Assembly: GCA_964016885.1 (NCBI GenBank)
Contig: OZ024743.1
Span: forward strand, 217,000,001 to 217,064,000
Source of the DNA: Eledone cirrhosa
Lineage: Eukaryota
Reading direction: 5' to 3'
Length of the DNA: 64,000 nucleotides
Shown here: positions 1-64,000 of the stretch, in pieces
How the letters are laid out: each line of letters opens with the position of its first letter
Position numbering within the stretch: the first letter of the stretch is position 1
The notes under the pieces: model-generated
What the model was told of the DNA's origin: nothing
Database searches by the model: none
Seen by the model: only the letters and a program-made list of their open reading frames with translations
Position numbers and translations under genes: made by a program

Positions 1-2594
1 AATATTTTGCTGTAAGGTTTTAAAGATCAATAACAGAACTGTGTTATGTTTCCTTATATATCCAAAACGTTTAGATTATAAGAAACAAAACAACTGTGGA
101 TTGTAATGCAAGATATAAGGCAACCTATTGATGATTTGACGGTTTCTTTCTTTCAATTTACAATTCTTCAAATATTTTTGTATGTATTTGCTATCACTAT
201 TTGCTTTTCCTGTTCTTTATTTCACTTGCTCTTTGTTTCTCCTTCAGCTCTCTCCCATCTTTCGTTATCTTCGACTTAACATTTTTATTATATTTATATG
301 CATACGGTTTGTATTTCTATATTTACATCACAGAAATATAGAAATAATCTATATTTCTATATTCTATATTTTAAACAGACATATTATTCTAACACAGAAG
401 AATCTCATTGGCGCATGTAAATATATTACTATACATGAACGCATTTATAAACTGTGAATGTGCGCATGTATATTTATATTCATATATATAAATATATATA
501 TATATATATAAGCACACATGAATTCATTATTTGTCTTCTTGAAGAAATAAACACGAACACATGTATGTATGAAATGGACAGATGGACATATAAGATTGTG
601 AATAGAAGAATTATCGTTCGAAAATATATTCTTAGATCCATTCATCAATTTACTGGACAGGTTCTCAAATACACAGTCACATACACATACGTAATATATA
701 CGTTTTACCCTACGGACCTGCGTATATATAATATGTATGTATATATATATCTATATATATTTTTATAAATGGGTTTCCAGAAGACATAAACAAATATATT
801 TGTCTGAGAAAGTATCAGAGGGAAAGGCATAATGGCAGAGAATGATAATGTGTTTGTGTGTGCTTGCGCACGCTTCTGTGGATGTATGTTTACTTGAGTG
901 ATTGTGTGCGTGTAAATATGTATGTGATTTAGTGTGCATGTATCGTTGTATGTTTATAGAGTTTACACATATGTCAGAGTATTTGGTATATAATGATTGA
1001 TCGAGTTGATTGTGTAAATTCAGCGGTCACTTAACCCTGGCAGCATGACTTTCAAATAGAATACTAACACACGCAACTATGCACATACAAAATGTACACA
1101 ACACACGTCCAACCACTCGCATATATACGTGTAGACACGAGAACACTCATTTACTTTCCCTCACCAATACTTATACAATCAGGAAAATGTTCATGTAAAC
1201 ATAACCAAGAATATGGTGGCCGTTTAAAAGCGAAACAGCCAATCTGAACATAATCAGACGACCCTCGCTTTGATTCGCAGTTGACATGTTTGCAAACACT
1301 TTTATTCTTTTTACTGACTGTGAATTCACATATCAATTTAAATGAATCCTTCATATTGCCTTTGTTGATAATGTTAATTGGACTCGTAATGCGGCGCTCT
1401 TCGTCAACATTGAGGTGGACTACCAAACATAATGTATATCATGTTTAGTAAAACTTTTAATCTGAAAATATTTATTCGACAGTAATGACTGATAGATGAT
1501 TTTTAGCTAATTGCTTCTGTGGGTTGTTTGATAGTCACAACTATGAATATACATACATAGATTCAAACAGTCATGATCATACACATGATAGCATATACAT
1601 TATCTTCGTTTTTCAGTCATATACTCTCCTCTTCTTGTTACTGTCTCCCATCTCCCATTCACTCATTGATTTAGTTTGAATATCAGAACAAACATTTGTA
1701 TAAGCAGGGTTATCATAACTTTATGTGCTCAGATATACACACAGGCGCGCACGCACATTCTGAAACATTGATACATAGATGAACTGAAACGTCAATGCAT
1801 GTACACTAAAATATAAATATGTATGTAGATAACCATTTCCTTGAGAATTCTGTATTGAAAACACGATCTTTTAATGTAAATTTAGTATTTTTCCAAAATA
1901 TATGTCTAGATTTTGCTTTCTATTGTATCATTTAGCGTGTTGAAACAGTGAATATTTACGTTGAAGTCTCATCGCTCATTTTCAAGTTTCAAGTTTCATC
2001 GTAATGATATCATGACTTAATCCTTGCATTACTATCGTTCGTCTGTGATTTTGTATGACACAGAAATGCAAATGTTCGACGAAATCGGAAGCCAAGCACA
2101 ATAACGTTTGTTTACGGTTTCATTTGCGATATTCCGTGTGCAACATATATTTGGAGATTACAAGACTTATACTTCTTTTTGAGTCATGTAAGGATTCTTT
2201 TTTACATACTATATGTAACTGAGGTCAATCGTTTACATGTGTGTGAATCCAGTTTTAAGAATGACTTCCATCTCCTGTATGAGTCCTGTTTTAACTATTT
2301 AGTGTATGACATGCTTTTAACATTACTTCCATCTTCTGCATAAAACTTCTGAAGATTAATTAGTCAACTTGAGTGTATGCTACAAATGTTCATATGGTAT
2401 CGTATGGGTAGCAAAGGACGTAGAGAAATATATTACTAAAACAATACCAACGCTAGATTTCAAAAAAATTTCAAATAATCAATAGCCATATTACGTAATT
2501 AAAGACTATATATATATATATATGTATATATATATACATATATTTAAAGGTTAAAAAAGGTTCAATGAATACATCAAATAATGTGTTTTACAAA

Positions 2595-2639
<45 letters not shown>

Positions 2640-2747
2640 CGTCTTTATGTGTGATATTATACTCTGCTCTGTAAGAGGATCAAGTGCTCAAACGACCTAC
2701 AACATACGGGCGCTTTAAGCATCCCACACCAATTATATATATATGTA

Positions 2748-3628
2748 CGAGGTGTGTCAGAAAAGTTCCAGGACTGATGTCACAAAAGATTTATTTCAAA
2801 CCTAAACTTCACACTAAGAGTTTTCTCCTTCAAAGTAATCCCCCTGGAGTATGTAACTGTAATCTTAGCTCTCTGCAGCGATCACATTTTTTTCTTCATA
2901 ATTTTATATAGATGTCCTCTGTTTCAGGTCGTCAAGCAATGAGCACAGACCAACGAACAAACTTGAAAACTCCGTCAGAAGCACTGGGAGTGCTGCAGCA
3001 AGTGTATGGAGATGAGACGGTGTTTGAGTGGTGCAAGAGGTTTAAAGAAGGACGCGAGGACGTGGAAGATGAACCCAAGAGCGAAAGGCCCTCAGCAACC
3101 GGAACTGAGGTCAACGTTGAGCGCGTCAGGCAGATGGTGCGTAGCGATCGACGGCTGACTGTTTGACTGATGGCAAATGAGCTCGGCATGAATCGGGACA
3201 GCGTCTGGAAGATTCTCACTGAACATTTGGACATGCGGAAAGTCTGCGCGAAGATGGTGCCAAAACTGCTGAACGATGTCCAGAAGGGTCGGCGCATGCA
3301 AGTGTGCCAGGACATCCTCCAGCGTCTTGAAACCGAACCAGACTTGCTAGGGACAGTCATCACCGGTGATGAGTCATGGATCTTCGAGTACGACCCAGAG
3401 GAGACCCGTTTTGAAGACGTGGACAACATCAAAAAGGCTGTGACGACGGAACTGCGGAGGATCCCAGAAGAATCCTTCCAGGAGTGCGTGCAAGCGTGGC
3501 AGAGAAGGATGGATAAGTGCATTAGACTCCAGGGGGATTACTTTGAAGGAGAATACTATTAGTCTGAAGTATGGGTTTGAAATAAATCTTTTGTGGCATC
3601 AGTCCTGGAACTTTTCTGACACACCTCG
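2748..3628 (+). mobile_element. Tc1/mariner DNA transposon, internally deleted (non-autonomous)
   Basis: 55-bp terminal inverted repeats (2748-2802 / 3574-3628, 1 mismatch, start CGAGGTGTGTCAGAAAAGTTCC), flanking TA target duplication (2746-47, 3629-30), and internal mariner transposase homology. Confidence 0.97.
2939..3562 (+). pseudogene. mariner transposase pseudogene
   Basis: HTH motif VFEWCKRFKEGREDVEDEPKSERP, linker KVCAKMVPKLL, first catalytic Asp in ITGDESWIFEYDPE and C-terminal WQRRMDKCIRLQGDYFEG. In-frame TGA at 3164-66. The segment carrying the other two catalytic Asp residues is deleted after YDPE. Confidence 0.93.
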
Positions 3629-3667
<39 letters not shown>

Positions 3668-3800
3668 GATATTAATAAATGGAAACTATATTTATAAAAC
3701 CATATTTATTCCATTATACATATTTCAGGGATACCAAATTAAATTATGGTATGCCTTCATCAGACAAAATACAATATATAACAGTTTTACAAATAAGCTT
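3668..3800 (-). mobile_element. Family F Penelope-like terminal-repeat fragment next to (TA)n
   Basis: Shares ATAAATGGAAACTATATTTATAAAACCATATTTATT with 27140-27345 and 61815-62068; contains a hammerhead motif. Confidence 0.7.
3708..3770 (-). ncRNA. type I hammerhead ribozyme motif (family F)
   Basis: Minus strand attttgt-CTGATGA-aggcatacc..ggtatccct-GAAA-tatgta-TA-atggaat. Stem I is 7 bp (with G-U pairs), stem II is 8 bp, and both core boxes are intact. Confidence 0.8.
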
Positions 3801-3925
3801 TGACGTACACTTTTAAAATGCAACCATTATTTTTGGAAGCCATCTGGATAGTGAATTGTTTATATTATTTTAATAAGTCTTAGTGTTAAGGACAATTAGA
3901 AATATATATATATATATGAATTTAT

Positions 3926-4006
<81 letters not shown>

Positions 4007-4013
4007 TATATAG

Positions 4014-4624
4014 ATTATGAAGAGAGAAGAAACATTTAGATATAATTAGTAATAAAATGTATCATACCTAAACTGCTCCTAGATTCCTCGACTACGTAGT
4101 TTCGTGGCATAAACAAAAACAATACATCATAAAGATATAGAGTCCTTGCGAGGTCTGCCGACCTATCAAGAGGATACCTCATTTTACAAGTCTCAAGAAC
4201 GCGTCTACACGACGTGAGAAAGAATCCCAAAAGGCGGAGGGGGAGATAGTCACGCGATACCACGGTCGAGAAACAGAGCTAAGCCTCTTATAACTCCGAA
4301 GAAAATACCACGGAGGCGGAGGGGGGTATTTATATCGAAGCCGTAGAAGAGGTGGTGAAGGGGGAGAGAAGTATGAGTAATGGAAGCTTTCCAGCAGTCC
4401 CCACACCTCAAAGATTGCTCGACCAGAGGGAGTTATTAACAATATATTTAGAAACACAGATACATGCGGACACACACATATACATGAATGCATCCGCACC
4501 CAACCGCGAGTTAAGGGTGCCAAATTCACCGATGTTGCCCAATGAATGACTGGGACAGACCAATCCGGTTGAACTAGACTAAACCAGTATCAGAGTTAAA
4601 AATACATTATGAAGAGAGAAGAAA
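4014..4624 (-). mobile_element. Family G TA-flanked element: ~592-bp unit with a 19-bp terminal direct repeat and a hammerhead-like remnant
   Basis: ATTATGAAGAGAGAAGAAA at 4014-4032 and 4606-4624; GC-richer than its surroundings; flanked by (TA)n on both sides; minus strand ~4135-4084 reads tcttt-ATGATG...-GAAA-CTACGTAG-TC-gagga. Confidence 0.6.
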
Positions 4625-4651
4625 TATATATATAAATATATATATATATAA

Positions 4652-4682
<31 letters not shown>

Positions 4683-4739
4683 AGTGTGTACATGTATGTG
4701 TGTGTGTCTGTGTATTTATGTTTGTATATATACATATAA

Positions 4740-4793
<54 letters not shown>

Positions 4794-4796
<3 letters not shown>

Positions 4797-5007
4797 TTTT
4801 AATATAGAAGAGCTTCTACAGGACTAGAACTGTTTCATTCGTGAGAAATCATCAGGGAGCCTGATGATCGGCTACCTGATGATTTCTCACGAATGAAACA
4901 GTTCTAGTCCTGTAGAAGCTCTTCTATATTAAAACTTTTATACATTATGCATTGAGTACCCTACTTACTGTGGTTACCTCCGATTCAACCCGGAATATCT
5001 TATGTAT
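4794..5007. mobile_element. Family A fold-back element (63-bp perfect inverted arms) with hammerhead motifs
   Basis: Arms 4794-4856 and 4875-4937 are reverse complements; element abuts (TA)n on the left. Confidence 0.8.
4870..4920 (+). ncRNA. type I hammerhead ribozyme motif (family A); mirror copy on the minus strand at ~4811-4862
   Basis: ggctac-CTGATGA-tttctcacgaat-GAAA-cag-ttctagtc-ctg-TA-gaagct. Stem III is ACAG/CTGT, predicted cleavage follows GUA (4914), stem I has one mismatch. Confidence 0.7.
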
Positions 5008-5825
5008 TGGCGTCCCCTTTGTTTACGTGTCCCAACGACTTTTTTTAGCCGTTGTTCGCACCAACCTGAGGCATATGGCCCTTAAAGCGATGAAATGCCT
5101 GGGACGGTTGGAGGGTCACTGATGAAGGACCTACTTTTTCACATGCCCCACCATTTGCAACGGGCAGCCTATTATTATCATATTTACACATCATTTTTCT
5201 TCTGCTGCCACACGTCTGTTCGTTTTTACCCTTTCTAGCAGTCTCTCTCTCTGTTAGCCTCCTCCTCAACTTTCACTCACTCATTCACTGTCACTACCTT
5301 TCCTCCTCCTCTTTCCTCCTCCTCCTTCAAGTTTGACCTGTGTGTAATTCTTTTTTCGCGCGGTCTTGACCAAGCTGGTATGGAAATTTTTTTCTCTCTC
5401 TCTCTTTCGTCTGCGACTTCACAAAACTTATGTTTACCGAATTCGTAGACCAGACCCCTTTATCTTCTTCTTCTCTCTTTTTTTCCCCCCGTCAAACTTG
5501 GGCGAAATTCTTTCCTTGCTCACATTTCAACCAGGTTTGATGGTCTTTTGTCTCTTGTTCACGATTTCACCGAGTTTATATTCATAGAGATCTGGGACTT
5601 GTCTATTTCTTCTCACTTTCCGTTGCTTAAACTTTTTTGTTTGTTACCCTGGCGTCCCCTTTGTTTACGTGTCCCAACGACTTTTTTTAGCCGTTGTTCG
5701 CACCAACCTGAGGCATATGGCCCTTAAAGCGATGAAATGCCTGGGACGGTTGGAGGGTCACTGATGAAGGACCTACTTTTTCACATGCCCCACCATTTGC
5801 AACGGGCAGCCTATTATTATCATAT
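5008..5825 (+). mobile_element. Family B element: ~1.27 tandem units of a 642-bp repeat (pLTR+tail / retrozyme-like), ending in (TA)n
   Basis: 5008-5183 is repeated, apparently identically, at 5650-5825; homologous to 11578-12452. Confidence 0.85.
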
Positions 5826-5912
5826 ATATATATATATATTTTAAAAAAATAGAGGTGTGACACACGAGTTGTGATATATATATATAAGGAATATATATAT
5901 ATATATATATAT

Positions 5913-5998
5913 TTATTAAAATAACAGATTAAAGTTTAAGCAAAGAATCGCTGCTTTCACTCTTTGGATTTTAGTCTTGAAATTTATTATTATTACTA
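5913..5998. mobile_element. Family E short inverted-junction fragment between TA tracts
   Basis: Left part matches the minus-sense arm and right part the plus-sense 3' end of 55645-56167. Confidence 0.75.
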
Positions 5999-6170
5999 TA
6001 TATATATATATATATACGTTTGTCTGTATCCATGTATATATGTGTGTATATATATATATATGCATATATATACATGTTTGTTTGTATGCATGTATATATA
6101 TATATGTGTACACACATATATATAGATATATATATATTACCCATTGTGTTGTTATCTCTGTTTACCTTTT

Positions 6171-6231
<61 letters not shown>

Positions 6232-7180
6232 CGTGTTTAAGGATTATGAAGGAATGAGAGAGGGATAAAACTATAATGGCTGACAGGTAGTTATTGATTT
6301 CCATAAATAAATTTCAGTTTTTAATAACCGATAATGTATTTCTTGGCATTCACACAGTTTTACACATGCTCACACACGCACTCTCACATACGCACACACA
6401 CGCACACACATACGCGCACACATTACTTTTTAAAAGTATACCTACGCATAAGTACCACAATAAAAATCTATACACACAAATAAAAACCCTATACATACAC
6501 ATATTCATGTATACGCACACACACACTCATGTTTATAACTACAAACCAAGGACAGTACACTCACATACATAAACAACATGATGTTAAATGTTACTGATTA
6601 ACTTGATTCTTACAATAACGGCAGCAGTTTCATTTTCAGAAGCATGTGTTATAAAATATTTAGAAATGAAATAAATATTATCTGTAATAATTATGACAAC
6701 TTAGCTAAGAAATATCATTTATCACTATTATAATTAATCATTGTTGACATTTCTCTAGCATTGAACTTTCCCTTATGTATGGTTGTAATCAGACAACAAT
6801 TTCATATGATTCATAATCAGAATTACACAATTCCAATGTTCAGAAACTGGCAATATTTAAATCTCCAAATTAGAAATGGGCAGAAAAAGTATATTTTCGT
6901 TTAACGTGACAGAAAATACATAATAAATATTTGTCTGTCCTGAAATAACAGTACAAGGTTCAAACCATTTATCACTAAATCACCAGAAACGGCTTTGGAT
7001 TTATGATGCACAATAGCTTTTTTTTCCCATCATTTATTTCGCTAGCCGTCTTTAAAGTGAAAATATTAAAAAAAGATGGATAAAATAAAAAATATTATAC
7101 ACTATTTACAAGAAGGAGAATAAATATTCTTGGGAATAGAATGAAGTGGTTTATTATTGAGAATGCGCTAATCGGGCTAG

Positions 7181-7242
7181 TGACGTCATCGATAAGGAAT
7201 ATAGTAAAAATCTATCATCCTGGTTTTGACGGCCTATAAAAG
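7181..7242 (+). promoter_or_regulatory. candidate CRE + TATA core promoter
   Basis: TGACGTCA at 7181-7188, half-site TGACG at 7227-7231, TATAAAAG at 7235-7242, in non-repetitive sequence; no transcript evidence. Confidence 0.25.
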
Positions 7243-8713
7243 GAACACTTTATGTATGTTTAATTTTATTCACTAATTTTGAAATATCTATTTAATGTTA
7301 TTATAAATCGTATGTTTTTACCACAAATATGTTGATTAATCAACTTCATCTTTTTAATATATCTTCTTACATATTTTGTTTCTGAAGAGTTGCATATTTG
7401 TACACAAAAGAATTGAGATCATAGCTCAACGATAAGGGTAGATGAATACTTTAAATGTTGTTAAGGCATAACTATTACAATTGTATATCACCATAATGTA
7501 CTTAGTCGGATATTTCATTTTTAAATGATAATCATTTGATTAAAACCTTTCACTATAATTGTATTTTAGAACATGCTATTATGTAATATACTCAATATCA
7601 GTTTAGTAATGAAAAATATTATTTTAGTAAATTTCTCCAAATATTCTGCTATTTTCAATATTGAAACATATACTCCAATGAAAGGGTTAACCCAAGCTGC
7701 AAGAAATGTGTATGTAAACATGTTATTTTAAGTATTTCTCCGTAGACTAATTTCTCAATCTATAGAAACATATGTAAATATGACAATTTCACATGCTTTC
7801 ATTTATAAATGTATGTTTACATACACAATTTTTACAGCTTTGTTTAAATCATGTAATGTTTCGGTATCAATGCGAATTTATAGCGTACCATTTAATAAAA
7901 TACATTGTAAATGTAAGATTTTGATCGTCAGCCACTCTGCTTTTAGTTTTATTTTAATCTTTAGTCAGGGAGAGAAAGGCAGTGTCAATGACCCATTTCA
8001 GTGTCTGTGTGATTAGTCGGGCGTGGTTGGTTGAGGAATATATCTTCAAACCAGTGAGTTGCAATAGAGTATACTCCGCTAAAGACAATCAAGTGTTAGA
8101 CAGTGTTGTTAAACAAGGCGGCAGCTTAAGTCTTCTATACAAGTAGCTTGCAATAGGATTCGAATCTAGAGCTCAGAGAGTAGAAATAGACACCGTAAAG
8201 TGTGTTGCTCTAACCATTCTAATAACCCACAGTCATGGAATGGTGCTTTATTTTATCAAACACGAAAGCTTGAAAGGGAAAATTGAAGTTGGTGGAATTT
8301 GAAAAGTACACATAATTACGAAAGGCCTTGTGCTCGGGCCAAATGTATAACTTCACAACTATGTGTGAATATGTGTTAACATATGAAACCGCTGTGGTGT
8401 TTAATATTGCTTAGCTTACTTTATTAGATAAATAAGAATTTATATATTTTATGTTGGTAGAATGTGTCCGACGTCTAAGTAACAAATGATTTCCCTTCCA
8501 GACCCGCCACCAGAATTCATTCTCAGTTGTCAGTCTATGAAATTTCCTTTTTCACTTTGATAGCACAAAGTTATTTATGAATGGTTTATACTAATATATT
8601 AATGTGTCAAAAAATTTTCAAGCCAGACATTTTGTTTATTTAACTGTCAATTTAAACTGATAAACGAATAAAGATGTAATGAGAGAGACAGAGAGAGAAA
8701 AAACAATAGATGG

Positions 8714-8756
<43 letters not shown>

Positions 8757-10792
8757 CTCACGGTAGGAAACAAATGTTTGAAGATGAAATGTCGAATATT
8801 GCTCGCTGGTGTAGTTACTCTTGCCGTTTTATTTTTGTCTATATTTTCCCCTGTCTCCCATATCTGTTCCAGAACTTTAAAACTAGTTTCATTTGAATAA
8901 GCAGTGCCACATTTAGTATTTAGCTTCTACGTGCTAGAAATAGCAGCCTCAATTCTCTCAAATTACACATACAAATGTAAGACACGTTGGATAACATTTC
9001 TAGATCACTTCACTCAGAAATATTAGCCCTGACTGGAACACATTTGCTTAAACGCAAATAGCGAGAAGTAGCAGCTAAATCTGTTTCAACCCACAATGCG
9101 GCTTCAAAATGATAAATACATTTTAGGTAATGTAATTTTAGATACCCCTTCTCAACCGGATAGGATGATCCTCGATGGAGTACCATTTATCGTAAGACTG
9201 CACGATTAGGATTGAATCAGTGCTAAATAACAATGCCACCATACGCCAGTGCGGGACATCTATATCCCTGCTCATAAACGTCAAATTAGCAGCCGTGTTG
9301 CCCTAGTATCCCGCTCATGAGAATGACAATATTGTAACTTCGAGAACGATTCTAATACCACTTCCTAGTCTACTACATTCAACACGATGTTTTGTGTTTC
9401 AATAGACAAATCGTATTTCTTTTCTTCAGAGCTTGCATTGTAATCAATGTTTTTTTGTCATTGAGTCGCTGAGTAGCAGAATCATGTAGATACTGACCTT
9501 TACCATATGTGGTTATATTCAGGCACTCGATGTATACTACATTTCGCATTCCACAGAAGTTCATTTTTTTGCCTGTGTTTATAACGTGAATGGAATGATG
9601 AATTGGCTGAATCTTTAGAAAACTGGGCAAATGTTTCGCAGTATTTCTACAGTTCAAATTTCTCATTAGATTACATTTTCGCCGAAGTCAACTTTGATTT
9701 CATCCATTCTAGTTGGATATAATAATATACCAGTTAAGCACTGGGTTCGATTTAATCGACTTTTAACACTCACATCCCCACCCCATCCCTCCCAGGTAAA
9801 AAAAAACATTGCTGGACTTCTGTCAAAAGTAGAAATTATTATTAGAGCAGTGTTTGGCAGAATCAAGTGTCCGATACATGCCTTGCAGTATGTTCCCGTA
9901 CTTCATGTATTAGTTCAAGTCACAACGTCATCGAATTTGCTTTTTCTCCTTCCTAGAGTCGACAAAATCAGTATCTGTGACATATTCGGATTGGTTTAAG
10001 TGTTTGTTCTCCTTTACAACATACAAGCGTGTATCTAATTTACAAAGTACTACTGTTCTTTTCTTTTCTTTTTTTCGTAGTTTTTTAAAAATAAATCCTA
10101 GCTTTCCCCTGTTCTATGACATCTAGGATCAATGCCGTCCTTGATAGAGGAAATCTAGCACTGTATTATTGAATATATCCTTCCTTTTTAGGACAGTAAT
10201 TAGTTAAAGTTACCACATAGACAGACGACATTCTCTTGGTGTTCCAATTTAGTAGTACATTTTAAAGTGTTTGCTCATTTAATCTTACCTGAAGCACGAG
10301 TCAATTAAGTTGAAGTAAGCCAGCTTTTATTATATCAGAATTCAATCTGTGTGTTTTGTATAAGTCTGTCTTTAAACTATATTTAATGAGTATATAGATG
10401 ATGAATGCGATACATATTAACGACGTATTTAGTTATAAAGGACAATCTAGAAAGCAATTAATATATAATATTTCTCTCTCTCCACACACGCACAACAGAC
10501 TCTTATGTACTAGAGGACATCGGTATACTGTAACCTGCTGCGTACGTAACAGAGTTATGAACATTTTATTTTCATATAAACTGACTCCACGGAGAGAAAC
10601 AGGGGGAGCTGCCGAAAATATTTAGATTATGAGACGGAATTTCATCTGTTATATGGTACGCTCTCACTCTCTCTCTCTCTTTCTCTCTCTCCCTCCCCCT
10701 CTCTCTCTATCTCTCTCTCTCTATATATATATATATATCATATATCATACATGTATTTATACACACACACACATATATATATATATATTATA

Positions 10793-10862
<70 letters not shown>

Positions 10863-10864
<2 letters not shown>

Positions 10865-11066
10865 GTAATAATAATAAATTTGAAGACTAAAATCCAAAGA
10901 GGGCTCGATAAGGATAAATATATATCAAATATATAAGAACCGTAGAACAAATATTTATTAAAATAACAGATTAAAGTTTAAGCAAAGAATCGCTGCTTTC
11001 ACCCTTAACGGGATCTTCTGAAAGCAGCGATTCTTTGCTTAAACTTTAATCTGTTATTTTAATAAA
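10863..11066. mobile_element. Family E fold-back element flanked by (TA)n
   Basis: Inverted arms ~10952-11001 / ~11019-11066 joined at a TGAAA microhomology; the left arm extends to the family 3' terminus GTAATAATAATAAATTT. Confidence 0.85.
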
Positions 11067-11079
11067 TATATATATATAT

Positions 11080-11505
11080 ATTGTTATACTTGGGGAGGGT
11101 AATATTGTTGTAATAATTGTTTTTACTTTTGGCACAAGACCAGCTATTACCCAGTGCATTACTAGTACTTTATTTTATCGACCTCGTAAAGATGAAAGGC
11201 AAAGTTAACCTCGGCGTTTTTGTAACGATATTGCCAGAATTAATAACAGAACACATTCACTGTTTGGTTGGTTTTCGCTTCTGTATCTTTCATATCAGTT
11301 AATTTATTCCGTCCTCAATGTTTACCATTGACTGACCAACGGTCAAAAATAAAGATATAATATAGACACTGAAGCGAAAACCAACCAAACAGTGAGTGTG
11401 TTCTGTTATTAATTCTGGCAATATTATTACAACAATATAAACCTCCCCAAGTATAACAATATTTGTTTCGACACACGATTTCATATAAAAAACCTCCCAA
11501 AACAA
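11080..11505. mobile_element. Family D (Penelope-like) fold-back element with a nested SINE
   Basis: Inverted arms TTGTTATACTTGGGGAGG...CACTGTTTGGTTGGTTTTCGCTTC and its reverse complement; homologous to 36633-37218 and 54717-55498. Confidence 0.85.
11112..11216 (-). mobile_element. tRNA-derived SINE, 5'-truncated, nested in the family D element
   Basis: Matches the SINE 3' half (GGCACAAG..CAGC..ACCCAGTGCATTACT..TTTATCGAC..GATGAAAGGCAAAGTTAACCTCGGCG). Confidence 0.9.
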
Positions 11506-11523
11506 ATATATTACCGCCTCCAT

Positions 11524-11577
<54 letters not shown>

Positions 11578-11583
<6 letters not shown>

Positions 11584-12446
11584 AAGTAAGTCCTTCATCA
11601 GTGGCCTTCCAACCGTCCTAGGCATTTCATCGCTTTAAAGGCCATATACCTCAGGTTGGTGCGAACAACGGCTAAAAAAAGTCGTTGGGACACGTAAATA
11701 AAGGGGACGCTAGGGTGAACAAACAAAATGGTTTAAGCAACAGAAAGTGAGAAGAAAGAGACAAGTCCCAGATTTCTATGAATATAAACTCGGTGAAATC
11801 GTGAACGAGAGAATAAAGACCATCAAACCTGGTTGAAATGTGAGCAAGGAAGGAATTTCGCACAGGTCTAACGGGGGGAAGAAGGGGTCTGGTCTGCGAA
11901 TTCGGTAAACATAAGTTCTGTGAAGTCGCAGACGAGAGAGAGAAAAAAAATTCATACCGGCTTGGCCAAGAGCGCGCGAGAAAAGTATTCGGACAGGTCA
12001 AACGGGAAGAAAGAGGAGGAGGAGGAGAGGTAGTGACAGAGAATGAGTGAGTGAAAGTTGAGGAAGAGGCTAACAGAGAGAGAGAGACTGCTAGAAAGCG
12101 TAAAGATACAAATAACGAAAGAATGAAACAGACGGGTGGCAGCAGAGGAAAAAATATATGTGTAAATATGATAATAATGGAGCTGCGGCGTTGCAAATGG
12201 GTTACATTCATAGAAATCTGGGACTTGTCTCTTTCTTCTCACTTTCTGTTGCTTAAACCATTTTGTTTGTTCACCCTAGCGTGCCCTTTATTTACGTGTC
12301 CCAACGACTTTTTTTAGCCGTTGTTCGCACCAACCTGAGGTATATGGTCTTTAAAGCGATGAAATGCCTAGGACGGTTGGAAGGCCACTGATGAAGGACT
12401 TACTTTTTCATATGTAACCCATTTGCAACGCCGCAGCTCCATTATT

Positions 12447-12452
<6 letters not shown>
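11578..12452. mobile_element. Family B fold-back element: one full permuted unit (minus) plus an inverted partial unit (plus), flanked by long (TA)n
   Basis: 11578-12207 is the reverse complement of the unit seen at 5008-5825; 12206-12452 is an inverted copy. Confidence 0.88.
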
Positions 12453-12540
<88 letters not shown>

Positions 12541-12545
<5 letters not shown>

Positions 12546-12648
12546 ATGGAGGCGGTAAAAACCAGTTAGACCATCAGTCAGCAGATTACTCGATGGGTTA
12601 GTAGAGTGAGTAACTTGAAACAATTTAGGACCCCCGATGAATTGTTTC

Positions 12649-12650
<2 letters not shown>
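12541..12650. mobile_element. Family C-related TA-flanked fragment with a terminal hairpin
   Basis: GTAGAGTGAGTAAC..GAAACAATT..GACCCC resembles 26900-26940 and 61625-61660; hairpin GAAACAATT/AATTGTTTC. Confidence 0.5.
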
Positions 12651-12681
<31 letters not shown>

Positions 12682-12683
<2 letters not shown>

Positions 12684-12858
12684 GAATAATAGAGTTGGTT
12701 TTATTCGTACACCTTTTTATTGCATAATTCTAATATACGTATTTCGAAGATGTCAGAGGGGTTATTTTGTAACCACTCTGACAACTTCGAAATACGTATA
12801 ATAAAATTATGTAATAAGAAAGATGTAGGAATAAAACCGTATCTATCATTCATAATAT
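12682..12858. mobile_element. degenerate fold-back element next to (TA)n with a hammerhead-like 3' half
   Basis: Imperfect inverted arms centred at ~12767; CTGACAA-cttc-GAAA-TACGTA-TA-ataaaat resembles the family F motif. Confidence 0.55.
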
Positions 12859-15063
12859 TGAAACTCCAGTTGATACATTAAGGAGAAAATCCTAAGGAAT
12901 ACAAATACATCATTTAAAATATTACCAAGCTATAGGAGGGGTCATGTCCCATTCTTTCTGCACATAAACTGAACACACCTAAAGGAAGCTTTAGTCTAAA
13001 ATATGCAAGGGTACTCTGAGTTGATTTATCCACACCCGCAATATTCATAAGTCTTGCAAGCACATACCATTTCTGAGGCATCTTCGCTTAAACCCTTTGT
13101 ACACACACACGTTTACAATTTTAATTTTTGAGCTATTAAACTTAATGTTGTTATAGTGATAGGTTTTAATGAGTAATTAACCATTAGATATCCGCTGGGG
13201 AAACTATCGAGAATAAAGTAAAAATAGTTATAGAATATAAGAGTAGGATGAGAAAAGCGATGTTAAAAAAAAACGTATTAAATAATATATTAGTGAGAAG
13301 TAAAAATGTTGACCGAGAGAGAGAAAGTAAATAGAAAGTGTATATGAGAGCTAATAAAGAAGGAAAAAGAAGGGAATACTAGAAATGTTTGTATGAAATG
13401 TAAAAGAAGAATGAGATAAGTAATAATAAAACGAAAGTATATGTCGGGCAAGTAATAGTTTGATAGATGAGATAAGATAAGCGAGAAAGTTTGTGTTTAG
13501 AAGCTGATGAGAGTTACTCCGCCCCCAGGTTGCGGCTATCAAAATATTTCACACAATTTATGGATGTGAATCACTCTATATCTGTTTCGCAGTTTATGAA
13601 TATGTATGTTATGTATGGTTGTTTCAGAATAATATATATATATATATATATTTTTTAGGTATAATTTCGAAGGCGATATCAAATGTATCTTTTCAACATA
13701 TCTAAGATTGCCATGATTAAATTTCCTCATACCACTACATTTACCCTCACAGACTGAAACAATGTTTCCAATTCAGAAGGGCAGGTGACAGACCTATTTA
13801 GTCTATAGCAATTATTCGTATTTCCCAATTTGCTTTAAGGAAGGCTAAACAAAAATATTAGCAGGTGTTTGCGCGCGAACACAGCCATATATATAGTCAC
13901 GGAATTCCGCGCTTAGATAAATTGTAATGTATGATAACAATTTCGAGATATGCCCTCTATATCCCGTTTTACGGAAACTCGATTAAATCTATTTTCGAAA
14001 GGATCAGTTTAAAGCCAACTTTGATGTACGTAAATCACCGGAAAAGTAACCAACAGCGTTTTCTTTTGTGCAAGAAATGTTCATTTTAGTAGTGATGGAT
14101 ACATTTTCTGTTTTTTTTTTAATTCATAAATCATTGAAACATTAATTCAGTCTGCCAATGCTGAATAAAATTATAGAGAGGTGTCTTGCGTTATTATAAA
14201 CAAGATCTAACTCTCGATGGCGTTGTCAGTGGGCCTCTATATATCATGTGTCTGAGTTATTTTAAATCTATTTAGGTCTGTCTGGACAAAATATGGTTTC
14301 TGCCAGAGAGAAAAGGCATTTGAACACACCACACAGTGGGAACGATGCTGTAAAACATTCTATTCGATGCTCTAATGAATCTGTCAATTTGCCATCTAAT
14401 CACTATGTATACTAATTAAAATCTGAGCATACTATATAAATCGTAATAAATTCACTGCAGGCGTTAACTGAATCTAATATGCTGTGTCCAGATAATTAAT
14501 TCACAAATATCTGAGACTTGTTACTTCTTAGATCGATGTAATATTCATCTGCACAACTGCCATGATTCGTTTAAATATTATTAAAACACATGTATCGATT
14601 TCTTAGGGTGATTATACACTGGCGTCTTTAAAGATAAAGAATAATCAATGTAAAGCATGTATAAAGGGCCAAAGTTACTGTGTGCTGTTTATTAAACAAA
14701 TATCCGTTTCTTACACCATTGTATTCCGGTATAGTTCATGTTTATGCAACGTACGATTAAATGCAGCTAAGTACATGGTTTAAGAAATGAAAATATATGA
14801 TGGACTGGTGGTTGTTTATATATCGCTCACATTTAATAATGATATACTGTTCAGTCATAATAATTACACATATACACACACACATGCATGCACACGTTTA
14901 CGCATACGCCCTCCGCCCCCACATATTCTAGCGAGGGATTGGACCAACTGTCAAGTTTATTTATTTCAAACCAACAAATGACATGTAACATATTCGTAAT
15001 ATTTGCTTAGGGGTAAAACTTGACCTGGGACGACGATTACTTGCGCGAGAGGTTAATAATAAA

Positions 15064-15253
15064 ATAATTGTTTCTACTTTTTGGCACATGGCTAGTAATT
15101 ATCCAGTGCATTACTGGTACTGTATTTTATCGACCCCGTAAGGATGAAAGGCAAAGTTAACCTCGGCGGAATTTGAACTCAGAATGGCAAGGGCCGTAAC
15201 TCCATGCGTCAAAGCATGGCGTACGACCCTCTACCGATACTGCCAATCCACCG
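15064..15253 (-). mobile_element. tRNA-derived SINE
   Basis: Minus strand has A-box TGGCAGTATCGG, B-box GAGTTCAAATTCC, central GCCTTTCATCCTTACGGGGTCGATAAAAT domain and an (ATT)n-like tail. Confidence 0.92.
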
Positions 15254-15710
15254 AATACTGTATGGCTGTAATTTACGAATCTTCAAGGAAAAGATAGCTT
15301 TGTTTCACCTTTATAAATATTATATGAAGAAAATTTAATTAATCTATCCCAAATTTAACAGAAAGAGGAAGGGCCGACCGTTATGTATATGTTTTATCTG
15401 TCGACACTTGGCCGAAGGACATCTGTGACATATATGTAAACACACATACACATATTCATGCTTTAACAAAGACGTGTATGAGCACACATGTGTTTGTCAC
15501 TAAAGGGTACTTGCGAAAATACCACTTTGCATGATGTCTATATATAACATTAAAGAGAACTACAAAAAACAGGAGTTAGTGTCGTGGGTCCGTATTTGAC
15601 TTTATAATGAGGCAACGTTTTACAGCTGTATGTCCTACCTGGCACCAACTGTTTTAGCCGCAGAGCGATATGGTGTATTTATTTTAAACTGGATACACAG
15701 ACAATATAAT

Positions 15711-15898
15711 TGTTTCTACTTTTGGCACCAGGCCAGCAATTATCCCAGTGCATTACTGGAACTTTATGTTATCGACCCCGAAACGATGAAAGGCGAAGTT
15801 AACCTCGGCGGGATTTGAACTCAGATCATAAAGGGAGGTAACTTTATGCTTCAAAGCATGGCGCCGACCCTCTACCGATACTGCCAATCCACCGCCCT
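15711..15898 (-). mobile_element. tRNA-derived SINE, full length with TSD
   Basis: A and B boxes; 18-bp TSD ATACACAGA(C/G)AATATAAT at 15693-15710 and 15899-15916. Confidence 0.95.
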
Positions 15899-16486
15899 AT
15901 ACACAGAGAATATAATGAAAGAGTACGTGGTCAGAAAATATTCAATATTGTATACAATATCTAATTTGAAATCATTTATGAAAGTCGAGGAAATATTGTG
16001 TGATAAATTTGGAAAGGGGTGACTTTTAAGTTAAAATGTATAGAAGTAACATGAGTTACGTTTACCAATTTATATCCACAAGATTACAACATTATATCCA
16101 CATGGTGTGTTTTAGAGTATTGGTGTTTAATACTAAAACGAATGTATATATATTAACAGTTTGATTTCATATGTGATGGAGGAAAAACAACAAAAGTAGC
16201 GTATCTATTATATGCGTAGGTGTATGATTTACCATGCTTTTAGTTACACACCATGGTTTCACGTAGGTTTCGCAGCGGATATTTTCTGTATCTAGATCTT
16301 AACTACACGACTCTTTATTTCAAATCCCCACGAGGCCAAGTCTCAATGCTCATTATGCCATAACAATATATTATGCAATAACTTATAATAACAACACTCA
16401 TGACAATCAACTACTAGTCACTCCTTCATGAGATAAGTTTGTGGCATATGAAAATATTTAATGTTTATAATCTCAACATTTCTCTT

Positions 16487-16533
<47 letters not shown>

Positions 16534-17036
16534 CCTAAATAATACGACTGAAGAAAATTAAAAATATGATGTCGCCTGATATTTATATGGAATATTATGT
16601 TCAATTTGAGGACTAACTAATTAACATGAATATATATATATTTCATTGAAGATAATATCTTATTAATACTGTTTACTCCGTTTTCTGCTGTAATGTCAAA
16701 ACAATACTAAAGCCTTATTCGTACAATATCATCCATTTATACCGCATGATAATTATTTGCATCAGTGTGAGTCAAATCAAGCGAATAAAGAGACACATCT
16801 GAGAGGAATCTATCTGCTTGCTGAACGCACAAAGAAATACAAATCGTTAATGGTAGCAGTTTCTTAGAAAATACACAGTTATATGATAAGATAATTTCCC
16901 TACTTTTGTTTCCTGTACACAGTAATGAAAACATTCCTAATGGTTTGTACACATACAAACGCGTAACACTATTCTGACAAACTGGCATAGGGCCTGAAAC
17001 TTCATCGAACTACGCATATGCATAACGAGAAACAGA

Positions 17037-17086
<50 letters not shown>

Positions 17087-17090
<4 letters not shown>

Positions 17091-17275
17091 AGAAAGTATG
17101 ACCCCGAAGGCAGAGCTCAAGCCGTTTCGACGGCTATGTTGGACTTAAATAGCCGTCGAAACGGCTTGAGCTCTGCCGTCTGGGTCATACTTTCTCCTAT
17201 TACCCACTCTACTACCCTAAGTATTGAGTACTCTGGTGCGTTATGGTCCATCTGTTTCCTTACCACACTTCTTCG

Positions 17276-17277
<2 letters not shown>
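17087..17277. mobile_element. Family C fold-back element flanked by (TA)n, carrying the 3' half of a hammerhead
   Basis: Arms ~17087-17137 / ~17149-17200; GAAA-CGGC-ttgagctct-GCCG-TC; 3' part shared with 26838-26940 and 61493-61708. Confidence 0.82.
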
Positions 17278-17312
<35 letters not shown>

Positions 17313-18016
17313 AGTATTTAGATCGATATACGATAATTTCGATCTCATTGCTTACAACTTGCTCACAAATCCGGAGCACACGCATGAGGCAAATAGTTGC
17401 AAGACAACAATCCCACCAAGGAGCTCTTGCAGTGAAGCTTGAGAAAATTAATAATTCAAAAGCTTAACATGTGAAAATGTTAAACTTCTCACAATTTAAA
17501 TGATTTGAATAAGTCAGTATATTCATTGTTTAACACAGAATGCTGCCAGAATACATATATTCTCCATAGGCCTGTACTCTCATCGATTAATTATAACCAA
17601 TAATCAACAAATTCTCTATGTAAGCCCAACATATAGATCCTTAATCAGTTTGCACGGACAAAAGCGTGCTCACTCCTGGATGTCAAAATAGAATGTGTCA
17701 TCGTCGGCAACGGTGCTTGGCTAAGAAGACAACGTGCGTTTCCCTGATGTTTGAAATACTTTACCAATTATATGCACATTAACTCTTTGTGATTATTTTT
17801 TTCGTGACGTTTGACCATTAACTCCTAATGGAATCATAGTGTTGCCGCCTTGACAAACGGCGTGTCTTGGGCATTTAATCATAGCAGATTTGAATTGATA
17901 TGATTCCTTTTAGAGAGAGAGAGAGAAAGAAAGATAGAGATACAGACAGAGAGAGAGCAAGTAATAGGGAGAGAGAAAGAAATAGAGAGAGAGAGTTTAG
18001 AATACATTTGAAAGGT

Positions 18017-18132
18017 CTGAGTTCAAATCCCGTCGAGGTTAAGTTTGCCTTTCACCTTACAGGGTCGATAAAATAAAGCACACGTTATGCACTAGGATAA
18101 TTGCTGGCCTTGTGCCAAAAGTAGAAACAATT
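18017..18132 (+). mobile_element. tRNA-derived SINE, 5'-truncated with TSD
   Basis: B-box GAGTTCAAATCC through to the tail; TSD ATTTGAAAGGT at 18006-18016 and 18133-18143. Confidence 0.92.
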
Positions 18133-18756
18133 ATTTGAAAGGTACTTTATCAATTGACTTAGAAATTATGAAAAGCAAAGTTGACTTCGGCAACATTTGA
18201 ATTCATGGCGCGGAGCCAACACCCCATCAAAATCTTTGATAATTCGTCACCTTAGATAATATTTAGTGACATGATTAAATAGATTTCATTGTACTTTCAA
18301 AGGTCATTTAATCATAAATGATACATGGGTGGGCTAAGAAGTTCATATGCTGACAAATATACTCTCGAGGAATGACCAGATGAGGTTTTTTTTTGTCAAC
18401 AGAGTCTCTTTAAAGAAACAATGCAATTATTAATACAAATATTTGAAATTAATATATGGAAGATTTCCCACACATTCAGGATCAATCTACCCTCGTATAT
18501 ACATGCCGGTAGAAATTATTTCTGTTGCATTCAAAACTTATTCAATAGATAATGCTGCCACGATTTGTTCTCATGAGAACCAAACGGTTTTGTAACAGGT
18601 CAAGTTCTCGAGAGCAAACAACGTATTTATTTTACCAACCCACAACTGGCACCGTGTAAATATTGTACGATAAACATCTAAATCCATGTACACTCGTTTA
18701 TTTGGTGAAGTTTCACTAATAACTAAATGTATGAGATCAAACGTTTATAATAATGA

Positions 18757-18862
<106 letters not shown>

Positions 18863-19232
18863 TGTGCCGCTGCTGCTTTGATTTAGTGGAAGTAGTTATA
18901 AGATTCGTGTTGATATTGAAAATAATTGCAGTAAATTCTTTTGAGTAAGACCTTTTGTCTCTGACTACCGCTGAGAAAGCACAGAAATAACAGTAATTTT
19001 AAGAAAATCGACTATATCGTATATTCAAATTCGTTGACAGGAATTTCACAGTGAGTGAATATCTCATCTCGAATAGAAATACAACAAACGTGTTTTAGAA
19101 TGAAAATGCATATACACAGATTTAGCTTCAATAGAATTAGGATTAGCAACTGCACAATAAACGAAATAATATGAAACATATTACGATCTGACTTGTAAAA
19201 ACAAACACGAGAAATGGAATAAAGCTAATAAT

Positions 19233-19530
19233 TGTTTCTACTTTAGGCACAAGGCCAGCAATTACCCAGTGCATTACTGGTACTTTATTTTATCGACCCC
19301 GTAAGGATGAAAGGCAAAGTAAACCTCGGCGGGATAAAGCTAATAATTATTTCTACGTTTGGCACAAGGCCAGAAATTACCCAGAGCATTACTGGTACTT
19401 TATTTTATCGACCCCGTAAGGATGAAAGGCAAAGTTAACCTCGGCGGGATTTGAACTCAGAATGACAAGGGCCGTAACTCTATACGTCAAGGCATAGCGT
19501 CCGACCCTCTACCGATACCGTCAACCCACC
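19233..19530 (-). mobile_element. two tandem SINE copies (19233-19333 truncated; 19348-19530) with a triplicated target site
   Basis: ATAAAGCTAATAAT at 19219-19232, 19334-19347 and 19534-19547. Confidence 0.93.
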
Positions 19531-19842
19531 GGGATAAAGCTAATAATACTGAAGAAACAGATACACGTCGAGATAAAATAATGACTTTGTGATATATAAC
19601 TGTCGTAATACAGACTTGAAGATTTGCAACAATAATACAAACTTACGCATGTCTGAATGAAAGCGATTCAAGAAAAAAAAAAAACAGTCTCGTCCATTGG
19701 AGGTGTAACTTCCACTTGGATATGGAATATTTCACTCAACGAAAAACTGCATTGAAACACTACGCATAGAAAGCAAACTCATTTTACCCGCTGCATTCAT
19801 ATTTCGTTGTATGTTGTGTAAGCTAGAAAACAGTATTATAAT

Positions 19843-20003
19843 TGTTTCTACTTTAGGCACAAGGCCAGCAATTACCCAGTGCATTACTGGTACTTTATTT
19901 TATCGACCCCGTAAGGATGAAAGGCGGGATTTGAACTCAGATTGTAAAGGGACGTAACTATGCTGTAAAGCATGGCGTCCGACCCTCTACCGATACTACC
20001 AAT
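19843..20003 (-). mobile_element. tRNA-derived SINE with an internal deletion and TSD
   Basis: TSD AGTATTATAAT at 19832-42 and 20004-14; deletion between two GGC triplets. Confidence 0.92.
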
Positions 20004-20029
20004 AGTATTATAATGTGAATTAGCAAAGC

Positions 20030-20222
20030 AATTGATAAAATACGTTATGATATTGGTTACTTCGTTTTATGTTCTGAGTTCAAATTCCGCTGAGGTACAC
20101 TTCGCTTTTCAATCTCTCAATGTTGATAAAGTAAAGTCCTAGTAACACATTGGGGTCAATTTAATCGACTTTCCACTTCCCTTCTAATTGCTGGCATTGT
20201 ACCAAATGTAGTAACAATTAGT
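20030..20222 (+). mobile_element. older, diverged SINE of the same superfamily
   Basis: TTCTGAGTTCAAATTCCGC B-box, GATAAAGTAAAG central domain, AATTGCTGGCATTGTACC..AACAATTA tail. Confidence 0.7.
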
Positions 20223-22283
20223 ATGCCGCTAGAGTAGATAAGTAGCATGCCGATCCAAACGCACTGTGGTGTTTAGTTACGACGATTTATATTGTTAACG
20301 TAAATCCTCTTGAGGAGGATTTTTTTTCTGCTTCCGCAGTCAAGAAGATACCCCTAGTCAAGTATTAGGCTTAATTCAATCGACTTTACCCACTCACGAA
20401 AAGTGTATGACAATGTGCCAACGTTAGCAATCTTTATTAGCATGTATTATTGTTATTGTTGCTCATCGTATACATTGTTTGTTTTAATGATTATGTTGAG
20501 ATGACATTAGTCACAACTCTAGTGTAAGTACTGAAGTTGGTATCATTAAGTTAATAAGAAGAAGCTGAGAAGTGATCTTTAAGCCTTTGACCTTCCAGTT
20601 GAAGTAAATACGCTTTAAATCTATGCTGTCAATCGGCATTAACACATGCATCGACCAAATATGAATATATCAGAATTGGCAGGTTTGCACGGAGAGGGTC
20701 AGAGGCTTTTCCGCTGTTTGTGGTGATTTAATCCTCACATGGCAAGAAAGACAGCTATGCTAACAACCGAATGAGGAGCTTCTATGAACACACTTAATAT
20801 GTTAAAAATAGTAATCAAACCGTCCTCATTTCAAACACTACTTTCTTTAAAACGTAAAGAAATGGAAACATATAGACATTCATATCCCTAAAATGCATGA
20901 TGGTCAAGGCTGGAAAGCCTTTAATCATAGTCGTGCTTGATCACGAATGTAGCTAAACAGCAATACCAATATTTCTAAATACTATAATAAATATTGATAA
21001 CTATATGTATTTTGCTCGCTAATATAAAATGAGTAGTATCAGAAAAAAACGTTGGAAGTTAACATTCTATAATTTCTTCTTGTATAGTAATTGTACAGAC
21101 ATAGTTATATTGTTATATATGCGTAATATAAGGAATTTCCTCCGATTTCGACGTTGAGCATTCACCTGTTCGGACAAGGGATCGTCTGGTACATAATCTA
21201 ACATATAAATGGTTGATTATTCCACAAACACATCTATCATTGACATAATTCTCAAACTGAATCAATGTGACAATATATGATGAGGCAGAATTCCACACAG
21301 CTTCCCTCTACTTAATTTCACTCACAAGACTTAGGTGAATAAAAATCTGATAATTGTGAAGCGGAATTCCTAGCAAAGTTCCACTATTGGTGAAATGTAT
21401 GTTAAAGTAAAATATTACAGCAATGTGTAAATGAAACATTTTTCAGAATAACATTTTTATTCAAATATAAGTGTAAGTGGTTTCATATTCAACAAGCGAG
21501 TTTCCCAATTACAAAGTGCGTGACAAGGTTGAGACCTTCAGACGTAGGCTTACTGAACCCAACTGGCTTTCAAACAGTTTACATATCTCAATTTCACTTA
21601 GGTCGACCCGATGTAATGGTACAAAACATTTACTCAAAGTGTCGCACGGTATGTCCGAAACATGGACCGCTTCATTGATTATCATTATTCTTTAAAATGA
21701 TGTTGAATCCCCAAATCATTGATTATGGCCATTATGTTTCAGATTTGTATAAGGAGAATATAAAATATTTTGAAGAAATGCAGTAATTATGCTAAGAACT
21801 GATGGAGTTTCAATATAACTATCATATTAAGAAATGTATTTTTAAGCATTCCTGTTGAATTCCTACACCCAAAATTCGTTCACGAATATCTTGACTGCAA
21901 GGGTAAGTATTTATTGTAAGCTACACAGTATCAACACTCAACGATAAGGAGGTGTTTTATTTTCAATTCCAAATTTTATTTCAAATACATTTTGTCTTTC
22001 GTAAGTTAAAGCATTTTCTGTAATTTCATAATTCGTAATTACAAGATCACGTGTGTCTGTTATAACACATATTTAACTTACACTTAAAATAACGAGGAAA
22101 AAAGAAACAATATAATCGATATATATATTTATAATCAAGAAACGTTAATACTTTTTATGCTGAGTCTCAGCAAAACATTGTTGATATATGTATATATTAT
22201 CAGATATAGTAGTAATTCTAGAACATGGAATATATCGGAGTAGTAAACCCCAAATGGAAAAAAATCATAACACCTTCCCCCCA

Positions 22284-22582
<299 letters not shown>

Positions 22583-23099
22583 TTTATTCTCTCTGCGTGT
22601 GTAAGGACAAATTGGCCAATATATTAAAACTAAACAAAGAAACGTGGGAAGATATTGTAAGTAAAACATCTGCAGAGATTGGCTTATCTTGGATAGCTAC
22701 ACTATTTTGCATATACCTAAGTGAACATTGACATATTAACACATGAAAACCCATTAACATATGTAGTCTTGTGAATATTTATCGGAAAAATAGGTACAGA
22801 TATACGTGAATATAATAGGATACGCCTGAAATATAAAAGATTGAAAAATACGAATCTACAAAGAGGCTGTTAGATGAGGGTTCCATCGGCTAACAATAGT
22901 AGCCAAATCTTTATAAAGCACATCATACCGCTTTAAATATGGAAATGACATATTAGCTATTCTAGCCCTAAACAGCGCTAAAAAAGAACATGGTCAGAGT
23001 TGGATCGCATGTGATCATCGGTCAACTAGATTAAAGTTGACACGTGACTAAGTAGCTGTCATTTCAAGTATAAGACAATGCTTAAACAAGTGTCTAAGT

Positions 23100-23284
23100 C
23101 AGGCATGTCAAATTGAGGATCCCGTGAGGGTCACATTGGTCATATATGTGTTGTCTGAGGGCCACACATGACAACTAATTACGCACATTACAACTAATAT
23201 TTGTCTTATTTTATATTACGCTCGCGCTGTAAAAACCTTTGTGTGGCCCGCAGGTGTGTTTGTAAAGGGTGTTTGACATGCCTG
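23100..23284. mobile_element. hAT-superfamily MITE (Charlie-like)
   Basis: 13-bp perfect TIR CAGGCATGTCAAA/TTTGACATGCCTG; 8-bp TSD GTCTAAGT/GTCCAAGT; subterminal GGCCCGC-like motif. Confidence 0.85.
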
Positions 23285-24329
23285 GTCCAAGTAGCTATTT
23301 CAAACATGAGACATTCCTTTAAATTGTGACAATGAAAACTTTGATTATATCTGCTACTACTTTATGTTAAATACCTCATAAGGATAAAATGTAAAATTGG
23401 CCTCGGTGGGATTTGAACGCAGAACGTAAAGAGATAGATATTTTATCTGACACTCTAACGATTCTTCTAATCAACAACATGGAATATTGTTTTGTTTATT
23501 AATTTTTCTTAAGAAGTCTGAACGTATTAAAGTGTCCATTAAACACAAGAAGACTCACCAGAGTTCGTTATCTAATTGAAGTGACTTATCTGTTTATGAA
23601 GTCTAAGAAAATATATTGATAAGTATGGGACTGACACCGTTGAGCAAAACTGAAATTAATATTAATGAGATCATTTTTCATGATTATTTCATTGATTTTC
23701 TCACATTCATCAAGAAATACGGGAAGAAGATATACAATTATGAATTTTACGTTAACACATATGTGCGCACATCTACAAGCACTATCATACACATAGAACT
23801 CCCTGTATTCTCTTACGTAGAGTTAAGTGCATCAATTTATATATTCTCATTATAATATATGTCGAAAGATGCTGAGACTTTGATGTTACTTCTAGCATCC
23901 ACGGAATTACATAGTGATACTTTGTGTGTGTGTTTTTACCGTGACATTAGTTACAACTACTTAGTGTAGACTTCTCAGGTTTTCCTGTAGGATGAGGGCC
24001 GTTAAATCGTAAACAAATGCGTCGTATTTTCCTATTCTGGATGAGGTACACTTCTCAATACCAGCGTCAGATGCTAGGCCTTTCAATTCTACCTTATACA
24101 TACAAATGCACTCACACACACATACACAATCACACACACACATACACATACATACATATATATGTGTATTTATGTATGTATATGTATGTATATATTTGTA
24201 TGTAGTTTGTGCCGCATATCTAGGTAATCCTTCCTGTTAGTTAAAAAGAAAAAAAAGTCTATATTAGTAACATGACATAGTCCGTTCATATGTCAGTCGA
24301 TTCGGCTTGTGTCATTTCTCCATTTTCTT

Positions 24330-25200
24330 CTTACTGTCCTGCTTCCTTTGGATTTCAAAATCGATCATGGATTAGCTTCCGCCATATTGGTCTGTCATTA
24401 TCAAAATAATGCCTTCAGCAGGGAAGAGTGTAACCTTTTCTCAAAATTTATTTTTTGAGATATTTATAACTCAAGAAAGGGCGTCCTACATTTCGAACAC
24501 CATCCTCAAGCTCACCAAAAAGAAGTCTCTTTACAGGTCTACAATCATCTATGCGGACAACGTGTCCAAACCATCTGAGTCTATTCCCTATGAAGATTGT
24601 TTCAATGTAGGCAGTATTTGCAGGTTTCAGTACCTCAAATTTTGTGATAAAAGTGATCACATTTAATCTTGAGAATATACCTACGGTGTGGTTGCTGAAC
24701 TGTTCTTAACTGTCTTACGTGGTAATGATTGAGAGTCTACGTGTCAATTCTATACAACAATAGAGTCATACATTGTCTATATACTTTGAATTTAGTCTCA
24801 GTGTTCACTTCCCTGGATTCAAAGACTCTGACTCTTAGTTTACCTACAGCACAAGAGGCAGCTTGAAAACCTCTGCTAAGCTCTTCATCCAATTGTGTTT
24901 TTGTGACATAGCTGCCAAGATATTTGAAGCATTCCACTCTGGAGAGTTTTCCTCCATCAATTAAACAACAACTTGCTCTCCGACCTTCATTGTCTCTGTT
25001 TTCTTAATGTTGATTAGGATACCCATTTTCAAAGAGACTGTGTTATATGCAGATAACAGCTGTCGTTGAGCAAATGAAGCAGAAAACAGCAATGTCGTCA
25101 ACATATTGGGCAACACTTATGAAAACATGAAGTATATTTGTCTTGGATTCGAGGTGATGAATATGAAAAATATCGCCATCATATCTAAGCATATGTTGAT
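24330..25200 (-). mobile_element. RTE-clade LINE reverse transcriptase fragment (decayed)
   Basis: Minus-strand peptides AQYVDDIA (YxDD, ~25090-25115), FKYLGSYVT..LDEELSR..AASCAVGKL..TKFKVY and RLRWFGHVVRIDDCRPVKRLLFGEL..RNVGRP, with frameshifts. Confidence 0.9.
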
Positions 25201-26050
25201 GAGATGTGAGGAGCTGACTTCATTTTATCTAAATTATTTTTCATATATATAAACAATGAATAGTAGCAAAATAAATGGAAACAGTACGGATGAACATTAC
25301 CAATGTATGACGCTTAGGATTAGTAGAAATAAATATTTCTGACGTTTCGGACAAGGTTGTTCTTATGAAAATAGATGGAACAAAGTTAATCAAGAAATGA
25401 AAAGGGAATACAAAATAAAACGAAAAAAAATGTGGACTGAGAATATCCATATAATCGTGTTTCTACTTGATAATCGAGCGCGAGCGTGAGATGCATATTC
25501 CCATATAAAGCAAAATATGTTCACATTTGCATTCAAGTAGATTCAAAACAGACAATCATCAGTCCGTATGCTCACAACATCAAGTATACTTTACACATAG
25601 ATGTTTGTAATCAGTACTCCCACATTCAACTCTGTATCTTAAACGAATTTACTCTCAGAGTGCTCCCATCTGTCTTTAATATTTCCGTGTTTTTCCCCGT
25701 ATCTTTCTACTATATAAAAATATATAATTTCCTACTTATCTATACAGATGTTTGTCCGTGAATCTGTCTGTCTATCTAAGTATTTATCTTGTTATAATTA
25801 TATTTATGTCAATGTCTCTTGGAAAATTCAAACTAGCTGGATATATTGATTAGTCGATAAAAGTATTTGTAACAGGACCTTTCTAAATATATCAATACAT
25901 CTACATATATTAGCTGATGACAGCATAAGAAAAGATTGTTAAAACAAGATCTCTGTTGAGATGAATATATCGGTTATGTTTGACTACATAGCAAGCGCGT
26001 CTGAACCTGTCCATTGTTTGGCCAACCGTAGGTGTATTATATGCTTACGT

Positions 26051-26103
<53 letters not shown>

Positions 26104-26109
26104 GAGAGT

Positions 26110-26620
26110 GAGGTATAAATCGCGTACATTCATGTAAAACGATAGACACGAACATACAAACAGAAATATATCACATATCATTATTTTCTGAACGGCTTTT
26201 GTCAATGAGCAGTGGCCATTCTGGTGTGCTGCCTTCAAGTGTTTAGTTCAGAATATTGGCACAAGACTGCTAAGTAACGTGCCAGTAATGGCTTATTTTC
26301 TGATTTGGTTTAGCCAGCTGCTCGACGCCGTCATCCTATTTCATAGGTTGCGAATTTTCTTTCCGAAACCATGTCCAGATTTCAGATCATGCTCATCTAG
26401 ATGGGGGCTGAGACGAAAATTGATTTGAACCGTCTGGCTTTGCGTTTTGCAGATGAAGTGCTTTTGGATAACTGATAGATTTTGACATTTACAGTTTTCC
26501 ATTCTCAGCAAAGATTATCCCCAAGTATTTGAATTAGTTCGTTCTATTAACCAGCTGTCTCTTGATGGCTTTGCTCTCGCCCCAAAGTGTAACATTAAAA
26601 CTTTCAACACCGGATTTAAT
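26110..26620 (-). mobile_element. decayed non-LTR retrotransposon RT fragment
   Basis: Minus-strand FKYLGIIFAENGK at ~26495-26533; GC-richer block. Confidence 0.5.
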
Positions 26621-26837
26621 CATTATTCAAGTAGTGGGCAGGTAGTGTCTAGAGTGAATTTCATATATTAGTGTGGCTGCACATATGCAAAAGCATTGCT
26701 CTATGGTTTTATATATATTTTTTTATGTATATATTATCCTTATCCAGCCCTCTTCGTATTTTAGTCTTGACATTTATTATTATTATTACTATATATATTA
26801 CTATATATATTACTATATAAATTATTACTATATATAT

Positions 26838-26936
26838 AAAACGAAGGAAGTGTGACAAGGAACCAGATGGACCATAATACACCAGAGAACTCAATACTTA
26901 GGGTAGTAGAGTGGGTAATAGGAAAATGTTTAACAT

Positions 26937-26940
<4 letters not shown>
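26838..26940 (-). mobile_element. Family C fragment between TA tracts with a short terminal hairpin
   Basis: Reverse complement of 17190-17277; GAAAATGTT-T-AACATTTTC hairpin. Confidence 0.8.
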
Positions 26941-26987
<47 letters not shown>

Positions 26988-27001
26988 AAATAACAGATTA
27001 A

Positions 27002-27052
27002 AGTTTAAGCAAAGAATCGCTGCTTTCACCCTTAACGGGATCTTCTGAAACT
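27002..27052 (-). ncRNA. hammerhead-like motif with variant core CAGAAGA (family E fragment 26984-27052)
   Basis: agttt-CAGAAGA-tcccgttaagggt-GAAA-gca-gcgattctt-tgc-TT-aaact; all three stems can form. Confidence 0.6.
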
Positions 27053-27059
27053 ATATATA

Positions 27060-27345
27060 AGTAGAAGGGATATTTAATTTGTTGCAAATCCAACAAATAT
27101 AAATGTTTATAACTGATTTAGAGCACTCGACAGTTTTCAATTATATTAAATAAATGGAAACTATATTTATAAAACCATATTTATTCTACCAAAAAACTCT
27201 GGTACGCTTTCATCAGATAAAATACAAAGAGTGTTTTATAAATTTTGACATAGCCAAGGATAATCATACCTTATCAGTTGAATATTTATAATAGAATAAA
27301 TATGGTTTTATAAACATAGTTTCCATTTATTTAATATCATTGTAT
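27060..27345. mobile_element. Family F fold-back element
   Basis: Arms ~27143-27188 / ~27292-27337 are inverted; the minus-strand CTGATGA is retained but the GAAA segment is deleted. Confidence 0.75.
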
Positions 27346-28009
27346 ATACATATATATAATTTTAAGAAATCACACTAACAGCAGATGCTTTGTGTATCTA
27401 TGCATTGTAACACTCTACCACATTACTATCTTACTCAATGTTAACTGAAATGAATTTAGGCAAAGTAGAACTCTTATACAGAATTAGTAGTGTAGTGGTA
27501 ATATTGAAACAAATAAGTTAGTGTTATCAATAAAATTAATACAACTTACAAACAATCGGCAATCAACTCAATTAATAAAAACAAATTATTGATATACACC
27601 AGCACATTAATTAGGTTTTCCAATAAAATTGATACAACTAATATCAACCGATCAATAATCGAATCAATTAATAAAGATATCAAAAATATTGATGTCTACC
27701 AAATTCACCAATGTTTCTATCGGGTACGGAAATATGAGCATATTCAAACAGTCAGTTGCATAATAACCTGGAATTGACATAAGATCTTCAGTGAACACTG
27801 TCCAATAAATAAGACAGGGAAAATATAAAATATAATTTCCGGTATTCTGCTTTTATTTTTCTGCCAGCAGCTTGAAAACAAGTAGCTGTATCATCGGCTG
27901 TCTTGTAAAAAGTTGTGGATTTAAAGAAAAATGCGGCCGAGGAATCTGACTATTCAATTGAATTAGTAAGTTCGCCGTATTGTTTTACTACAGAAAGTAG
28001 TCTAATAAT

Positions 28010-28198
28010 TGTTTCTAGTTTTGGCACAAGGCCAGCAATTACCCAGTGCATTACTGCTACTTTATTTTATCGACCTCGTAAAGATGAAAGGCAAAGTTAA
28101 CCACGGCCGAATTTGAACTCAGAATGGCAAGGGCCGTAACTCGAGACGTCAAAGCACGGTGTCCGACCCTCTACCGATACTGCTAATCCATCGCCATT
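28010..28198 (-). mobile_element. tRNA-derived SINE with TSD
   Basis: TSD AGAAAGTA(G/A)TCTAATAAT at 27992-28009 and 28199-28216. Confidence 0.94.
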
Positions 28199-28674
28199 AG
28201 AAAGTAATCTAATAATAACCATTCATTTTTCCGTTTAGATTACTATTAGGCTGTTTCTGTATAGAGAAAAGTACGGCATATTATTATAACACATGCATAA
28301 ATCGTTGTATTAATTAGCGAACCGTATAATGTAATCTACCTTTAGCATGTTTCCTACACATATTACGAGCTTTGCATGGTTATACCCACAGTTAAAAGGT
28401 GAATTATATTAGTTGACTCACCTACATATCAGAGATAAAACTACGTTCGTTTACCTGGGTACTTAATGTGATCATTTGTAGAGATCACCGAATTTTCATG
28501 CTTCTCACATACGGAATTATCTACAATGTGGATTGAACCGGTTTCAGACGGGAATAGAAAATTCAGCACTGCTTCAAAATGTCCACTGAACTAAGTATCC
28601 AAAGGTATAGTAAAACATATTAAAAACATTCTTCTGTATTTGAAAAGCAACATATAACTCTCGCAACACACATG

Positions 28675-28728
<54 letters not shown>

Positions 28729-28788
28729 ACATATGTATATACACACACACACATATATATATATATGTGTGTGTATGTATATATACAC

Positions 28789-28823
<35 letters not shown>

Positions 28824-30242
28824 TATATATATATATTCCTATGAGAATATGTGCATATATGTATATACAGGAGGAAGTAATTTTTCTGCATATATACTTG
28901 AAAGGGTGTGTCAGTATTTGTTTGCGAGTGTGTGTCGGTGCACGTGAGCGCGTTCATGTAAGGTGATCGGAGAATTGACCATATTTGACTAAACGTATTT
29001 ACTTTCAGAAGTAATCGAAGTGATAAAAGTGAAAGGCATTGAATTCGATATTCAATCACACGTGAAATGTGTGCACTGCATTTAAGCAAGCCGTCACTTC
29101 ATTGACCTATTTATATATACATATGCAGTGCATAGCCATGTTATATCGACCTATAAAATGAAAGTTGCAGTCTAATCTCTGCTCCATTTACTTATTTTCC
29201 TGTACATACATACCTACCTACGAACTTACATGTGTATATGCATACATGCAAACAAAAATGTATATGTATGTAGGTATGTATGTATGTATGTATGTTTGTA
29301 TGTATGTATGTATGTATGCATATGTGTATGTGTGTATATATATATGTGTATGTATGTATGTGTGTATTTGTGTATGTATGTATGCATGTATGTATGTATG
29401 TGCAATTTTTAATATATATTTCAAAGAGCCATATAATGTAGTGAAAATAAAATAAAATGGAATTTAAAATAAACTTAGGGAGATGACTTTCATTGAACTT
29501 AGGTGAATAAATTACTCCGAATTATAAAGGTTATATGGCGTTTGTGAAAAGTGATTAGCAGAGCACTCAATCACAAAGCTTAAAGAGTGTGACACTTGCA
29601 TGTTTGTGGGTTGTATAGTGTGTGTGTGTGCTTAAATATTTGACCTCAATGATATGTTGCTGCGAATATTTTGTACGTTTGTACATATTTGAGGTTTATG
29701 TTAAGAATCTATCTACCTATTTATATTATTTACCTCGTGTTTGTCTATTAGAAGTTATTCCATGTATGGAATTATTTGCCTTGTTTACTTATATATCAGC
29801 ATATGTTTAAATTATATATGAGTATGTGTAATGCGTATATAATTGTTATGTTGTATGTAACATATATGCTACCATTCATATCTTCGTTTAGTGAATATAA
29901 TGTGAGTCTTAAGAAATACATCAATTTTATGTTGTTATTGGGCGATGAATTGGAAGAATTGTTAGAGCGTCTGATAAAATACTTGGGGGTATTTAAATTT
30001 GGCTCTTTAATTTCAGAGGTAAAATCGGTCAGATTTCCTTTCCCTTTTTCCGGAGCTCATAAAATATATTACTAGTCACGTACTGGAGTCGATTACCTCG
30101 ACTTCCACTCCCCACAGATTATCGACCTTGTGCTTAATTTAGAAAACAGTTTATTCGGTTGGTGGGTAGTTGGAATCCCGCTGAGATCAACACTGCTATT
30201 TATTTTGCCGACATCTATAAAAAAGTGATTGTATAGTTGAAA

Positions 30243-30384
30243 TTCTTCTTCTTCTTCTTCTTCTTCTTCTTCTTCTTCTTCTTCTTCTTCTTCTTCTTCT
30301 TCTTCTTCTTCTTCTTCTTCTTCTTCTTCTTCTTCTTCTTCTTCTTCTTCTTCTTCTTCTTCTTCTTCTTCTTCTTCTTCTTCC
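30243..30384. repeat. (TTC)n microsatellite, the (GAA)n tail of the adjacent LINE
   Basis: Perfect trinucleotide run directly abutting the LINE 3' end. Confidence 0.95.
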
Positions 30385-30905
30385 TGGAACACAGTCCTCG
30401 AACACTCCTTCCTGCGGGTCCTGTCAGTAGCGACCGACCGTTTCCAACATATACGACTGGATCCGCGCTCGGGGGTCTACTCCTGGGTCACTTCCCACGA
30501 GCTACGAGGAATCACATTTCGGCTGCTTGTATTCGTGATCGTATTATTTTGGCCATTACTCAAGATGCATGACCACAAGTAAGTTTTGGCACGAATACCG
30601 AATTGAAGATCACTATTTTGGCTTTTACACCTACCACCTTCCTCTGAATACAAAACGCTGAAGCTGCCGCATTTCTACAACAGCTACGGCAGTTATTGCA
30701 CTTTATTCATCCTCCTGCCTTCCATCTCTCGTGGACACGACCCCAATATACCGTAACCTCTCCACCTGATTCGGTGGAACTCCATTCACATATAGAGTGC
30801 ACTGCGCAGGCGCTCTTCAAAGTACAGGTGTCTTAGTTTTCGCAGTCTTGATTTTCATTCCAGTCATGCAGCCCTCGGCATCAAACCTATGTAGTGGAAG
30901 TCGGA
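30385..30905 (-). mobile_element. RTE-clade (Rex3/Expander-like) LINE 3' fragment
   Basis: Minus-strand KAKIVIFNSVFVPKLTCGHAS*VMAKIIRSRIQAAEM*FL then GK*PRSRP, resembling the LTYGHExWxMT..RSRIQAAEMxFL and GRRPRGRP motifs. Confidence 0.8.
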
Positions 30906-30930
30906 GATCACCTTCTGTTGAATCAAATAA

Positions 30931-31036
30931 TTGTTTCTACTTTTGGCACAAGGCCAGCAATAACCCAGTGTATTACTGTTACTTTATCTTATCGACCCCG
31001 TAAGGATGAAAGGCAAAGTTAACCTCGGCGGGATTT
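30931..31036 (-). mobile_element. tRNA-derived SINE, 5'-truncated
   Basis: SINE 3' half ending CCTCGGCGGGATTT. Confidence 0.9.
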
Positions 31037-34000
31037 AAATAATAATTGGTTGAAATATTTGGGTTTAATCGATTATTCCATTCTTAATGTATGGCGGTAC
31101 TGCGCTCATAGAAACAAGGATTACATAGCCACAGTTCACCTGATTGAACAGGCCTATGATCAAATGCATTCCAGCATTGACCATCCAGTATTTTTTTTAT
31201 TTTCAGACAAGATTATCTAGTGTATCGTTGCTTAATTAAGTTTGTTAATATGCAATTCCAGCGGTATATATTTGCTATTCACAGTCAGCAAAACGACTAT
31301 TTAAGCTCTCTAGGCATACACGTAATAAGGTGGAGACCTGTACTCATGGATACTAATACAACTATGAAGGAGATGTGGCTGCTAGCTCTAACATGTATAG
31401 CGAGTATATATGCTTGTAAGTTATTCCCTCGGATACCAGTACAACTATTTCTTTGTCCCGATATATCTAACGATTAATCGATCAAACAATTAATCATTAA
31501 TCGATATATTTCACTTTCAAAAATATCAAACATACTCACAATACAATCGACTTTACACAGTGATGCTACAGATGCCCTTTGTATTATTTCTTTCAGACAT
31601 TTAGCTGTAGCCACGATGGGGCACCACCACCACCACCACCCCTTGCTTCAAACTCCTTTCCTTCCTTTTGATTTTTATTTGATATACTTTCTATATTTGT
31701 TTCTTTTTAGCTTTATTTGTCCTAGTTATATAATTCATAATTCTCAAATTCTCAAATAAATTTATACTGTTTTGCCCCCAGTGTAAATTGTCTTTTTCAC
31801 GTTATCAACTCTTTTAAATTCAATACTTGAAAACATCTCTCATTATATTTATAAAAATATACTTATGTTTATATTCTTTTTATTCTCAGTCTCTCTTTCT
31901 CCCTTCATCTCACTATTTCTTAATTTCTTCACGTTCAGTACACAACATTATATTCCTTCTAGTATTGTTTTCTTTACTTTTCTCTTTTTTGTCACTTCCA
32001 CTAACATCTCATTTTGTATTTATTCCTCCACCCGTTTTTCTTCATGTACACATACAAAATCGCTCACACATGGACGTTTGTTCATTCATTCCCCATACAG
32101 TCCCCTCCCTCTCTTCTTTTACACTACTCATACCTAATCTTTATTTCACATACATTTCTACACATTTATCATCACATGACTAGTCCATTAAGTGTAACAC
32201 AAACAAATCTTATTTCAAACCCACTATCACATTTTCCTTGTTCCACTTCCTATACGTATGGATGTTGTACTTATGTACGTTTGTTTCGTCTTTTTCCTTT
32301 CTACATTGGGGAAGATCTTAACTTGCGAAACAGTTTGACTCATCTGTTCGTTACATTGTACGTAGCTGGCACTTTCTATCCTAGCACTTATTTTATTAAA
32401 TTGTCTAATATATCCAAAACGACCTTTATATATGTTGTGATTTATATTCATACTTTATCTTTCTTGCTAAATTCATCACTTTACTCTACAACCTACTCTG
32501 TCAAATAAGCACACCTGCATGCATATATATTAGCGATGGGAATGAAGGGTTGGTGCGCAGTTTCAAATTGAGGGGTAATTAGTCAAAATCTTCCACCATT
32601 CCCACCTCCCTATCTCACACCTTATTGTGCCCATTGTTTCTAAATCCTACTCCCAACATTACACACTTGAGCACAAAATCACACCTCCAATAGAGATTTA
32701 TATAAACGAAACGCTTGATCTTCTATAAATTGCAATCACAAATTACACATTACTGCTTTAAATATCAGAGGAACATAGTAGATTTAGATGGATATTCCTC
32801 AAAGAGGGCTGATACGACCCTCAGAACTGGTATAGTTTGAAACTGGACGTTTCTGTGGGTGTCACCGCAATGTTTAACATGGAAGATACATTCAGATGAT
32901 GGCGAATATTAATGGTTTTACAAGGTAAACACCTTTGAGCAAACACGTTTGAGTACAAGTGCTCTCGATATTCTATTTGAGAAAACAAAAAAAATAAATA
33001 AAAACCCGGATAATCATCGATGAAACTCATGATCACAACCTAGCTTGATCAGAACTAGCCACCAACTGAACAACAACAATAAGAGTGTCTATGAATCCCA
33101 TCCGTTCTTTTCATTCCTGTAATTTTTTCCTCTCAACATATATATTTTTATCATTATCAACTTGTAAAACGTACACATCTTTTTCATTCATCTTTTCTTC
33201 ACATGCTGCTTTCATTCCTTTGCCATTACTGTAAGCTTTAAAATGAATATACTTTTCAATATACTTATAAATTTCTATGAACTTTCACACATGCGTACGA
33301 ATACACATCTTTATATACATGTCTGCATATATAACATGAATTTAAGCTATTAAATTCTCGGACATCAGTTTTTGCGAAGAAAGATTATTTTCTCTCTAAT
33401 AAGCAGAGAAATAAACATAAAGAACAGTATTAACTGTTTCTGAAAAATTCCCTCACGAGAGATGCACTTGCATTTTTTAATAATATATCAGCATTTGTTA
33501 TCAATCTCTTTACTTTTCCTTTGTCTCTTTTTAGTGCTTTAATATATAGTGCTCATAATTTAAACCTTCTTACCACTCAAAGCAAATTAATAAATATATA
33601 AATATTTCAATTTACTTTCAGAGAAACTTGAACCAAATGGTGGATTTATCTGACATCAACTATTTGTTATCCTCGCTTTGCATTAATAATGCTTGGCTAA
33701 AATCCAAAGTATTGTTTAGATAAGTCTTTCAAGTTGACGCTAAAGAATGATTTATTGTACTTAGTGTGAATGGTTCCACGGGGAAAACATTTGACAAAGA
33801 TGGATGTAGATCCAATAGCATGGATTTCATAATGGAGGAAATTTCTTCCTTCTAAATCTTCTTATTTGTATATGCATCTGATACAGAATATTTAAAGATA
33901 ATGTATATTATACGTTTGTAGGAAATACACTTTAGTACGTCTATACTAAATTCTATTAGAATACAATACATTATACAAATACATAACTCATCATTAATGA

Positions 34001-36632
34001 CAAAAACAACGTGATCTATTTAGTCATTGTCATTCGTTGACCTTAACATTTCTCAAACTAATGTTGGATTACTTTTATTAGGTACGTTGCCAACATATTT
34101 TGGAGGAGGGATATGTTAAATTTCATCTACTGTAGTATATTATTGTCTATAATTTATCGATGTGGAGAAGATCAAATACAGATCAAACCCTACAGCTATT
34201 GATAGTTCGAATGTACAAAAAAAACAAAAAAAAACAATATAAAACACTGTCATTTGGAATAGTGATATATTTTCTGTATTCTCTCTACATACTATTTCAT
34301 TTATATTAACCTATATTGGCTTCTTAGGTACACCGCTAAAGTAGTAGGGTTAGAGTATAGTGGATTATGTTGACTTCAGTAGACTACTGGAAAATCACTA
34401 ACAAAATAATGAAAATTCAAATCGATATCCATGTGTTTGGAGCTCAGAATTCGAGGATAAGTATGGAAGTATTCTAGTATATTTCAGGCATTGCTCTGCT
34501 ACTATCATATTTGTAATATACTGGGACATTAAAATGTCAGTTGGTAAATGTCATCAGTTCAATAACGGGAAACTCTGTATTAATACTTACACGCCGTTCA
34601 ACTGTTTTATGGTCAATTGTGTAGACTTGTCAGCAAATAAATATAGGGAAAAACAACTCAATTATACAAAGTTGAAATGTTACTTAACCACGTGTTCTAG
34701 TCAAGTTAATATATGTTTAAGTGCAAAAACTGGGAAACCTTCACCGCAAGTGGAATTAGATTATGGCAATTGTCAAAATTTCCATTGTGCGTTTTATATA
34801 TAGGCTTGAAAATGACATAGAATGTATACGTTACACTTATGGAGGAGTAGTTGCATGCTTACGACGATGCATCTCATATGAGGTTTCTCGGTTGTTGTAA
34901 AGATAGAGGACTCAGTCTTCAGTCCTGTGATTAAAAGCAACGCGAACAGAAATGGTTTGATCTAGAATACAATGCGTCGCCCGGTCCTGGAATTGAACCA
35001 GCGTGAGTGTAAACGCTCACTTCCATGTCTTTTACTTTCCACATTTTCATGAAATGTCAGATTTATGTATTTTACAAATACATTTCAACCACTCTTTGTT
35101 TCCAAACTTTTCCTGTTAAATCTTAGTTTGCTGCCTTTGTGTTAAGTATATTAACCTCATGAAAACCGTTATGATCCACAAACCAACATCTATCTATCTT
35201 TCTCTCTGTTTCTTTATATTTCTCGCAACATGTTAATTCCTTATGTCAGATAGTCTGATGCAAATCCTACATTTAAATAATTGATTAGGTGATAGAGATC
35301 ATTCTTTTGTTTATTGGTGTCACTGTCGGTGTGATATTAGTTACCATAGAAATAGTATAATGACTACAGGAAACATCTAATTTATCCTCTCTCGCAAACT
35401 TCGATTTCCCCTGTTTTCAAATCATTAAAGTGTATAATCATCAATCTTGTCACATGCCAATGTCTTGTCTAGCAGTATAATGCAAGGTTTATTTATAATA
35501 TCAACTTCAGGTTGCATCAGTACTTACCGATAAATAGAATCATAATAATCCATAGAGAGATATACAGATTCATAGTTCAGTAGAAAATATAATACAGGTT
35601 TCAAATAATATTTACAATCAATTTTATAGTTACTTAAGACTTTAATAGTGTTAAACAAAAGCCCCCCCCCCCCCCATGTCATCTCACTTAATCTGTGGCA
35701 ACTTGTTGAAAATAAATATACTCCCGCCCTGTTTGTGATCAGTCATTTGTGTTTACATCTCAACCATGATATCACAACCTAAAACGGAAATTTATTCTAA
35801 GCATTATTTTGGGCTCTAATACCAATAATAGCATAAAACAACGTTATTCTTTTACTAATTAACTAATGATGAATGGTTTAGTGTGTTATTATGTATTTTA
35901 GTAGGACAGTAAATGAAATAGGCTTACATCAAAATTTCTTCTCAAATTCATACTGTTTTTCATCATAATAAAATATGTGGAAATCTAGAATCACCGACTA
36001 TACCCACTGAGTAGGTGAAATTTTCCCATCTGGTGGTAAATTTACACCATACTGGGAGCCACTGTTTTAAAGCCTTTAAGGTCACAGCAGTCAGTATTTG
36101 TTAAATGTTAAAAGGAAAATATTGAGCACATTAATCTGGAATAGAAATGTGATATATAGTTAGGTTTCCGGCCACATTTTTGCATAGTGTCTTATCACTT
36201 TAGAGACATTGATTTAAAATATTAAACCGCCATACAATAGCAGCTATTACATTTATTTCCTATGACATTTCCTCTAATTAAAACCTGCATTAGAATAGCC
36301 ATCATGGAATAGAGGCTGGTGGATAGAATAATCAAATATTAAAGGTAGATAAGACAATCCATTGAAGAACAATTTCAATGGTACCTGATGTACCAAGCTA
36401 ATCATCAGAACTAATTAGAAACCCGATAACCCGATTATCATATCCTGTCATTATCGATGCGTTGAGTCAGTCAGTGGTGATTTAGCAACCAAAGAGTGAA
36501 TTCGTCTAGCTATAATTAGCTACTGTGCGGTGATAAGACTCCTTGTAGTACATAGCAGCTGCACTAAAAGTGACGTTTGATTCGTAATGTTGTGGTGACG
36601 TTGGCCTAAAGATATATATATATATATATATT

Positions 36633-37218
36633 AGTTTTGCGAGGTTTTTTATATGAAATCGTGTGTCGAAACAAATATTGTTATACTTGGGGAGGGTCAT
36701 ATTTGCGTAATATTGCCAGAATTAATAACAGAACACACTAATTGTTTGGTTGGTTTTCGCTTTTCGCTTCTGTGTCTTTTATATCGGTAATCTAATATAA
36801 TATAATATACTCGGTCCTCAGTGTTGCCATTGACTGACCGGCGGTCAAAAATAATACAGATACAATATAGACACAAACACATATATATAGTTTATCATAA
36901 ATCTTTCGTTGCACATCTGCAACATCGTCAGTGGTTCTATTGTGAGGAGGAAACAATAGAACCACTGACGATGTTGCAGATGTGCAACGAAAGATTTATG
37001 ATAAACTATATATATGCGTTTGTGTCTATATTGTATCTGTATTATTTTTGACCGTCGGTCAGTCAATGGCAAGATTGAGGACCGAGTATATTATATTATA
37101 TTAGATTACCGATATAAAAGACACAGAAGCGAAAAGCGAAAACCAACCAAACAGTGAGTGTGTTCTGTTATTAATTCTGGCAATATTACACAAATATCAC
37201 CCTCCCCAAGTATAATAA
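36633..37218. mobile_element. Family D long fold-back element (~265-bp arms, 9-nt spacer) with two divergent hammerheads, flanked by (TA)n
   Basis: 36678-36943 is approximately the reverse complement of 36953-37218; the left arm extends to the family terminus AGTTTTGCGAGG. Confidence 0.92.
36961..37008 (+). ncRNA. hammerhead ribozyme motif (family D); mirror copy on the minus strand at 36888-36935
   Basis: acca-CTGACGA-t-gttgca-gatg-tgcaac-GAAA-gatt-TA-tgat. Stem II is a perfect 6 bp and the cores are intact; stem I is weak. Confidence 0.7.
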
Positions 37219-37220
37219 TA

Positions 37221-37300
<80 letters not shown>

Positions 37301-37384
37301 ATATATATATAAAGATATATATACACAGAAAGTGGATAATCATATACTTTAGTAAAGTTATACTTATCAATATATTACCATTAC

Positions 37385-37590
37385 TAGGGCAGTGAATTGA
37401 CTGCGTCGGACAACATGATTTATGACATAGGGTTACACCCCTTTACTACTTGATTTCAAATCCTGAGGCGCTTAGTTTTGTCTTTCTTCCGCACTGGGGC
37501 GACAAAATAAAGTACCAGTAATGACCTTGTTTCAATTTAATCAACTTTTCCCTTCCCAAAATCTTTTGGCATGTGCCTAAATCAGGAACC
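37385..37590 (+). mobile_element. older, diverged SINE
   Basis: GATTTCAAATCC B-box, GGGGCGACAAAATAAAGTACCAG central domain, GGCATGTGCCTAAA tail. Confidence 0.65.
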
Positions 37591-38702
37591 AATATATTAC
37601 CACCACTAATTATATCGACCCTGGTTGGTCTGGAACTTAGCTTCAACTAACTTAACTAAATACATTTACAATTCCTCTTCAACTTAATCGCATTAATAAA
37701 ACTGAATATGTATGTGCAAGAATAGAGTTATTATACCCCTACCCACTTAAGGACTGCCTAACCACCGGAGATTCATAAATTGGAGTCATATCCATTGGAA
37801 CACGTGAAGTACGACTTCACGATTTTCAAACAAAACAAAGATAATCAGAATTAATTGAAAGATAAACATCGATCTTCGATATGACTGTGTGGATATCTAA
37901 GTATGGATATCTAAGTATATTTTGACAAATAATGCTTTATTTTAAAATTAAATAGATTTATCAGAAATAGATTTATCAGAAATAATATGTGTGTGTGTTA
38001 AAGAAAAGACTAAGATAACAACATTCTATATATATTTTCAAGGCTAAGGAGTATGGTCACTTTAACCCTTTTGATAAGCAATCGCTTAACACCGACTCTG
38101 GTTCTATGATACAAAACTGTTCATTACAGATATGTATCTATCATAATTTTACGTAAGAACATTAATTTACGTTCCAATCACCAGCTTAATAAAGAAAACG
38201 TCTGTTATTGTACTAAATCTTTCCAAACACTGGATTATTTTCAAAATTATTTAAAAATAATAGACAGTGCCACATTATTAGAAAATGCCTACAATCTATT
38301 TTGCTAGAAACGGAAAATGGGGTGGGAAAACAGCCAAACTAATAACACAAGACATTAAAACCACCATTCAGCGATTCTTAGCAGTCCAGCACTTTCTCAA
38401 TCCCAATAATTATTTCTGACTTAAATTCAGCGACGATAATTTATAGGGAACGAGCACAGTCGATTGAATCAATAATGGCAGTTGACTTGAACTTATTTTA
38501 TCGATCTCAGATAGATGAAAGGCGAACCTGACCCTGATGCGATTTAGAATCTGAACACCATATAATGATAGATATTAGTAGGCCACTCAATTACACAGTG
38601 TTATAGAAATAATCGATCATATCAGAATTATGTTGTTCAAGTATCATTCTGACGACAGCGAAGCACGCAGTTCAAGTTTTAGAAAAACTCAAAATAATCT
38701 AT

Positions 38703-38956
38703 GAAGGAATACTATATATATATAGTAGGTATGGTGTGTGAAGGAACACTATGTTTATATAGTAGGTACAGTATGTGAAGGAACACTATGTTTATATAGT
38801 AAGTATGGTATGTCAAGGAACACTATGTTTATATAGAATGTATGGTATGTCAAGGAACATTATGTTTATATAGTAGGTATGTTATGTGAAGGAACAATAT
38901 GCTTATATAATAGGTATGGTATGTGAAGGAACAATATGTTTATATAGTAGGTATGG
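38703..38956. repeat. minisatellite, ~7 x 37-bp unit
   Basis: Unit GAAGGAACACTATGTTTATATAGTAGGTATGGTATGT in direct tandem with no spacers. Confidence 0.92.
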
Positions 38957-39371
38957 ATTTCTAGAGCGGCCTCATGTAAAAAAATGTGATTAGATTCTAG
39001 TGTTTGAAACTATTATGATCGACAGTTTAAATAATGAAGATTAGTTGTTGGATATAATCTACCTTTTCTATTCTTGTTGACTCAAACTATGGCCAGAAGA
39101 GTTAAGCTTCAACTCAATTGTTTATCTAATCAATTAAGCTATTGTTTAATTTACTAGTCTGGTACAATCTATTGGTAAACATGAGAATTCTAGATAAATA
39201 TCCTTGGGGCTTTATAATATTAATACACAGAACTAATCAGAGTATCTCTTCTTCTCCCCCTACATTTCTTCTGCTCCGCCTTCTCTCTCTCATTTTCTCT
39301 CACATTATCTCTCTCATCCTCTTCTTCAATATCTATCTTATTTTCTCTCTTATCCTCTCTCTTTTAACCTC

Positions 39372-39502
<131 letters not shown>

Positions 39503-39692
39503 AATATATATATATATATTATATATATATATATGCGTGATTTCTGTTTCTTTACGCCACTGTTCTTTTCTTTATATCATTCTGCTTGTTTCTCTAAATA
39601 TCTGAGATAAAAATAAGGCAACAATAGATATATTGATGTAAACACGCACATATACATATAGATGATAGTATATATGTGAATATATATACACA

Positions 39693-39783
<91 letters not shown>

Positions 39784-40189
39784 TACACACATGTCGACAC
39801 ACTCAGCTTTTGAAACAAAACATTTCAGAATAACATTGTATAGAAAAACATCAGTTTAGAAATATATAAATATAAATAAGATACCGATAAATTTAAGAAA
39901 AGAAACAAGAAAACACGAGAAAGCAAAGATGTAAAACTCCAAATATCATAGTAAGCGACAGAAATGCTTGTAGATATTTTAATTGCCTGAATTAGTAGGT
40001 AAGCAATGAAAACACAGTGACATTTTGATAACATGTCTGTAATCCTAACTGAAATAATAATAGACGTCAGCGACTTTGAAATCCTATAGCTGCTTTTCGC
40101 TAACTGCAGTTTTCATTACCACGAATTTTATAAGTATGGCTTTAAAGCACTGTAGTTGTTTTCAGATGTACGTAACCTATATAATATAA

Positions 40190-40240
40190 TGTATATATAT
40201 ATATATATATATATATAAATATAAATATATATAAATATAA

Positions 40241-40271
<31 letters not shown>

Positions 40272-40278
40272 AATATAA

Positions 40279-40367
<89 letters not shown>

Positions 40368-40370
40368 TAA

Positions 40371-40464
<94 letters not shown>

Positions 40465-40499
40465 TATAAATATATATATATTATATATATATAAATATA

Positions 40500-40555
<56 letters not shown>

Positions 40556-40629
40556 CATATATATTATATATATATATATATATATATTATACATATATAT
40601 TATATATATATATATATATATATTATACA

Positions 40630-40703
<74 letters not shown>

Positions 40704-40715
40704 ATACATATATAT

Positions 40716-40746
<31 letters not shown>

Positions 40747-40751
40747 ATACA

Positions 40752-40790
<39 letters not shown>
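40190..40790. repeat. ~600-bp interrupted (TA)n tract
   Basis: Directly visible. Confidence 0.97.
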
Positions 40791-41955
40791 TAAATCTACC
40801 AATCTAACACATATATATCCTAGAAACGATCGTTAAATAATGAACTTTTTTTGTTTAATATAAGGAATTGTTTATTCATTATTTGTTTAATATTTTATAT
40901 ATATATATATATATATATAATGTTTTGGGTGTGTGTCTTTGTGATATAATGATATTATTTGTTATTTTCAGAACAAGTTAGATTTGCATTATATCTTGAA
41001 TACAACTGAATTTGTTATTGTTGTTTAGGCTACTCCGATGAGGGCTCTGATCAAGAATGGACTACACCATCCCTTATATTATCTATCTAGATCAGTGCCT
41101 TATAATTCGTTTTCCAAACTCTCTTTTTGACTTGGACATCCATCACTTCTGTACCTGTTCGTGAGATTAATATGCAATTGGTAGAACATTCAAGTGATAT
41201 GTATGAACTGAAGGAGATTCAGCATGACACAAATATATCGATTTTTTCCTAGTTGAACCAAATTGATAAATGTCAAATATAGTCTTAATCTAGGACACAA
41301 TTCAGCGCCTGATCCGAGAATGGAGTTCTAGACGTTAGCATGTTGATCCGAAAACTTTCACCACTAAGCCAAAAGCGCTTATTAAATTCAATATACATTG
41401 AATTATATTCTAATCATTCTTGTTTTTGCAGTAATTAAAGATATTATTCAGAAATTTCATGTAAAACCATTTTTCATTCTGCGTTTTTCCCGATGTACTT
41501 AATTTTATTTTTATTCCTTTTATTTCAATAACAGAAACGCGAATTTTAACAATTGGATACCTTGAAAAATTCTAAAAAATTGTAAAAGTTCCTGCTTTGT
41601 GATTATTGAAGATGGATTTTAGGTACGTCAATTACATTTTTCTTTTTCTTGTCAAACAATGTAATAATAAAAGTTACAAATGTAGGCCCAAGTTCAGCAA
41701 TTCTGGTGGGAGGGGGACGTCGACTAAATTAGTCCGTGCATTTAACTGATATTTTTTTTGTATATGTATATATATGTATATATTTACAATCGGTTTTCTG
41801 TAAATACTTCTGGTCTGTATTGTGCTCAAGTCTATTCACAAGACACCTATTGCCATATGTCCTAGTGTCAATTTTCATTAAAATAAAAGATGCTAACAGT
41901 CATTTAAATATTGCAAATCATCATCTTAAAAATATATTTCCAATATCTAAATAAT

Positions 41956-42298
41956 TGTTTCTACTTTAGGCACAAGGCCAGCAATTACCCAGTGTATTAC
42001 TGGTACTTTATTTTATCGACCCTGTAAGGATGAAAGGCAAAGTCAACCTCGGCGGGATTTGAACTCAGATCGTAAAGGGACGTAACTATGCTGGAAAGCA
42101 TATCTAAATAATTGTTTCTACTTTAGGCACATGGCCAGCAACTACCCAGTGCCTCACTGGTACTTTATTTTATCGACCCCGTAAGGATGAAAGGCAAAGT
42201 CAACCTCGGCGGGATTTGAACTCAGATCGTAAAGGGACGTAACTATGCTAGAAAGCATGGCGTCCGACCCTCTACCGATACTACCAATCCACCGCCCT
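41956..42298 (-). mobile_element. two tandem SINE copies (41956-42099 truncated; 42113-42298 full) with a triplicated target site
   Basis: ATATCTAAATAAT at 41943-41955, 42100-42112 and 42312-42324. Confidence 0.93.
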
Positions 42299-42489
42299 GC
42301 ATATCTAAAGCATATCTAAATAATGAACGTAATAAAGAAAATAACAGAAAAATGTGTTCTACGAAAATTATAAAATATTTACAGAACTTCAGTATTTGCA
42401 ATGTTTAAAGCATATTTGAAGATTTTATTGGGTCTTCCTACACTAAAATTGTCTACATGCAAAGGCCCATGTTAGAAACAGCTCTCGTT

Positions 42490-43080
42490 TATATGGCGTC
42501 CGACATCCTGGGGGTTTGACTTCAAGACTTTTTTAATGTCCATTGCATAACTGACTCTCAATGGGAATTGCAATCATTTTAAACGAAAGTGGGTATGTGT
42601 TTGTATTAATAGTATTCTAGGTTTAAATGAGATTCTCCTTTACCACATACAATGAGGATTTTGAATTTGATAAGGGAAGGTCGTAGTGATAAGGGCAGGC
42701 AGTAATTCAGCCAAATTCATACGCGCCCCATTACACAATCTTGGGTGATACATGTTTCTGAGAAGCATGGGGAATGTGCCCTTCTTTAATTCAAGGTTAT
42801 GTGGCAGCATACCGGACTGTTCCAGATTGTTGAGCAATTGAACGGGATAATGGAGATGATCGTCCTCTTCAACAACTTTGTGGATTGATTTAGAGGTCTG
42901 GCTACGCCGAGGGATAATTTAGGAGTGATTTTGTTGATGGTCATCACTGTAATATTTTAGGGGGCAAGGAATGCTCTTTCACAAAGCCAATCCTCATTGG
43001 AATGGTGCATATCGAAATAAGGAAACACTTAATTAATTAATTTTACAACGCGTTCCACAACTGTACAAAATGTTGGTCAA
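42490..43080 (-). mobile_element. Helitron Rep/Hel (Pif1-family helicase) pseudogene fragment
   Basis: Minus-strand NEDWLCERAFLAP, LNNLEQSGMLPHNLELKKGTFPMLLRNMYHPRLCNGAR and FPLRVSYAM motifs in the Pif1 C-terminal order, with frameshifts. Confidence 0.88.
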
Positions 43081-43096
43081 AACCTACGTCATTTTT

Positions 43097-43292
43097 AAGG
43101 GCGGTGGATTGACAGTATCGGTAGAGGGCCAGACACCATGCTTTGCAGCAAAGAGTTACGGCCCTTTATGTTCAGAGTTCAAATCCCGCCGAGGTTAACT
43201 TTGCCTTTCATCCTTACGGGGTCGATAAAATGAAGTAACAGTAATGCACTGGAGTAATTGGTGGCCTTGTGCCTACAGTAGAAACAATTATT
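43097..43292 (+). mobile_element. tRNA-derived SINE, full length
   Basis: AGGGCGGTGGATTGACAGTATCGGTAGAGGG...GAGTTCAAATCCCGCC...GTAGAAACAATTATTA. Confidence 0.94.
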
Positions 43293-44338
43293 AAGGGATT
43301 GTTTTTCTATCAATTTAAACTGCTTACCCGTAAATCGGATGCCAGATCGTTCGAAAATAAAGGAAACAAACTCTAGAAAAAAGTCCTACAGATGAAATAT
43401 CCAAGGCTGGGAAAATCCGAGGGACACCACAATCTGTTTTCGGAGAAAGAAGTGATTCTGAGAATGTCGGAGATCATATTATCTGAAAACAGACGAAAAA
43501 CCTTAACTATTTTCAATCTAATTCAGTGCTTTTAGCGGTAAACTTAACAAACAAATTTCCTTTTTATATGCATATAGATAGATAACGGAGAAATAGACAA
43601 TATCTGCGTGCTAGAAAGAGCAGTAACATATTCCCCACCTGACTCCCCTCATTCCGTTATCGGAAAAAATGTTCGTAGTGATTTCGTTGGAGGTCAGATT
43701 AGATGAAACTATTCGATACACCTTAATTATTTTCAATTTTATTTTTTGTTATTAGCGGTTAACAAATAAACAAACATTCTTTTTATAAGGATATAGACAT
43801 TGTCTGTAAGTGTTTTTTTTATTATTATGTAACGACATTTGATGCATGAAAAATTGTTTAAATAACAATTGCCGACCAAGGAAAATGAATTTTACAGAGG
43901 GTGTACAATGGGTGCAGGGAGAAAGTAATGAAATAGAATGAGAAGAAAGACAATTCATAAGGATAATCAGAGAGTTCTCCATAACAACAGCAAATATTTC
44001 GGGGAGAATGTTGAGAAACAGGGTGAGATATAAAAGAGAATTAGATATTATAAGTGATAACAAATGATAAAAGAAAGTGAATGGATCATGGGAAGAGGGG
44101 AAAAATAGTCTAATGCTTGGAAGAATTTGAAGAACAAACGAATATTACATAAAAATGAGTGAGGGGAGGAAAAACGAAAGCTCACACAAACTTTTGAAAT
44201 TAGATTTAGATCTCTCTTTCTCTGTTTCCCTCTCCTTTTCTCTCCATCCTACTCACTTCCATCTCCCCTTTCTCCCTCTCTATACATATATATGCATATT
44301 CATATATATATATATAGATATATATATATATATAAATG

Positions 44339-44369
<31 letters not shown>

Positions 44370-44376
44370 GTATATT

Positions 44377-44441
<65 letters not shown>

Positions 44442-46535
44442 ATGTATAGATATATGTGTGTGTATGTATAGATATATGTGTGTGTATGTATAGATATATG
44501 TGTGTGCATGTATAGATATATGCATGTGTATGTATAGATATATGTATGTGTATGCATAGATATATGTATATGTATATAAATGTGCATGTATATGAATGCC
44601 TGTGTGTGTCTTTTTATGTGTCTTTGTTAACATGCTGAAATGTTTTTCCATCAGAGTTAGCATTCGTATTTTAATAGCATTAATTGTATAATTACAATTT
44701 ATTGGCTCAAAAATAATTCCAGAATTACCTTTTAATTAATGTCTAATTATCATGTTTAGTGAATCGATTAACACACTGAAAATATTTTACTAGCTTTCCA
44801 TTTTCTTTCCTTAACTTTGAAAAGTGTATAATCTTTACTTAACTACAGTTTCTAACATATAAATTTGTTGGCGCTGATGTGCCATGACACGGCTATAATT
44901 AGCAGCCTGCAATTTATTTATTCAGTGTGAAACCTGCTTCGAAGTGAAATATTCCGCCTGTCAATATTTCATAATACCTAAGGCAACACTCACCTCAAAT
45001 TCTGCATGTCAGGTGACCATCTTTCAATCGTTGACGTGTATATATCCCGTTAACCATTACGCATTCGTACTGACATTATTGTATATTATTGTTCTGTTTT
45101 TATTATACTTATCATCTACTAAGTCTGGGGAAATTTAAATCCCTCAAGCGTGTGCGGTTACGTTATTTGCCGCACAGTTACATGCTTCCGTGTTCAATGC
45201 AACAGCAAACATTTTTAGAATGATGTCTCTTATATTTCGGAGTCGAATATTTCGGAGTGGAATTTGGCCGTTGGAAATTGTGGAACTTCGTCCAACGGAG
45301 CGTTCCCTTTCTTGGACGCTAGACTTAATCCATCAGCTGGTTTAACCCAACAACTACCTAAATATAGGATACCATCAGTTGAGTTCGTTTGATGTTCTTT
45401 ATAATAAAACTCTATGAACAAGTTCAACAATTTCCGTTCACTTCCTACATTATACATGTGATGTTATTGCCTGATCAAATGCAACACAATTAGATTTAAA
45501 ATTAAAGGAGTTGAAATGATAATCGTGTATCCAACAAACTTTAACTCCTTGTTCATTCACATCTTACAGGGGTCGACTTTGTCTTTATCATAAAGGGATT
45601 ATTACATTGATGAGGAAAATTTGAACGCCGAAAAAACAATATTATTTAGATATTTAATGGAATTCACATGATCCGTGACCAACAGTTATTTATCAGAGAT
45701 AGGGTGCACGCAGGTCCCTATTATTCAGTGTAGCAATTGAACGAAACTTGGCTGTTATTTCCAAAATTGTGTATAACCAAATAGAGGGTGTCTCATTGGT
45801 TCAGTACTTGATATTGGTATTAGTCGAACACTTTCCCAGTGAGTCGGTGACAGCTCGGTTATACTGCATCGCTGCACTTCTAACTCCATTAAGAACATTC
45901 ATAAATATAATGTAAACTCATTTTCCTCATCTCTATATTTCTGTTGTTTTGCGGAAGTAACGAAGAAATATTCTGACAATGTTCAATGATGTAGGATTGA
46001 ATTATTCTCTTAGCAAATGACTAAAAGAACCGGTTTCATTTCCTGTTACAAGTAAAGGCATGAACATCGCAGCATCCCATTTATAATTTCCCCAACCTTA
46101 ATATCTTGGGAATGCATGCCTTTGTGTGAAACAATCCACTTGCTTATGGTTAACACATTAGCGCAATTATTGCTCTTTATATTTTGGCGGAATTTTGGAA
46201 TTGCTTATTTCTAGCAAGCTTATATGTAAGCACCACAGGTAGTCTGTTCATACAACATCTGAAAAACATTTAAATTCAACACAGACATGGAAGCAATCAT
46301 CATTAGAACAGTTGGAAACCGTGTAATCAATCAGCGTGCATTTTCTTATTTTTCACTAGTGTGAGATATTTTTGGTTGTGTTAGATATGCACGTAAATAT
46401 GAAATATAGGCGCATATTGTAAAATAAAACAGTCTAGTCATAGGTGAGTAATGCTTTCATATATATATATATATACTGTATATATATATATATATATATG
46501 ACATTTGACATACGTATATATATATATATGTGGGC

Positions 46536-46598
<63 letters not shown>

Positions 46599-47773
46599 CC
46601 CATGTACTCTTACACACACACACACATGAACCTACTGTCGTTGTAACTTGACTCACTACCGGTCTTATTTTAACTGATGGTTGACAACACGTAAGGCATC
46701 CCTGACGTTTTCTCAATAGAAACAAAACTCCTTTTGTTAGAATCGGTATTTTAACTAGTACATTCGGAACTATATTGCAAGTGGTAATTTTATCTTCTCG
46801 TCAATAAACATTCCACCCTATTACATTTATAAAAAATGTTTTTGTTTTCCTTTCATATAAGTGAAATCATAATTGCATAATTAGAAAAAAAGATAAATGA
46901 ATGTGCGTGCATAATGAGATATGTTAGTAGACTTATGTATAGTATCTTAAGAGGGATTCGTTATGGAACGTGAATGATGCTGGGGGATGTTGGAAAAGTG
47001 TAACGTTAAGTGAAGTTAATTTTAAATCAGTCGCTAGAAGCCAAGGTGCAGATAACAAGATTTGATGATTTGAAGCATGCTCTTCTTTTATTTACTTGAT
47101 GCGTCTATGATGACGTTATTGAAAATGGCTACTCCATCATCATGATATGAACCAAATTTTATTAATGTTAATTCCATTCTTCTAAAAAATGAAAGGAAAC
47201 CATACTTACATCGAAAGACATAATAGGGTAACATCCCGTGATTCACACTGAAGGGTCAACATGCAGTGGTTTCCTCGGGAATAAAATCGCAATCTAAAAC
47301 TCCGTACATTGCAGATTTACTATGATTTCATTGTTGGTGATTACAGATTTCTCATGTTATGGTTACATCTTTACTAATGATATATTTTGCTAAGGAGTCT
47401 GCTCTCTCGTCTAGTAGGCATTAAACTGCAATAGTGATTATATTAGAAATCTTCCTCGGGATTTTTAATCTTTCAAAAATATTTTTTAATCTTTCAAAAT
47501 ATTTTATCAACAACATTCAGCTTATCATTTAAGGTCACAATTTCTTCATTAATTAATTGAAAGGCTCCGATAAAATTGTGTTATATGTTTAAGGAATAGA
47601 TTAAGTAAGCTATTCTGCCCAATACTAAAATTGAGGTTAATTATATTCTTCATTACGGCTTAGTGATGCGTCTTAATACTCAGTAATTTCACCTGTGTAG
47701 TTTCTCTTTCTCACAAACACAGGTACATAGACACATGTTGTATATGTATACGCACATATAATACATGTATATA

Positions 47774-47829
<56 letters not shown>

Positions 47830-48317
47830 ATAGATATAGATATAGATATAGATATACATATATGTATATATATATAATATATATACATATATATACTCAC
47901 AACGAGACACACACACGCGTACACACACCAACACACACACACACATATATATATAATATCCGCGCACACAAACGTCAAATCCCCATGCAGTGTGTTTCAC
48001 TCATTATTTTGCTTTACTCTGCTTTGACATTTGTTTAAAAACATGTGTAGAACATTTCCTGTGTGCAATGGTCGTAGCAAAACTACGGGTGACACTGTCA
48101 CATGCAACGTTATGCTTCGTTAAGTTTGTTCTGTGTACTACTGGTGGGAAACATGTCATACAGTGTTTCTTTTGCATTTATCAAATATGGAATTCTATTT
48201 AATTGTGTTAATTGTGAAGCCATAGTTGAAACAAAGCTAATTTCCTCTCTATCGATGTAGGAATAATACACGCGCACACACAAATGCACGCACATACGCA
48301 AGCCCCCCCCCCCCCCC

Positions 48318-48351
<34 letters not shown>

Positions 48352-48358
48352 ACATTTA

Positions 48359-48405
<47 letters not shown>

Positions 48406-48979
48406 AAAATGTATAAAACAATCAGTTGATGAAATTCACTGAAGATATATGTTAGTTTCACACTTAATATAGAAGGATGCGTCTTAATGTTTCGGATGCC
48501 AGTCCTTCATTGGATAACAGAATGTAAAATTATAAAAGAAATAAAAAGATGGAGGAGAGTTAGCATGGGCAGAAACGAAAATAATTCTTCGAGAAAAAGC
48601 ATATCTGTTCATTTCGCCAATTCTTCGAGAAAAAGCATATCTGTTCATTTCGCCACCTTGGTAAACAGGCACACACAGACAAACATACAATAAACATTGT
48701 CGACAGCGTGAACTTTCTCTCCAACTTAATATATATTATTTATTCATATATTTTTATACACGGATCGAAAAAACTCTATCTAATGTTTGTAGGTCCAATA
48801 ATGAGCCTCTCCCCAGATTGTGTACAGTGGAGCAGCCTGGTAATAAAATAATCAGCGCCTCGGGCTGTCTTGATCAAAACTATATGGCTAGTTGTGTATG
48901 AGTGGGATGGTGGGGGTGCTTCATATAATGTAGTATATTTTCTTTAGTAATTCACATTCAGCTTCACTGCAACTGTATG

Positions 48980-49148
48980 TTCCTCGGCTGAAAAGCTTAT
49001 AGGCTGACTATATTGGCGTGACTGGGCTTTGAAATCTTGCATTCATTTCATTGCATCTTTCCAGAGACTATGTAGAAATACAAACCTCATTTGGACATTC
49101 CATAATAGTATCTTGGTCAGCCCATGAAAATGTTAGCTGATACTCGTA
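48980..49148. mobile_element. degenerate mariner-type MITE (related remnant at ~18321-18390)
   Basis: Imperfect TIRs GGCTGAAAAGCTTATAGGCTGAC / GTCAGCCCATGAAAATGTTAGCTGATACTCGTA, ending in TA. Confidence 0.5.
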
Positions 49149-49265
49149 TATATAATACATACGCGCTATTGTAACTCTTCATTCTAAAACCTTGTATATC
49201 TGAATGTGTCCTGGTAGTCAAACAAAAGAAATACTACTACTACTAATAATAATTATTATTATTAC

Positions 49266-49475
49266 GAGCCGTTGATTGGCAGTATCGGGAGAGCTTGGAG
49301 CACAATGCTTCGCGACATAGAGTTACTGCCCTTTACGTTCTGAGTGCATCTCACGCAGAGGTTAGCTTTGCTTCGCATCATTACGGGGTCGATAAAATTA
49401 GTACCAGTGGAGTCCACTTAATCAACGCTCTCTTCTCTCCAAATTACTAGCCTTGTGCCTATAGTATAATACATT
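49266..49475 (+). mobile_element. tRNA-derived SINE (diverged, longer variant)
   Basis: GATTGGCAGTATCGG A-box, TTACGGGGTCGATAAAATTAGTACCAG domain, GCCTTGTGCCTA tail. Confidence 0.85.
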
Positions 49476-50059
49476 ATCATTGTTATCCGTATTCAAATGT
49501 TTCATCCGTGTTTTTCAACATATTCGTATTTCTCTTTGATAATGCGTAGAAATATGTTTTTTATTCCAGAAGGTGTTTGTGCTACAGCTAATTAGTTCTG
49601 TTTTATGCTTTTCTTGGACATTTATTTTTGATCATGTTTATTACAATTGCTTACATTTCATTTAAAGGTGATTCTGTATAATGTGTTCTGCGTAGGTGAT
49701 ATTATATTATCGAGAGTGTCACGTGTAGAATGTGAGTTTATAGTGTTATTGTATTGTTGGTTCGAATATGTGTTTAGGAACAAGGAACTACATTATTAGT
49801 GTGTGTATAACATTAAATGCTGCTATTAGATAATTTTCGAGAATTTTTGTTATTTTCCTTCCTATAAGAAAGAAAATAATTATTATTGATACACATTTTC
49901 TCGCATATTCCTTTTAATCATATAACCTTACAAGTAATGTTTTATTGGGAAGTGATGTAGAAATCTGTTTCTTTCCCTCTCAGTTTGAACAATCCTCTCT
50001 TTGATTCGTTTTTTGATCTTTTCGATTAAGATGAATCTGATCTATGTAGTTTGAACAGG

Positions 50060-50300
50060 CTTGATACACATAGTTCTTCAGTTTTCGTCTGCCAGCATAT
50101 TGTTAGATGTATTATAACTGCCTGTCCGGTTATGCTTGTTGAGGACAGGGCAGTTGACAACTAGGATCGTATATTGTTTTTATATTATCGATTTGCATAG
50201 TCTGTACACTAGTTTACGTCTTATAGTTATTGTGAACTTGATACTTTTCATATAAGCTTTAGTCTGTAGTATAATGGTTTATTCTGGGGCTTTTTTTACC
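50060..50300 (-). mobile_element. decayed RLE-type (R2/R4/NeSL-like) LINE zinc-knuckle fragment
   Basis: Minus-strand YRLCK...TI...VVNCPVLNKHNR resembles CRLCx..ETIxHIxxxCPxL..RHN. Confidence 0.45.
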
Positions 50301-50586
50301 GGATTAACTTTCACATATCCAGTCCAGTCTTTTTAAGTTCCTTTGTATCTTCGAGAATTCATTTTAGATTTTCTCACGTTTTTGTTACGTTTTCTCTTAT
50401 CTATATCTTAATGTTCTTAGCTTCTAATTTGTAACGTATTGTTTCTTTGAATAGAGAGGAATATTATTTTCTTTATTTTTCATTGTTCCTTTTACTGTAC
50501 TAATCAATTTTTCTTTATTCTCTTTTGAGAACTTTAAGAAACCCATCTCTTTCGTATTGAGGGTGAAATATTCTTTCTCTCACTTA

Positions 50587-50649
<63 letters not shown>

Positions 50650-50661
50650 ATATATATATAT

Positions 50662-50747
<86 letters not shown>

Positions 50748-52654
50748 GTGTGTGTGTATGCATCTGTGTGTGTGTGCTTGGATTGATAAAACTGAAATGC
50801 AGTTCAAAACTTTCTCGTTTTCTTATCTTAGTTCTTCAGTTAAATATGCTGAAGTTTCAGTTCATGACTGGAATAGATAGTAGTGTATTTATACTTACTA
50901 TCTTTCTCCTGGCATTGCGTTAAGCTTTTAATGTTTGTTTTATACTATGGTGGTGATGTAAAAGAAACAGTAGAATTCCAGACGAAATGCGTTGTGTTAT
51001 CTAGTTACTTCCCTTTAGATTCAAGATGTAATCTTGCTGAAATCGTCATTCATCATCTTATATTTGATTGAATAAATATCAGTTAAGTACCGTAGTCAAT
51101 TAACTGAAATATAGCCCTCCTACGAAATGATTATCATTGTGCGAATGTAAGAAAGACTACTGTCATCGTTTTCTAACATTTTCATTCATTTCTATATGTA
51201 GTTTATGTTTTGTCATTTACTCTTAAATGTCTTTATTATCTGCAGCACTATCTCGTCAACCTAATTCTGCTACCTCTATTATAAATATTGTTAATTAGCT
51301 ACAGATCAACCCTGATCAAGCAGGCCCCACTTTCTATTTTTTTTTTTTGCTATTTTTTTTAAATTCTGATACAATATATCTACGTCTACACCATCCGACA
51401 CCGTTCTCATTTATTCCCGAGAATTACTTTACCACATTTATCTAATCCCTTGTTCATCTTAATAACATTGGAGAACATACCATGTAAACACTCCAGATGC
51501 ATGTTATTTCTAGTATACAGTTGTATTTTACGATCCTTATATACATTATATCAAACAATTTGGCCATTATATGTATACCCAAATGTGGTTTCACTAGAAT
51601 ATTTCTGTGGGATTGACAGAAAACTAATGGGTATAGACAATACTTACAGAAGAATCTGAATTCTTGTGGAGACAGAGATATACTCTCCTTATCTTGTAAT
51701 GTATATGATTTGTTTTTTTATGTCTTGTTTGCTACATTCCTATATCTTGCAGCTGCTTTATCTTCTTCCTACACAAAGAAAAAAAAGATCAAAAGGGTTA
51801 ACTGCTCCCTAAACGTTTTCTGTAATAACTCCATGATATTTAGTGAATCTATAATAGTCTATTGTTTAACCAATATGAGTACTTTACATGTACACGTCCT
51901 GTCCATTTACATTTATTTTCTGACCCTCTGGTATACGATCCTCAAAGATGAACCTACTAATAAGGAGCTTATAAAATGTTGAAAAACATATAGGTGGGCA
52001 AATCTTGTTTACGTTTCGTATTAGTAACATTTCTGAAGATAATTTACGAAATATATCAACTCATTAAGCCTTACAATAAGCCTCTGATATCGTAGAGCTA
52101 GTAAACGGCCAAATTCTGCTGTATAATGCTTGTGGTTTATTGTGGCACTAGGATATGATTATAGGCGCAGCCATGACCTAGTGTTTAAGGTGTTCCCTTT
52201 CCAAATATGAGGTTCCAGTTAACCCCTCATCAGACAGTGCGACATTTTAAGTGTCTTCCAACGTAAACCTGTGTGTATGTGTAGGTATATATGTAGATAT
52301 AGAGATAGACATTTAGTTGGATTTTTGTTTTGTTTGTTCATGTAAAGCTGAAATTTTCATTGTTGGAGGTGTGTAAGTGATGATGATATGATATAGACGC
52401 GGAGAAGCCGATTTCCCTATCACATTTGTATACGTTTAGAAGGGAACAAAACCGTTAACTTAAATATATTTTCTGCCATGAAACGTAACGCAATTTATGT
52501 GACGAAGATACAAAGACAAGAACAGGTAACAATTTCAAATAAATAGGATCATAGGCATGGAAGTGTGTATTGTGTTTAGGTGAAATTATGAGACCAATTG
52601 GATTTGAGGATGTAGAATTATTAACTTCCACTGTCATGCCACTGCCAGCAGGAA

Positions 52655-52705
<51 letters not shown>

Positions 52706-54683
52706 AGACGGAGAGAGAGATAGAGAGAGAGAGAGATGGAGAGAAAAAGAGAAGTATAGAGAGAGATAGAGGAAGAAAGAGAGAGAGAGAAGCGAAAAGT
52801 AATGGACTTTATATATCCCTAGGTGTGATCAAGGCTATTTTCATCTAGGTTTTTTGACCGGATTATTATCGTAAACAAAGAACATTTAGCCCAATGTTAA
52901 TTTCGCTACAAATACATATTCATTATATTGTCGATTATGCGTTTATGGGAATAAATAATAGAAAAAATGTCCTAAATATAGTCCGTAGAACCTATGTATG
53001 TAGGTTTGTATGTTATCAGTTAATGACTCACTAGTAGATTTGACACAAACGTAAAAGTACATTGATCTTCCAGATGTATTTTATGAAACGTATCTGAAAG
53101 ATCACAGACGTATTTAACGCGATTTAAACGTGTGTGAAATTTTAAGTAATTTACTTGTGTGATTCATTAACTATTTACTTAGTTAGTTCTTTCTTTCTCT
53201 GTCATATATATTTATATATAATGTAGATGTGTGTGTGTAAAAACGTGTATGTATGTGTAAGAGAACGGAAGATTTTCTTTTTATAAGATGTGAAAGAGAT
53301 CTTAAAGATTCTTCTGATGTGACGGAGATGATGAGGAAGAGGAGAGAAACAATTAGATAAAAGGTGGTGGAATGTTGTTACTGAACGAGTGAATGAAGGA
53401 AATATTGCAATAGACTAATAAACAAAGAAAATATTCGTGAAAAAAATGAAAGTGTTGATTATGTGAGGGGAAACTTCAAAAGAAAGGAATAATAATATCA
53501 TAGAAAAATCAACAAGATGATATTGAAAATCAATAAAACACTTTTTCATACTGTTATAAAACAAATCTAAAACGTAATGCAATTTTTTTATGAGGATGAA
53601 AAGCATCGATATTGAAATTGGAATATATTTTCTTTAGAATGTTTGATTGTATAATTACAAGATTTTCCCTTATTTCTCTTTTTATATTTATCAATGCAGC
53701 GATTTTTTTTGTATATATTTCATTAATTCTGCATTATTTTGTTCGTATAGTTCGTTTTCACTACTGATGTTTTTAATGTTTTTATTATCGTCGACTGGTT
53801 TCCTTTCTTTGTCATGTATATTTGATCTACCATTATTTTGTGAACTTTTAGTTGTGTAAAGACTCTATTAAAAAAAAGTAACGATTATTACAGTGGTATG
53901 GTTTTTCCGGACTATTAACCTCATCTATTGTGTTTCATCTACACTATTTCGATCGGTTTATTTTCCAAACGTCTTCGATTTACTCATGAAACTGTATCAG
54001 ATATTTTCCTCCTAAGCTCCGATGTTTATGATAGCTATAAATTTTCATTTCTTTGGCAATATAAATATAAATATAAAGTTATGACTATGTATGAACTATG
54101 CTTGAAGATCGATTAGCAGATACAAAGGCCAAATTATTAAAACAGTTAGTCCATGAGTTCGTATTTCGTTGTAAGTACTTTGTCTTATATTAGCGATAGG
54201 AAAGTTAATAGATTTGTCTAAGTATATAAAACTACATTAAGCAGCTGAAGTATATTGTGAACAAAAACAGGACATAATTGAAATGAAGCTGTGATAAATA
54301 TCCATGTCGATACACTTATTTATATGATGTAAACATTTCTTATTTACGTATCTCGCATTTTCGACCTACGGAGAAATTCGTTAATATGACATGTTTATCT
54401 TGCTTAAATGCTTCAATGCGTGTGTTTACAACCACATTCCTACTAGCTTCGGTTAAATTATGTACTGTTTAAATAGACACGTACACACTCACACACACGC
54501 ACACGCACACACACACATACACACGCATGTATGCATGTATGTTTGTATGTATGTGTATTCATATGTTTATATATTTATTTATATATGTTTATATATATGT
54601 GTGTGTGTATATATGTATGTATATATGTATGTATATATGTATGTATATATGTATATATGTATATATGTGTATATATGTATGTA

Positions 54684-54717
<34 letters not shown>

Positions 54718-54869
54718 GTTTTGAGGTTTTTTTTATATGAAATCGTGTGTCGAAACAAATATTGTTATACTTGGGGAGCGTCATATTTGTGTAATATTAC
54801 CAGAATTAATAACAGAACACACTCACTGTTTGGTAGGTTTTCTCTTCTCGCTTCTGTCTCTTTTATATA

Positions 54870-54917
54870 TAGTTTATCATAAATCTTTCGTTGCACATCT
54901 GCAACATCGTCAGTGGT
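54870..54917 (-). ncRNA. hammerhead ribozyme motif downstream of the GIY-YIG ORF
   Basis: Same CTGACGA-tgttgcagatgtgcaac-GAAA-gatttatgat sequence as 36965-37002, on the same strand as the ORF. Confidence 0.72.
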
Positions 54918-55155
54918 GCTATATTTTCCTCCTGTTGTATTGTATGTCTACGCCATTTTTATTCAGTCTGTCTATATATTTATTTATTTATTTGCTTGTT
55001 TGGTTATTTTATTTTGTCTTCTTTGCGCATTGTTTGCGTGAGTGTATAGTGTTTGTTTGCTGTCTAGTGTGTGTTTATGTGCTTGTTGTTATTGTGCTTG
55101 TGTATGTATGTATTTATTTATTTATTTATTTATTTATTTTATTTTATTTACTTAT

Positions 55156-55462
55156 TTATACTTCTCTTAGGTCAGTGTTGTTTGTTTGGGTGTTGTTGTT
55201 ATTCCATTCATTCTTTCTCTTTAGCCTTGGTCTTCTAATTTCTATTTCACTGGCCTCTCTGATTTGCCTATCTGCTGGGTCATTTCTATTTTTAGTTATT
55301 ATTCTAATTTCTATGTTGTCTATGTTACCGTCATGTTGTTGTCTAGCATGTTCGTATGGTACTGACCCGTTTTTTCGTCCTTTTAGTTCCCCCCAGTTTT
55401 GGTCTATCCTTTCACCTATGCTACGAGCTGTCTCACCTATGTATGTTGTGTCATGTTTCTGC
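55156..55462 (-). pseudogene. Penelope-like GIY-YIG endonuclease fragment
   Basis: TYIGETARSIGERIDQN..SVPYEHARQQH..IRII..DRQIREASEIEIRRPRLKRKNEW shows the YIGET, catalytic Arg, His pair and RxxxE motifs. Confidence 0.9.
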
Positions 55463-55493
55463 AATATTACACAAATATGACCATCCCAAGTAT

Positions 55494-55641
<148 letters not shown>

Positions 55642-55644
55642 GTA

Positions 55645-56167
55645 TATTTATTAAATAACAGATTAAAGTTTAAGCAACGAATCGCTGCTTTCACCCTTAA
55701 CGGGATCTTCTGAAACTAACAAAGTCAATCTGTGAACGCAGAAGTGTATATTTAAAATAACGTTGCAACCGGAGGAAGACAGGAAGACGATACTTATTAG
55801 TCTACGACTTCTTTTATACCATTAACGTGGTTTTGTCATTGAGTGTAATTGTTTGTCCCCGCTCCTAATAATGACGTATTATATTCGTTTTTTTCCCGAT
55901 CTTTGCCAGGGAACGCTTCCGCGAACCAAAGTATCGTCTTCTTGTCTTCCTCCGGTTGCAACGTTTCTTGAAATAATCATTTCTGCGTTCACAGATTGAC
56001 TTTGTTAGTTTCAGAAGATCCCGTTAAGGGTGAACGCAGCGATTCTTTGCTTAAACTGTATTCTGTTATTTTAATAAATATTTGCTCTACGGTTCTTATA
56101 TATTTGATATATATTTATCCTTATCGAGCCCTCTTTGGAATTTAGTCTTCAAATTTATTATTAATAC
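55645..56167. mobile_element. Family E fold-back element (arms ~150 bp, 133-bp spacer) with hammerhead-like motifs at 55667-55717(-) and 56007-56057(+)
   Basis: 55645-55795 is approximately the reverse complement of 55929-56082; the right arm runs to the terminus AAATTTATTATTAATAC-TA. Confidence 0.88.
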
Positions 56168-58523
56168 TATATATATATATGTATATATATATATAATAAA
56201 TTAATAATAAATTGTATCTTATGTCATAAAACCCCATGGGAAATAAGTATTGCATGTAGTAATAGCTTCTCTACAAATGAGATAAGCTTTAAATGAAAAG
56301 TGACCTTTTGAAAGATGGTTTTATTTTACTACAATATTAAAAACAATATAGTAAGTATAACGTGTCCAATGTTTAAAACTATCCGACCGTATGTCACTTC
56401 TTCCAGTGTAACTATTTGATATTAGACCATTTTAAATCTATAATTAAAGCTAAAATTAAAGCTATATGTTCGAGATTTAACATTTATTATCGCGTGAAAT
56501 ACTGATCTCATTACGATCACGTTAATAAGCGAGTTCACTAACTAAACACAAACTCGAGAATGTGGACCATCGTGGAGATATTATAATATAAAATTAATTA
56601 TCAATGGAAATATTTTGTTTTATTTGGAGACTTATAGTTTAAATCCTTATGGTGGTGAACTGGCGAAAATGTTTAAGATTCTAACAAGACTATTTATTCT
56701 GGTTCCTAACGTTCTGAATTCAAATATAAACTTGGCCCACTTGAGTGGAATAAACATTCCGCGCCGACCTGTCCCTATGGCGCTTTAAGCGAGCATCGCT
56801 GAGTTGCAAGCATTCGGGACATGTATGTGCTTTCAGGACACCTTCTTTCCTTTAATGTTAACACCAGAATCAGAGAGGCATTAAGAATAATAAGGGGCCA
56901 TAGATATTGCCCATTATCCTGAAAAGTTGATAATAATTACACTAAGCATACGAATATTTAAATTAAAAGTTTACAAATTACTGAAGGGCGTTTGAGCTCA
57001 CTGGCTATACACGCATGTCCAGTGCGAAAATTTGCTATGCCATACTTATGCAATACAAAACCAGGAGTATATGTTTTAATAAAGTGGAAAGGAACTGTTA
57101 AGCACTACACTGCTTTTTATCGAAAGAATAATGAGCGTTAAGCTCAGCAATGTCAAACGAAAAAGTCATAAATTGCATATACAGTATATGAGAGAATGTA
57201 TATAGTTAAATGGACGCATCTTATTGCTGAAAATGTCAGAAACAATAATGACTAAACATCTGATAAATAAATCTTTATGAACAATAACAAGTAGTCTCTT
57301 TTCTTTCTTTTTCACTTGTTTGTCAAACTGAAATAAAAGCACTAAAACTATGTTTCCCAATATAATATATAGAAAAATCACAAAAGTTCTTTTGATTGAA
57401 ATAATTAGGAACACTAAACACATCATTTTCCGTTCAATGAACATATTAAGCACACTTCACTGAATATAGCTGAACTGGTTTAGAAATTTGAACAGGTTTA
57501 GAAATTTGATCAGAGTACTTAGTTCTTTTTTTTCATTTCTATATTTAAACAAAGTTGTATGAAATTAATTCTAAATTGAAAGAGAACTTCGGCTTCCGTT
57601 GAATAAGTCAATCCGAATTCTCGATGGCAAATCAATTAGTTTGAAACTACTTAGTAACATTATTCAGAAGACTTTTTACAACTAAAACCTCAAGAAATTC
57701 TTCTTTTGGATATGAACATACAATCAGCTGCCTCCACCACTATCAATAATACAAGCACCACAATTCTAACAGCCACCACCAGTGCCACTTGTAGTAGAAG
57801 TAGTAGTAGTAGAGAACATAGTGTATAGCTTCCAAACTTTGCCAGTTTTGAAACTCTTTCCTTTTTGAAATTCTTAAGGAAAATATAAATATTTTCAGTT
57901 TGAATTCCGGAAGTTGTCGTCTGATGGAGTTAACTTTGATTATAATAAATTGGCTTAAGAGCACCGTGTCCTTCTCTTAATACCACCGCTACCACAACCA
58001 ACAACAATCACTCCACCACCACAAAGAAAACATCTCGACCAACGACATTTTTCGATTTTTTATAGCTTATTTTACTAGCACTAGATTTCCTAGGCTTCGC
58101 TATTTTCAATCGATCTGGTTCCAAGATATTTGCATTGTTTGAAGGAGGAGACAGTTAATTGGAAACAAGAAAACTAAAGCTCTGAATAAAAGAAAAACAA
58201 AGAAACATATAATAATCTTTAATTTGGGATGTAGTATAATGTCTAGTCACAAATGTCTCTGTCTTTAGGGATCAGACAAAGAAACACAGACCAAAGATAA
58301 TTGTATGATATATCAGTACGTATATAGAAGTATGACTAATAAGGTTGCTATTAAAACAAACATTATTATTGTATGTTTAACATTTAGAGTGACACAAGTA
58401 AGAATAAAAATAAAAATCTAAAAAAAATCTAGTTTAGTAAAAATATAGCATGGTTGAGCGAAGTTATATTTCAAGCAGAGAAAATAAGCAGAGAAGTAGA
58501 AGAGGAAGTAATATAACTGCAAC

Positions 58524-58527
<4 letters not shown>

Positions 58528-58609
<82 letters not shown>
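58528..58609. repeat. (TAG)n microsatellite
   Basis: Directly visible. Confidence 0.97.
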
Positions 58610-58610
<1 letters not shown>

Positions 58611-59213
58611 TGCCGCTGTGTGAAAGCTGCATCAGTGGTATGAAATTAGTCACACATAAAGGTTATGGGTTAATGAAATTAAGCTATATTAGATAAAAGT
58701 CACTTGGAGTAGAAGATTCCTTTCAATTGACAGATATTCGACCACAGTTGAGATATATCAGCTACGTATATTTCAGGGTGGGATAATTTGGAAGTGTTTA
58801 TGTGCAGAATATTCGTGTGAAAATTGTAAACATGATGTGTCTGTCTGTACGCTTTATTCCTGATACGTGTTCGTCCTTCAAATATGTATACTTATTCATA
58901 AGGATAAAATTATGTTAAAGTGCATTGTTGTGCAAAATTGAAAGTACACGCGTGTACGTGTGTATGTTCGGTATATATGGATATAAATGCCAGTATATGC
59001 AGATGTTCATACGGTTGTGTATTAACATGTGTCTGTAAATATCGATGACTTTATACATGTGAGTGACACTATAGATTTGGTAAAGCATTTTGTACGTCTA
59101 GGATTTGGGGACATGTATTTGTATAAAAGAAGGTGAGTGTCAGAGAAAAAGGAACAATTAATATTGCCAACTAATTTGAAAGTGATTATAATTAGTGTTA
59201 GAATAAAGATAAT

Positions 59214-59314
59214 TGTTTCTACTCTAGGCACAAGGCCAGCAATTACCCAGTGCATTACTGGTACTTTATTTTATCGACCCCGTAAGGATGAAAGGCAAAG
59301 TAAACCTCGGCGGG
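59214..59314 (-). mobile_element. tRNA-derived SINE, 5'-truncated with TSD
   Basis: TSD ATAAAGATAAT at 59203-13 and 59315-25. Confidence 0.93.
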
Positions 59315-60267
59315 ATAAAGATAATGTTTAGTAAGAAGATAACGTCTCCTAGACATTAAACGAAATACAAGGATATACCTATTTCTGTTCTCCACTGTCT
59401 GTTATATTTCTGTCGTTCGACTGCATGTATGTTTGACAGTATATTTCTGGTTGTCGTTCTACATCTCTCTGATTCCCCCTTTCTCACATGTATTCATAGA
59501 CACATATAAATGTGATTTAGTGAATATGTGAATATTTTATATACATAACACTGTGTATATATATATGTTTATATGGAATTTATGCATATTTCATATACTA
59601 TATAGTGGATATTGGAACTACGTCGGTTTAAACGACGAGTATCCATTAACATAGTATAAGCTGTCAGGGAGATTCACTGTGATACGATGTGAAATGAGTG
59701 TGGTGTTTTGAATTAGAGGCACAATTCCTTTTTGCCAAATTGGAGCAATTTTTAATAGTGTTTTACTGAATGACACAACGCGTCACCGGCAATGGAAATA
59801 GTATTGCAAGTCAAAGCCGCTAATCACTTAGCCACGAGCCTTCACATACATACATATACAGATGTGTGTATGTGCGTTTGCTTGTGTGTATCTCTTTGAA
59901 TGTGTGTTTACATAGGTATACTGTTATAAAATCGTAAATGTGAAGGAATATATTCATTTGCTCATACTTACACACGGGGGGAAAAATATACATATGAATA
60001 TAATACTATCTATTTACAAATAAATAAAGATATATATTTACAATTAACAATGTACACACACACAACACATACGACAACATACATTATCATACAAACGTAT
60101 GCATATGTATACGGTTCACTTTATATTCTATTCAACATTCACTACCCTCCACTCCCATATACATTGCAATAAGAATCATCTAACTGTGAACATTGAAACG
60201 TACAACAAAAATGGTCAAACTTCGTTGATTGCAACTGCTTACAATAGTTGCTGTATATATACATCTA

Positions 60268-60453
60268 ATTGTTCCTACTTTTGACAAATGGCGAGCTTTT
60301 ATCCCAGTATATTACTGGTACTTTATTTTATCGACCCCATAATGATGAAAGGCAAAGTTAACCTCGGTGGGATTTGAACTCAGATCATAAAGGGACGTAA
60401 CTCTTTGCGGTAAAGCATGGCGTCCGACCCTCTACCAATACTGCCAATCTACC
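60268..60453 (-). mobile_element. tRNA-derived SINE
   Basis: Near-full-length match to the other copies, including the A and B boxes. Confidence 0.92.
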
Positions 60454-61244
60454 TAAGATTTTTATACCCTACACTATTTTGTCAAAGAAACTCACTTTTG
60501 ATATTATATTTCTACTCCTAAGGCTTACGCTGATGCATTTAAATCATACGTATACATGTGCAAAACCAACCATTTACGCACACACTCCACTCCAGATATG
60601 CACAGAAATATACTCGCAGCTAGGTTAGATCTAAACACTTAAACACGGTTTGCTTCAATATACTGGAAGAGTACCTATTGCTATACCGACAAGTACATAT
60701 ACACACACATAGGCTTATTTATTCATTTATCGTAAATACATACACGTATATATATATCCTTTATCTGTGTCTTTGTTTATTTTCATCATCATAGCTGTTC
60801 TCATACACCCCTGTTTCCTTTTGTTCCTACTTTTGCTGTCAGAAAACACGCACCTATGCAAGCAAACACATTCACCACACTCAGTCGCACACCAATACAT
60901 ATGTATATCTTGTCTTCCAATTCATCAGATGTATATGACACCGTTAATGAGTTTTCTGAACAACTCTTCTCTAGATCTTCACTATTTAGCATTGGCCTTA
61001 TCGATTATTTGTAGAATTCTCATCCACGAATATTTACACCTTACTTTTAACAAGATAGAAAGCAGGTGTTTGATTTCTAGCTTCTTAGATAGAACGAGTT
61101 CAATATTTTATTTTGGCAGATAAGGCTCTCATGAGACTATACATATGCGCGACACAGTTGTCTGAAATATCAAAATTTCTTTTAAAATAATGTACATATG
61201 TGTATACATATAAATTATATGTAAACTAACACATACGTATATAT

Positions 61245-61395
<151 letters not shown>

Positions 61396-61492
61396 TACAT
61401 CACACACATACACACATATAAATATGTTAATCATGTATACAAAGAAAGATCTCATGAAATTAAACTTCGAGCTCATATATATATATATATAT

Positions 61493-61710
61493 AACGAAGG
61501 AAGTGTGGTAAGGAACCAGATGGGCCATAATGCACCAGAGTACTCAATACACAGACCAAAGATAATTGTATGATATATCAGTACGTATATAGAAGTATGA
61601 CTAAAAAGGTTGCTATTAAAACAAGTAGTAGAGTGGGTAACAGGAAAATGTTCAAGACCCCCGTCGAAACGGCTCGACCTCTGCCGTCGGGGTCTTGAGC
61701 ATTTTCCTAT
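61493..61710. mobile_element. Family C fold-back element containing a 76-bp captured local sequence
   Basis: Matches 26838-26930 and 17150-17277; GAAA-CGGC..GCCG-TC; insert 61549-61624 equals 58284-58359. Confidence 0.85.
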
Positions 61711-61719
61711 ATATATAGA

Positions 61720-62066
61720 TAAGCAAAGATTTATTTAATTAGTTGGTTATTCAACAAATTTATTTATAATAGATTCGAAGCACTCTACAGTTTTCTTCGG
61801 GAGTATAATATCAATAATATTAATAAATTGAAACCATCTTTATAAAACCATATTTATTTTATTATATATATTTCAAGGGTACCAAATTTGTTGGTACGTT
61901 CTCATCATATAAAATACAAAAGTTGTTTTATAGATAGTGACATATTCAAAAACAAGAACTTATCGTTTTAAATATTTTATCTGATGAGAGCGTACCCAAA
62001 TATGTTGGTAACCTTGAAATATATATAATAAAATAAATATAAAGATGGTCCATTTATTAATATTAT

Positions 62067-62068
<2 letters not shown>
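61720..62068. mobile_element. Family F fold-back element with two divergent hammerheads
   Basis: Arms ~61810-61916 / ~61973-62070; flanked by TA tracts. Confidence 0.85.
61974..62034 (+). ncRNA. type I hammerhead ribozyme motif (family F), the best example in the window
   Basis: attttat-CTGATGA-gagcgtacc..ggtaacctt-GAAA-tatata-TA-ataaaat. Stem I is a perfect 7 bp, stem III is palindromic, predicted cleavage follows A62027. Confidence 0.85.
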
Positions 62069-62144
<76 letters not shown>

Positions 62145-62145
62145 G

Positions 62146-62207
<62 letters not shown>

Positions 62208-62240
62208 GAGAAAAACCATAGACCCTCGATCTCAACTCTA

Positions 62241-62277
62241 CTTTTGAAAAGCAGAAGAACTGCGAAACCGGTAGAGG
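62241..62277 (+). ncRNA. degenerate minimal hammerhead in a TA-flanked insert (62208-62290)
   Basis: ctt-TTGAAAA-gcag-aagaa-ctgc-GAAA-ccgg-TA-gag. Stem II and palindromic ACCGGT are intact; the first core is two transitions from CTGAAGA. Confidence 0.5.
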
Positions 62278-62441
62278 AACCAAATAAATATATATATATT
62301 TTTTTAAATAAGACTCCAGTTGCATTTTCGATTTCATCTTTTTTCTTTATACTTTCACTCGTGTAGGACACCTCGGTTATTTTTCATTTTGTAAAAAAAC
62401 CTCACTTTCTAATATATAAATAAATATATATATATATATAT

Positions 62442-62442
<1 letters not shown>

Positions 62443-62516
<74 letters not shown>
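62443..62516. repeat. (GATA)n microsatellite
   Basis: Directly visible. Confidence 0.97.
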
Positions 62517-64000
62517 TACATATATAAGGGATATCAAAATATCGTTATAGGTAATACAGTTCGAGGTTGTGAATACTTCGTATTATGGATAGTTTTATCT
62601 CCAATGATCTGGTTAAGCTAACGACGTATTTAAAATATTGTGGCACTGCTTCAGGTGTTCAGCAATTTTTAGACAACTTAATCAGTGAAACAATTGTTAG
62701 ACTGTAAATAAAACCTTTTTTGTACTGTTGACCATATTATTCTTCACTCTTTCTATATACATATATATATATATATGAGTTCGAAGTTTAAATTCATAGG
62801 ATCTCTCTTTGTATACTTGTTTAACACGTGTTTCTCTAAACCACATGTTACGTAATAATTCCTCAACGTGAAGCTGGAAATTGCTTATCAGACGCTATAG
62901 GAATTACAATCCTCACATCTCTTATTACATAACTACGTTTATAGCTTTTCATTTTCGGAACAAAAATACGATATAAATATTTGATGAAATGAATCTATCA
63001 CACGTAAATATTTTATATAAACTTCCTGCAAATTCTGCCAACGCATATGGATAATCGTTTAAATTTCAACGAACATGTAATCTGAATATCAAATTCACAG
63101 AATGGATTGAGTGCTACCATCGACATAAGCAGCCAGTAATATAAGAGACACAAAGTGAGATTCTCTGTAGGAGCTACTGTTCTCTTCTTCCGTTTATAGA
63201 GTTATTTTACCCGATTTTCTAAAGCTATGTTCATTAACATTTTCCTGCGTTTGAGAAGGGATTTTTTACGTTTCTCTTCATTTTGAAAAGATTACGATCA
63301 TCAGCTTTCCTTTTTGAAAAAACAAATGTAGAATTAATCCAACAGTTTGGAGATGACATTTTCCAGTTAATCAAAACTATATACTTCCTACGATCAATTA
63401 ACTTTCTGAGAGAAACAGATAATCGAATTCTAAACTATAAATGGGGAATCAGATATGACCAACTAATTTTACGCAATTTATAAATAACACTATCACCGAG
63501 TTCATTTCAACTTTATAACTAACATCAATAAAACATCTAACAAACTGTGATATTTTGAATTGTGTAACCTCCAGCAAGTAACTACCGACTTGAAAATAGA
63601 AACTCTAGCCAGATATCTAATGTCCTAAGACCTTCCTTTAACCTTCAATGCGATATGCAAAACCACATTTATCTTAGTAAAACATATATAAGCATTAAAA
63701 TATTTACTGATGTTACACCAACCACTCAAAATGTATATCACTTATATGAAAGAGCAATCATGTTATGATGCTGTGGTTCAGATCTGTCTTCCACAAAGCC
63801 ATTTACAGAATTAGGCATAAGTAATATTAGCCTATTCCTTCTGATATCCAATGCACTTACTTTTGCTAAGTTAATTATAGCCATTAAGGAGTCTGATTGA
63901 ATTTAACGTTATAATTCATGCAAAGGAATCTAACTTGTTTGTGATAAAACAGACTATGTTAAGAAACGTCTAAATATTTCTGTCAATGTAATAATTGGAG

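Follow-up and report, generated by a model that had tools for sequence, protein, structure and literature searches.

A type I hammerhead motif within a very common repeat, probably the end of a Penelope-like retroelement

Work by Lunse et al. is said to relate to type I hammerheads in metazoan Penelope-like elements (PLEs). The closest described systems are the hammerheads of PLE pseudo-LTRs, which have a palindromic helix III and low activity as dimers, belong to families full of compensatory changes and can lie on opposite strands in pairs separated by 100-700 bp (Cervera and de la Pena, 2014; PMC4209133). In the strict minimal form (min-HHR) of that work helix III comprises 4 nt, while the alignment given there includes A-U and G-U closing pairs and, in some species, longer palindromes. 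The dimer model is restated in PMC6765202 and PMC3088659. Two start sites of reverse transcription, protein-assisted cleavage and insertion without cleavage were reported for the Poseidon PLE PAc of Anolis carolinensis (Frangieh et al., 2024; PMC11167929), and inverted truncated copies, tails of 30-40 bp and a bias towards (TA)n were described for PLEs by Craig et al. (2021; PMC8557442). Retrozymes are defined as head-to-tail tandem units (bioRxiv 10.64898/2026.07.22.740005). Penelope-like families have been reported from an octopus in an article whose main text does not mention hammerheads (PMC13282606). In the literature searched and one supplement, no described cephalopod example of a PLE-type hammerhead was found; most subscription papers and Repbase/Dfam lay outside this search, and other supplements may list the family described here. 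Arrangements like the one reported below are already known from many animals.

Within the window, the whole 64-kb stretch of DNA that was analysed, a type I hammerhead motif lies inside a very common repeat (family F). Three copies were obtained at the positions that the original prediction had given (Table 1): the two arms of a locus at 61.8-62.0 kb and a copy of a second subfamily (the 3708 copy). Each consists of an 8-bp stem I, the sequence CUGAUGA, stem II, GAAA, an 8-nt self-complementary stem III and A17. The left arm, which was located via alignment, has AUGAUGA instead, and the predicted change of C3 to A is thus borne out by the sequence. The type I core (CUGANGA ... GAAA ... UH, three helices, open at stem I) is therefore present, with the left arm failing at C3. 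A type I descriptor with one core mismatch allowed gave two full matches in the window, namely the right arm and the 3708 copy. With the exact core there were likewise two, against a mean of 0.005 per shuffle in 200 block-wise dinucleotide shuffles of the window, none of which (0/200) reached two. As the two matches are related copies, they count as one event, which is well above chance. The Rfam model Hammerhead_1 matched the right arm at 61975-62033 with the core in register and 13.3 bits, below its gathering score of 34; no hammerhead was reported by Rfam for the 3708 copy, nor among the 111 matches at E up to 1 over the whole window. At the 61.8-62.0 kb locus, both hammerheads have suffered damage and have probably lost activity.

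Family F shares with the PLE pseudo-LTR hammerheads (PMC4209133) the type I topology, the full core and a palindromic helix III suited to dimers, as well as many dispersed truncated copies, opposite-strand pairs and subfamilies with compensatory changes. It differs in that stem II is closed by A-U or G-U and has neither G10.1-C11.1 nor the 9.1 bulge that characterise the PLE consensus, in an AU-rich stem I of 8 bp, and in a C-C mismatch at position 4 of stem II that is invariant in all three window copies. Stems I and III are nearly all A and U. The supplement of the same paper holds precedents in Marsupenaeus (both A-U/G-U closing and no bulge) and D. willistoni (A-U), and helix III, with 8 nt compared to 4 nt in the minimal motif, matches the longer palindromic variants. 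Strict minimal hammerheads have a helix III restricted to 15.1-16.1 (4 nt), the 9.1 bulge and G10.1-C11.1, and none of these was found in family F. By its core and its conservation the motif is very probably a type I hammerhead, although it falls outside the strict minimal class; its probable derivation from a PLE is indicated only by its layout.

Table 1. Coordinates of family F copies, their hammerhead parts and related features in the window.
Feature	Position	Strand	Remark
Right-arm type I hammerhead	61973-62035	+	found by descriptor; core intact, one stem II pair broken
Right-arm stem I	61973-61980 with 62028-62035	+	
Right-arm core	61981-61987	+	
Right-arm stem II	61988-62015	+	
Right-arm GAA	62016-62018	+	
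Right-arm palindromic stem III	62019-62026	+	
Right-arm A17	62027	+	
Right-arm predicted cut	62027/62028	+	
3' end of right arm, no tail	62036-62069	+	meets (TA)n 42 nt beyond predicted cut
Centre of inverted pair	61917-61972	.	left-arm 5' extension to about 61945, then short spacer
Left-arm hammerhead	61855-61916	-	C3A at 61908; pair-breaking stem II change at 61899
Shared 3' segment of left arm	61812-61854	-	to point where tail-less copies stop
Extra tail, left arm only	61718-61811	-	about 94 nt; ends in short TA run
Second-subfamily copy (3708 copy)	3669-3795	-	intact hammerhead 3707-3771; tail-less 3' end in (TA)n
Tailed copy (27180 copy)	27058-27250	-	hammerhead minus about 20 nt including GAAA and cut site
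Tail-less inverted partner arm	27281-27347	+	5'-truncated at end of stem II
Family H	36632-37220, 54715-55500, 11078-11503		inverted-copy, tail and (TA)n layout like family F at 36632-37220 and 54715-55500
GIY-YIG endonuclease fragment, family H	55159-55458	-	not part of family F

The differences between the three copies had been presented as covariation that keeps the stems paired. Pairing is indeed retained (58 of 60 paired cells), the two broken cells being one in each arm of the 61.8-62.0 kb locus, yet covariation among the three window copies is weak and not significant, and so small a set could not demonstrate it. Twelve of the 20 pairs are invariant, five are changed on one side and one departs solely through a broken cell, which leaves positions 2 and 5 of stem II as the two pairs in which both partners change. 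The covariation score of the three copies was equalled or exceeded in 57 of 500 shuffles. The stem I differences that had been quoted in this context all consist of G or A opposite U; they are one-sided wobbles and therefore not covariation.

Conservation was then considered at the level of the family, with RAD reads and contigs from six sequencing runs of one organism, none of which is recorded as RNA. Contigs of runs X1 and X2 match the 3708 stretch without differences, so that these runs may be the source of the window DNA and not independent of it. At 80% likeness, the left arm matched 3679 contigs and 25,039-32,958 reads per RAD run; for the 3708 copy, 906 and 920 contigs and 25,085 and 32,868 reads were obtained. 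Among the rows listed in the left-arm variant table (40 of 76), C3 is present at 61908 in 322 of 334 X4 reads and in 97% of the X1 depth, and the pairing G at 61899 in 309 of 328 X4 reads. Since most family reads have C3, the change to A belongs to the left arm and not to the family. The variant table of the 3708 copy is complete at 3% (25 rows), and the pair-breaking letter of the right arm is absent from it. On this copy, 18 of 65 motif positions vary in at least 3%, with 0 of 12 in the core versus 18 of 53 elsewhere (Fisher p = 0.013, which is a guide only, since reads resembling the copy are favoured by the likeness filter and the positions depend on one another). N7 is free in family F and is U, G or A on the 3708 copy. 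All four variants in stems I and III of this copy are G or A opposite U and keep the pairing, while five of the ten stem II variants break a pair unless the partner changes too; two of these five fit a partner letter found in the other subfamily. Pair 8 of stem II appears broken in a subfamily of about 10-25%, and a third subfamily with C-G at pair 6 is tentatively suggested by loose-end lines at an agreement of 0.70-0.75. The read tables carry no linkage, and a few RAD loci dominate the depth. Taken together, family F bears signs of selection on the RNA fold, and the support for this is the conservation of the core across many copies, not the covariation of three.

In folding calculations, isolated copies form stem II, with most pair probabilities at 0.85-1.0 in the 3708 copy and lower values for parts of the two arms, and stem I only partly (0.01-0.29); the probability of the monomer hammerhead fold does not exceed 2.5e-6. 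At -3.2 or -2.2 kcal/mol, stem III gives a weak duplex, and co-folding has its minimum in a structure other than the hammerhead dimer. For the whole inverted pair, -111 kcal/mol was obtained on the plus strand and -110 on the minus strand, with all hammerhead pairs at 0.000. These energies, which ignore tertiary contacts and proteins, fit slow and assisted cleavage in source elements and predict none in a read-through transcript of the 61.8-62.0 kb locus, where RNA running across both arms would form a long hairpin that hides the ribozyme. The palindromic stem III had been taken as the signature of minimal hammerheads that cleave as dimers. It is palindromic and suited to dimers, but at 8 nt it is not the 4-nt helix of the min-HHR; helix III of family F is an 8-nt palindrome or near-palindrome that is unstable as a monomer. 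We infer that the family F motif works like a dimer-type PLE hammerhead. A cis dimer of the two arms is ruled out, because they lie on opposite strands and would not meet as a dimer on one transcript.

The arms at 61718-62069 form a head-to-head inverted pair with the 3' ends outward; over 283 aligned columns they share 76% identity. The 5' boundary of the right arm coincides with the first stem I base. Its left counterpart extends to the shared end point 51 nt beyond its own cut site and then continues for 94 nt more, and a homologue of this tail is located at about 27058-27138. The same layout of a tailed arm and a tail-less inverted arm is repeated at 27058-27347, where the plus-strand arm is a fifth, partial copy that the original prediction had missed and that forms the inverted partner of the 27180 copy. 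The latter was said to have lost its GAAA; this element is gone, but within a larger loss of about 20 nt, which covers the last part of the 3' strand of stem II, then GAAA and stem III, and also the cut site together with 3 nt of stem I. An inverted 5'-truncated copy together with a one-sided 3' tail thus occurs at two of three F loci in the window; for the copy at 3669-3795, no partner arm was seen in the window. Opposite-strand joints are also present in other family copies, as obtained from the left-arm reads and contigs. All five window copies end beyond the predicted cut, by 42-145 nt, and their 5' ends differ. The X4 depth is about 300 in the tail versus about 24,000 in the shared part, and therefore tailed copies are either a minority or other tails are too divergent to match. 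Copy ends at two sites downstream of the ribozyme, AT-rich targets and an uncut ribozyme within inserted copies are likewise features of PAc, where the tail has 30-40 nt compared to about 94 nt in family F (PMC11167929). The (TA)n bias, the inverted 5'-truncated copy and the one-sided tail are shared with Neptune and Naiad PLEs, of which the Naiads, unlike family F, are described as being without canonical hammerheads (PMC8557442).

A 391-nt contig of X1 (393 nt in X2) contains 3696-3788 unchanged and, about 100 nt off, an inverted second arm with 15 differences; this extra arm may represent another locus, another allele or an assembly difference with respect to the window. In four families, inverted arms have their inner (5') ends at ribozyme-like hairpins or within them (61973, 27281, 36931-36965, 17093-17193 and 10951-11073; an uncontrolled tally), which may reflect pausing or fold-back of reverse transcriptase. 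In one of these families (G; 17088-17285, 61495-61708 and 26832-26940) the two inverted arms are unequal and the tail measures about 90 nt. At 61.5 kb and again at 26.8 kb, family G lies immediately left of family F and is oriented like it. The centre of its pair at 17093-17193 is a hairpin that GAAA follows directly, as if the inversion had taken place within stem II of a ribozyme. Another (E; 10837-11073, 55640-56215, 26975-27053 and 5873-6016) has an unequal inverted layout with a long tail, and its CAGAAGA, short hairpin and GAAA constitute a hammerhead-like core with U4 changed and no clear stem III.

A layout like that of family F is further seen in family H (Table 1), which has a long inverted pair centred just upstream of hammerhead-like cores at 36931(-) and 36965(+). 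A third, identical core is located at 54913(-). In these cores G10.1-C11.1 and the 9.1 bulge are present, and stems I and III are imperfect in all three. The family H segment 55201-55458(-) gave 86 homologues at E up to 0.001. Three of the nine homologues that were scanned match Pfam GIY-YIG weakly, below the curated cut-off, and the longest has RYVDD upstream of its C-terminal match. Pfam gave no match for the fragment itself, and word-based protein searches gave none either; atlas placement put it beside GIY-YIG clusters (0.95), the nearest of which are commonest in Mollusca and Arthropoda. The combination of layout and GIY-YIG fragment in family H ties this layout to a PLE in this genome, while a protein link for family F was not found. 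No reverse transcriptase or endonuclease was tied to family F, none of the tblastn hits of the 86 GIY-YIG homologues near any F copy being better than E 0.9. The five window copies contain no ORF and are too short to hold a reverse transcriptase and a GIY-YIG domain, and no ORF start was found at the F ribozyme. A YPDG-containing stretch with broken frames upstream of the 3708 copy (3826-3880(-)) was dropped as a candidate endonuclease, being supported by 0 of 86 homologues; the loose YPDG-type pattern matched two places in six frames. We take this stretch to resemble the C-terminus of some PLE endonucleases.

Directly observed are the motif and its layout, the large number of copies, the conservation of the core and copy ends 42-145 nt past the predicted cut. 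Family F is probably the pseudo-LTR region, the end that bears the hammerhead, of an abundant Penelope-like retroelement. The stretch 61718-62069 would then be a decayed insertion in a TA microsatellite, composed of a tailed copy and an inverted, 5'-truncated and tail-less one. A hammerhead upstream of the 3' end and an AT-rich or microsatellite target are both present in family F. By analogy to published PLE work, the PLE endonuclease would nick AT-rich DNA and reverse transcription of uncleaved RNA would start downstream of the ribozyme, from either of two internal sites, leading to tail-less or tailed ends, and a second, truncated cDNA may be added in inverted orientation. Source elements would be under selection to keep the ribozyme, which presumably cleaves slowly and only if two stem III palindromes pair or a protein assists. 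After insertion, copies would drift, so that changes shared by a subfamily mostly keep the pairing and copy-specific changes break it, and the 61718-62069 locus is predicted not to cleave when it is transcribed across both arms.

The predicted cleavage site had been noted to lie in a TA run, the same sequence as the insertion target. The window is AT-rich (GC 0.21-0.39 per 2 kb) and contains 112 runs of (TA)5 or longer, and ATATATAT accounts for 1106 of its 2524 palindromic 8-mers (44%). At the U(A/G)U position of stem III, G makes up 65% of the X1 depth on the 3708 copy, so that the TA run of stem III is not fixed. The AT-rich composition of the DNA is the best explanation for the match of stem III to the TA target, although a few copies in the genome may end at the cut site. 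In a more elaborate reading, the self-cleaved 5' RNA ending in (UA)4 pairs with nicked (TA)n and primes reverse transcription, the cut site thereby setting the insertion site. The stem III of the right arm is a pure UA run, TA runs adjoin all five copies, and PLEs lacking an endonuclease attach to telomeres via repeats beside hammerheads (PMC8557442). Such priming would, however, leave genomic copies that end at GAAA-TATATATA followed by unrelated flank, whereas all five copies extend past the site and the depth across it falls by only 0.4% (X4) and 0.3% (X6) without a step, so that a link between cut site and target is not supported. Together with the G that interrupts the run in many copies and the normal insertion of cleavage-dead RNA of the anole PLE (PMC11167929), this makes the reading extremely doubtful. 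It is very unlikely, too, that the stem III palindrome has two jobs, pairing ribozymes as RNA and serving, as DNA or cut RNA end, as the element's own (TA)n landing site or primer, thereby building the tandem copies on which cleavage depends; if true, the hammerhead of PLEs would take part directly in target choice.

Three further explanations concern the nature of the repeat itself. Family F could now be propagated by borrowed PLE proteins, being itself a short unit without coding sequence (a solo pseudo-LTR, or SINE-like or retrozyme-like) whose hammerhead processes tandem or circular RNAs as a dimer. This would agree with the shortness and the missing ORFs of all five window copies, and with an 8-nt palindrome that suits dimer cleavage while the isolated monomer fold is very improbable. 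Moreover, animal retrozymes are proposed to derive from PLE pseudo-LTRs, and non-LTR retrozymes resemble family F in being non-coding, carrying a type I hammerhead and being related to PLE pseudo-LTRs (10.64898/2026.07.22.740005). We nevertheless regard it as unlikely, because the F copies are inverted pairs or single, in contrast to the tandem retrozymes of that preprint, no head-to-tail F pair, and hence no array of two or more hammerhead units, occurs in the 64-kb window, and the variable 5' ends of the copies are what truncation of a longer template would produce. The inverted, TA-flanked arms with 76% identity over 283 columns could also be read as terminal inverted repeats of a MITE in a TA target, with the hammerhead as a passenger. 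This is extremely improbable, as the arms are unequal with a tail on one side, the inner ends vary between loci, a lone arm occurs at 3669-3795 and the core of the ribozyme has been conserved; family F showed no symmetric terminal inverted repeats whose ends are fixed. It is hardly credible that the motif arose by chance in AT-rich DNA full of palindromes and was amplified with the repeat. Stems I and III of nearly pure A and U, the non-significant covariation test on three copies and the Rfam score under its threshold would be expected from it, but none of 200 shuffles gave two matches (though the two real ones are related copies), and variation within the core is confined to N7, with none at its other 12 positions. 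The family F pattern was found at 0 loci in viral contigs. Its 37 pattern loci in metagenome contigs were dropped as chance, as 0 of 37 resemble family F by blastn, and one metagenome locus flagged by a loose downstream pattern is without stems.

As a probable PLE derivative, family F would add one more PLE-type hammerhead family, probably from a mollusc and, judging by the appearance of the repeats, conceivably from an octopus, and its thousands of copies and several subfamilies are good material for a proper covariation test on PLE hammerheads. Two minor features of the window are added here. A deleted transposase remnant without a Pfam match lies at 2932-3630 and ends at a TA run beside the 3708 copy; by its motifs, we take it to be mariner-like. 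At 62236-62280, a hammerhead-like stretch with a short hairpin, GAAA and a CCGG palindrome has a degenerate core and is present as a single copy in the window.
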